DNA of 49,090 nt from NCBI GenBank assembly GCA_049599895.1, contig JBMYPC010000003.1:1-49090 (forward strand), written 5' to 3'. This stretch comes from Bacteriovoracaceae bacterium (GTDB taxonomy: Bacteria > Bdellovibrionota > Bacteriovoracia > Bacteriovoracales > Bacteriovoracaceae). The notes under the pieces were generated by a model, which searched no databases, was not told the DNA's origin, and worked only from the letters and a program-made list of their open reading frames with translations. Both the position numbers and the translations under genes were made by a program. Shown here piece by piece: positions 1-49,090 of the stretch (the stretch's first letter is position 1; the number at the start of each line of letters is the position of its first letter).

Positions 1-612
1 ACATTCTTCGGTGATTTTTTCCATCTCATTTAAAAGATGAGAATTGATAAAAATAGTGGTCCCCTGATTCTTTTTGTTTATGATCGCCTCTTTGAGCTCA
101 ACGATTCCAACAGGATCAAGCCCTGAAAAAGGTTCATCAAGTATAATCAACTTATTGTCACCAATAAAACTACTGGCAATTCCGACTCTTTGAAGCTGCC
201 CTTTAGAAAGGGTTTGAACTTTCTTTGAAAGAAGATCTTCTATATTTAAAAGGCTTGCCACATCAAGGATTTGCTCTTTTTGCTTTTCTTTTGAAACACC
301 TTTTAAGCTCGCAACAAAAGAAAGGACATTTTGAACTTTATAAAAAGGATAAAAAGAGAACTTCTCAGGAAGATAAGAAACATTCTTTCTTGAAAGTGGA
401 TCATCTGCATGAACACCAGATATCAGAATATCCCCTTCCGTTGGTTTCACAAGCCCTAAAAGACATTTAACAATCGTACTCTTTCCAGCTCCGTTGGGTC
501 CTAGTAAAGCAAAAACTTTTCCCTCTGGAACACGAAAAGAGACACGATTGAGAGCAAGGGTTTTTCCATAAGATTTTGAAAGATCAATGATTTCAACAAG
601 AGAGTTTTCCAT
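1..612 (-). CDS. ABC transporter ATP-binding protein (3' end runs off the window)
   Basis: Not in the ORF track; translated by hand from ATG at 612: MENSLVEIIDLSKSYG..., Walker A GPNGAGKST, signature LSKGQLQR, Walker B IILDEP, H-loop NSH. Confidence 0.92.
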   Translation of the reverse strand, partial: MENSLVEIIDLSKSYGKTLALNRVSFRVPEGKVFALLGPNGAGKSTIVKCLLGLVKPTEGDILISGVHADDPLSRKNVSYLPEKFSFYPFYKVQNVLSFVASLKGVSKEKQKEQILDVASLLNIEDLLSKKVQTLSKGQLQRVGIASSFIGDNKLIILDEPFSGLDPVGIVELKEAIINKKNQGTTIFINSHLLNEMEKITEEC

Positions 613-614
613 AA

Positions 615-998
615 CTAATCTTTTGTCTCAATGACAGCTGGTTTTCGATTCTCATCGATGTGAACATACTTAAAAAGACCTTCTGTCACTTTCACTCTGC
701 CATCATTTTTATAGGCCCTTGCAGCCCAAGCCTCGAGTTTAATTGTAATGGAGGTTCTCCCAATCTTGTGAACCTCTCCATAGCAGCAAAGGACATCTCC
801 AGTAAACACAGGAAGATGAAAGACCATCGACTCGACAGCAACTGTAACAGTTCTCCCTTCAACAATCTTCTTAGAAAGAATCCCCCCTGCAATATCCATT
901 TGCGAAAGTACCCATCCCCCAAAGATATCGCCATCAGGGTTTGTATCAGCAGGCATTGCAAGAGTTCGTATAATTAAATCACCAGACGGTTCACTCAT
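615..998 (-). CDS. yciA: Acyl-CoA thioesterase (hotdog fold)
   Basis: AMPADTNPDGDIFGGWVLSQMDIAG motif; 127 aa. Confidence 0.9.
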   Translation of the reverse strand: MSEPSGDLIIRTLAMPADTNPDGDIFGGWVLSQMDIAGGILSKKIVEGRTVTVAVESMVFHLPVFTGDVLCCYGEVHKIGRTSITIKLEAWAARAYKNDGRVKVTEGLFKYVHIDENRKPAVIETKD

Positions 999-1012
999 AA
1001 ATCATCCACATT

Positions 1013-1260
1013 TTAAAGTTTATCTATGGCCTTAATCACATCAAGTGGGTCAGCGCGAAATTTGTAATCGGGATCAACAAATTTATAACGAACGATCCCT
1101 TTTTTATCGATAACATATGTTGCAGGGAGAGGAAGCTCATTTTTTCCTCCATTCTGGCTTTCCTTCAGATTAATTCCAAATTTTTGATAGATCTCTTTAA
1201 GAGGTCCCTCGACTTTGTGAACGATATTAAACATCTTAGCAATTTCATAGTCTAAACCTT
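1013..1260 (-). pseudogene. C-terminal remnant of a peroxiredoxin-like (AhpC/TSA) protein
   Basis: GINL..NG..ELPLPATYVID..G.VRY.FVDPDY..RADP is the C-terminal half of this family; an in-frame TAA lies 17 codons upstream of the ATG at 1234; no Cys-containing N-terminal half. Confidence 0.65.
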
Positions 1261-1369
1261 TAGCAATGGTAATTTCGGATACTTAGATTATTTTAAGAAT
1301 TCGAGGGCATTATGACAACAAAAGGCCAAGAATTGTAATATAAGACGACACTATCACCGACTGTAAAAG

Positions 1370-2419
1370 TCAGTTAATCACAATCCCCAGTGATTGCCCT
1401 CCAGAAGAGCCCCCACGGGAATCTCCATTTTGCTCTTCTTCATCTTTTGGAAATAGATTTCGAGGTGCAAAAAAGTATGAGATTTTAGATTCACATTGAT
1501 GAATGAACCAATCAAGTTCTTTTCGAGATAGCCTCTCACCATTTTCCCCTATCCCTTCATACTTATGAAAATCGACAGAGATTGGTCTTAGTTCATTTTT
1601 TTCACCAGTAAAAGGAAGACCTGCATGGGATAGACTATGAATATTCCTCTTCTGAGTCCTCTGATAATGAATGGGATCATTAATATCTTTTTCGACCCTA
1701 TCAAAAAGCGGTGCTCTTTCGTGCTTCAAAACAAGGGAGGCCTCATCTTTTTGCCGGTAAATCGAATGGCAAAGAGAGCGAGTTAAAGTTTTACACTTAA
1801 GCCTTAGATGAGGATAAAGCTTCTCCTTTGATTTATCTTCATTATGACTAGCATAAAGGCGGCTCAACCCTCCTGATGGTTTTTCACGAGTAAGAACTCC
1901 TGCACACTGAGTGTGGGAATCAGCTTGCCTGTCTGCAAAATTAATTGTCTGGGATTTATAAACAGGTCTTCCGTTTAGAGTTTCACCACTTTTTATAATT
2001 TCCGTTACATTACGAATCCGATATCGCCTTGGATCTCTTTCAACTCTAAGAAGAAAAGCAAATCCTGACTCAGGATCATTACCCATATAACTTTCCACAA
2101 GACTATCGGAATGCTTAGGTTGAAATTCATCTTGGTTTTGATGTTCAAAGATCGTTCTTTGGAAATCTTCAATATAATGATCTTGAACACTCCCGCGTGG
2201 ATCTTTTGAATACCTTACTTTAAGTTTCGCTCTTGAATGAACCTTTGTGGGTTTATCATGAGCCAGCTTTTGAATTTCAACTTGATTGTAGAGAAGCTCT
2301 GTAATGTCATTGGGAGCATGGTACTGCTGACCAGAAGGGGCTTCAAACTTCTGGCCCAAGACCAAAGGAACATAGAAAACAATGAGAATGGAGAGAATAC
2401 TACAATTTTTCTGTAACAT
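1370..2419 (-). CDS. Hypothetical secreted protein
   Basis: 349-aa ORF, N-terminal hydrophobic signal, G/S-rich C-terminal tail. Confidence 0.75.
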   Translation of the reverse strand: MLQKNCSILSILIVFYVPLVLGQKFEAPSGQQYHAPNDITELLYNQVEIQKLAHDKPTKVHSRAKLKVRYSKDPRGSVQDHYIEDFQRTIFEHQNQDEFQPKHSDSLVESYMGNDPESGFAFLLRVERDPRRYRIRNVTEIIKSGETLNGRPVYKSQTINFADRQADSHTQCAGVLTREKPSGGLSRLYASHNEDKSKEKLYPHLRLKCKTLTRSLCHSIYRQKDEASLVLKHERAPLFDRVEKDINDPIHYQRTQKRNIHSLSHAGLPFTGEKNELRPISVDFHKYEGIGENGERLSRKELDWFIHQCESKISYFFAPRNLFPKDEEEQNGDSRGGSSGGQSLGIVIN

Positions 2420-2530
2420 TCTCTTAATTATAGTGAATCTTATGAAAGTTAGTATGCTTACGGCCTTAACTATTCGGAACTCTTAGAATTAAAGACGTCT
2501 TTCGATGCCAAAGATTTTTGTCATTGATGA

Positions 2531-3301
2531 TTAACTTGCTTTAGACTCAACATTTTCGTCTTCATCAGACTCAGAAAAAGATTTTCTTCCTCTCAGCCAA
2601 ACACTGTTGATATTTTGAATTTGGTAGAAATCTGATAGTCTGCTCGTAAGGTCCTTCATTGATTTTGGACACATAAATGTTTCAAACTGGATAAGTGTTT
2701 TTCCATTTGTCAGTGTACTTGAAGAGACAATTTTAATATGACCTTTCGCAAGAGTCATAAGCATATCGATGACATTTTGCGAACATTCTGGACGAGTGAC
2801 AACTTCAATAAAGAAAAACTTGTCTCTTTGAAAGAATCGATAAAGCGGATCAATGATGGCGTAAACTGATAAAACAGTGATAGTAAAAAATGTCGCCATG
2901 AAGACATAGCCAAATCCTACAGAAAGCCCAATCGCAGCAGCAACCCAAACAGAAGCCGCAGACGTTATTCCACTAACCCCACTATTGCCTTTTAAGATCG
3001 CACCGGCACCAAGAAATCCAATACCACTAACCACCTGTGCCGCTATCCTGTTAGGATCGGCATTGACATAACCATCGAGCATCAGTGTTGAAATTGCGAC
3101 GTAGATACAAGAGCCTAAACAAATGAGCATATTGGTTTTAATACCGGCGGCCTTCATTTTGGCCTCGCGCTCAATTCCCAACAAAGCACCGAGAAACATT
3201 GAGCAAACGACCTTTATTCCCATTGCGACATAAAGTGGCGTCTCTCCGATAATTTCAATGTTTATTGTTTCTGTCATATACTGCACCTCAGGAACATCCA
3301 T
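2531..3301 (-). CDS. mgtC: MgtC/SapB family membrane protein
   Basis: LGIERE..K.AGIKT, DPNRIAAQVVSGIGFLGAGAIL, GITSAASVW motifs. Confidence 0.9.
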   Translation of the reverse strand: MDVPEVQYMTETINIEIIGETPLYVAMGIKVVCSMFLGALLGIEREAKMKAAGIKTNMLICLGSCIYVAISTLMLDGYVNADPNRIAAQVVSGIGFLGAGAILKGNSGVSGITSAASVWVAAAIGLSVGFGYVFMATFFTITVLSVYAIIDPLYRFFQRDKFFFIEVVTRPECSQNVIDMLMTLAKGHIKIVSSSTLTNGKTLIQFETFMCPKSMKDLTSRLSDFYQIQNINSVWLRGRKSFSESDEDENVESKAS

Positions 3302-3533
3302 AATTTCCTGTATTTACCCCTCGGTATATCTAACCAAAAGAGTTAGGGTTAAGTCAAACTTCCTAACAACTCTCTAACAATCTCTATTTTTTGCCAAACA
3401 TGATCAATATAACTATTTGATTTTATGAAAAGTTTCATAAATCCGAGGAGTTCACCCTAATATTAAAGATATCTCTTAGCTTAGAGGTATTCTATGCCGT
3501 TAAGCATAAGACAAAAGGACAAGCTACTTCAGT

Positions 3534-4295
3534 ATGAAACTAAAAGACAAACCTTACACCAATGTTTTAATTGCGGGATTGCTCACGGCCCTACTTATGG
3601 TTTCACTCTCTTTTCTTCATAAAATCCTTGGGGGAATTTCAGGAACCGGCTCAACTCACAGGCTTGTGACCCTTTTTGGAGGAAACTTTTTTAACGGCGG
3701 CTATATTCAAGGGCTAACCTTCTTTTCTTTTATTTGGGCAATATTAGAAATCTACTCTCAAACAAAAAGTCTATTTAAAGAAAACCAAGCTTTTAAACTG
3801 AAGCTTCTTCCAACAAATGAAAAACACCTTCTTATGGCAGAAGATTTAAAAAGCCTTCAACAAAAAATTTCTGAAATTGAAAAAAGAAAAAATCGAACCC
3901 TGATTTCAAGTCTTATTAAAAATGTTTGCTTAAAGTTTCGCTCAACAAAATCAATTCCAGAGATTTTAGAAATCATCTCAATTCAAACTGACATCAATCG
4001 CGATAAAGCGGAAAGTGATCAGTCTCTTATTCGCTATCTGACCTGGACCATTCCTTCGATCGGGTTTATCGGAACAGTTCTCGGAATTTCAAAGGCCTTA
4101 AGTATTGCTGGAAGTGGTGACATGAAGCTCATTACAGATACTCTCGGTGTTGCCTTTGACACCACTCTCGTCAGTCTCGTTCTTAGTATTATCGTAATGT
4201 ACTTTTTTCATTATCTTCAGGAAAAAACAGATAAGCTTCACGCCAATATTAAAGAATATATTATTGAAAACCTCGTTAACAAAATAGAGGTCTAA
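3534..4295 (+). CDS. MotA/TolQ/ExbB proton-channel family protein
   Basis: IPSIGFIGTVLGI and LGVAFDTTLVSL helices; 4 hydrophobic segments. Confidence 0.88.
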   Translation: MKLKDKPYTNVLIAGLLTALLMVSLSFLHKILGGISGTGSTHRLVTLFGGNFFNGGYIQGLTFFSFIWAILEIYSQTKSLFKENQAFKLKLLPTNEKHLLMAEDLKSLQQKISEIEKRKNRTLISSLIKNVCLKFRSTKSIPEILEIISIQTDINRDKAESDQSLIRYLTWTIPSIGFIGTVLGISKALSIAGSGDMKLITDTLGVAFDTTLVSLVLSIIVMYFFHYLQEKTDKLHANIKEYIIENLVNKIEV

Positions 4296-4299
4296 TCTC

Positions 4300-5166
4300 A
4301 TGAGACGAAAAAGAGAGATTAATGTCTTTAGCATCGCCTTTTTAGATCTTCTCTCAGGCGCGTTAGGTGCCGTCATTATTCTTTACATCTCGATACCTAA
4401 AAATTCACCTCCAGCAAAAGATGAACCTGCTCAGGTCAAGTTTGAAACCTCGAAAGAATCGCCAGATTTAAGATCAAGTATTCGAAAGATCCTAACTCTT
4501 GAAGAAGTTTTAGAAGATAAAAAGAAAACGATTCAAGAGCTAGAGGCCACAGTTGAAAAGCTTCAAGAAAAAAATCGAAAGATCGCGGCCCTCAGTCAAG
4601 ACAAAGGTCATAGAGACATTGATGTTGGTTTTAAATTCAAAGGAAAAAGAATCGTTTTTATTATTGATGTCTCAGGAAGTATGAGAAATGAAGATCGAAT
4701 CGGACAAGTTAAAGCTGGGCTAAAGATGTTGATTACGTCAATGGATCACTCTTTTCATATCGATGTGGTTCATTTTCCAAATGGTATTCAGGGACACTAC
4801 CGCTCTAAATGGGGTAGCCTCAAACAAATGGGTAATCAAAATAAGGACCAAGTCTATCAATTTCTTCATTCTCTAAGACCTTTTGGTGCCACCCCAACAA
4901 GATCCGTTATGCGATACGCTTTAAGAAACTACCCTTCTGCAACAGATATTGTCCTGCTTTCAGATGGTGCCCCAACAAGGCCTAATACCAAACAACGAGA
5001 TGACATTGGTTCGGTTATTCGTGACATTGCTTCACAGAACACAAAAGAAGTTCAAATCAACACTGTTGGGGTTGGTTCAAACTTCCTTACGAATACGCAA
5101 AATGATAAGTATATCTTTCTCAAGAGACTCTCTGAGCTGCACAATGGTTTTTTTGTAGGCTTTTAA
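4300..5166 (+). CDS. ExbD/MotB-like TM anchor + coiled coil + vWA domain protein
   Basis: N-terminal MRRKR..FSIAFLDLLSGALGAVIILYI (Asp in TM); MIDAS motif FIIDVSGSM, GATPT, LLSDG. Confidence 0.85.
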   Translation: MRRKREINVFSIAFLDLLSGALGAVIILYISIPKNSPPAKDEPAQVKFETSKESPDLRSSIRKILTLEEVLEDKKKTIQELEATVEKLQEKNRKIAALSQDKGHRDIDVGFKFKGKRIVFIIDVSGSMRNEDRIGQVKAGLKMLITSMDHSFHIDVVHFPNGIQGHYRSKWGSLKQMGNQNKDQVYQFLHSLRPFGATPTRSVMRYALRNYPSATDIVLLSDGAPTRPNTKQRDDIGSVIRDIASQNTKEVQINTVGVGSNFLTNTQNDKYIFLKRLSELHNGFFVGF

Positions 5167-7655
5167 TCAAGAAACTTATCAAAGTCTTTTTTCTCAAGAA
5201 ACTTTTGTCGTCCTAATAAAGCTAAAAAGACTAAAACAATCAGAAGTACAAGTTCTCCTACGGTATTGTATGGGAAATACTCCACTTCAAAGGCCTTATA
5301 GAGAATGAAATAACTTGCAGAGATCTGAATCAGCACAGCGATCACTGAAGCAAATAAAACGAGAAAGAAAGATTCCATTAAATACATCTCTTTGAGTTTA
5401 GGAGTGCCAATTCCTATGAGATGAAAGTTTTTAAAGTCCTTCATTCGATCTTCTCGATGAAGCTCCATAAGGCCAATGATAATAATAATCCCCAAAAAGA
5501 GAATAAACTTTCCATACCACTGAAAGATAAGATTTAAGCTGCTTAAAACTGTTGTGATCTTAGTAAAGACTCGCCTCACATCAATTGAGGAGACATTGGG
5601 AAGATTTTCATAAAGATCGGCTTGAAGCTCTTCGACTTTAACATTGGAAGTTTCAATAGATGCGATAAATGTTTGAGGAGCATCTTCAAGGATGCCAGAA
5701 GAGAACGATATAAAAAAGTTTGGATCAAAACTCTTCCAATCAATTTTACGAATACTTTTGACAATGGCCTTTTGCTCAATGCCTAAGATATCAAACGTCA
5801 TGGTCGAATCGAGTTTAATACCAAGAAGATCAGCATAACCCTCTTCAATTGAGACATAAGGAACTTCTCTTTCCTCAGGTTTCTGACTAAAAAAATCTTC
5901 TCCCTCAATGATCTTTTCTGAAGGAGAGAGTTTCGCTTGATAACTTAAATTCACGCCTCGTTCAAGAAACCTGTCTCTTCTTTCTGACTCTCTTGTCATG
6001 ACTTCTTCTTTAAGCTCGGTGACTTCTTTGCCATCAATTTTGATTAATCTTGCTCGCACCAGAGGAAGAACACGTCTTGAACTCGCCCCGTGTTTCGCAA
6101 GAACGTCTTCAAGTTTCTGATTCTGTTCAGGTTGAATATCAAAAAGAAAAAGCCCTGGAAGTTTTTGGTTTTTCTCAAAACTTAAACCTATTTTCAGTCC
6201 TTCAGATAACGAGTTGACAAGACCAAAGAGACCTATGGTCAGAGCAAGTAAAAAGATACTGGCAATACTATAGACCGAAAATCTTGTCATATAGGAGATC
6301 CCAGCAAAACGGTAAGGACGCTTCTTTAATGAAAAATATTTTTCAAGTCCTACAAAAATGAACTTAGAGACAATAACCACAAGGACAAGCGAAACAATAA
6401 TCCCTCCCCAGAAACTTAAAAGAACCTGTACGGAAGGAGTCATAATAAAGGCCATAAAAGCAAGATAAGCAATAAGAAGACTGAGACTTATCCAGTATAA
6501 ACGGTTTAATGTTTTTTCTTTATAAATACTTTTAAGCTCAAAACTTATTAAAAAGATGGTAAGCAGAATGTAACTGATAAGAAATTGACCAGACTTTAAA
6601 AGATAGAAGCTCATTGCAGGTTTTTCAATGGCCAGATTAAAATTTTCACTCAATGCCTTCATCACAATAGGAAGACCCAGGAAACAAACCAGACAGATGA
6701 GAGCTGCGGCCAATAACCCCAAAACATTGTAGCCAAAAGCGTAGAGCTTAAAAGCCTGGAAAGTATTTTGTCCAAGCTGGTAGAGGTTTTTCATGGATTC
6801 TTTTTGTTTTTGAAGGGACTTTTGAATCACAAAACTTATGGCAACGATGGCCATCACAAGACAAACAAAACTCCCAAGACCTAAAAAATCACCAATAATT
6901 TTCACTGAACGAGAAACAAACTCTCCATTTTCTTTTGGAGTTCGTACATTGACTCCCTTACCTTCAAACTCTGTTTTGAAGTCTTGAATAAAGCTTTGCT
7001 TTCTTTCACTCTCCCAATTATCGGGAAGCTTAAAATGTTTTTTATATCTTACTGTACTTCCTTTTGAGATTAGCCCTAGAGTTTTAAAGTGTTTAACACT
7101 GAGATAAACTTTCGGTGCCAAAGCTTGACCTTGAACCAAAGCCCCAGGATCATTTTCAATAATCCCTTTAATTTTAAAATCCCTTGAACCAATCTTAACT
7201 TTATCCTCAAGACTGGCTTGAAAAAGATTCATCGCCTCTGGCAAAGCCCAAAGAACGTCATCAGAGTGAAAGCTTTCTTTGTGTTCGTTTGGGATCAGAC
7301 TCCCATAAATGGGGTAACCTTCTGGGACTAAGACTAATTGAAGAAGACGAGTTCTCTCATTAGAGGTCGCCATTGTATAAAGAGAATAAACATTAAAAAG
7401 TTTGGGGGTCTCGCCATTAAAGGTGCTTTCTTCAGCAAACTCTTCAATCTTTTTCTCAGGGAGCGCAAGTCTTGAACTCATCACAAGGTCAGAGCCTAAG
7501 AGTCTTGAAAGGTTGCCACTTAGGTACTGATCCACTCCACTTTTAATCACCTCCACAAGCACAGGTGAAAAGAATCCAAGAGCAATCATAAAAAAGATTT
7601 GCAGCCAAAGACGCTTTTGATGAAGAAAAACTTTTTTAAGATAAAGCCAAGTCAT
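5163..7655 (-). CDS. ybbP: YbbP-like ABC transporter permease (FtsX-like)
   Basis: 830 aa, LLGSDL, GYPIYG, LFLFDIQPEQ, IRKIDWKSFDPNFF; next to ybbA and tesA. Confidence 0.85.
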   Translation of the reverse strand: MTWLYLKKVFLHQKRLWLQIFFMIALGFFSPVLVEVIKSGVDQYLSGNLSRLLGSDLVMSSRLALPEKKIEEFAEESTFNGETPKLFNVYSLYTMATSNERTRLLQLVLVPEGYPIYGSLIPNEHKESFHSDDVLWALPEAMNLFQASLEDKVKIGSRDFKIKGIIENDPGALVQGQALAPKVYLSVKHFKTLGLISKGSTVRYKKHFKLPDNWESERKQSFIQDFKTEFEGKGVNVRTPKENGEFVSRSVKIIGDFLGLGSFVCLVMAIVAISFVIQKSLQKQKESMKNLYQLGQNTFQAFKLYAFGYNVLGLLAAALICLVCFLGLPIVMKALSENFNLAIEKPAMSFYLLKSGQFLISYILLTIFLISFELKSIYKEKTLNRLYWISLSLLIAYLAFMAFIMTPSVQVLLSFWGGIIVSLVLVVIVSKFIFVGLEKYFSLKKRPYRFAGISYMTRFSVYSIASIFLLALTIGLFGLVNSLSEGLKIGLSFEKNQKLPGLFLFDIQPEQNQKLEDVLAKHGASSRRVLPLVRARLIKIDGKEVTELKEEVMTRESERRDRFLERGVNLSYQAKLSPSEKIIEGEDFFSQKPEEREVPYVSIEEGYADLLGIKLDSTMTFDILGIEQKAIVKSIRKIDWKSFDPNFFISFSSGILEDAPQTFIASIETSNVKVEELQADLYENLPNVSSIDVRRVFTKITTVLSSLNLIFQWYGKFILFLGIIIIIGLMELHREDRMKDFKNFHLIGIGTPKLKEMYLMESFFLVLFASVIAVLIQISASYFILYKAFEVEYFPYNTVGELVLLIVLVFLALLGRQKFLEKKDFDKFLD

Positions 7656-7658
7656 AAA

Positions 7659-8363
7659 CTACTGAACCTTATCCTTATCCACATCCATAAGGCAAAGCGT
7701 CCCACCAGTAATGGAATAAACTTTTTCACATTTTTCTGCGAGTTCTTGATTGTGGGTCACTAAGATTAAGGTCGTCTTTTGAAGATCGACTAATTGAAAA
7801 AAGAGATCCACAATCTTATTTCCATTCTCAACATCGAGACTACCGCTAGGCTCATCTGCGATGAGAACCTCTGGTTTCACTGCAAGGGCCCTCGCAATGG
7901 CCACTCGCTGTCTCTCCCCTCCACTCATTTCACTGGGAAGATGATCTTTTCTATGGGAGAGACCAACCTTATCAAGGTAATCTATGGCAATTGACTCACT
8001 ATCTGGAATACCCTTTAAAGAAAGAGGGAAAAGTATATTCTCAAGCGCTGTAAAATGAGAAAAAAGATGAAAATTTTGAAACACAAAACCAATCTTTTCT
8101 AGTCGAAGCTTTGCTCTTTCATTTGAGTTTGAATTCGAAATCATTTGCGAGCAAATTTCGACACTTCCCTTTGAAGGAAGGGTCACTCCTGAGATGATAT
8201 CCAATAAAGTTGATTTACCACTTCCAGAGGGGCCAATAATGGCAACTTTTTGTCCTTTTTGAATTTGAAGGTTAACTCCTTCAAGGACTTTAACTTCTCG
8301 AGTCCCCTGTAAAAAAGTCTTTCCTAAATCTTTAAGCTCAATCAAATTATCGCTCATACTCAC
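7659..8363 (-). CDS. ybbA: YbbA/LolD-like ABC ATP-binding protein
   Basis: [33 protein letters not shown]. Confidence 0.9.
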
Positions 8364-8368
8364 TCACA

Positions 8369-8983
8369 TTATTTTATAACGGTCTTTAAAACTTTAAGAA
8401 CATTTTTAGCAATTCGTTTATGCCCTTTCTCATTAGGATGAATTCCATCCTCAATGTTCATGTCTTTTTCCCCGGCAACTCCATCAATTAAAAAAGGAAT
8501 CAAAGGAACGCTCCATTTTTTTGCTAACTCTGTATAAATCTTTTCAAAATCATTTTGATACTTCTTTCCATAATTGGGCGGAACTTTCATCCCCGCAAGG
8601 ATCACCGGCACTTTATTATTAAGAGCAAACTCGATGGCCTTACTTAAATTCTCTTTGGAAGACTCAATCTTTACCCCTCGTAAGCCATCATTAGCTCCTA
8701 AGGCCAAAATGAAAAAATCAGGTTTCGCTTTTAAGAACCACTTAATTCGTGCCAGGGAGTTTGCTGTTGTGGAACCACTCACTCCTCCATTAACCACAGT
8801 AAATTTTTTTTCCTTTGATCCTTGATTGAGAAGTTCCTCAAGCATGGCGGGATAGGAATACTCCTTACTGATCCCATAACCCGCAGTAAGGCTATCGCCA
8901 ATTATCACAATTTTTGTCTTTTCTGCTCCACGAGCGAAACTAGTGAAAACAATGACGAGATTGAGTAAAATTAGGACTTTCAA
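8369..8983 (-). CDS. tesA: Arylesterase / thioesterase I (SGNH/GDSL); likely start TTG 8983
   Basis: GDSLTAGY, LGANDGLRG, DGIHPN; GGGAG precedes TTG 8983, which begins a signal peptide. Confidence 0.9.
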   Translation of the reverse strand: MKVLILLNLVIVFTSFARGAEKTKIVIIGDSLTAGYGISKEYSYPAMLEELLNQGSKEKKFTVVNGGVSGSTTANSLARIKWFLKAKPDFFILALGANDGLRGVKIESSKENLSKAIEFALNNKVPVILAGMKVPPNYGKKYQNDFEKIYTELAKKWSVPLIPFLIDGVAGEKDMNIEDGIHPNEKGHKRIAKNVLKVLKTVIK

Positions 8984-9176
8984 GGTTCGTTTCTCCCGAT
9001 AATGGAATGCGTCGAGAAGTTGGCAATTAGCATCCACCGAATGCCCTATTTTATGGGCATTTTCATAGGATTTTCAATGAGATAGTCACTAGACATTTTT
9101 TTAATGATCTTATTTCTCGAGGGTGTAATCTACACTTAAGGTCAAGAGATCTTAAGGAACTAACGATTAGGTATGT

Positions 9177-10334
9177 ATGACAAATAAGTCTTTAAAAAGC
9201 ACATTTTACGTACTGATTCTGGGAGCTTTGCTTACTTCCTGTGCGGGTCCAATGGATCCCTTTGGGGCCAAAGAGCTGGGCCAAGTGCTCAAGGACAACT
9301 CAAAAAACCAATCAAAAGACCTTCTCAATCATTTTGACTTTGATGATTTTACTGAAAGTCCTTCTCTTGCACGAACTCCCGCAAGTGAAGGTAAAAAAAT
9401 TCATCCTGACCACAATCATCAAAGAATTAGCTTTTATCCAGAAAAACAAAACTGGCATGACCGATTTGATTTTCAAATCATTATTGAAGACGAACTTGGA
9501 ATTCCCTACGATTATGAAATCCAGATTCTTTACAATGGTACTCCCCTTTCCGATTCTCAACTTCGAAATTTTAAAGCAAGCTACACCAATGATAGAAAAA
9601 AACTGACCCTAACAAGTTCAAGTTTTAGATTGCCAGTGATGAAAGATCACGACATTCATGTTTTTTATTGGAGAGATCTTGAAACACCTCCTATGATTTC
9701 AAGCTTTGATTAACCTACTTGCCATCCCTTCCAAGGGAAAAACAAAATTTCACATTTTGACGATTTCACGGATAACCAAAAGCTTTTCTCTTCAATTATG
9801 AGACTCTCAAAATCAAGAGGAATCAACCCAAACTTTCTCTCTGCACTTGTGGCCCAGGAATCAAGTTTTAATCCAAAAGCTGTAAGCCCCGCAAGAGCAT
9901 TAGGACTTACACAGATTACTCCTATCGCTGTTGATCAATTAAAAAAGACCCATGGCCTGTCTTGGAAGATTCATCCTGATTCAAGACAGCTTAGTTATCC
10001 AGAACTTAAGCTTGCGGTTAATATGGACTATATTCATAACCAAAATGATTGGAGACTTGATGAGAAGAAATCTCTTTTAGGCGCCATGTATTACATCGAA
10101 TACCTTGATCAGTATTGGAGTAAGGCCCTTCCTGTAGAAGTTGATGAACAGACGAAAACAGATCTTCTCACTGCAAGTTATAATAGTGGTCCCGCTCGAA
10201 TAAAATATCTCTTTGAGCAAGATGGAGACAATTGGAAATCAAGTTCAAAAATTAAAGAAGCTATTAAATATTATAAAAAAGTCAAAAGCTATTGCTATAG
10301 CTTTGAGCACGGTAAACAACCAGAGAAAGGATAA
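9177..10334 (+). pseudogene. Lipoprotein lytic transglycosylase (SLT) interrupted by one in-frame TAA at 9711-9713
   Basis: ORFs 9177-9713 and 9798-10334 share a frame with 28 open codons between them; lipobox LTSC; SLT motifs QESSFNP.AVS, GLTQI, SYNSG. Confidence 0.75.
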
Positions 10335-10336
10335 TC

Positions 10337-11062
10337 ATGAGAGAAAGACCTTACTCCCGGTTCTTATATTTATTCATTGCAGGCGTGGCCCTTATTGGAC
10401 TTCCCTTACAGGTTTCCTATCTTTATGGACATCATCTCACTCAGGAATGGTCTCAGATTTGGGATAAGTTAACTGGAACCAACGTTATCCTTATGGGTCT
10501 TTTAATTGGACTCTGTGTTGGTCTTTTAAGAGCAAGCTTTTCAAAATTTCTTCTCCCTCTTACTTTGGCCATTATGATTTTTAATAATGTCATAGTCGGT
10601 ATGGATGGAGCTGATTTTACTCTTTTAGAAACGTTCGTGGCTTCTCTTTCTCTAGGGGCCTTATCTCTATGGATCATCTCAAGGCGAAGTTATAAGGCCA
10701 TGACAAATCGCTCTCTTCAATGGTGGCGCAGTGACCCTCGGTATGAGCTCAACGTTCCGGTAAAACTGGGATTAAATGAATTAGAAAGACAAGATTTTTC
10801 AACTTTTGATATTAGTCGATCAGGCGTTTTTGTGAAAACAAATTCAGAACAAGGAATTTTAAATGATCCAAAGCTCAAGCTTGGTGGAAACTTTCTTCTT
10901 TATTTTAAAGATTCAAAGTCTCCAGTGAATGTTGAGGTGGTTCGTCATCAAATCTCTCAGTCTGGTAAGTATATGCAGGGTTTAGGTCTTAAATTCGTCG
11001 ACCTTAAAACTCACCAAAAAGCTCTTATTCAGGATCTCATTCGAAATCAAGTGGGCCATTAA
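10337..11062 (+). CDS. Membrane protein with C-terminal PilZ domain
   Basis: 4 TM segments; RSDPR (RxxxR), DISRSG (DxSxxG), GLGLKF. Confidence 0.85.
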   Translation: MRERPYSRFLYLFIAGVALIGLPLQVSYLYGHHLTQEWSQIWDKLTGTNVILMGLLIGLCVGLLRASFSKFLLPLTLAIMIFNNVIVGMDGADFTLLETFVASLSLGALSLWIISRRSYKAMTNRSLQWWRSDPRYELNVPVKLGLNELERQDFSTFDISRSGVFVKTNSEQGILNDPKLKLGGNFLLYFKDSKSPVNVEVVRHQISQSGKYMQGLGLKFVDLKTHQKALIQDLIRNQVGH

Positions 11063-11460
11063 AAATCTCCCGTATGTGTGTTCGTGTGTTCGGGAGAAGG
11101 TAACCGGCTCCTGGTGTTGGAGCCGGCTACTCCGGGCCTTCTTCGGAGGGAGGGAAGGAAAGCACACGTCCTTCATGAGTAACTCAGGCCTTGAGTTACT
11201 TTTAGAGAGTTTTGGGAAAGGGATGAAGTGTGGTGATGCCTCCTTGTTAGAGTGAGCCGGGCGGGGCTCAACTGTCTTGCATAAAACTCATCCCTTAAAG
11301 ACTGGAAAAATTGGAAAAGAGAGTTCATAGGTTTCACAAAAGAAACTAAAAGGTCTTGGCGAAAATACATGAGAGGGAGGTTGATTTCCTTGTGCCCTTC
11401 CCTTTTAGTTTCTTTTTTGTGATTCATTTTTAAATTCCTTTTTAAATGCTTTGAACTTTA
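11063..11460. ncRNA. Candidate structured RNA / structured UTR of unknown class
   Basis: At least 7 stems: 11066-72/11091-97, 11100-11/11119-30, 11130-36/11142-48, 11154-59/11169-74, 11177-86/11192-201, 11218-26/11288-96, 11334-53/11401-22. Confidence 0.55.
11173..11427 (-). CDS. Possible small ORF overlapping the structured region
   Basis: AAGGA 9 nt before the ATG, but the product is atypical and runs through long hairpins. Confidence 0.25.
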   Translation of the reverse strand: MNHKKETKREGHKEINLPLMYFRQDLLVSFVKPMNSLFQFFQSLRDEFYARQLSPARLTLTRRHHHTSSLSQNSLKVTQGLSYS

Positions 11461-11646
11461 GGTTTTCTTAAGCTCTGAAAACATATTGCCAAAAAGAATT
11501 GTCAAAAATGTCAGAGAAATGAAAAATTGAAATCAAAAGGTGAGAAGGTTTTTTGCCGCGCGCAATGCCAGTTTGGCTAACTATAAGCTCTACTGTGCCT
11601 TGAACAAAGCATCTCTTTCACCAACGCACCGCTCTGGAATTTTTAT

Positions 11647-12033
11647 ATGCATAAAAGTGTGAACATTATTGTTAAAAACTCTGAAGGTAAATTCATATTA
11701 CAAATGCGAGATGGAACTCCAGGCATATGCAATCCGCTTAAATGGAATTTCTTTGGTGGAAAAATTGAGCCCAATGAAGACCCATTGTCGGCAACCATTC
11801 GAGAATTTAAAGAGGAAACTGATATTTTACTCTCTCCAAATGACTGCTCTCTTAAAGCTGAGATGGTCGCCCTTGATAATAAAGGAATAGTCTATCTTTA
11901 TGAAATTACCAAACCAATCGAATTGGATGAAATAAGACTTCTAGAAGGTGCCGGTCTTGGAGCTTTTACGCTAAAAGAAGCCTCACTAATTGAGATCACG
12001 GTACAAACGCAAAAGCAATTTGAATTAATTTAG
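11647..12033 (+). CDS. NUDIX hydrolase
   Basis: Nudix box GGKIEPNEDPLSATIREFKEETDI. Confidence 0.9.
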   Translation: MHKSVNIIVKNSEGKFILQMRDGTPGICNPLKWNFFGGKIEPNEDPLSATIREFKEETDILLSPNDCSLKAEMVALDNKGIVYLYEITKPIELDEIRLLEGAGLGAFTLKEASLIEITVQTQKQFELI

Positions 12034-12042
12034 TTTTTTAAA

Positions 12043-12084
12043 TTATGCGCCTTTAAAACGATACCCAATCCCCCTCACCATCTC
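12043..12084 (-). repeat. Duplicated 3' end of the response-regulator gene (direct repeat copy 1)
   Basis: 12053-12079 is identical to 13865-13891 (27 bp); 33/35 identical over 12050-12084 vs 13862-13896; reads EMVRGIGYRFKGA*. Confidence 0.92.
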
Positions 12085-12090
12085 TTAAAA

Positions 12091-12157
12091 AGGTACGTGG
12101 TCACCTTTGGGGCCACATGCATCTAATGTAGTCAGCCCCATAAGTAACCGCGTACCT
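12091..12157. repeat. Imperfect long palindrome (REP/REPIN-like)
   Basis: AGGTACGTGGTCACCTTTGGGGC pairs with GCCCCATAAGTAACCGCGTACCT (3 mismatches, 1 GU); inner TGCAT-CTA-ATGTA stem. Confidence 0.7.
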
Positions 12158-12218
12158 ATATCTCCCTCAGTAGGTAGCTATTATAGCAACAAACAAGATA
12201 AAAAGACTCGGAAATACT

Positions 12219-12245
12219 TAATCTTTGACCAAATGAAGCCGATAT
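12219..12245 (+). promoter_or_regulatory. Putative sigma28 (FliA) promoter
   Basis: TAAT-N15-GCCGATAT vs consensus TAAA-N15-GCCGATAA; ends 7 nt before ATG 12253. Confidence 0.45.
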
Positions 12246-12252
12246 TTATCTT

Positions 12253-13107
12253 ATGATACGCTCATTTGTGTTGATATTGTTTTTCTGGACACTTGGCTGC
12301 TCGTCAACAAGTAAGACATCACACTCATCTAAAGATAGACGACCATCATCTTTATCCTATCTGAAAAATTTATCTTTTAAATGTCTTGATGTTCTCAACC
12401 ATTTCATTCAAAAAAATCATCATAGACCGTTTCCTAAAATAGATGCAGCTCTAGGCAAAAATTTTTTTAAGCCTATCGATGAGTGGGGATTTCCTGAAGA
12501 TCGCCAATATTTTCTCCTTGGAGGTGATGAATTCTATATTCCAGGGTTTACAGGAGGAGCAAGAGCAACCACTTTTCGAAGTATACAAAATGATGATTTT
12601 GAAACTGCTGTAATCTTTAAAAAATATTATGGTGAAAAACGTTTTTATGGAGACATGGAAGCTTTATCACTTTTTAAAGAACTAGATGACTCTCATAAAG
12701 CATTTTATATACCAAAAATTAAAATAAGTGATAGAGCCCCTTATACATATGAATCAGAAAATATTATGGGTAAAAGTATTATGGGGCTATTGGGAAGAAA
12801 TAGTAATTTGGAAATTTCTGACAAAATCCAATTGACAAGAAACTTCAACAAAGGACTTAGAAAGCTCAAAGAGTTACTCGAACAAAACGGCAGCGGAAAA
12901 TATCTCTCATTGGTTTCTATAGGTTATGTAGGAGAAAAGCCATTTGGGGAAAAATTACTTGCGCTAGAAGGATTAATTAAGAATCCTACAATATACGGAG
13001 ATGAAGAGATAAAAATCTCTATTCGATCTGATAATGTAATTCTAGAAGAAAGTGATGGATTAAAAAGTTTAAGTGAACTAAGAATGTTTTTAATTGATCC
13101 TGAATGA
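12253..13107 (+). CDS. Hypothetical lipoprotein with protein-kinase-like motifs
   Basis: Lipobox TLGC; GGARATTF, VIFKKY, SIRSDNVIL, FLIDPE; more AT-rich than flanks. Confidence 0.7.
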   Translation: MIRSFVLILFFWTLGCSSTSKTSHSSKDRRPSSLSYLKNLSFKCLDVLNHFIQKNHHRPFPKIDAALGKNFFKPIDEWGFPEDRQYFLLGGDEFYIPGFTGGARATTFRSIQNDDFETAVIFKKYYGEKRFYGDMEALSLFKELDDSHKAFYIPKIKISDRAPYTYESENIMGKSIMGLLGRNSNLEISDKIQLTRNFNKGLRKLKELLEQNGSGKYLSLVSIGYVGEKPFGEKLLALEGLIKNPTIYGDEEIKISIRSDNVILEESDGLKSLSELRMFLIDPE

Positions 13108-13189
13108 GAAGGAAAATCTAAAAATGGAGGCAGGAAAAGATGAAAACGAAAAATACGTGAAGGTGTATTTGCCTGCTATTCATCAAGGG

Positions 13190-13501
13190 TTAAGCGGCTA
13201 ATTCCTGAACGACCTCAGGGCTAATATGGTACTCTTTGCCAACTTTTTTCGCAGGCAAAGTTCCCTTCTCAATCCACCTTAGAATCGTTCTCTCTGACTT
13301 CCCTAAAATTTTAGCGGTAAGTTCTACTGTGAGCCAAGCCTCATCATTATGTGAAATGTCTAAGACTTGAATTTCAACAAGCTTACCAGACTTAGAGTAA
13401 CCAGCAAAAACATCTTCGGAAATTTGATCGTCTCGTACAACCTTTTCTTTACTAAAAACTATTGTAAATGCATCGGCGTCTTTATCGTAGGATAATTTCA
13501 T
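13190..13501 (-). CDS. DUF2283 + excisionase-like HTH protein (putative antitoxin)
   Basis: YDKDADAFTI..G.LVEIQVLD, then LTVE.TAKILGKSERTILRWIEKGTLPAKKVG. Confidence 0.82.
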   Translation of the reverse strand: MKLSYDKDADAFTIVFSKEKVVRDDQISEDVFAGYSKSGKLVEIQVLDISHNDEAWLTVELTAKILGKSERTILRWIEKGTLPAKKVGKEYHISPEVVQELAA

Positions 13502-13770
13502 TACTTAGGCCTCCAATCGACTAAAGTCGTGATTACTATAAGATGAGGTTCTTCAATTGATATGGAAAGAGATACATTATTATCTTTTCTACCTTTAATT
13601 TTTTTATAGACCCACCACTTACCTGGCTTCTTTTTAGCCTTTGATTTACCCGTTTCAATTATTTCTTGAACAATTGATCTTGGGATATCTCTTTGCGCCA
13701 TTCGTTCAAGCGCATGTTGAGTTATAATCAGTTTGTATTTTTTGCGCCTAAAAGTAACTTCTGTAAGCAT
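13501..13770 (-). CDS. DUF4258 family protein (putative RNase toxin)
   Basis: ITQHALERMAQRDI...IVITT; basic; stop/start overlap (TAATG) with the DUF2283 gene. Confidence 0.82.
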   Translation of the reverse strand: MLTEVTFRRKKYKLIITQHALERMAQRDIPRSIVQEIIETGKSKAKKKPGKWWVYKKIKGRKDNNVSLSISIEEPHLIVITTLVDWRPK

Positions 13771-13785
13771 CTAAACCTCAAAACG

Positions 13786-13814
13786 AATATATCAGACATA
13801 TCCGCCACATACAA
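13786..13814 (-). promoter_or_regulatory. Putative sigma70 promoter of the TA operon
   Basis: TTGTAT-N17-TATATT with extended TG; GAGG RBS before ATG 13770. Confidence 0.55.
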
Positions 13815-13854
13815 GACACACAGTTAAGAAAAGGCACCTCTTTGACTCAAGTCT

Positions 13855-14532
13855 CTAAGATCCCTTAAAACGATACCCAATCCCCCTCACCGTCTCAATA
13901 AGATCATCTCTAAGCTTCTGTCTAAGCTGGAGAACATGGGTATCAACAGTTCGAGTGGTGGGATAGTTTTCATAACCCCAAACTTTATTAAGAATCTCAT
14001 CTCTTGAAAAAGCTCGGTTGGGACTTAGAGCTAATAGCTTTAAGAAATCAAACTCCATTTTAGTGAGTTCAACTTCATTGCCTTCAAACTCCACTTTTCT
14101 TTGAGTGAGGTCAATTTTAAGCTCCCCTATTTCAATAATTTCATCCGCCTGATCATCTGTAGTCGTAATAAGCTTTGAGGTTCTTAAGTGGGCCCTAATT
14201 CTTGCTGCAAGCTCTCTAGGTTCAAAAGGCTTTGCCATATAATCATTGGCCCCAGACTCAAGACCTATGACTTTGTCGATAAGCTCAGTTCTTGCAGTTA
14301 ACATGATCACAGGAAGCGCTTTTCCGTCAGCTCTTAACTCTTTTAAAAGATCAATTCCCTGCCCATCGGGAAGCATCCAATCGAGGACCACAAGCTCTTT
14401 ATCAGTGAAATCGACTTTCCTTGCATTTTCTAAAGAACTAACAAGCTCACAGTCATGACCTTCTCCGGTGAGGAATGTCTTTAGAGAAGGTCCTAGGTTT
14501 TCGTCATCTTCTACAATTAAAACTTTGCTCAT
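13855..14532 (-). CDS. OmpR-family response regulator, VxrB/WigR-like
   Basis: VEDD, LDWMLP, KPF, TRTVDTHVLQLRQKL, ETVRGIGYR; 4-nt overlap with the kinase gene. Confidence 0.93.
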   Translation of the reverse strand: MSKVLIVEDDENLGPSLKTFLTGEGHDCELVSSLENARKVDFTDKELVVLDWMLPDGQGIDLLKELRADGKALPVIMLTARTELIDKVIGLESGANDYMAKPFEPRELAARIRAHLRTSKLITTTDDQADEIIEIGELKIDLTQRKVEFEGNEVELTKMEFDFLKLLALSPNRAFSRDEILNKVWGYENYPTTRTVDTHVLQLRQKLRDDLIETVRGIGYRFKGS

Positions 14533-16148
14533 TCATTCTCCTTTTTGTTCTTTATCTCTTTACAAGGAAGTTCCATCGTAAATGTCGTAGGCCCTTGAGA
14601 AAAAAGAAGTTTCCCCTTTAAACTTTCAACGACTTTTCTGACGATATTAAGACCGAGACCGGTCCCTTCACTTTTTTGTCCTTTGGAAAATTCTCTGGTG
14701 ATCTCATCAAGAGTTTCAAATTGGCAGTCTCCACTATCGCTCACTGATATAAAAAGGCAGCCTTTTTGCTCTGTAAGATTAATGGTGATTGGCGCCAAAC
14801 CATGATCAATGGCATTCTTTAAAAGGTTCAGAACACAAATTCTTAACCAGTACCAATCAGTCGCAAACGTGAGGTCCTTTTCTAAAAGATTTAATGTCAT
14901 GGGATTTTTTTCACGATCCTCTGGAGTAAGCCCCTCTTGATATTCAAGAACAATATCTTCAACAAAATCATTCACAGAAGGAAAGACTTCGATATTAAAG
15001 TCAAAAAGGCCTTTGAAGTTTTGCGACTTAATATAATTTCTCGACATATCAGTCAGACGCTTCAATCGATAGGCATCACCAGAAATTCGAAGGAGAATCT
15101 CTTGAAGAGGATCACTTAGCTTCTCAAAATAAGGAGATAAGTTTTCAACTTGTAAAAGAAGACTTGCAACCGGAGTTCTAAACTCATGAGTGAGAACTTG
15201 AAGTGCAAGACGCTTTCTTTCGTCTTCAAGTCTTTGGGCTTTAAGCTTATTGATAATAAGAACAATAAGAAAACCAAGGATAATGATACAGCCCAGAAAA
15301 ACCACAAGGGTTGTGCTGTTAAGAAGAGAAAAAACATGGCGCATGGAAAGATCCCAACAGATTTCTCCATCTCGATAAAAACAGTGTTTTCCAGGTCTGT
15401 AATTATGAAGGATATAGTTTGAATCTTTTAAAAAATGTTCAAGATCATCACGAAGATAAAACCTGTATTCTAATAATTCCGTAAAACCAGGGTATTTAAT
15501 TCTTGCGAGGAGAAAGTCTTTCGTAAGAATTGTCCCCTTCCCCGCAACGATGTCTTCAAGAGTTGAGCGGTCGAGGTGCTGTAAATAAACAAAAACCCCT
15601 TCAAGAGGTCCAATCTGAGATCTTGCCCAAGCAAGCTCTCCAACGTGAAAGAGATTGAGATGTCCTAAAACCCAGTCTCGGGTGGAATAGACACCGTGGG
15701 CACTTTTATAAGCAAGGGCCGCATAACTTTGTCCTGAAGGATGAAGATAGGGAGCTGAGTAAAAGAAACTATTACTCAGTTTCAATCTCAAGCCACAGCG
15801 AAACTCTTCCCAGACCCAGACCTTTTCATAATTGGCTGAGGTGAGAATATTGTCCATGTCTTCAAAACATTTTTTATCGGAAACGTAATCAAGACCTGGT
15901 TTAATGGCCTTATTAGGAATGGTGTAAACCGGATCTAAAAGCTTTGCTCGCTCACTATTATGATAGAGGCTTCTAAAATTAACGATGGCCCTAGGAGCAA
16001 CTTGTTGTTGAAACTGCCATTTGATCTGGTTAATTTCGAGAACTTCATTCTTCGAGGGAGTGTGAGTATTTTTCAAAGATAATGACATATACCCGGTCAC
16101 AAAAGCTGTGATTATAGAGGTGAAAATAAGGACAAGGTATAAACGCAT
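14529..16148 (-). CDS. Sensor histidine kinase, VxrA/WigK-like (DUF3404-type sensor domain)
   Basis: HPSGQSYA and CFYRDGEICW in the sensor domain; LQVLTHEFRTPVASL H-box; NLLKNA, GTGLGL. Confidence 0.85.
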   Translation of the reverse strand: MRLYLVLIFTSIITAFVTGYMSLSLKNTHTPSKNEVLEINQIKWQFQQQVAPRAIVNFRSLYHNSERAKLLDPVYTIPNKAIKPGLDYVSDKKCFEDMDNILTSANYEKVWVWEEFRCGLRLKLSNSFFYSAPYLHPSGQSYAALAYKSAHGVYSTRDWVLGHLNLFHVGELAWARSQIGPLEGVFVYLQHLDRSTLEDIVAGKGTILTKDFLLARIKYPGFTELLEYRFYLRDDLEHFLKDSNYILHNYRPGKHCFYRDGEICWDLSMRHVFSLLNSTTLVVFLGCIIILGFLIVLIINKLKAQRLEDERKRLALQVLTHEFRTPVASLLLQVENLSPYFEKLSDPLQEILLRISGDAYRLKRLTDMSRNYIKSQNFKGLFDFNIEVFPSVNDFVEDIVLEYQEGLTPEDREKNPMTLNLLEKDLTFATDWYWLRICVLNLLKNAIDHGLAPITINLTEQKGCLFISVSDSGDCQFETLDEITREFSKGQKSEGTGLGLNIVRKVVESLKGKLLFSQGPTTFTMELPCKEIKNKKENE

Positions 16149-16379
16149 TCAATGATCCCATCGGACTAGCCTACTCCACTGTAGACTAGATTTAATTCAG
16201 AGCATTCAGGTCAATGTCAATTTTGTGAAAATTCTGTCACGAACACATTGGATTTTAAAGATCTATTGCCATTGACACACTCCAAAGGGCCAAATCCCCT
16301 TACTATTTCCAAGACCTCAGTTAGGGAACGTGGTATGATTCAGCTTTTTAAAAGCCACTCTAGCTTAAGGATATAGCGC

Positions 16380-17183
16380 ATGACGTCTAACTCAAAAGAT
16401 TCAGTGAGATATATTTTAGGAATTGATCTTGAAGGAGTTCATGAGAATTTGATTGAAAACGGTCTCAATTTAAAGACTGATCGAATTATTGAGATTGGAG
16501 CTGTTCTTTGGGACGCAGAAGAAAACCAGCCCGTTAAGATTTACTCTGAGCTCATCAATGAGCCAGACCGGCTGAGAATCAATGAAGAACTCCAAGAATT
16601 GACTGGAATAAGTGAACAATCATTAAAAAGATGGGGAACTAAAAGCAATCAGTTCGATAAAGTCTTTCAAGAACTCGACTCTCTTATTGAACATGCAGAT
16701 GCTTTTATGGCCCACAATGGACATAACTATGATCTTCCCATGCTTTCAGGGTTCTACGAAAGAAACCAAAGAACACTTAAAGAGATGACTTGGCTCGATA
16801 CCAGCCTTCATGTGGAATATCCTAATAAGATTCAAGGCAGAAGTATGATGGCGCTAGAACACCAACATGGCTTCATCAACCCTTTCCCTCATCGCGCTGT
16901 CACCGATGTTCTTTCAATGTTTAAAATTGCCGCAAAGTATGACATGCAAAGAATGAATAAACTGGCCAACTCTCCTATCGTTCAGCTCATTGCTGTTCTC
17001 GATGCTCCCAATTGGAAAAACGCAAAAGAAGTTAAAGAGTTTAATAAAATTAAAAACCGTATCGCCAAGTCTAAATTTAGATGGAATGCAGAAAATAAAA
17101 AATGGATTCGCGAGGTTCCTAAACTTCTCTTAGACGAAGATAAGATTAAATTTGACTTTGACTTCTATATAAAAGAACTTTGA
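16380..17183 (+). CDS. DEDDh 3'-5' exonuclease (DnaQ-like)
   Basis: IDLEG, AHNGHNYD, HRAVTD. Confidence 0.85.
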   Translation: MTSNSKDSVRYILGIDLEGVHENLIENGLNLKTDRIIEIGAVLWDAEENQPVKIYSELINEPDRLRINEELQELTGISEQSLKRWGTKSNQFDKVFQELDSLIEHADAFMAHNGHNYDLPMLSGFYERNQRTLKEMTWLDTSLHVEYPNKIQGRSMMALEHQHGFINPFPHRAVTDVLSMFKIAAKYDMQRMNKLANSPIVQLIAVLDAPNWKNAKEVKEFNKIKNRIAKSKFRWNAENKKWIREVPKLLLDEDKIKFDFDFYIKEL

Positions 17184-17186
17184 TCT

Positions 17187-17909
17187 ATGACTGATTCGAC
17201 GACCCCTCAATCAATTCAAAAGCCAAATGCAAGTGGTGAGAAAAAAGAAAGTGCTTTTCTCAATATCCTCTTAAACGTTATCGCCCCAATGCTGATACTG
17301 ACTAAACTCAGTAAACCTGAAGCATTAGGGCCTGTTTATTCTCTCATCCTTGCAATCTCACTTCCTATTAGCTACGGGCTCTACGACTACATCACCAGAA
17401 AAAAGATGAATATCTTTTCGATTATTGGTCTTGTGAGTACTCTTCTCACTGGTGTCATTGGGCTGATGCAACTCAATCGAAACTGGCTCATCGTTAAAGA
17501 AACAGCTGTTCCAGGATTGTTCGCAGTCATTACTCTTATTGGAAAAAATAAAAAATGGGCCATCGTTCCGACATTTTTAGGTCAGGCCCTCGATCTTGAT
17601 AAAATAAAACAAGGTTTTGTAGAAAATCAAAAAGAAGAGGATTATACAAAGTTTATCGACTTCACCACATTCTCATTAGCGGGAAGTTTCGTTCTCTCAG
17701 CTGTTCTCAATTTCATTTTAGCCTATATCATTCTTGAGGGAGAGCCTGGAAGCCAGCTCTTCAATGAAAGTATCGGAAAAATGACAGGTCTTTCTTTTCC
17801 AGTAATTGTCCTTCCCATGATGGTTGTCATGGGATTTGTCTTTATGAAGATGTTTAAGATGATTAAAGATCACGCCGGACTTGAAATCGAAGACGTTATA
17901 AAAAAATAA
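17187..17909 (+). CDS. VC0807-family membrane protein
   Basis: NILLNVIAP.LILTKLS, W...KE.AVP, FNE.IGKMT.LSFPVI.LP. Confidence 0.8.
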   Translation: MTDSTTPQSIQKPNASGEKKESAFLNILLNVIAPMLILTKLSKPEALGPVYSLILAISLPISYGLYDYITRKKMNIFSIIGLVSTLLTGVIGLMQLNRNWLIVKETAVPGLFAVITLIGKNKKWAIVPTFLGQALDLDKIKQGFVENQKEEDYTKFIDFTTFSLAGSFVLSAVLNFILAYIILEGEPGSQLFNESIGKMTGLSFPVIVLPMMVVMGFVFMKMFKMIKDHAGLEIEDVIKK

Positions 17910-17934
17910 TTTTTCATTTTAAGGAGTCAAACCC

Positions 17935-18975
17935 ATGGATTATCGAAAATTAGGAAATACCGACCTAAAAGTCAGCAGCATCTGTCTTGGAACTATGACC
18001 TGGGGAGAGCAAAATACAGAAGCCGAAGCTCATGAACAACTCGATTATGCTTTAGAAAGAGGGGTCAATTTCATCGACACAGCTGAAATGTATCCGGTCC
18101 CTCCAACTGAAGAAACTTATACAAAAACAGAAGAATACATTGGCCGTTGGGACAAACTTAAAACCAATCGTGATCAAATCATTGTCGCCACTAAAATTGC
18201 AGGAAAAGCTGAATGGCTTCCCTATGTAAGAAATGGGAAAAACTGCTTTGATAAAGAGAACATCAAAGCCGCAATCGATGGCAGCCTTAAGAGATTAGGA
18301 CTTGAGTATATTGACCTTTACCAACTTCACTGGCCAGACAGACAAACGAACTTTTTTGGCCAACGAAGCTACACTCATAACCCGGAAGATACATGGACAC
18401 CTCTTGAAGAAACTCTTGAAGCTCTTCAAGAGATTCAAAAAGAAGGAAAGGTCCGCCATTTTGGTCTTTCGAATGAAACACCTTGGGGAACAATGAAGTA
18501 TATGGAGCTTCATAGAAGTAAGGGTCTTCCACGAATGATGTCGATTCAAAACCCTTACAACCTTCTTAATCGAACTTACGAAACCGCCATGGCCGAAGTT
18601 TCTCACCGAGAAGAATGTGGGCTTCTTGCCTACTCACCAATGGCCTTTGGAGTTCTTAGTGGTAAATATCTTGGTGGAAAGCGCCCCGAAGGATCAAGGC
18701 TTACCATGTGGGATCGGTTTGCTCGTTACACTTCAAAAAATGCAGAGGCCGCGACTCAAAAGTATTTTGATATCGCTCAAAAACACGGAACAACTCTAGC
18801 AAAGCTCTCTCTTCAATTTGTAACTTCAAGACCTTTTGTTACCTCCAATATCATTGGGGCGACCAGCATGGAGCAGCTAAAAGAAAACATCGATAGTACG
18901 GAACTTGAGCTAACCGCTGAAATTTTAAAAGAAATCGACGCTGTCCACGAAGACAGTCCAAACCCTTGTCCATAA
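17935..18975 (+). CDS. tas: NADP(H)-dependent aldo-keto reductase
   Basis: ICLGTMTWGEQNTE, IDTAEMYPVP, DLYQLHWPDR, GLSNETPWG. Confidence 0.92.
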   Translation: MDYRKLGNTDLKVSSICLGTMTWGEQNTEAEAHEQLDYALERGVNFIDTAEMYPVPPTEETYTKTEEYIGRWDKLKTNRDQIIVATKIAGKAEWLPYVRNGKNCFDKENIKAAIDGSLKRLGLEYIDLYQLHWPDRQTNFFGQRSYTHNPEDTWTPLEETLEALQEIQKEGKVRHFGLSNETPWGTMKYMELHRSKGLPRMMSIQNPYNLLNRTYETAMAEVSHREECGLLAYSPMAFGVLSGKYLGGKRPEGSRLTMWDRFARYTSKNAEAATQKYFDIAQKHGTTLAKLSLQFVTSRPFVTSNIIGATSMEQLKENIDSTELELTAEILKEIDAVHEDSPNPCP

Positions 18976-19072
18976 GGGCTGATGGCAAAATCTTCCAGGG
19001 CCAAACTTAGACTTTAGCCGCCCAGAATTCTCTCCGAAAGGTAGTAAAACCCTGCAACCAGAGAGGACTTTA

Positions 19073-19705
19073 ATGGCCCTGGTCAAACACAATTCCTGGA
19101 CAAGACGAAACTCTTTAAAGGACCGTTTAGACAACCCTATTGTTGAACATTTCCACAAACTCGAAGGACGAGATGTATTCCCCTACAACCTAGCCTGGGA
19201 ATGCTTAGCTGAACTTCAAAAGACGACTCAGAGTCAAGAAGAACTTTTGATTTTCATGTTAGAAGACATTCTTTTTACTTCTCTTTACGCCACCTTTTAT
19301 GAATCACTTCTTTTTACGATTCATCACTATCCGGATCTGGCCCTAGAACTTATTGATCAGTTCGAAGCAGACTCAAGAGAAAGAGAACAGCAAATAAGTG
19401 AACAAGTTCATGCTCATTTTAATTATATTGAGAATCACGGAAAATGTCCTGGATGTGCTCATTGCCAACACCATAGCGATGTGGATGAACTCATTGAGAA
19501 GTGGGAAGAGGGTGATATGAAATTTTTCAGAGATCTTTATATCGGAATGAACACCATTCAATACACAATGGAACACATTATTTATGACGTGCTTCCCTTC
19601 AACGAAAAGATGATTTCTCACCTTACAGAGAAATCAATTCTTCAGGCAAGAAAAGCGATTTATGCCTTTGCTGAGCATAAGCTTTATCAAGCAAGATTAA
19701 ATTAA
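19073..19705 (+). CDS. Hypothetical protein with CxxCxxCxxH motif
   Basis: GAGG RBS; 210 aa; KCPGCAHCQHHSD. Confidence 0.8.
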   Translation: MALVKHNSWTRRNSLKDRLDNPIVEHFHKLEGRDVFPYNLAWECLAELQKTTQSQEELLIFMLEDILFTSLYATFYESLLFTIHHYPDLALELIDQFEADSREREQQISEQVHAHFNYIENHGKCPGCAHCQHHSDVDELIEKWEEGDMKFFRDLYIGMNTIQYTMEHIIYDVLPFNEKMISHLTEKSILQARKAIYAFAEHKLYQARLN

Positions 19706-19717
19706 TATCAAGATATT

Positions 19718-19745
19718 CTCCGCTCTTATCATGAGAGCGGAGTTT
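19718..19745 (+). terminator. Probable intrinsic terminator
   Basis: CTCCGCTCT-N7-AGAGCGGAG followed by TTT. Confidence 0.6.
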
Positions 19746-19939
19746 CCTTATCCTCCTTACAAAAATCTCACAACTCCCGCATTCACTGACCTACATCAGA
19801 ATCAAAAGAGACTTTTGTCAGTGGCTCCAGTTTCGATGTGATTCATATCAGTTTCAGACCTTTTGAAGCCCATACAAATTTATCCTACCTCCCCTCATAA
19901 TGGGCTTATATTGAGACATCCCAATTCTAGGAGCATTTT

Positions 19940-20179
19940 ATGGCGGGGAAAATCGAACACCAATTTCATGGCAAACTTGAGCCAGCTCAAACAGCAGAAA
20001 TGATGGAGTTACCTCCAATTGCGATAGAGGCAATCGAAGTTGTCGTATTTTTAAGCGTAATTTTTTGGCTATTCTTTAAGTTTAAAAACTTAATTATCGT
20101 CAATTCTTTTCGAACGACTCCAGAGAACACAACAAAGAATCAAAAGAAAAAGCCTGTTTTCGAAACCAAGACAAACTAA
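19940..20179 (+). CDS. Small single-TM hypothetical protein
   Basis: AGGAG RBS; one hydrophobic helix; followed by a terminator. Confidence 0.65.
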   Translation: MAGKIEHQFHGKLEPAQTAEMMELPPIAIEAIEVVVFLSVIFWLFFKFKNLIIVNSFRTTPENTTKNQKKKPVFETKTN

Positions 20180-20180
20180 G

Positions 20181-20208
20181 AGTAAAGCCTTCGGGCTTTG
20201 CTTCTTTT
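20181..20208 (+). terminator. Intrinsic terminator between convergent genes
   Basis: AGTAAAGCC-TTCG-GGCTTTGCT followed by TCTTTT. Confidence 0.8.
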
Positions 20209-20212
20209 CATT

Positions 20213-21217
20213 TTAATATTTCCAGATAGCTGATCCCCAAGTGAAACCAGAGCCAAATGCTGCTGATCCAACAGTCATTCCTCTTTTGAGGACACCTGCT
20301 TCAATGGCCTTATCCATACCAAGAGGAATTGTTGCCGCTGTGGTATTTCCAAATTTTTGAATTGTATTAAAGACTTTCTCTTCAGGGATTCCGATTGCCT
20401 CGGCAACCTTTGAGTTAATTCTTAGATTCGCTTGATGAAATAAAAAGACATCAATATCGGCAATACTTAATCCCGTTTCTTTCATTGAATGAGTGAGACT
20501 TTCACACATCCTTTTTACAGCGTGAACGAAAACAGTCTTTCCATTCATCTGAGGATAATGAAGTCCTTCCTTAAGCATGTTCTCATCAATTCTATTTTCA
20601 AAGGCACTTCCCGCTGCTGGTAACCAAAGCTCCTTGGCATAACTACCATCAGCATGAATGTCAGTGGTATAAACTTTAGGTCCATCATCTTTTGCTTCAA
20701 CAGACTCAAGAACCACTGCCCCTGCCCCATCTCCAAAAAGAACAGAAACATCCCTTCCCCTTGTGGTTTTATCTAAACCTTTTGAATGTATTTCAGCTCC
20801 AACAAGGAGAATTCTTTTATACTTTCCAGTGCTGAGAAATTGATCAGCAACACTTAGGCCATAAACAAAACCGCTACATTGCTGACGGATATCAAGGGCA
20901 GGAATTTCGGGAATCCCAAGCTTCGCTTGTAAAAAACAGCCACTCCCAGGGAAGTCATGATCAGGGCTAAGAGTAGCGAAAATGATCATATCAAGATCTT
21001 TGGCCTCAATTCCTGCAGAATCTAGGGCCTTCTTTGAAGCCTCTAATGCCAAATCTGAAGTTGCGGTTTTACTGTCAACCCAATGCCTTGATTGAATTCC
21101 GGTTCTTTGCTGAATCCACTCATCTGATGTGTCCATCAAACCCTCTAGGTCGTGATTAGTGACAACTTTTGGGGGAACATAAGATCCGATACCTGCAAAA
21201 CGCGTAGCATAACTCAT
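20213..21217 (-). CDS. fabH: 3-oxoacyl-ACP synthase III
   Basis: QQCSGF, LFGDGAGA, HQANLRI, FGNTTAA. Confidence 0.95.
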   Translation of the reverse strand: MSYATRFAGIGSYVPPKVVTNHDLEGLMDTSDEWIQQRTGIQSRHWVDSKTATSDLALEASKKALDSAGIEAKDLDMIIFATLSPDHDFPGSGCFLQAKLGIPEIPALDIRQQCSGFVYGLSVADQFLSTGKYKRILLVGAEIHSKGLDKTTRGRDVSVLFGDGAGAVVLESVEAKDDGPKVYTTDIHADGSYAKELWLPAAGSAFENRIDENMLKEGLHYPQMNGKTVFVHAVKRMCESLTHSMKETGLSIADIDVFLFHQANLRINSKVAEAIGIPEEKVFNTIQKFGNTTAATIPLGMDKAIEAGVLKRGMTVGSAAFGSGFTWGSAIWKY

Positions 21218-21453
21218 AAGCTTCCTTCGAAGGGGTTATATTCTTGAAACCCTATTTAAATTATTGATGAATTTTATATGCAATTGAGACACTACTACAA
21301 GTTAGAATGAGGTTGGATCTTTATCCACATTTCCACACTAACCAACCTTTAAACTCAAGTTTTTAAACATAACCTAATTTTAATAAAACTTCATTGGCCA
21401 AAGCCGTCAAGCGTGATAGGCTATTTAAGCTTACCTAAGGAAGGGACCAAGCT

Positions 21454-22305
21454 ATGTCGTGCATTAAACTTATTTTACTCTCTCTCGCATTGGGGCTAGG
21501 AAGCCTTAGTGCAAAAGCAAACCCAAGTTATTATCCTGAGGGCTTTATTCAAAAGGCCACATCAGCGGATTCCATATCTGAAGAAATAAAGATTGAACTA
21601 TTCAAGATTGTTTCTTTCTACCATTACAAAGAAAGAGGTCAAGAACATGACCTCATTGTTAAGAAGTGCCCAAAAAATAGAAACTGTTTCATTCAAGACA
21701 GCTCTTTTTCTTACCGCCAAGCCAGGAAATACCTCTTTGGACTCCTCCACTTAAAACAAGATGACCTCGGATATTATGTCAATGATCTCTACTGCCAAAA
21801 AACAATTCGTGAAGATGATGGAGTTGCCCCAGGACGAATTCCTAATCATATGAAAATTAACTGTGAGCACACGTGGCCTCAATCAAAGTTTACAGAGGCT
21901 TTCTCAAAGCACGCTCAAAAAGTCGATCTCCATCACCTCTACCCAGTGAACTCAAGAGCGAACTCTTCAAGGGCCAACCACCCATTTGGCCATGTTGATG
22001 GAGGAAGGCCAGTTAATTCAAGTTGCGAAAAGGCTTACGTAGGAGTTGATTTTTCCGGAGCTCAATATTCTTTTGAACCCCCTCATTCTCATCGAGGAAA
22101 TGTCGCCAGAGCAATGTTCTATTTTTCCATTCGCTACAAATCAAAAATCAATCCTATTCAAGAAGAATACTTAAGAAGATGGCATCTTGAAGATCCTGTG
22201 GATGCTGAAGAAAAAAGACGTAACGATCAGATTGAGGCCCTTCAAAAGAACCGAAATCCGTTCATAGATTATCCAAGACTCGTTTCAACCATCGATGATT
22301 TTTAA
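21454..22305 (+). CDS. Secreted endonuclease I family (His-Me) nuclease
   Basis: Signal peptide; NCEHTWPQS, DLHHLYP..N..R.N, RGNVARAMFY, RNPFID. Confidence 0.9.
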   Translation: MSCIKLILLSLALGLGSLSAKANPSYYPEGFIQKATSADSISEEIKIELFKIVSFYHYKERGQEHDLIVKKCPKNRNCFIQDSSFSYRQARKYLFGLLHLKQDDLGYYVNDLYCQKTIREDDGVAPGRIPNHMKINCEHTWPQSKFTEAFSKHAQKVDLHHLYPVNSRANSSRANHPFGHVDGGRPVNSSCEKAYVGVDFSGAQYSFEPPHSHRGNVARAMFYFSIRYKSKINPIQEEYLRRWHLEDPVDAEEKRRNDQIEALQKNRNPFIDYPRLVSTIDDF

Positions 22306-22765
22306 TCTGAAGACCTTTCATCTTCTCTTTCTCACTTTCTTTTTCACTAGCTGTGGTCTTTTTCCAGAGACAAAAAACAATCAAACACAAACTCAGAAAA
22401 AGTCTTTTAGGGAAATTGAAAAAGAACGGGCCCTTAAAAAGTACTATCAATTGCGTCTTGAAAGATTAAAAAGAAGAAAACAACGACAACAATCTCGAAC
22501 CTCAAAAAAGCCTCGCTACTCTAAGCCCAAAGTCAGAGTCGTTCGCCCAAAAAAACCAAAAAAGATAGCAGGAAATCCGGATGAGATCAGAATTGAATCA
22601 GAGCAGATTCTTTCTTATCACTGCATGCAACATCGAAAAACACGAAAGTACCCTCACCCAGATAAGTGTCTTCAATATACGAAAATAGTCGCCAAAGAAT
22701 GCCAAGAAAAATTTGATGTTGATGATAAACAAAGAATTTATTGTATCAATAAAAAGCTTAGGTAG
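22295..22765 (+). CDS. Basic Cys-containing hypothetical lipoprotein
   Basis: Lipobox FTSC, R/K-rich linker, 4 C-terminal Cys. Confidence 0.75.
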   Translation: MIFNLKTFHLLFLTFFFTSCGLFPETKNNQTQTQKKSFREIEKERALKKYYQLRLERLKRRKQRQQSRTSKKPRYSKPKVRVVRPKKPKKIAGNPDEIRIESEQILSYHCMQHRKTRKYPHPDKCLQYTKIVAKECQEKFDVDDKQRIYCINKKLR

Positions 22766-22779
22766 TTTTTCGAAAAATA

Positions 22780-23043
22780 TTACTTTGTATATATATCTTT
22801 CCTATGACCAACTTTCAAAACAAGAATAATTAATTCACCATCCAAGACTTCGTAAATAACTCTATAATCCCCTTGTCTGACTCTGTAGACATTATCTTCA
22901 CCAGAAAGTTTACGACAACCCTGAGGATAAGGGCGAATCGCTAGAATCTGAATAAGCTCAATAATTTTTATAAGATCTTTTTTCGGTATTTTCTTAAGGG
23001 ACTTTTCTGCAATTGCAGAAACTTTAACTTTATAGTTTGCCAC
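22780..23043 (-). CDS. relE: RelE/ParE family toxin
   Basis: PYPQGCRKLSG...YRVRQGDYRVIYEV...VLKVGHRKDIY. Confidence 0.92.
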   Translation of the reverse strand: MANYKVKVSAIAEKSLKKIPKKDLIKIIELIQILAIRPYPQGCRKLSGEDNVYRVRQGDYRVIYEVLDGELIILVLKVGHRKDIYTK

Positions 23044-23254
23044 TATCTTTTAACTCCGCAACAACATCTTCAAAAGAGCGAAAAGATTCATTACGAAGCT
23101 TTCTCAGTTCTGACAAATCTTCATATTCTTCCAATTTATCTAGGATCGCATCTTCAATAAATCGGTTAATTTTATAACCTCTTGATTCACAGAAATCGTC
23201 TAAGGCATTCTTTATATTTTCATCAATTTTTGTGGCCAATTGTTTAGCTGCCAT
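23030..23254 (-). CDS. Ribbon-helix-helix antitoxin (RelB-like)
   Basis: N-terminal RHH, acidic C-terminus; overlaps the toxin gene by 14 nt. Confidence 0.85.
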   Translation of the reverse strand: MAAKQLATKIDENIKNALDDFCESRGYKINRFIEDAILDKLEEYEDLSELRKLRNESFRSFEDVVAELKDSGKL

Positions 23255-23356
23255 AGATTACCTCTTGGTTGCTTTTATATCAGCATAACACAAAAGGTTA
23301 TCTTTTTCTAGATAAAGATAGATAGCCACAGTCAATTAGGCTCTAAGGTACTGAAA

Positions 23357-23653
23357 TTAAGAGCAATCACCAATCACAACTAAAGAAAGTTGATATATTT
23401 TCAAGCCCGAAAATATCCAAAGAGATATTAGGACACCCATAAAAAGACAAAGAGCTCTTTGGTTTTTTCTTCTTTTTTGAGTAAGTCTAAAAGACAGTAT
23501 GAAGCTAGAAACTCCAAAAAGAATCCCGATTGCCAAAAACATCTTAAGGATATCGGGGTTATCACAATCATTTGTTGAGGTTTTCGCAGCTACGAGTGTT
23601 ATGACTGTCGCTAGTATAGAAAGTAAGGCTAAGATTTTCTCAATTGCTCGCAT
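23357..23653 (-). CDS. Small 3-TM hypothetical protein
   Basis: Three hydrophobic helices. Confidence 0.6.
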   Translation of the reverse strand: MRAIEKILALLSILATVITLVAAKTSTNDCDNPDILKMFLAIGILFGVSSFILSFRLTQKRRKNQRALCLFMGVLISLWIFSGLKIYQLSLVVIGDCS

Positions 23654-23692
23654 TTAAAGTTTACTCAGTGCCCAAGATTGTAATTTGGTAAA

Positions 23693-25054
23693 TTAATACT
23701 CTAAACTTGCATAAATTCCTGGATGATCCGAGACACCTTTTAAGCTAGTCCAGCTATTTTCTTTATGAGTAATGAAGGCATTCTTTACGTTCATCCACTT
23801 TGGGATAAGAATATAATCAATTCTTCGGCTTTTTTTGCAATATCCCGATAAACTTTTCTTAGGGAGACAAATCTTTTTGTCATTAACTTCAACTAAAGAA
23901 CTTTTAAGACGGTGAGAAGGGTTTACTCGAAAATTTGCAACCAAGTCTTCAAACTGAAAAACAGCATTTTTAATTCTCATATGAACTTCATTAACATTTT
24001 TAACTGTTGCCCAACCTTTATAACTCGTCATCTGGTTCAGTTTATAGAGGAGCTCCTTAAGCTTTATTTTCTTAAGTTCGAAATCTTTAGTGTAGCTAAA
24101 ATCATAACCTGTCCCCTTTTCAATCCATGGAATAAAAGAAGACTCTCCAACTCCTGCTCCTTGAGACTTATTGCCTTTATAAATATGGGCATTGAAATCA
24201 CCAAGAACAATATTACCGCCATAATCAGGATCACTTGCTCTCGCACCAAGGTAATTCCCTAGCCATAATTGAACAGCTGTTGCTTGTTCAAAATGGGCCA
24301 GTTTATGCCCGAGGTGAACATTAAAAAGCGTGAACCACTTTTTCTGCCCCTTCACTCGAAACTCAAGAAATTGGACAAAAATCTTATCCCCGTTAACGTT
24401 AAATTCAATGTTAGGCATAAGGTGTGTTATGACTTCAATCTTTTTACTTAAAATCAAGGCCATCCCTTCCATGACAAGTCCATTGGGATAAGGATTGGCC
24501 CCATAATCAAAAATAACTTTTCCATCCACATCAAGGATACGGCTATTGGAAAAACTATTGGGATCTGTCCACCAGCCAATGTTTCCACGACAGGCCAACA
24601 GAGTTTTATAACCACGGTTAGGATTAATTCCCTTTCTCACTCTTATCGCCATGTTCTCATTTCGACTTTTCTTAGGATAAGTTCTATAGAAGTCATCACA
24701 GCTAAGTTCACCATCACCACTTGAGGCCACTTCTTGAAAAGCAACAATATCAATGTCATTTGTTGAAATTTGATTGGCAATAATCTTCGCTCGCTTAGAG
24801 TTTCCCCTTTCAAGCTCTTTACGATTAAAATAAAAAGGATGAGGTCTAGCAGTTCTTTTCTTTCCGGAAACCTCTTCAATAACTCGAGGCTTTTCACCCA
24901 TAGGATGAAAGCCGTGAAGATTAAGAGTCATAAGCTTCAAACTCTCAGTGTGATCTTTTTTCATTTGAAAATTTTGAATCTTTTTCATAAACGAATGAGT
25001 ATTGAAACTCCATGAAATAACAATAAGCAACAAAAACCTGTTTGCAGATCTCAA
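23693..25054 (-). CDS. Secreted endonuclease/exonuclease/phosphatase (EEP) family protein
   Basis: MTLNLH, AFQEV, NVHL, LGDFN, RIDYI, SDH; GAGGAGG RBS before TTG. Confidence 0.9.
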   Translation of the reverse strand: MRSANRFLLLIVISWSFNTHSFMKKIQNFQMKKDHTESLKLMTLNLHGFHPMGEKPRVIEEVSGKKRTARPHPFYFNRKELERGNSKRAKIIANQISTNDIDIVAFQEVASSGDGELSCDDFYRTYPKKSRNENMAIRVRKGINPNRGYKTLLACRGNIGWWTDPNSFSNSRILDVDGKVIFDYGANPYPNGLVMEGMALILSKKIEVITHLMPNIEFNVNGDKIFVQFLEFRVKGQKKWFTLFNVHLGHKLAHFEQATAVQLWLGNYLGARASDPDYGGNIVLGDFNAHIYKGNKSQGAGVGESSFIPWIEKGTGYDFSYTKDFELKKIKLKELLYKLNQMTSYKGWATVKNVNEVHMRIKNAVFQFEDLVANFRVNPSHRLKSSLVEVNDKKICLPKKSLSGYCKKSRRIDYILIPKWMNVKNAFITHKENSWTSLKGVSDHPGIYASLEY

Positions 25055-25180
25055 TTTCGCCTCCTCTTAATGAACTGACACATTTTGCCAACAGGCTTTC
25101 GAAAAACCAAGAAAAACCATTCTTTTTGTTCAGGTTTTTTATGACATTAAATCACCACAGTGCATCTAATGGGTTGAATT

Positions 25181-25438
25181 TCAGGGGATTTGGGTTTTAC
25201 TTTTTTTGCAGTCAATCAATGCTCGCTTATGGAGCTTTTGAGACAGCGAAGAACTTTGCTCTTGAGGCTTTTTTTGAAGTTCACGCTCAAGGTCTTCACA
25301 GGAAACAGATGTGAGCTCTCGTTTAATTGTTTCAGACTCTGATACACCCTCTTCATGTGCTGGATGTCTTGAGTACACAACTTCGAGCAAGCTTCCTAAT
25401 AAGATAAATGAGTAGAATAGAAATCGATTTTTGTTAAC
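25181..25438 (-). CDS. Small probably secreted protein; start codon uncertain
   Basis: Frame open from 25453; AAGGAGG then signal-like VNKNRFLFYSFILLGSLL with no ATG/GTG; first TTG at 25390. Confidence 0.45.
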   Translation of the reverse strand, partial: VNKNRFLFYSFILLGSLLEVVYSRHPAHEEGVSESETIKRELTSVSCEDLERELQKKPQEQSSSLSQKLHKRALIDCKKSKTQIP

Positions 25439-25453
25439 GTCCTCCTTGCTGGA

Positions 25454-26230
25454 TTATTTAAATCTCGCTTCTTTAATAATATCGAATGCCTTTCGTACTT
25501 GATGGTAACGAAGATTTAAAGTTTCATCTGTTGAGTTGGTATCGGGATGATATTGCTTCATAAGCTCAAAATATCGTCTTTTCACAATCTCATTTGATTC
25601 CCTCGGGCTCAATCCAAAAACCTCATAAGCTTCTTCAAGATCAAGTTCTCCATGATCTTCACTTTCATGACCTAAATGATTCGAACGAAAAGTGTTTTCT
25701 TCTTTTTGCTCAATTAAAATTTCAAGAGCCGACTGTAAAACCTTAGATGAAATTGTTTCTAAACGACAGAGACCTTCGTCACTACTGTCAAATTCCGAAA
25801 AATTATAAAGAAGCTGATTAGGATCAAACTGATTTTCAACTATCCAGCACAGCGACTGAAGATCATTCAAAGAATATTGCTCGATAACATCAATAAGCTG
25901 CTCTCGATTGTGAATATAATTTAAGTCATTTTTTTTAGGTTTTTTCAATTGATCGAAACTTTGATCAAACCATAAACAAAGCTCATCTTTTAACTGCCAA
26001 AGAGGCCCACTTGCTTCAAACCCTACTTGATAAGCAAAATCTCTCAGCTCATCTCGATCAATAATATGCAAAAAATCTTCACGAAACCTGATCTCACCTT
26101 CAGTTAAACCATTTGCAACTCGAGAGGACTTCTCTTGTTCATCACCGAGGACAGAAAGATGCGACTTCTTAAGGACATTCCTCAAGCTTTGAGTAGATAG
26201 ACATTCAAGGATGAGAGAATCCATTCTCAT
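25454..26230 (-). CDS. Protein with C-terminal DnaJ domain
   Basis: AYEVFGL...VKRRYFELMKQYHPD. Confidence 0.85.
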   Translation of the reverse strand: MRMDSLILECLSTQSLRNVLKKSHLSVLGDEQEKSSRVANGLTEGEIRFREDFLHIIDRDELRDFAYQVGFEASGPLWQLKDELCLWFDQSFDQLKKPKKNDLNYIHNREQLIDVIEQYSLNDLQSLCWIVENQFDPNQLLYNFSEFDSSDEGLCRLETISSKVLQSALEILIEQKEENTFRSNHLGHESEDHGELDLEEAYEVFGLSPRESNEIVKRRYFELMKQYHPDTNSTDETLNLRYHQVRKAFDIIKEARFK

Positions 26231-26285
26231 AAAACACCTCTTAATATAATTTTAAAGGAGATGCGTTAAAAAAGACAAGAAAGAT

Positions 26286-27239
26286 TTAAGATGTTTGTAC
26301 TGATGAGCTGGCTTTATTCATAAGCTTAGAAACACTTTGAAGAAAGTGTCGTTTTAACCCCGACTGGTCCAGTTGGTCTATGGGATCAAATTCCCCTCGA
26401 AGTACGGTGGAAACATTACATGCTTTGGCCTTTAAATAAAGATCACTAAACTCTGGTTCAAGTGAAGTAAAAACTTTTTTAGTCTTAGCCAGTATCGGAA
26501 CAAGTTCTCCAGCGCACTTTCTGCCAAGAAAATTCTCTTTAAAGCCCTTGTCCTCCCCGTACCAATAGGTCGTTTTTGAATCGAGGTTGTTCTCCTTAAG
26601 AAAAGCTTCTGAATCGGTTCTTTGAGAGATGAGATTAGAATCCACAATGACATAATCATCACTTTGAAAAGAAGCCGGGAGTTCTTTATATTCGTTTGTA
26701 TCAATCCCTGGCCAAGCGATAATTCCATCAGCGTTTTTATAAAAGTCTTTCACAATTGGATTGGAAAAGAGTTGAATTTTTCGAGAAGAGCTTTTGAGTT
26801 TCTTTGAAAACGATTCCACAAATGATTTAAAAATTCTTTGCCTGAAATAGAGAGATTCAAGCTCAAGCCTTGAAGTATCAAAGAAATAATCAAGAACAGC
26901 AATCCCCTCACAGATCTCCACTCGATGAGCAAATCCCCTTGAAAAGCGTATACAAAGATCGAAGTGGCAAGGAATCACCAACTGCTTACAGGCAGATGGC
27001 ACGAGATATTGGTGCTTGGCCCAATCGCCTTTGTCTTTTATTTTATGAGTGAGAAAACTTGAGACAATACGATGCTGTTCAATTGGACCGAGAATAGACC
27101 CCTCTTGATGAGTCAGAGTAAAGATCGTACTTTTTGGAAAAAGTCCGAGAATAATTTCAAAAACTTCGATTCCAAAATCTCGATGAATAAGATCATCAAT
27201 AACAAGTGCAACTTTTAAATCATCAAACTTTGTACCCAC
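26286..27239 (-). CDS. Divergent GT4-like glycosyltransferase
   Basis: N-terminus VALVIDDL...LFP...IFTL...SSFL resembles GT4; C-terminal EX7E degenerate. Confidence 0.6.
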   Translation of the reverse strand: MGTKFDDLKVALVIDDLIHRDFGIEVFEIILGLFPKSTIFTLTHQEGSILGPIEQHRIVSSFLTHKIKDKGDWAKHQYLVPSACKQLVIPCHFDLCIRFSRGFAHRVEICEGIAVLDYFFDTSRLELESLYFRQRIFKSFVESFSKKLKSSSRKIQLFSNPIVKDFYKNADGIIAWPGIDTNEYKELPASFQSDDYVIVDSNLISQRTDSEAFLKENNLDSKTTYWYGEDKGFKENFLGRKCAGELVPILAKTKKVFTSLEPEFSDLYLKAKACNVSTVLRGEFDPIDQLDQSGLKRHFLQSVSKLMNKASSSVQTS

Positions 27240-27251
27240 GACTCACCTTTA

Positions 27252-28148
27252 TCAGTAATGCTTCATCTCAATCACAACCGAGCCCGCTAATAATATCAAG
27301 GCCCCTGTGACTTGATAAACATCTAAAGTTGCACCTAAAACAATCCAGTTGAGAACAACCGCAAAAAAGGGAAAAAACATTTCAATTAAAGTACAAAGCT
27401 TAGCGGATATTTCTTTTAGGCCTTGATAATAAAACCACATTCCCATAAGGCCAGAGAGAACAACCATCAAAATGATCTTTGGACCAAAAGTAAAAGCAAA
27501 CTCCACATCATAGCTTGAAGCGCAAAGAGGAATAAGACCGATGAAGGCCGCAAAGAATCTTCCCATCATGACTTCTGGGACACTGAATCCTGAAGAAGTG
27601 AGCTTTTTACCAAAAACAGTGGCTGCTCCCCAACAAAAGACCGCAACAAATGTAAAAAGATAACCCCAGAATGCCTCGTCTTGAAATAGTCCTGAAAGGG
27701 CGCCATCGCTTTCAAGATACGCCATAATGTCTTTAGAACTAATCAATAAACCGCCTATAAAACAAAGTCCCGCCCATCTTAAAAATGGTCCTTCGATTTT
27801 TTCCTTAAGAACAACTCGGGCCAAGACAATAGCGACAATAGGCTGAAACTTTTGAAGAATTATCACTAGTGAAGGATTGATTGAGCCCATAGCCGATGTA
27901 AAGGCCAACGTTCCAATCCCTGATGCTAAAAAACCAACCACAAAGAAATAGAAAATTTCCGTTAAAGTAAGCTGAAAGATTTTTTTAAATGATTTAAAGA
28001 GAAAAGGCATAAAGAAAAGACATAAAAAGAAATGCTCTGTTAAAACAATATGAAGAGCGGAAGCCCCTTCTCCCAACAAAGGATAACGAATCAAAGTATC
28101 AAGGGCCCAAAGAAAACAAGCCCCAAGAACAAAAACTATTCCCTTCAC
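27252..28148 (-). CDS. DMT/EamA family transporter
   Basis: About 10 TM segments in two EamA repeats; LQKFQPIVAIVLA..LKE. Confidence 0.9.
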   Translation of the reverse strand: MKGIVFVLGACFLWALDTLIRYPLLGEGASALHIVLTEHFFLCLFFMPFLFKSFKKIFQLTLTEIFYFFVVGFLASGIGTLAFTSAMGSINPSLVIILQKFQPIVAIVLARVVLKEKIEGPFLRWAGLCFIGGLLISSKDIMAYLESDGALSGLFQDEAFWGYLFTFVAVFCWGAATVFGKKLTSSGFSVPEVMMGRFFAAFIGLIPLCASSYDVEFAFTFGPKIILMVVLSGLMGMWFYYQGLKEISAKLCTLIEMFFPFFAVVLNWIVLGATLDVYQVTGALILLAGSVVIEMKHY

Positions 28149-28157
28149 TTATTTCTC

Positions 28158-29552
28158 CTAGGGAGCTTCATAAAATCCTTCAAATGAGTTTCTCGCGCGC
28201 TCTACAATAAGCTGTTTTTTTATTTTCTTTCTCTCTGAACGCTTAAGCCCTTTGCGTTTAGGTACCTGAATTTCAGGAAATAACCCAAAGTTTACATTAC
28301 TAGGAACAGGTTTAGGAGCGGTCATAAGATAATTCACAATTGAGCCAATCGCTGTCTCTGTTGGAAACTCGAGAGGTTCTTTCGATTTGAGTTTTCTTAG
28401 AATTTGATAAGCAACATAAAGACCACAAGTGGCACTCTCTGTATAACCCTCAACACCCGTCACCTGACCCGCAAAATGAAGTCTTGGTTCAGCTTTTGAT
28501 GAAAGATCAAAATTTAAAAGCTTTGAGCTGTGAATAAATGTATTTCGATGGACACTTCCAAGATGAATAAACTGCGCCTCTTCCATTCCTGGAATCATAC
28601 GAAAGATTCGAACCTGCTCTTTATAGGTCAGTCTATTTTGAAAGCCCACCATATTGTATGCAGAACCTAGAAGGTTCTCTTTTCTCAGCTGAATCACAGC
28701 ATGAGGGATTTCACCGGATGGGAGCTCAAGGCCTATGGGCTTCAAAGGACCAAATCTTAGAGTATCAACTCCTCTTTCCGCCATAATATCGATGGGAAGG
28801 CAACTCTCAAAAAATTGAAGTTTTTCAAATTTAGCCGGGGGAACTTTTTCAGCTTCGACAACAGCTTGAACTAAAGCCTCGTATTGTTCCTTACTCAAAG
28901 GGGCATTGAGATAATCAGGCAAAACCTCTGGACTATCTTGATCTTCTTCATTTTTTGGAACTTCTTTGTGGCGGTCTTTAAAATAGAGCTTAGAATAATC
29001 GAGACTATCCGCGTCAACAATGGGCGCAATTGCGTCATAAAAATAGAGATCTGTTCCGGACTGGAAATCAAAAAGCCATTTCTCAAGGGCTTCGGTAGTC
29101 AGCGGCCCCGTTGCCATAAGAATAAAGTGGCAGCCAAGCTCGTTAGCAAGTTTAATAGGATCTTCTGCTTCTTTATGATGAATATTGATTAAGGGATGAT
29201 TTGAGAGTTTCTCTGTAATAAGCCTTGAAAATTCCTCTCGGTCAACCGCCAGAGCGTCTCCTGCTGGAACTTTACAATGACTTGCACATTCTAGGACAAC
29301 AGAGCCAAAGGCCTTCATCTCTTCTTTGAGAAGACCATGGGAGGAGTGGGGATTCATAGATTTAAGTGAATTCGTGCATACTAACTCAGCAAAGTTTTTG
29401 GACTTTTGAGCTGGACCTAAACAAACTTGTTTACACTCCACGAGTTCAACAGAAATTCCATTTTTGGCCAGGAAATAGGCAGCTTCGGATCCTGCAAGAC
29501 CGGCTCCTATAACACAAACTTTTTGGGATAAAGATTGAGTATTGTCAGACAT
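28158..29552 (-). CDS. trmFO: tRNA (uracil-5)-methyltransferase TrmFO
   Basis: GAGLAGSEAA, AELVCTNSL, FYDAIAPIV, AGQVTGVEGY. Confidence 0.96.
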   Translation of the reverse strand: MSDNTQSLSQKVCVIGAGLAGSEAAYFLAKNGISVELVECKQVCLGPAQKSKNFAELVCTNSLKSMNPHSSHGLLKEEMKAFGSVVLECASHCKVPAGDALAVDREEFSRLITEKLSNHPLINIHHKEAEDPIKLANELGCHFILMATGPLTTEALEKWLFDFQSGTDLYFYDAIAPIVDADSLDYSKLYFKDRHKEVPKNEEDQDSPEVLPDYLNAPLSKEQYEALVQAVVEAEKVPPAKFEKLQFFESCLPIDIMAERGVDTLRFGPLKPIGLELPSGEIPHAVIQLRKENLLGSAYNMVGFQNRLTYKEQVRIFRMIPGMEEAQFIHLGSVHRNTFIHSSKLLNFDLSSKAEPRLHFAGQVTGVEGYTESATCGLYVAYQILRKLKSKEPLEFPTETAIGSIVNYLMTAPKPVPSNVNFGLFPEIQVPKRKGLKRSERKKIKKQLIVERARNSFEGFYEAP

Positions 29553-29646
29553 GTTTTTTATTCCACCCTCTTCAAGAATATGCTATGAATTCTTCATCTT
29601 TAAGTTATTTTGCTTAAGGATATTGTTTACCTAGAAAAAGGGCAGC

Positions 29647-31398
29647 ATGCAAATTTTCTTACATCAAACTGGACATACTATTGCTGATTTTGACTCAATT
29701 TTTGAGAATGTCTGCCAATGCCTAAAAGATAGTGAAAATCCTGGAATTCACGTGTTTCCAGAGCTCTTTTTGACAGGTTACCCATTACAAGACCTCTGCC
29801 TACAAAAATCTTTTATCAATCCCTATCTGAAGCTTCTCGATGACATCAATAATTTTTCAAAAAAGCTTAGTTTTGATGGAGACAGCCTCTTCTTGTTTGG
29901 AGGCTTAACTTATAAATTTGACACCAACGGACTTCCAACAAGCATTAAAAACTCAGTCTTTAAGCTTTTCCCTGGAAAAGAGCTAGAGCCGATCTATCAC
30001 AAGATCCTACTTCCCAATTATGATATCTTTGATGAAAAGAAGTACTTTAAGCCAGGTGGATCCGTCACTGTACTCCCCTACAAAAACCGAAACTTTGCGA
30101 TTCAGATCTGCGAGGATATGTGGCCAAGCTCAGGACATCCTCATAATCCTCTTGAAATGCTCATTGAGGTTGGCACTCCCATCGATGCTCTCATCAATCT
30201 TTCCGCAAGTCCCTATGATTACCATAAACCTCAAGCCAGGATTGACCGGGCCAAAGAAATCACTGAAACTCTTCGCTGTCCCATGTACTACGTAAATAAA
30301 GTTGGAAGTGAAGATGAGGTGATATTTGATGGAGGAAGCTTCTCTTTTCATGAAGGAAAAATTCAAAAGCTTGGTAAAAGATTTGAAACTGACATTATCC
30401 AATGTGAACTCGCTGATGCTCAAAAGCCCTTTTCTCCTGTTTTATCTGGAGTCATCAATAATACCTGGGAGAAACTCTATTCAGCGAACATTGAACAAGA
30501 GTCCAAGGAAGTACTGCCGAAACTGAAAGAACTCTCAGATGATGAATGTGAGGAAATTTTAGAGGCCATTAGTTTTGGAATTGAACAGTATGCAAGAAAA
30601 TGTGGTTTCAAAAAACTTCTGGTCGCCCTCTCTGGAGGAATTGATTCAACTTTAGTTCTCACAATCATTTCTTTATTTTTAAAAGATAAATTTGAAATCC
30701 AAACTATTTATATGCCAGGACTTTTCTCAAGGTCTATGAGCTACGATTTATCTGATAAACTCTGCGATAATCTTAAGCTTCGTTTAAAAGTTCAAGGGAT
30801 TAAATTCCTTCACTCAGCAACCCGAAACCTCTATCGAGAGACCTTTAATGAGTCCATTGAAGGAACTGTTGCCGATGAAAACATTCAAAGTCGACTCCGA
30901 GGTGCGCTTCTCTATCTCCATGCCAATAAGATTGGTGCTATGGTCTTAAATACTTCCAATAAATCAGAAATTGCCGTTGGCTACTCCACTCAATATGGAG
31001 ACAGTGTCGGAGCGATAAGCCCTTTGGGAGATCTTTATAAATCTGAAGTTTTTAAGCTCTGTCGCTACATTAATAAAAAATATGGAGAGATTATCCCTGT
31101 CGAAATTATTGAAAGGCCTCCCAGTGCAGAACTTCGAGAAGATCAAGTAGACTCTGAAAGTCTTCCTGATTATGAAAGACTCGATCCGATACTTGAATGC
31201 TTCCTTTCCAATCGCTACGATGCAAATGCCATCGCAAATCTTGGTTTTGATCCCAAAGAAATCAAAAGGGCCCAAGACCTTCTCTTTCAATCTGAGTTTA
31301 AGCGTTCACAATTTTGCCCAATTCTCAAACTCAAGCCCAAAAGCTTTGGCTTTGGTCACCGAGTTCCAATATCAAAATATTATTTTCACCAACAATAA
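29647..31398 (+). CDS. nadE: Glutamine-dependent NAD+ synthetase
   Basis: Nitrilase triad FPEL / HK.LLPNY / ICEDMW; SGGIDS, ENIQSRLRG, TSNKSE, PSAELR. Confidence 0.95.
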   Translation: MQIFLHQTGHTIADFDSIFENVCQCLKDSENPGIHVFPELFLTGYPLQDLCLQKSFINPYLKLLDDINNFSKKLSFDGDSLFLFGGLTYKFDTNGLPTSIKNSVFKLFPGKELEPIYHKILLPNYDIFDEKKYFKPGGSVTVLPYKNRNFAIQICEDMWPSSGHPHNPLEMLIEVGTPIDALINLSASPYDYHKPQARIDRAKEITETLRCPMYYVNKVGSEDEVIFDGGSFSFHEGKIQKLGKRFETDIIQCELADAQKPFSPVLSGVINNTWEKLYSANIEQESKEVLPKLKELSDDECEEILEAISFGIEQYARKCGFKKLLVALSGGIDSTLVLTIISLFLKDKFEIQTIYMPGLFSRSMSYDLSDKLCDNLKLRLKVQGIKFLHSATRNLYRETFNESIEGTVADENIQSRLRGALLYLHANKIGAMVLNTSNKSEIAVGYSTQYGDSVGAISPLGDLYKSEVFKLCRYINKKYGEIIPVEIIERPPSAELREDQVDSESLPDYERLDPILECFLSNRYDANAIANLGFDPKEIKRAQDLLFQSEFKRSQFCPILKLKPKSFGFGHRVPISKYYFHQQ

Positions 31399-31408
31399 GG
31401 AGGACTCT

Positions 31409-31993
31409 ATGTCACTTAAATTTGAAAAATTTCTAAAGTCTTGGAGTGATGTAAAAGAAGAACTCACTTCTACAATTAAAAACGCCAAATGGGATGAAAT
31501 TCAAAACAGTCTCACTACTTTCGTCGATAAAGCTGAAAAAGACTGTCAAAAGGTTATCGACAAGGACATTCCAAAGGCCCTCAAGAAGATTAAGTCAGAA
31601 AGAAAATCAATTGAGAAATCAGTTGAAAAAGCCGTGAAAGAGGAAATCAAAAAAGCCAAGAAATTCCTTAAAGAACACAAAAAAGAACTTGATGAGCTTC
31701 AAAAATCAATTGAAGGTTTTGTTAAGGAAGCGAAAAAGAGTGCTCAAGACGGCGTAGAGACAGCGAGAAAAACAGTAACAAAGAAAGCGACTAAGAAAAC
31801 CACAAAGAAAAAAGCAACTAAAAAGAAAGCCGCCAAGAAAACGACTAAAAAAGTGGCTAAGAAAACCACAAAAAAGAAAGTGGCTAAAAAAACCACTAAA
31901 AAGGCAGCTAAGAAAACAACAAAAAAGAAAGTGGCTAAAAAAACGACTAAAAAAGCTGCTAAGAAAACAACAAGAAAAACAACGAAGAGATGA
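31409..31993 (+). CDS. Histone H1-like protein (helical N-domain + K/T/A repeats)
   Basis: AAGGAGG RBS before ATG 31409 (the longer ORF overlaps nadE); KKVAKKTTKKAAKKTT repeats. Confidence 0.85.
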   Translation: MSLKFEKFLKSWSDVKEELTSTIKNAKWDEIQNSLTTFVDKAEKDCQKVIDKDIPKALKKIKSERKSIEKSVEKAVKEEIKKAKKFLKEHKKELDELQKSIEGFVKEAKKSAQDGVETARKTVTKKATKKTTKKKATKKKAAKKTTKKVAKKTTKKKVAKKTTKKAAKKTTKKKVAKKTTKKAAKKTTRKTTKR

Positions 31994-31995
31994 TC

Positions 31996-33003
31996 TTAAG
32001 GGGCAGACTTTTTAGTCTGCTCTATCTTACTTTTATCTAGATCCATCACATCTGCTGCAAAACAAACTTTTCCGCGACCTGTGTTCTTGGCTTCATACAT
32101 AACCTTATCAGCAATCGCCAAAATTTGTTTCTTCTCTTTGGCATCCCGAGGAAACGATGCCACTCCAATTGAAACAGAAATGGAAAAGTTTTTACGTGAT
32201 TGAGAAGCATCATCAAAGCAGATGTAGTCATTCTCTTTAATGGTCCTGAGAATTCTCTGCCCTATTTTGATTGCCATTTCATCATCAACGTCACGAATAA
32301 TCGCCACAAACTCATCTCCACCATAGCGATAAACATAATCTGTTTCTCGTAAAAGGTTCTTTAGGATTTGCCCAACTTGAAGTAAAAGCTCTGTTCCAAT
32401 GAGATGGCCATGCCTATCGTTCACTTTTTTGAAATGATCGATGTCGATAAAATAGATATAAAATGGTTCTTCATAAAGATGATAATTCTTTATGCAATGA
32501 TCAAGATCAACTAAAAGCTTTCTTTGATTAAAAAGAGATGTGACATCATCTTTAAATATCAAATCCTCATATTTGTTGATTTTATGCCACTCTAAAGTAT
32601 TTCTAACAGTAAAATTGATATAGCGATTCAATAATTCAAAGAACTCGACTTCTTTCACTTGAGCTTTGGTGTTGATGACAACAATATAACAAGTTTTCTC
32701 GACAACGAACTTTCTGATAAAAACATCTTTTTCAAGAACATAATCCGTATCGTTTTTGGCGAGATTAAGAAATAACTCTTGATCAGGTTTTGAAAAAGCT
32801 TCCCACATTTTTCGATTGACATGAACTCTAAGATGGAATGATTTTTGCCCCTCTCCAGGGATTTCTAGCAATGAAAGACCTTCAAAAGATAAGCTTTTAG
32901 TACAAAAAATATTAAGATCGTTAAAGATGCTTTTCACATCTTTTATGATTTCGGAATCATAGGTATATTCCAAAAGTTTTGTCTTTGCGTCTTTTTCTTT
33001 CAA
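31996..33003 (-). CDS. Diguanylate cyclase (GGDEF)
   Basis: DIDHFKKVND..GHLIG, RETD I-site, RYGGDEF. Confidence 0.93.
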   Translation of the reverse strand: MKEKDAKTKLLEYTYDSEIIKDVKSIFNDLNIFCTKSLSFEGLSLLEIPGEGQKSFHLRVHVNRKMWEAFSKPDQELFLNLAKNDTDYVLEKDVFIRKFVVEKTCYIVVINTKAQVKEVEFFELLNRYINFTVRNTLEWHKINKYEDLIFKDDVTSLFNQRKLLVDLDHCIKNYHLYEEPFYIYFIDIDHFKKVNDRHGHLIGTELLLQVGQILKNLLRETDYVYRYGGDEFVAIIRDVDDEMAIKIGQRILRTIKENDYICFDDASQSRKNFSISVSIGVASFPRDAKEKKQILAIADKVMYEAKNTGRGKVCFAADVMDLDKSKIEQTKKSAP

Positions 33004-33012
33004 CTTTGCCCT

Positions 33013-34722
33013 TTAAAAATTCTCAATTTTTCCTTCTTCTATCGGAAGTTCTTCTTCAAGAATATGGATAGAGCTTCTCAGCGAACTAAGTGCCTTATCA
33101 AGTCTGGTTTCAAGCCTCAACTTTTCCTCTAAGTTTCTTTGTTCTCTTTGTGAGACACTTCTTACGTTAAACTCAAGAGAATCCACTCGTCTTTTTAACT
33201 CGATGATTTTTTCATCTCGAGCTTTAATTTGTGACTCCGAGTCCATCTTCATAAGTTCAAGCTGGTTTTCAAGCTCTCTTTCTCTATTTCGGACCTTCTC
33301 TACATCGATGGAAACTTTTTGTTGGGCCTTATCAAAGTCCCTTTGAAGCTTTTTAATTCTCTCTTCATAAAAAAGTTTCTTCTCTTCACTGAGTCTTAAT
33401 CGGTCCTTAAGCTCTTCTCTATCGTTGAGCTGTCTTTTTTTGTAAATACTGAGTTCAATCTTCATTTCATCAAGTTCAGACTTAAGTGTGAGATTTTCCT
33501 GTCTCAAAACCTCATTTTTATCTTCATAAAGATGAACCCTTTCATAAAGTTTTTGTCTTTCTTCTCGAAGTTCTCTTAGAGTTTTTTGCAACTCTAAAAG
33601 CTCTCTTTCATCTGAAATTCCTCCAAAGTTTAAAACCTCTGAGGACTCTGAAGAAGTGCTTTGGCTGAGAATATCTTGAGAATCGTCTTCAGGTTCTTCA
33701 TTCATTGAACCTGCTGACCCTCCAACTGTTATCCGAGTAGGGCTTTCCGTTGAAAAATCAACCTCTTCATCATTGTCATCGAGTTCATCACTGAGATTGA
33801 GTTCTTCATGAACTCCTGTTTTGTAAGGGAATTCAAACTGAGAGTTTTCTTCCTCAGATAAATTTGGAGTCTTATGGGCCTGAAGGTCTTCAACATTAGC
33901 AACGAGAGTCTGGTCAGGAAGATCTCCATCGCCTTCTGTAAGATCAAGGGCCACTCCACCTTCATCAGCTTCGCTATCAATCTCACTGGATTCATCAACA
34001 TCAGGTATTGAAAAAGAAAGTTCTCCACCATCTAAAACGTCATCTTCACTAGAATCTGTTGGCACCTCAATAACAAGGTCCAAGTCTTCACCAAGCTCGA
34101 GATCTTCAGCATCATCTTCGTTCGAAGCTTCAAGGTTTATTTCCTCACCTAAATCAGCATCACCTGATTCATCAAAATCAATATTAAGTTCATCCCCTTC
34201 ACCTGACTCTGACAAGTCTAAAGATTCACCTGCGGCCTCACTCAAATCAATTTCTAGCGAGTCTTCATCAAAGCCAATCTGAATCGAATCACTTGTTAAA
34301 TCACTTTCACTGGCCACCTTTTCGATTTCGGCCATATCAGGTTCATCAAGATCAATTTCAAGCTCATCCGATGCATCTTCAAGTTCAATCTCTTCACCAC
34401 TACTGAGGCTTGAGGCTTCTATTAATGGCCAAAGGTCTTCAAGGTCATCCGCATCCGAGTCTAGTGGAGTAAAAAATTCTTTGTCATACTTCTCTTGCCG
34501 AGAAGAAACTTTATCAAAATCTTCATCTCCAAAGAAAAATAAACAAGGCACTTCAAGGGATTCGTCATCGCCAATATAACCCAGAGGCAAACATATAAAG
34601 TCATAACTCGAGGTCTCAAGCGAGCGCCAGTGGGCTTCCCCTTTTGAAACTTCGATTTCAACTCCACGGGATTTGAAAAACTCTTCTACACTTTCAGGTA
34701 AATCTACTATTACACCCTTCAA
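33013..34722 (-). CDS. Acidic low-complexity + coiled-coil protein
   Basis: Long D/E-rich region followed by heptad-rich C-terminus; AGGAG RBS, TTG start. Confidence 0.8.
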   Translation of the reverse strand: MKGVIVDLPESVEEFFKSRGVEIEVSKGEAHWRSLETSSYDFICLPLGYIGDDESLEVPCLFFFGDEDFDKVSSRQEKYDKEFFTPLDSDADDLEDLWPLIEASSLSSGEEIELEDASDELEIDLDEPDMAEIEKVASESDLTSDSIQIGFDEDSLEIDLSEAAGESLDLSESGEGDELNIDFDESGDADLGEEINLEASNEDDAEDLELGEDLDLVIEVPTDSSEDDVLDGGELSFSIPDVDESSEIDSEADEGGVALDLTEGDGDLPDQTLVANVEDLQAHKTPNLSEEENSQFEFPYKTGVHEELNLSDELDDNDEEVDFSTESPTRITVGGSAGSMNEEPEDDSQDILSQSTSSESSEVLNFGGISDERELLELQKTLRELREERQKLYERVHLYEDKNEVLRQENLTLKSELDEMKIELSIYKKRQLNDREELKDRLRLSEEKKLFYEERIKKLQRDFDKAQQKVSIDVEKVRNRERELENQLELMKMDSESQIKARDEKIIELKRRVDSLEFNVRSVSQREQRNLEEKLRLETRLDKALSSLRSSIHILEEELPIEEGKIENF

Positions 34723-34911
34723 AGACGACTCCTTGTGTCCAATAACTCTATGATATCAATTAGAGGAATTTGAATAAAGTATGGAAAATACATTCCTCCC
34801 GAATACCTGACTCGCCAACTCCGACGTACATTGCTGACTTGCTCAAACATGCATTAACGGACTAAAATATTAGTGAAGAATTATTGCAATAGACACAGGG
34901 AATTAATTTTA

Positions 34912-35943
34912 ATGAAATTACTGATTTTAGGTCTCCTTCTTCTTTCTGGAACCAGCTTTGGAAACACATTCTACCCAAGTAACCTTCTCCAAATGGATAG
35001 CTACTTTACACATCATGTTCTTGTTGTTGAAAAGTCTACCCATAGACTCTTTCTCTACGAAAATGATCAAGGATATCCAAAGTTAGTTAAGTCCTATCAA
35101 ATTGCCACTGGTAAAAAAGCTGGCAACAAACTCATTCAAGGAGATTACAAGACTCCTGAAGGTGTTTATGAGTTTCTTGAATTCCTTCCTCATAAAACTC
35201 TCGTAAAGCGACATGGTGAACAAGGTAAGATCTATGGAGTTGGTGCTTTTGTTATGGATTACCCAAACCCCATTGATCGAATGAAAAATAAATCAGGTGG
35301 AGGTATTTGGCTTCATTCTACAAATGATGAAACTCGAATAGAAAAAGGTTTAGACTCTCGAGGTTGTGTTGTTGCCGGCAATAAAGATCTTATTGATCTC
35401 TCGCAATACATCGAACTTCATAAAACTCATATTGTTGTCGTCGATCAAAAAAATTATACAGACCAAAGCTCACATCAAACTCAAAAATTAAAGCTTGAAA
35501 AGTTCTTAGAAGAATGGCGAACTTCATGGGTGGACGAGAACTTTAGAAAATATATCTCTCATTATCATAATGAGCATTTTAGAGACCCTATCCGCGGTGA
35601 AATTCAGAGCTTCTCAAGCTATAAAAAGAGGATCTTTTCAATCCCAGGAAAGCCCGAAGTAAGGCTTACGAATATTGCGATGCTCCTTAGTGGCAATAGT
35701 GCCAAAGTAACATTCAAGCAGCATTATAAATCCAATACAATCAATGATGTTGGTCGAAAGGTTCTCTACCTCGTTAAGGATCAAAATTATAAATGGAAAA
35801 TCATCGAAGAAAGGTGGTCAAAACTCAAAGACCATGAAAACCAAGATGTTCCTCCTATCGCCTTTAGGCCATCAATGAGATTTTTTGATTCTTATGAAGT
35901 TGATAAGACTATTTTTAAGACCACTCAAAAATCAAACAACTAA
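34912..35943 (+). CDS. L,D-transpeptidase/carboxypeptidase (YkuD) with NTF2-like C-terminal domain, Csd6/Bd1075-like
   Basis: Signal peptide from ATG 34912; GD.KTPEGVY, GGGIWLH, SRGCV; FKQHYKS..GRKVLYL..WKII.E. Confidence 0.88.
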   Translation: MKLLILGLLLLSGTSFGNTFYPSNLLQMDSYFTHHVLVVEKSTHRLFLYENDQGYPKLVKSYQIATGKKAGNKLIQGDYKTPEGVYEFLEFLPHKTLVKRHGEQGKIYGVGAFVMDYPNPIDRMKNKSGGGIWLHSTNDETRIEKGLDSRGCVVAGNKDLIDLSQYIELHKTHIVVVDQKNYTDQSSHQTQKLKLEKFLEEWRTSWVDENFRKYISHYHNEHFRDPIRGEIQSFSSYKKRIFSIPGKPEVRLTNIAMLLSGNSAKVTFKQHYKSNTINDVGRKVLYLVKDQNYKWKIIEERWSKLKDHENQDVPPIAFRPSMRFFDSYEVDKTIFKTTQKSNN

Positions 35944-35974
35944 GCCTTTCGACTTATTTTACTAAAAGAAAGCT

Positions 35975-36718
35975 ATGGAAAATCTATTTGTTAAGAAAAA
36001 TTGCTCAGTGGTAGTTTATCCTGAAAAGGGAGTGCCACAGTTTTATAAGTTTAGACCTTTTAAGTTTAAGTTTTTTCTTTATTTTCTTCCTACTCTTTCA
36101 CTACTTTGTATCGTTGGCTTCATTTTCACAGGAATCTATTTCAAACAAATTCGAGAATATGCTCGTATGAAAGAACCTGAGATCTTCAACAAGCTTCGAA
36201 ATGAAAACGCTGGGCTTGAATCTAAAGTGGGAGAACTTGAAGAGCTTAACTCAAAGCTTCAATCAAAACTAGCAACAGGTTCAGGGGGAAAGTCAGAGGA
36301 AGGATTAAGCACACTCAGTCTTTTTCAAATTCCTCCAGGGTTACAAGATACTTCTTCAAGACCCGACTTCTCTATTCGTGAACAAAAACTCGTTAAAGAA
36401 AGCCGACAAGTGAAATTCATTTTTAATATTCACAATGAATCAAAATCAGGCGGAAAACTTGCTGGTCACTTTTTTGTTTTAATGAAAACTCCTACAGGAG
36501 TTTTACACTTTCCTGACAAAACGAATAGTGAACAGTTTCAACTCACCTTTAACGAGGGTGAATACTTTGCCACTTCTCGATTTCGTCCTGTTGTGGCCAC
36601 ATTTAACTATGACCCTTCAGATCTTGAAACAAACCGAAAAGTTCTATTTAAGATTATCATTTTCTCACGGACAGGGGACTTACTTTACAAGCGAACCCAG
36701 CCAATGTCCTTCGAATAA
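35975..36718 (+). CDS. TM + coiled-coil hypothetical protein (DUF6776-like organisation)
   Basis: One TM, heptads, beta-rich C-terminal domain; upstream of bactofilin. Confidence 0.75.
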   Translation: MENLFVKKNCSVVVYPEKGVPQFYKFRPFKFKFFLYFLPTLSLLCIVGFIFTGIYFKQIREYARMKEPEIFNKLRNENAGLESKVGELEELNSKLQSKLATGSGGKSEEGLSTLSLFQIPPGLQDTSSRPDFSIREQKLVKESRQVKFIFNIHNESKSGGKLAGHFFVLMKTPTGVLHFPDKTNSEQFQLTFNEGEYFATSRFRPVVATFNYDPSDLETNRKVLFKIIIFSRTGDLLYKRTQPMSFE

Positions 36719-36731
36719 AAAGAGTTAAGCT

Positions 36732-37091
36732 ATGGATTTAAAAGTTGAAGACGAAATCAATCTCAGAAAGCAAAACTTTAGCTTTTTGGGCCAAAATGAT
36801 AGCTTTGTTGGCGACCTCTCGTTAAACAATGAAACTTTTATCTGCTCTAAAGTTGATGGATCCATTAATTTGAAATCGACAAATCGACTTGTTATCGAAC
36901 CTTCAGGTCACATTCTGGGTAAAGTGAATTGCCATCTTCTTGAAATCTACGGGCAAATTGAAGGCGAGATTGTTGCCAATTCAAAAGTCATTCTCTACCC
37001 AAGTGCAGTTGTTAAGGGCAGCATCAAAACAAAAACCCTCGAAATTCACCCAGGGGCCATTCTCGAGGGTGACTCTCACACCATTCAATAG
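36732..37091 (+). CDS. Bactofilin (polymer-forming cytoskeletal protein)
   Basis: Repeated G-x-[IV] beta-helix pattern; SAVVKGSI..LEIHPGAILEG. Confidence 0.88.
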   Translation: MDLKVEDEINLRKQNFSFLGQNDSFVGDLSLNNETFICSKVDGSINLKSTNRLVIEPSGHILGKVNCHLLEIYGQIEGEIVANSKVILYPSAVVKGSIKTKTLEIHPGAILEGDSHTIQ

Positions 37092-37102
37092 CTATCATTT
37101 CT

Positions 37103-38473
37103 TTAAAGAAATGAGTCGTACTTGTGTGATGTAATCGGAAGACCAAGCTTCTTTAAAGATGAATAAAGCTTTTTGTCCCCTAGAACGAGGATCGTTGATT
37201 TGTTCCAATCAAAGATATCTTTTGCAGTCTTTTGAACATCTTCAAAAGTAAGGGACTTCACAATTTGTGGAAACTTATAAAGTTCTCCATAGGCCCTTCC
37301 AACATGATCAAGTTGTACAAGTTGTGAAAGAAAACTTGAAGACTTTTCAAAACGAAAGGGATAACTGCTAGAGAGGGAGTTTTTAGACCTTGTGAAAGCT
37401 TCTTTAGATGAAACCCCAGTTTGAACTTGTTCAAGGACCATTTTGATAGAGTCAATCATCTCTTTAACTGACTCGTTCTTAGTTGAAGAAGAAATGATTG
37501 CTCTTCCATACTCTTTTTGTCCTGAGATGACAGAGTAGATTCCGTATGTGAGGTTTCGATTGACTCGTATCTCTTCATTAAGCCTTGAGGTGAAGCCTCC
37601 TCCGATATACTCACTTGTTAGTGAAAGAAGCTCATCATTATCAAAAGAGCCTTTATTAAGAAACCTTCCAATAATAACATTGGCCTGGTTAGCATTAGGA
37701 ACTTTTACAAAGTGAATTTTGGCACCACTAAAACTCTTTGGATTATATGAGATTTTTCTTTCAAAAGTCGCTTTTTCACCACTCCATTTGCAGTCATCAA
37801 TAATCACTTTTTTTAAGTTAAGAGTTTCCTTTGGCCCCGTAATATAAATTCTCTTCTTAACTTCATCATTAAAATACTTAAGCTGCGAAAGGAGTCCCTT
37901 GCGATTCAACTTACTTATATCTTTTAACCTTCCCCCAGTTGGAATAACAAAAGGAGTATTATCTAAGGTGATTTGCCTAAACGCTCGGTGGGCCATACTT
38001 GAAGGGCTATTCACTAAATTTTTAAGACCCTCTTTCGCACGAGTTTTATAAATTTTAAGTTCTTTATTCGGAAAAGTGGCATCTCGAAAGACATGACAAA
38101 TCTTTTTTACGGTAGGAATAATGTCTTTTACAAGTCCTGTTACAGAATAAGCCGATTGCTCATGGTAGATGCTTGCTCCATAACTTGCTCCAAAAAATTC
38201 AAGATTATCAGAGATATCTTTTTGTGAGTATCTTCTTGTACCAGAGGTTAAAAGATCAAACATGGCATTACTGATGCCCCCAACACCTACTTTATTGTCA
38301 GCAATAGCGCCATCGGCAAAATAAGTGATAAACGAATAAGTTGGAAAACGGTTGTCTTCAAGATAAACAACTTCTATTCCGTTCCAATTATATTTTTTAA
38401 CAGCCCCTTCATCAAAGGCCATCGATAAAGTTGAGTTTAATCCTAAAACTAAGAGAAGTATTTTTTTAATCAT
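37103..38473 (-). CDS. M16 peptidase, non-catalytic subunit
   Basis: No HxxEH; GGGFTSRLNEEIR..LTY. Confidence 0.85.
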   Translation of the reverse strand: MIKKILLLVLGLNSTLSMAFDEGAVKKYNWNGIEVVYLEDNRFPTYSFITYFADGAIADNKVGVGGISNAMFDLLTSGTRRYSQKDISDNLEFFGASYGASIYHEQSAYSVTGLVKDIIPTVKKICHVFRDATFPNKELKIYKTRAKEGLKNLVNSPSSMAHRAFRQITLDNTPFVIPTGGRLKDISKLNRKGLLSQLKYFNDEVKKRIYITGPKETLNLKKVIIDDCKWSGEKATFERKISYNPKSFSGAKIHFVKVPNANQANVIIGRFLNKGSFDNDELLSLTSEYIGGGFTSRLNEEIRVNRNLTYGIYSVISGQKEYGRAIISSSTKNESVKEMIDSIKMVLEQVQTGVSSKEAFTRSKNSLSSSYPFRFEKSSSFLSQLVQLDHVGRAYGELYKFPQIVKSLTFEDVQKTAKDIFDWNKSTILVLGDKKLYSSLKKLGLPITSHKYDSFL

Positions 38474-38496
38474 ATTTATATCCCTATCAACGAATC

Positions 38497-39897
38497 TTAA
38501 TGCTTAAACCAAGAACTTGCGAAAATACTCTTTTTATCTTTAAAGAGGTCCTTACAAGCTGAGCGAATTTGCTCGACAGTCAAATTGTTATAAATTTCAA
38601 TTTCTTTTTTATAAAAGTCATAACTTCCAAAAAAGTTTTCTCTTAAACCAAGAAAGCTTGCCATACCATTGTTCGTTTGGATCCCTTTATAATAATCAAC
38701 TAAGTACTGATTCTTTGCTTTTTGAAGTGACCTCTCGTTGATTGCTGTATCACAGGATTTAATAAGATCTTTGCTGAGATTGTTCTTTAAAGACTTTAAA
38801 CTTTTTCCACCAAGAAGTTGTCCATAAATCATGAACATTCCATTATGCTTTAGACGATAACTATAGGCTCCAATACTCGATGTTTGAGGTCTTCTGCCTT
38901 TAACATACTTTTGATGAAGAAAAGAGCTTTCTCCATCCCCTAGAATTGTGGATAGCATATCAAGAGCAAAGCCGTGATTTGAAGTCAAAGACTCCCCTCT
39001 ATAAACCATTCTAAAAAGTGGCAGCTGACTTTTTGATTTGATTTTAATCCACTGGGGATAATTTTCATGATGCTTATAAAGTGAAGCATTATCTTTTTCT
39101 TCCTTATAAGACACTAAGCTTTTGTTCGGCTTGAGATCTCCGTAATACTTCTCAACCATTTTAATAGTGTCATCAACATCAACATCACCAGTGATAACCA
39201 CAATGGCATTGTTAGGAACATAAAACTGTCGATGAAAATCAAGAAGGTTTTCTCTGGTTAAACTTTTAAGATCAGCAATTTCTCCAATGACACTTCCCCC
39301 ATAAGGAGTCCCCTTAAAGATGGCCTGCATGGTCTTAAGGTAAAGCTCCCCCGAAGGAGAATTTTCATAGCGTTGTTTTCTCTCTTCAAAAACAACCTGC
39401 CTTTCTTTAGCGAGAAGCTCAGGCTCCATGTTGATAGCATTCATTCGATCGGCTTCCATGGCCATCACTGTATTAAGACCCGATGAGGGGATATTTTGAT
39501 AATAGACAGTGGAATCAAAACTTGTATAAGCGTTAGTGTTTCCACCAACTCCTTCGATATAATTAAAAAAGCTCTTTCCTGGAAATTTTGGCGAACCTTT
39601 AAAAAGCATATGCTCAAGAAAGTGTGTGGCCCCAGTATTTTTTCCTTTCTGCTCATGCCTTCCTCCAACATCATAAAATGTGTAATAAGAGAGAATAGGA
39701 AGTCTTGAGTTTTTAAAAATCAGGACTCTTAAGCCATTATCTAGAGTGTGTTTTTTCACCTGAAGGTCCATCAGATCTGTTTTTTCCTCAGAGCTCGATG
39801 CTGATTTATGAGTTTTAGAAACCTGTAATTTCGAACATGAGAACGAAAGAAAAAGAGCAAAAATAACCATCCATGTACGATTGATTGAATGAATCAA
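38497..39897 (-). CDS. M16 zinc peptidase, catalytic subunit (lipoprotein)
   Basis: HFLEHMLFKG, NAYTS.D.T.Y; lipobox SFSC. Confidence 0.92.
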   Translation of the reverse strand: MIHSINRTWMVIFALFLSFSCSKLQVSKTHKSASSSEEKTDLMDLQVKKHTLDNGLRVLIFKNSRLPILSYYTFYDVGGRHEQKGKNTGATHFLEHMLFKGSPKFPGKSFFNYIEGVGGNTNAYTSFDSTVYYQNIPSSGLNTVMAMEADRMNAINMEPELLAKERQVVFEERKQRYENSPSGELYLKTMQAIFKGTPYGGSVIGEIADLKSLTRENLLDFHRQFYVPNNAIVVITGDVDVDDTIKMVEKYYGDLKPNKSLVSYKEEKDNASLYKHHENYPQWIKIKSKSQLPLFRMVYRGESLTSNHGFALDMLSTILGDGESSFLHQKYVKGRRPQTSSIGAYSYRLKHNGMFMIYGQLLGGKSLKSLKNNLSKDLIKSCDTAINERSLQKAKNQYLVDYYKGIQTNNGMASFLGLRENFFGSYDFYKKEIEIYNNLTVEQIRSACKDLFKDKKSIFASSWFKH

Positions 39898-40108
39898 GGG
39901 AACCTCGCTTTGCGCAATAAAGAAAGCCTTATAATTACGATAAGTTAATCAATATTATCTTAATAGGGGCCAAGTCTACTGACAAGTGAGCAATTAAAGA
40001 TTCCTTGTGACAATTTAATACCTGAGACGTATATTTTTGATGAAAATTATCAATTGAGATTAATGCTTTGTGTGGTGCTGACTTTAATATTAAAGATTGG
40101 AGGGTGGT

Positions 40109-41215
40109 GTGAAAATTGGTGTTCCTAAGGAAATAAAAAACAACGAAAATCGTGTTGGTCTTGTTCCTGCTGGTGTTAGACAGCTTGTGATGGACGGTCA
40201 TGAGGTATTTGTTGAAACCAATGCTGGAATTGGAATTGGTCTTACAGATGAAGCTTATCTTAAAGCTGGAGCTAAGATCCTTGACTCTCTTGAAGCGGTA
40301 TTTGAAGCCTCTGAGATGATTGTTAAAGTTAAAGAGCCTCAACCAAGAGAATTGGATTGCTTGAGACCTCACCATTCTCTCTATACTTACCTTCACCTTG
40401 CAGCAGACCGTGAACTCACGACTCGACTTATGGAAACTGGCTGTACTTCTGTTGCCTATGAGACAATTCAGGGTCCACAGAATGAACTTCCTCTTCTGGT
40501 TCCAATGTCAGAGGTCGCTGGGAGAATGTCTGTTCAAGTCGGTGCTGCTCACCTTCAACTGGATCATGGTGGAAAAGGCGTCCTTCTTGGTGGTGTTCCG
40601 GGAACTCGAAGAGCAAAAGTCACAGTCATTGGCTGTGGTATTGCTGGAACCAATGCCATAAAAATGGCCATGGGAATGGGGGCAGATGTTATCGCGATTG
40701 ATCTTTCCACAAAAAGACTAGCTGAACTAGATGATCTTTTTGATAACCGTATCACGACACTTTACTCTAATATTGAAACCATAGAGTCCTCTGTCATCCA
40801 AAGTGACCTCGTTATTGGTGCAGTTCTTATTCCAGGTGCGAAGGCCCCTAAACTTGTCACAAAGGACATGATCTCGAAAATGGAAAAAGGTTCAGTGGTT
40901 GTTGATATTGCAGTTGACCAAGGTGGCTGTATTGAAACCTGCAAACCAACGACTCACCAAGAGCCTACTTTTGAAGTTGATGGAGTCATTCATTACTGTG
41001 TTGCTAATATGCCTGGAGCAGTTGCCCAAACTTCGACATTTGCTCTGACAAACGTCACTCTTAACTATGCAAGAAAAATTGCAAATATGGGAATTGAGAA
41101 GGCAGCAGCGGGAGATCCGGCCCTTAAGTTTGGAATTAACACATATAAAGGCGATCTCGTTTATCTCCCAGTTGCAGAGAGTTTAGACCTACCTTATACC
41201 GAGCTTAAATTCTAA
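40109..41215 (+). CDS. ald: Alanine dehydrogenase
   Basis: KIGVPKEIKNNENRV, PMSEVAGR, DIAVDQGG, HYCVANMPG; GTG start after GGAGG. Confidence 0.96.
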   Translation: MKIGVPKEIKNNENRVGLVPAGVRQLVMDGHEVFVETNAGIGIGLTDEAYLKAGAKILDSLEAVFEASEMIVKVKEPQPRELDCLRPHHSLYTYLHLAADRELTTRLMETGCTSVAYETIQGPQNELPLLVPMSEVAGRMSVQVGAAHLQLDHGGKGVLLGGVPGTRRAKVTVIGCGIAGTNAIKMAMGMGADVIAIDLSTKRLAELDDLFDNRITTLYSNIETIESSVIQSDLVIGAVLIPGAKAPKLVTKDMISKMEKGSVVVDIAVDQGGCIETCKPTTHQEPTFEVDGVIHYCVANMPGAVAQTSTFALTNVTLNYARKIANMGIEKAAAGDPALKFGINTYKGDLVYLPVAESLDLPYTELKF

Positions 41216-41270
41216 AAGAAGGACGAGATTTGCCCCTAGCAAATTTTCTAAAAGTTGATAAAATTAGATT

Positions 41271-41741
41271 GTGACTGGTAATAAACTTTTAGACAAAATC
41301 ATTGTTCTTATCTCTTTTCTTGGAGCTGCAAGTTTTCTTGGAGTCACTGTTTACCGTACGATGATCTACAAAAAGCCAATGCCTAACGAGCAAGCTGAGC
41401 TTGAGAGACTTAAAGCCGAGGCAAGAAAAAAGATCTTCGCCGAATCATATAAGCTCCCTCCGCTTACCATTAACCTTCCCTCAAGAACGGTAAAACTAAG
41501 GTTTCTCGATATTGAAATGTATCTCGTGCCATTCGAAGCAAAGTACCTGGAGACATTAGAAAAGTTCAAACCTCATATAATCGATATTATTATCGATGCT
41601 GCTTCAAAGATTGACCCCTCAGAGCTCAATACTCCAACAGGTAAAATCCTTCTTGAAAGTCGAATAAAAGAAAAGGCCAATGATAAAATTGGCGAGATTG
41701 TTATTAAAGAGATTTTGTTTACGAAGTTTATCGTAAACTAA
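41271..41741 (+). CDS. fliL: FliL family protein
   Basis: N-terminal TM; TINL..RFL, GK..L...I, IKEILFTKFIV. Confidence 0.8.
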   Translation: MTGNKLLDKIIVLISFLGAASFLGVTVYRTMIYKKPMPNEQAELERLKAEARKKIFAESYKLPPLTINLPSRTVKLRFLDIEMYLVPFEAKYLETLEKFKPHIIDIIIDAASKIDPSELNTPTGKILLESRIKEKANDKIGEIVIKEILFTKFIVN

Positions 41742-41744
41742 GGC

Positions 41745-41945
41745 TTAAGACTCCCCAGTTACCATTCCTAGCTGGTTTTTTAACTCTTCTGTTGTTCCAA
41801 GGTTATTTGTATCGTCTGTGAGTTCGTTGATGTACTGCTCATACTCAGCTCTTGAAATCTTTCCATCTGATAAATGCTTATCTAGAAGTCTAACATCCAT
41901 CTTCTTATTCTTTAATGCGCCGCTAAGTAACATGAGGTTCTCCAA
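41745..41945 (-). CDS. Small hypothetical protein
   Basis: DVRLLDK.L..G.IS..EY..Y...L.D pattern. Confidence 0.6.
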   Translation of the reverse strand: MENLMLLSGALKNKKMDVRLLDKHLSDGKISRAEYEQYINELTDDTNNLGTTEELKNQLGMVTGES

Positions 41946-42038
41946 AAACAGTTTTAGTAAGTCTTAGTAGGTATCATACTGAAATAACTGTGGCAACAAC
42001 CACAATACTTTCAAATTAAGCAGAAGCTTAAAACGTTT

Positions 42039-42788
42039 TTATTGTAGGTATTTAGGTGGTTTATCGTCATCATCATCTGTCTTAACCAGCTTAAGATGAC
42101 CACCTCCTCGCTTAGATCTCAATGAAGGTTTAGAGCTTTTTTCTCCCAGGCCTTCAAGCCAGTTTTTCACAGTCCCCTTGGTCATAAGAAGCATAGCAGC
42201 GAAGCCCATTCCCATATGAAGAAGATGTCCTATTGCCGCAAAACCTTGTTGGAAGAAAGCCTGATAAGTCAAAACTCCAATGATGATCGCACAAAAGTAT
42301 TTTGCCTTAATGGGAAAAACAAACATGAAGCTGAAGTGCCGCTCAGGAAATAGAATTCCGTAAGCTAAGATCAAAGCTTCACTCATCCCCTGAAGTCCCC
42401 CAAGTGGAGCATAGGCCATACCACTTTGGGCCATAATTAAAGAAAGAATAAAGTAGATTAGACCGGCTCCAATACAACTTACACATAAAAAGAAAATGTA
42501 CTTTTTCTTTCCCCATAGAGTTTCTAACTCGCAACCAACAAACCAAATAAGAAGTGCTGCAAAAAGATAGCTCCAAAGACCAAGACTAAGAAATGGAAAC
42601 GTAAGGAATTGATAAACATGTCCAGAAAGAACACTTGCTGGGTTTAAGTGAAGTATCGAAAGAAATGAACCACCATTAGCAAACTTCATCAAAAGCGAAT
42701 CCAGTAAAAAGAGCGCAAACGTTAAAATCAGAAGCTTTTTATTAATATCACTAAGCTTTGGAAAATGGACTTGATTATACTGTTGCAA
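42039..42788 (-). CDS. Rhomboid-family intramembrane protein (catalytic Ser apparently absent)
   Basis: YQFLTFPFL, G.ELE..WG, LFPER, FPIKAKY, GHL; GLQG instead of GxSG. Confidence 0.8.
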   Translation of the reverse strand: MQQYNQVHFPKLSDINKKLLILTFALFLLDSLLMKFANGGSFLSILHLNPASVLSGHVYQFLTFPFLSLGLWSYLFAALLIWFVGCELETLWGKKKYIFFLCVSCIGAGLIYFILSLIMAQSGMAYAPLGGLQGMSEALILAYGILFPERHFSFMFVFPIKAKYFCAIIIGVLTYQAFFQQGFAAIGHLLHMGMGFAAMLLMTKGTVKNWLEGLGEKSSKPSLRSKRGGGHLKLVKTDDDDDKPPKYLQ

Positions 42789-42833
42789 ATTGGCCTCCCG
42801 CCTAAGTACTATAACTCGATTTTAAAACTCTTC

Positions 42834-43169
42834 CTAGAATTCTAAAGGCCTTTTCTGGTTTAATTTTTTCTGTATAAGTCGATCAAGAAAGTATTCCCGA
42901 TCAAAACCATCCATCATCGATTTGAGTTCTTCACCAGGCTTATAGCTCTTTTTATATTCAAGACCAATCATTCTCAATTGACTGTAATAGAATTCATGAA
43001 CCTGACTAGAATGCTTTTCATCTAAAGCCGTATAAAATAAAGACTTGTCATTTTTTAGGCGATTAAGCTCTTCAAACTCTTTTAAATCAAAGAGTAGCCG
43101 ACCTTCAGCGTTGGCTGTATTCCCTATTAAAAAGCTCCCTATAAAAGTGACAAAAATCCTCATCAACAT
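42834..43169 (-). CDS. Hypothetical secreted protein
   Basis: Signal peptide ending ANA. Confidence 0.6.
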   Translation of the reverse strand: MLMRIFVTFIGSFLIGNTANAEGRLLFDLKEFEELNRLKNDKSLFYTALDEKHSSQVHEFYYSQLRMIGLEYKKSYKPGEELKSMMDGFDREYFLDRLIQKKLNQKRPLEF

Positions 43170-43207
43170 CCCCTAATCTTAGTCCTTAACTCCGTAAAAT
43201 AAAAGCT

Positions 43208-43234
43208 CAAAAAAGGTGGTCTAACTGTCGATAA
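43208..43234 (+). promoter_or_regulatory. Possible sigma28 promoter
   Basis: CAAA-N15-GTCGATAA. Confidence 0.3.
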
Positions 43235-43306
43235 GAAGTATTGCTAACTCATTTGTTTTACAAGGTTTTAGCTAAAGAAATGAGTTTTAAGGGTCATCAA
43301 AATTTC

Positions 43307-45733
43307 ATGAAGAAAATAGTAAAATATTTATCACTTCTTAGCACCGTTTTGATCACAAGTTGCGCCCACTATCGAAATCAATCTCCAGTAAGGGCTCCTA
43401 GCTCCAATATTAAAAAGTTTCTCTGCCTTCCAGAGATCGCAAGAAAGATCTCACCAAGTGCGAGTCCTTACCGGTTAAGAAAACTCTTTGCCGACTCTCC
43501 TCAAAAATTTGAGAGCTTTGTTAAGTCATTGCATAAATTAACTCCAGACAATAAAGAACTCTTGCTTCGACACTTAGGTTCAAAAAGAAACTTTACGACT
43601 CTTGAACAGCTTCAAACTCAGCTCTTTACATTTATTAAAAGAAAATTCAACGACAAAAACCTTTCTGTTGATGAAGCTTCTGAACTTTTTAAATATATTT
43701 CTGAAAAAGATTTTAAAGCTGCTACTAATCGCTGGGATATGGCCTCAGTCATTCAAAAGATCTTTCTTGATGAAAACATTCATGAACAGGGAACTTACCC
43801 TTTTGGAGAAACCTTTGGCCCATTCTATTCAAGACTTAACGAAGCCAAAAAAGCTCTCAGAGAAAGGTTTAGTCGAACTGAAAATTATGAAAGGGCCCTT
43901 TTTCAAGTTTATAATAACTATCTTTCTAAACCTGAAGAGATCCCAAGCAATATCGGTTTGATCCTTTCCAGGATCTCTAAGAATTTACTTGGAGACTTTT
44001 CTGATGATCACATTGAAATTGTTTTAAAACTTATCAAAAATAAAAGTTTGATTAATGACTCTGAGGAAATTCGATCCGAAAGAATCTTAGAGTTTCTCAG
44101 TGACAGCAATGCCTTTGAACATCTCCTCGATGTCAAAAGATCTAATAAGTCTGAGTCTTTTGACAAAATTCTTTCCTATCTTATTCATGGGTACAGAAAT
44201 TCTGAAAGCAAATTAGCCAATTACTTTGAAGCCACTCCTCTTCCCATGAAAATGCAAAAAAAATATGACCGCTATATGCAGACGAAAGAAAAAGTTCTCG
44301 CCTACCAACAAGATCTTCAGGTCAAAACAGATTTTTTTGAAAACAAAGAAGAAGCCTATAAAAAAATCGACTCTGTTCTTCATCAATTTACCGCACTCTA
44401 TCCACGGACAAATCTTGAAGAGCTCGTGATTATCTTCAATAACTTTAAAAGAACGAACCCTGACTTTGATATTTTTGAGTTTCAAAGTGTAGGAGATCTT
44501 ATACGCCACATCTATAAAATTGAAGCAGCAGATCCTCCTATTGCTCCTCTCCTTGCTGAATACTCTGAGAAAAACTTTTTTAAAATTCTTGGCAGTCTCA
44601 AGGAAGGGTTTAAAAAAGAACTTAAAATGCATAAGAAAAACTTTGCGACCTTCACCGATTTTGTTAGCTCTGGAATAACAATAACCCGAAACACTCTTTG
44701 GAAAGGCATCAAAAACACAGCTGAAAAGACTGCTGGCTGCATTTGGCGAAATCCGATTTTAAGAAAAGATTATCTTATCAACACTGCTATTTTCATTGGA
44801 GTCTTTAATAATAATAAAAACAAAGAACTCAAAGACACTCCCTGGGAACTCTTTTTTAACGTCATGGCCTGGTCCCTTTTTATCAATAATAAAAACTGTG
44901 TTGCGGCGACAAAGGTTAACATTCAAGTTGGTCAAAACATTCCCATGTCAGCAATTCCGATTAAGTCACGAGGAAGAGACCTCGTCACTTATCTAGGAAA
45001 GATGATGAGCGTAAATATGTATGCAGCAGGAACTCTCCTCCTCATGAAAGGAACAATGGACTATGCTCTTGATAGAGATGAAAAGATGGACTTTCAAAGT
45101 TTCATTACACAAATTCCTACCATGATTTTATACAACACTCTTTGGAATCCGATGAAAGTTTTCTTCATTAATCCTCTCAAACTTAAAACCTTTACGAGTA
45201 TGGCCAAAGGACTCTCACAAGGTTCAGCCAGAGCGGGCGAATGGACTAAGAACTTAGTCATGAAACAAATGTCGACACGGTTTTCTTATTTTCAAAAAAC
45301 TCTTCCGAGTCTCATTGAACACGTTAGAAAATTTGGAGCAAACAATATCCCTCAATATCTCAAAAATTTCTATCCTCAGTCATTTATAAATGGTGTTGCC
45401 CAAAAGATTGCCAACTTCCCTAAGGTCCTGACCTCACAAGAAACATTTGAAATGGCCCTCCTCATCGTGATCGACAAAATCGGTATCGGAACCTTAAACC
45501 TAATCGAATACGACTACGTTTGGGATGGTGGTTTAAAGCTTTTTGAACTTCCAGACAAAGTCTATACCTGGCTCTCCCAAGATATGGTGGATTATATTCG
45601 TGCAAGTTCAGAACAAAAAATACCTCTTAAGCCAGTCGAAGCAACTGATGTCGAATTAGTTCCTGAATCTGACACAGGTGATGCTGTTGAAAAGCTTGAT
45701 TTCTCGATAAAATCTCAAGAAGAAGAATTATAA
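43307..45733 (+). CDS. Large hypothetical lipoprotein
   Basis: MKKIVKYLSLLSTVLITSC lipobox from ATG 43307; helical; hydrophobic segments in the C-terminal half. Confidence 0.8.
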   Translation: MKKIVKYLSLLSTVLITSCAHYRNQSPVRAPSSNIKKFLCLPEIARKISPSASPYRLRKLFADSPQKFESFVKSLHKLTPDNKELLLRHLGSKRNFTTLEQLQTQLFTFIKRKFNDKNLSVDEASELFKYISEKDFKAATNRWDMASVIQKIFLDENIHEQGTYPFGETFGPFYSRLNEAKKALRERFSRTENYERALFQVYNNYLSKPEEIPSNIGLILSRISKNLLGDFSDDHIEIVLKLIKNKSLINDSEEIRSERILEFLSDSNAFEHLLDVKRSNKSESFDKILSYLIHGYRNSESKLANYFEATPLPMKMQKKYDRYMQTKEKVLAYQQDLQVKTDFFENKEEAYKKIDSVLHQFTALYPRTNLEELVIIFNNFKRTNPDFDIFEFQSVGDLIRHIYKIEAADPPIAPLLAEYSEKNFFKILGSLKEGFKKELKMHKKNFATFTDFVSSGITITRNTLWKGIKNTAEKTAGCIWRNPILRKDYLINTAIFIGVFNNNKNKELKDTPWELFFNVMAWSLFINNKNCVAATKVNIQVGQNIPMSAIPIKSRGRDLVTYLGKMMSVNMYAAGTLLLMKGTMDYALDRDEKMDFQSFITQIPTMILYNTLWNPMKVFFINPLKLKTFTSMAKGLSQGSARAGEWTKNLVMKQMSTRFSYFQKTLPSLIEHVRKFGANNIPQYLKNFYPQSFINGVAQKIANFPKVLTSQETFEMALLIVIDKIGIGTLNLIEYDYVWDGGLKLFELPDKVYTWLSQDMVDYIRASSEQKIPLKPVEATDVELVPESDTGDAVEKLDFSIKSQEEEL

Positions 45734-47260
45734 AAACCTTTTTAATTCCTCTAAGTTCTTCGTTAAAAGGACTGAGAGAGTTGACCAGGTAAAGTCTTTT
45801 GGGCCATTGCCCATAACCCCTTCTCCGGTACTAGAATAAAATTCGAAAAATCCATGATTATAAGTGAGTTCTTGAGTTTTCTGAATGAGTTGGATGCCTT
45901 TTTCTGCAAACTCCTTTGCCGTCTTCACATCACCAATCTCACGAAACTCTTTAGCATATCGTTCCAACCCCAAGATGATAAAATAGTTTGTATTAATCCA
46001 TGTTGAGCCACGCCAATAATCATCATCAACAAAACCGGGATCACTTTTTGCTACAGTTGGAACAGGCCAAGTTGTATTAAAGTCACTACTTTTTAGTGCT
46101 GATAAAAGAGCTTTGGCCATATCGTGATCAGGAATTCCTGAATAAAGAGTCATCAGGCCAGCAATGGTTTTTGTCAAAATTTTTCCATCATCTCCAACAC
46201 TATAAAGACTCTCATTAATTTCAAGATCCTTCTTTTTTAATTCTTTTTTCACTTCATCTAGAAGTTCACGAGAAGGTCTTTTCCCGCCAACACTATAAAA
46301 GAACCCTGTTTGATCATCCCACATTTGTTCTCGAGCTGCTTTTACAACTCTTTGCTTAATCGCCTCAAGTTTTTCCACATCATTAAAACGATTCTTTTTT
46401 CTTGCATATTTGATCGTTTCTTCAATAGTGAACACTAAATGTGATGCCATATCGGGAGATTGAAGAACAAAGCGATCAGACTCAGCCCCACTGAGATTTG
46501 TTCCTTTCTCCTTAAGCTGATCATGAATGGCAAACCTTGCTTTCTTTGCATAATAGTCTTTCTTTCCAGTGTTTATGGTTTGAAGTTTCATCGACTTTGG
46601 CTCTTCACCCAACATATACTTTAAGTTCAATACATCATTATCTCTTCCTGCATCTCTTCCTGTCTCCCAAGGATGGACAGTAAAAGGAAGATCATTTTTC
46701 AGTCTTTTTTGATCCCACCAATCAATGTTTTTCATGACGGCCATATAAAGAATCTCAAGAGCCTCTTCATCACTTTTAAACTTGTCATAAAGAAGCCCAT
46801 AAATAGGAGGTTGAGTAATAAATGAATGTCTTGGTTTTCCCCAAAACTTCTCATCATCACCACCCTTAAAGTTCATATGGGGGATGAAGCCGTCTTTATT
46901 TTGGTTACTGATGACTTCAGCAAGACCACCTCTAGGATCGACCTCATCTTTTAGAATGCCATGAACGAGATCCCATTCCCAACTTGCTGACTCATATGTA
47001 TCAGAAGCAGGAACAGTGTAATACCAGCCTTTACCCTTATTACCTATAAAGGCTTTCCACTGTTGCTCAGGAATAAAACTATGAAGAAAGTACTTTCTAA
47101 ATCGTCGATTATTATCGATCAAATCATTGGCAAGTCTTTGGTGTTCTTGATGATTGACTGTTTTTAAAAGAATAGGCAAGCAGGACTCCTCGAAAGGCAT
47201 ATCAGTAGCAAGGCTTAGATTGCAGTTTAGCAAAAATAGAAAGATTAATACATGTCTCAT
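45728..47260 (-). CDS. Secreted GH63/MGH1-like glycoside hydrolase
   Basis: Y...WEWD, GFIPH, TQPP, HPWETGRD, YWRGSTWINTNY, GFFEFY, FTWS. Confidence 0.85.
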   Translation of the reverse strand: MRHVLIFLFLLNCNLSLATDMPFEESCLPILLKTVNHQEHQRLANDLIDNNRRFRKYFLHSFIPEQQWKAFIGNKGKGWYYTVPASDTYESASWEWDLVHGILKDEVDPRGGLAEVISNQNKDGFIPHMNFKGGDDEKFWGKPRHSFITQPPIYGLLYDKFKSDEEALEILYMAVMKNIDWWDQKRLKNDLPFTVHPWETGRDAGRDNDVLNLKYMLGEEPKSMKLQTINTGKKDYYAKKARFAIHDQLKEKGTNLSGAESDRFVLQSPDMASHLVFTIEETIKYARKKNRFNDVEKLEAIKQRVVKAAREQMWDDQTGFFYSVGGKRPSRELLDEVKKELKKKDLEINESLYSVGDDGKILTKTIAGLMTLYSGIPDHDMAKALLSALKSSDFNTTWPVPTVAKSDPGFVDDDYWRGSTWINTNYFIILGLERYAKEFREIGDVKTAKEFAEKGIQLIQKTQELTYNHGFFEFYSSTGEGVMGNGPKDFTWSTLSVLLTKNLEELKRFL

Positions 47261-47350
47261 AATTTATTCAACACTTTATGTGTTTCTAACAAATCAATCG
47301 ATCATTTTAGAAGATATTACAAGGGTGTAAAAAAAGTAAGCAATTCTGTA

Positions 47351-49090
47351 GTAACTGCTCAATATTGTGTTCTTTTTAAAGTGATCTCACAACCTTACCA
47401 AGATACGGTATGGCTTCTCTTCCAGAGGTTCTATCTTCTAGATATCTCCAAAAACTAAGTCTTAATTTTCGGCATGTACTTGATAATGAAAGCATTAAAT
47501 CCCAAGCTTTCACACCTGCTGTAGATCTATTTTGAAGTGAGATTTTTCTTTTGATCACTCTTTCTCGCAGGTCATTTTCACAAAGATTATTGTGCAAAGG
47601 AAGTTGAGGGTATTTTAAAAATAGTAGTAGTTTATCGACTTTCTTTCTTGTTCGCCCAAGTTGAGCATCAAGTTGTTTAACTCCTGTTTTTAATGATGTA
47701 ATTCGATCAAACTCGCTTCTAATTTTCACTCTCAAAGTGGCACTAGGATTATTTTTATAGTTTTTCATTAGCTTGTAAAAACTTCTCCAGGTATCAACTA
47801 ACTTATCAAGTGTTTCAAACTCAATCCTTTTAAAAACTTCTGAGAGTTTATAGTTGCGAATCTCATGCACCCAACAAAGCTGATGATTCTTTATTAAGTC
47901 AACAAAGTTCGTTCCATCATCTGAGACTAAAAATCTTATCGGTGGCCCATTATCGCCATTTCTTAGAGCACTAATCGCACAAGCTGTTCGTATGATATCT
48001 TTTTGAGCCTTTGTTACTTTTTCAAAAATGGGATCTTCTAGGACTTGTTCAAGATCAGTTCTTTTTAACACCTCACTTCCTTTAAGATTATTAAAAAATA
48101 CTGTTATATAAGGTTTCTTTAGCTTTTTAGCAACAAATTCAACTGCATCTTTATCAATTAAAAATTTCTGTTCTCCATAAAGCAATGCTCCAGTCGCTGC
48201 CCATCTATTTTTTTCAAAACTCGTTGTATATTGAGTAAAGTATTTATTAGACACTCCAAAAGTATAAGCATTAGCACCACTTACTTTTGCTCCTGTATCA
48301 TCAATATGCAACCTTGTGCTCCTCCTTAGTCCCGCATCTCTTGCTGACTTTAAATCTACACTGAACTCATCTTTCAAATTATTTAAGATTGAACAAACTG
48401 TTCCCGCACTCATTTCAATTCCAAAATCAAAAAGCATTTCAATGATCTTTTTGTGAGGCACTCGGTTCTTATAATATTGATAAAGGATAAAACTAACTAG
48501 CTGTGGCCCAAACTCTCTGCCTTTAAACTCTTGAGGGACTTCACCCTCATATGTTTTCTTTAATTCTTTTGAGTAATATCTCTTGATTTTAAACTTGATG
48601 TTTCTGCGCTTAATTACCATTTCTTGAACGACAATAGCGCGTGTACCAATAAACTTTGCGTCTTTAGGAAGAATATCCTGGTCTACATCAACTTCAACTT
48701 CTTCATCGACTTCTAACTCTTTCTTTTTCTCTTTTTTAGATCTTGGCTTTTTAGGTTTTGGATTGAGTTCCTTAGTATTTGCTGCTTTGATCTTAGGTTT
48801 TTTCTTTTCACCTTTTAAGCGACGGATTTCGTCCTGAAGCTGTCTATTTTTTTCTTCAAGCTCTGAGTTTTTTATCTTCTCTTCAATGGCAAGTTCGGCA
48901 GTCTCTTTCAAAGTTTCTTTGAGTTTACCCTTTTTCCAACCTTTTATAAATCCTGTCGTAAGTTTTTTTAGATCATCTAGTGCCATAAGATATCTTCACA
49001 AAAAAATCATGGATGGCCAAACAATTTAAATGACATAGGGCCGTATGAAATTATTCAGTATAACCGCTCAACAATTTATTGAGCAGTTAC
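47351..49090 (-). mobile_element. IS66-family element, single ORF (ISBst12-like), 1740 bp
   Basis: 14-bp perfect terminal inverted repeats GTAACTGCTCAATA (47351-64 / 49077-90) around the transposase. Confidence 0.92.
47376..48986 (-). CDS. IS66-family DDE transposase
   Basis: N-terminal coiled coil, HIDDTG, LVSDD, HQLCWVHE.R, NNLCENDLR..VIKRKIS. Confidence 0.92.
   Translation of the reverse strand: MALDDLKKLTTGFIKGWKKGKLKETLKETAELAIEEKIKNSELEEKNRQLQDEIRRLKGEKKKPKIKAANTKELNPKPKKPRSKKEKKKELEVDEEVEVDVDQDILPKDAKFIGTRAIVVQEMVIKRRNIKFKIKRYYSKELKKTYEGEVPQEFKGREFGPQLVSFILYQYYKNRVPHKKIIEMLFDFGIEMSAGTVCSILNNLKDEFSVDLKSARDAGLRRSTRLHIDDTGAKVSGANAYTFGVSNKYFTQYTTSFEKNRWAATGALLYGEQKFLIDKDAVEFVAKKLKKPYITVFFNNLKGSEVLKRTDLEQVLEDPIFEKVTKAQKDIIRTACAISALRNGDNGPPIRFLVSDDGTNFVDLIKNHQLCWVHEIRNYKLSEVFKRIEFETLDKLVDTWRSFYKLMKNYKNNPSATLRVKIRSEFDRITSLKTGVKQLDAQLGRTRKKVDKLLLFLKYPQLPLHNNLCENDLRERVIKRKISLQNRSTAGVKAWDLMLSLSSTCRKLRLSFWRYLEDRTSGREAIPYLGKVVRSL

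Follow-up and report, generated by a model that had tools for sequence, protein, structure and literature searches.

The closest described counterparts of the element analyzed here are RNAs of the sX13 (RF02232, Xanthomonas) and RNAIII type. In PMC3771888, sX13 and RNAIII are presented as Hfq-independent, C-rich small RNAs (sRNAs) that pair with G-rich ribosome-binding regions. The element shares with this type predicted consecutive stable stems, a predicted terminator end, C-rich motifs that are predicted to be single-stranded, and the apparent absence of Hfq. However, it is three times as long as sX13 (115 nt) and has no sequence homology to it. The best Rfam score in the region is to sX13, on the minus strand at 11061-11172, but its 26.3 bits amount to about half the gathering cut-off of 50. 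The loops differ as well. The apical loops of sX13 are of the 4C/5C (CCCC) kind, whereas those of the element are mostly A/C-rich and AACAC-type, with C-rich motifs in one apical loop and in a linker.

A second point of comparison comes from the predator Bdellovibrio bacteriovorus, whose attack-phase sRNAs are reported in PMC3627812 to have no homologs elsewhere. Its merRNA and APsRNA1-7 have much in common with the element: a predatory Bdellovibrionota host, an intergenic and structured nature, a length of a few hundred nucleotides, lineage restriction, and the lack of a conserved ORF. Unlike them, the element belongs to another family and possesses neither a c-di-GMP-I riboswitch nor a FliA promoter (TTAAG-N16-CCGATA) upstream on the minus strand; 38 such boxes exist genome-wide. 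Counted as exact FliA-type boxes (TAAR-N15/16-CCGATA), these 38 suggest that FliA controls many genes, as has been reported for B. bacteriovorus. Massive expression specific to the attack phase also marks merRNA; for the element, the expression record consists of contigs from unstranded environmental libraries. The accessible part of a preprint on the merRNA promoter (10.1101/2025.05.17.654431) adds nothing on the locus of the element.

The RNAs CsrB, CsrC, and RsmZ are similar to the element in size, and CsrA is encoded in the genome. Sponges of the CsrB/RsmZ kind display numerous GGA motifs in unpaired loops and linkers. In the element, by contrast, GGA occurs 11 times on the plus strand (9.8 expected) and 9 times on the minus strand (6.8 expected), with an unpaired probability above 0.6 for 3 of the 11 and 2 of the 9, and a close relative has lost two of the plus-strand copies. 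Because GGA is neither enriched nor exposed, we reject a CsrB-like role.

The final comparison is with the genome's own REP/BIME/MITE repeats, which are likewise bulged, GC-rich, intergenic hairpins; one hairpin of the element even starts with GTAG. Unlike these repeats, the element is constrained in sequence and single-copy by blastn and nhmmer, with no dispersed copies. Thus, it is not among the genome's REP/MITE-like repeats, and that identity was rejected. A MITE end (the 7-bp AT-rich inverted end 11060-66/11426-32) was also rejected, as it is not kept in the relative. The genome's REP/MITE-like hairpin families are dispersed, with up to 59 self hits, and some adjoin tRNA genes; examples lie at C148:5312-5640, C33:8726-9286, C71:9264-9961, C193:3052-3633, and C99:2810-3264. 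One Y1_Tnp gene is present at C53:3546-3872.

Genomic setting and searches for homologs

The window, 49,090 nt of contig JBMYPC010000003.1, belongs to a 3.27-Mb genome that is 97.45% complete. The host is an uncultured, marine, predatory member of the Bacteriovoracaceae whose genus consists of a single genome; no same-genus genome is present among the 60 relatives listed. The data set that best matches its DNA is a seawater metagenome, from which the genome may itself derive. The first-pass annotation had supposed a Bdellovibrio context. The host belongs instead to the Bacteriovoracaceae, because the best-named relatives of the neighboring response regulator are Halobacteriovorax, Bacteriovorax, and Bacteriovoracaceae metagenome-assembled genomes, at no more than 70% identity.

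The structured stretch occupies the gap between a PilZ-domain gene and a NUDIX hydrolase gene (Table 1). The PilZ gene is the last member of a lipoprotein-SLT-PilZ cluster. In this cluster, a lipoprotein-like ORF (9177-9713) and an SLT transglycosylase ORF (9798-10334) share one frame on the plus strand with an in-frame TAA between them. The counterpart is one ORF of 347-415 aa at all nine of the relatives' loci examined, and thus the gene looks split in the present strain. PilZ relatives were found in 65 of 150 family genomes. At the 29 PilZ-ortholog loci fetched, a gene or a short gap follows the stop codon, and of 80 regulator loci, nine have the PilZ cluster facing the response regulator across a gap of variable content, in which different relatives carry different genes. 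Neither those 29 loci nor the nine further PilZ loci hold an element of this kind. The link to c-di-GMP that had been drawn from the PilZ gene therefore comes down to adjacency, given these loci and the lack of a riboswitch match.

A 35-nt direct repeat (94%; 12050-12084 and 13862-13896), whose second copy lies within the response regulator gene at its 3' end, flanks a 1.8-kb island. Besides an orphan ORF of 284 aa, the island carries a toxin-antitoxin-like pair (DUF4258 / DUF2283-HTH_17), and it can be read as having integrated into the end of a protein-coding gene, the response regulator. Inside its left end lies a bulged palindrome (12093-12159) with three further genome copies (contigs C10, C14, and C91; 81-88% identity).

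Searches for homologs of the element covered relatives, viruses, and metagenomes. Against the 60 relatives, blastn returned short AT-rich matches only (best E 1.4e-5 over 66 nt), and the GC-rich part, compared as DNA with 236 family genomes, gave a single 29-nt match. Covariance models R1, R2, and R3 were single-sequence based and run with strict filters, which diverged homologs could escape; in 150 family genomes R1 and R3 found no match and R2 found one, which we judged to be chance (25.9 bits, many gaps). Over the 80 response-regulator loci, R1 gave no match and R2 one chance match. A loose pattern returned about 300 stretches from viral contigs, with no blastn similarity among the 120 returned, and phage and plasmid records held no match. 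A 20-letter pattern found four GC-rich but unrelated loci in metagenome contigs, a 23-letter pattern found none in genome contigs, and the PilZ protein as query found none in metagenome contigs. Because the family yields no homologs and the content of the PilZ/regulator gap varies, we regard the element as lineage-restricted by sequence and as situated in a variable slot. Paper searches on Halobacteriovorax and Bacteriovoracaceae sRNAs, with most subscription papers outside their scope, found none described.

With respect to known families, the Rfam search of the region gave no match above the cut-off. Specifically, 6S RNA, RNase P, tmRNA, and SRP RNA have no family match in the region, and each was located on another contig of the genome. 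The region shows no c-di-GMP-I riboswitch (RF01051) even with E allowed up to 10; a genome-wide search for this riboswitch returned nothing either, but its positive controls gave no signal, which makes it uninformative. The element fails membership of every RNA family tested and resembles a known kind, the structured bacterial sRNA. The earlier reading as an undescribed structured RNA, free of RNase P, tmRNA, and c-di-GMP-I motifs, agrees with these searches and, as described below, with RNA-library contigs and sequence constraint.

Predicted fold

The back-to-back hairpins of the first-pass annotation withstand folding analysis: every listed arm is present in its place, and both strands fold better than all 100 dinucleotide shuffles. 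Over 11050-11470, the z-score is -2.40 on the plus strand and -4.80 on the minus strand, with 0/100 shuffles as stable as the element on either; for 11060-11432 it reaches -5.58 on the minus strand. In sliding 100-nt windows, the signal falls at 11040-11179, 11200-11299, and 11320-11419, and flanking windows go no lower than about -2.1. Taken domain by domain, the minus strand scores better in three of four. Set against 381 intergenic regions of at least 250 nt (762 strand scores), the element takes 34th place with its minus strand and 165th with its plus strand; its folding is strong yet not unique within the genome. Several of 20 high-ranking regions inspected turned out to be tRNA loci, hairpin repeats, a piece of a group II intron, or small genes below the ORF cut-off. 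Two observations from the wider genome belong here. A D1-D4 fragment of a group II intron scores above the Rfam cut-off in an intergenic region that also contains tRNA-Val (L213:800-996, contig C118). Another intergenic region (C31:11837-12566) is single-copy, folds strongly, and lacks an Rfam match; it may contain a short ORF or another RNA.

The description of the region as GC-rich applies only to its left part (54% G+C at 11063-11203); G+C is 48% at 11204-11310 and 33% at 11311-11460, versus 37.7% for the genome. Every named stem but one exceeds a pair probability of 0.5 on one strand or both; the exception is CTCCGGG/TTCGGAG, which falls below 0.5 on both. Those above 0.5 include 11066-72/11091-97, 11100-11/11119-30, 11178-86/11192-200, the nested helices of 11218-11296, the 20-bp rod (11334-53/11401-22), and the closing AGTTCA/TGAACT; helix 11154-59/11169-74 exceeds 0.5 on the plus strand only. 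The nested domain is predicted to form a three-way junction with two hairpins (loops CCGCCC and AACAA). The apical loop of the rod is AACCUCCCUCUCAU (11369-11382), which bears a CCUCC/UCCC motif. A candidate pseudoknot, CGUGU/ACACG, is weakened in the relative. On the plus strand, the U-rich rod arm yields a Phe-rich 13-codon frame (11392-11433); a pheL-like leader was rejected, the downstream gene being NUDIX.

At the left end, a hairpin is followed by five U on the minus strand only. This hairpin is a predicted intrinsic terminator, which begins 3 nt beyond the PilZ stop codon; a simple terminator scan, with a loop limit of 8, left it uncalled.

Table 1. Genes, predicted structures, and sequence features at the locus, in positions of the window
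Feature	Position	Strand	Basis or remark
PilZ-domain gene, membrane-anchored	10337..11062	+	PF07238, E 2.3e-10; convergent with the candidate RNA
Candidate standalone noncoding RNA, about 370 nt	11061..11432	-	5' end somewhere around 11432-11465
3' hairpin, 7 bp, 18-nt loop with tandem AACACAC repeat, then U5	11061..11097	-	p 0.96
12-bp hairpin, loop AACACCA	11100..11130	-	p 0.99; contiguous on - (G.U), A.C mismatch on +
Possible cUUCGg hairpin	11137-11150	+	predicted stem; tetraloop register read off the sequence
C/U-rich stretch, mostly unpaired, two CCUCC anti-Shine-Dalgarno-like motifs	11144..11156	-	unpaired probability 0.79-0.82
6-bp hairpin	11154..11174	not assigned	pair probability and sequence
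84-codon ORF	11173..11427	-	judged non-coding
Near-palindromic 9-bp hairpin, loop AGGCC	11178..11200	-	p 0.98; AGGCCU self-complementary
Nested domain, outer 9-11 bp stem	11218..11296	-	z -3.13 on -, -1.40 on +
Pyrimidine-rich single-stranded linker with 9-nt tandem duplication	11297..11323	-	duplication unit absent in the relative
20-bp rod with internal loops	11334..11422	-	z -5.09
U-rich run directly past the rod	11423..11431	+	sequence; possible terminator if the plus strand is a 3' UTR
Sigma-54-like site, imperfect, without the -13 G	11476..11492	-	weak promoter candidate
NUDIX hydrolase gene	11647..12033	+	PF00293, E 3.1e-11; divergent from the 5' end of the candidate RNA

RNA-library contigs, sequence constraint, and strand

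Two metatranscriptome runs of one study contain contigs from a close relative, run X3 over 11084-11418 and run X4 over 10955-11432. These runs were picked because they hold words of 9800-12100, and their contigs give no strand, ends, or level and may derive from library DNA. Across 19.9 kb, the relative is represented in X4 by a single full-length contig (10955-11432, depth 13.6), besides a 50-nt match within an unrelated contig. X3 contains the element contig (333 nt, depth 6.85), coding pieces of 151 nt and 174 nt (depth 2 and 4.9), and one partial contig. Run X2 (a small share) covers 11766-12100 only, and runs X5 and X6 have nothing over the element. The RNA-library contigs favor the element over the neighboring genes.

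The relative differs from the element at 8 of 340 interior sites (2.4%). At third-codon sites of the PilZ and response regulator genes, the count is 22 of 91 (Fisher p 2e-10), and at all coding sites compared it is 28 of 274 (p 4e-5); the X3 coding contigs behind these counts may stem from a different strain than the X3 element contig. Within the X4 contig alone, the comparison is 3/26 versus 8/340 (p 0.036). Divergence of the element is roughly ten-fold under that of third-codon sites, and we therefore consider its sequence to be constrained.

The changes themselves are few. X3 and X4 share two indels, a single base within a G-run and a single unit of the 9-nt linker duplication, and X4 additionally lacks terminal-loop bases, one repeat unit included. 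In the 12-bp hairpin, the sole change falls in the loop (11116), and no substitution is listed in the rod from 11325 to the contig ends. A change at 11157 breaks the 6-bp hairpin, which, by hand alignment, a shifted register can re-pair on either strand; the substitution at 11250 replaces a C-G pair by U.G in the minus strand. The U-run after the 3' hairpin is interrupted. In this one close relative, no compensatory double change was seen, and one change leaves its pair intact as a wobble on the minus strand.

These comparisons bear on the notion that the stretch is a non-functional relic or a DNA-level element, such as a REP/MITE-like hairpin or a single-strand origin, that is merely read through. 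The variable gap between the PilZ gene and the response regulator, the nearby island, the several hairpin repeat families of the genome, good folding as DNA (z -6.1), and the lack of homologs found outside the genus would all fit such an origin. The low divergence and the preference of the RNA-library contigs for the element over its neighbors speak against it, as do its single copy and the lack of a phage or plasmid match, and we assign this explanation a slim probability.

Another reading is that the stretch encodes a protein. The RNA would then be the mRNA of the 84-codon ORF, or a type I toxin-antitoxin-like mRNA. The ORF has AAGGA 8 nt ahead of its AUG and, by hand alignment, the relative's 9-nt deletion is in frame while the change at 11177 shifts the stop by one codon. 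However, none of the four substitutions falls at a third position and none of 77 third sites is changed. Of 1067 real gene pieces of 85 codons, just 0.4% have a dicodon score as low as its -0.41, a value that is unremarkable for the 631 intergenic frames. Searches of 215 family genomes (best E 9e-4), Pfam, and the Atlas gave no credible homolog of the product, which also lacks hydrophobic character. A coding role is very improbable.

Concerning the transcribed strand, the first-pass annotation leaned toward plus. We consider the minus strand likely, because terminator polarity, one poly(A)-like tail, and folding all point to it. Regarding the tail, one contig ends in an 8-nt loose end before 11084 that contains seven T and does not match. 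In a polyadenylated library, these T would correspond to a poly(A) tail added to the 3' end of a minus-strand RNA. In vitro polyadenylation is used in marine metatranscriptomics according to PMC4410273, a practice that may not apply to the study behind X3 and X4. Unpaired bases on the minus strand are 38% A. The relative's substitutions do not discriminate between strands: of nine changes shared by its contigs, four lie at well-paired sites on either strand. A minus-strand RNA would be standalone, because its upstream gene is divergent and it has no downstream gene to lead, PilZ being antisense. The promoter scan found no convincing site for the element, and the sole sigma-70-like site, on the plus strand, points toward NUDIX. 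The sigma-54-like site in Table 1, compared with the common sigma-54 consensus, is among 55 loose matches genome-wide and outside the six strict ones.

The plus strand retains real support from the cUUCGg hairpin, the U-run after the rod, the X4 contig, which extends 108 nt into the PilZ gene, and the interruption of the minus-strand U-run in the relative. Transcribed from that strand, the stretch would extend the lipoprotein-SLT-PilZ transcript as a long, structured 3' UTR, or be released from this transcript by processing as a stable RNA, with its end at the U-run 11423-11431. The X4 contig takes in the final 108 nt of PilZ and goes no further than 11432, the PilZ stop codon has no plus-strand terminator after it, and the domain with the possible cUUCGg hairpin scores -2.40 on the plus strand versus -1.26 on the minus strand. 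Against this stand the poly-T loose end, which indicates a minus-strand 3' end, the weaker overall plus-strand z-score, the A.C mismatch in the 12-bp helix on that strand, and the 29 and nine PilZ loci of relatives that lack the element. We judge a 3' UTR unlikely.

Possible modes of action

We consider it likely that the element is a functional noncoding RNA. It represents a lineage-restricted structured RNA that is real, constrained, and probably expressed. By analogy to sX13, we tentatively suggest, at somewhat less than even chances, that it pairs through C/U-rich anti-Shine-Dalgarno (anti-SD) motifs with mRNA ribosome-binding sites, without Hfq. Specifically, a standalone RNA of ~370-400 nt, probably from the minus strand, would start from a promoter of its own, within the gap that separates it from the divergent NUDIX gene, and would end at the hairpin-U5 terminator immediately beyond the PilZ stop. 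Stable helices would protect the RNA and present three CCUCC motifs (in the rod apical loop at 11380, and at 11153 and 11149) as single strands. The exposed CCUCC/UCCC motifs could then pair with ribosome-binding sites of mRNAs, and translation would be repressed or modulated independently of Hfq.

The motif counts are consistent with this proposal. CCUCC occurs three times on the minus strand (shuffle mean 0.9, p 0.043; intergenic expectation 0.2), each copy with an unpaired probability of 0.79-0.85, and UCCC occurs six times (shuffle mean 3.2, p 0.057); these p-values are nominal, nine motifs on two strands making 18 tests. By hand alignment, all three CCUCC motifs survive the relative's changes; only one of the three is in an apical loop. 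Hfq independence holds in the sense that the host appears to be without Hfq and ProQ, neither of which had a match in the 97.45% complete genome, while positive controls were detected. Because of this, a constrained, likely expressed RNA of 370-400 nt could be an entry point to chaperone-free riboregulation of the predatory life cycle, with a weight limited to one uncultured genus.

Targets were sought by scanning seven segments of the element against 2963 start regions. For every segment, the best energies lie inside the range of four shuffles, and thus no target is supported. A nuoI-like gene, whose ribosome-binding site has a 10-bp match to the rod loop (-20.3 kcal/mol, within the shuffle range), serves as a lead only. 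An enoyl-CoA hydratase leader (-29.1) is likewise inside the shuffle range and was rejected.

A bolder version, to which we give little credence, is that the element exemplifies a new class in Bacteriovoracaceae predators: an abundant multi-domain RNA, the riboswitch-free counterpart of merRNA, that would mask Shine-Dalgarno sequences broadly by means of repeated anti-SD motifs and loop-loop contacts. Translation would thereby be damped in the starving, non-growing attack phase. Folding or multimerization could proceed via CGUGUG (11168-63) with CACACG (11088-83) and via the self-complementary AGGCCU loop.

The terminator, starting 3 nt past the PilZ stop, and the one contig that bridges element and gene raise another option. 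A cis-antisense RNA could tune the convergent PilZ operon via overlapping 3' ends; such an overlap would leave the constraint over 340 nt unexplained. Alternatively, the RNA could be a merRNA-like ligand sponge with the predicted three-way junction as its aptamer. There is precedent in a 445-nt stand-alone riboswitch RNA of B. bacteriovorus, which PMC3627812 proposes as a c-di-GMP store, but no riboswitch family matches the region. We hold this pair of explanations to be improbable.

A further motif on the minus strand is ACAC, which occurs there six times (shuffle mean 1.7, p 0.005), five of these with an unpaired probability of at least 0.96. A(C/U)AC loops could titrate an RNA-binding protein, for example one of the three RRM_1 proteins that the genome encodes, so that the RNA would serve as a sponge or scaffold for protein. 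The relative has AAUAC in place of AACAC in two separate loops (11088 and 11116). However, four of the six ACAC motifs belong to a single tandem-duplicated loop, which inflates the enrichment, and one copy of that duplication is missing in the relative. Overall, a sponge is unlikely. For a CsrB-type sponge in particular, GGA is unenriched and mostly paired on both strands, and csrA adjoins fliW in a flagellar cluster. This cluster, at C20:4270-7425, consists of a flagellin-family gene, csrA, and fliW.
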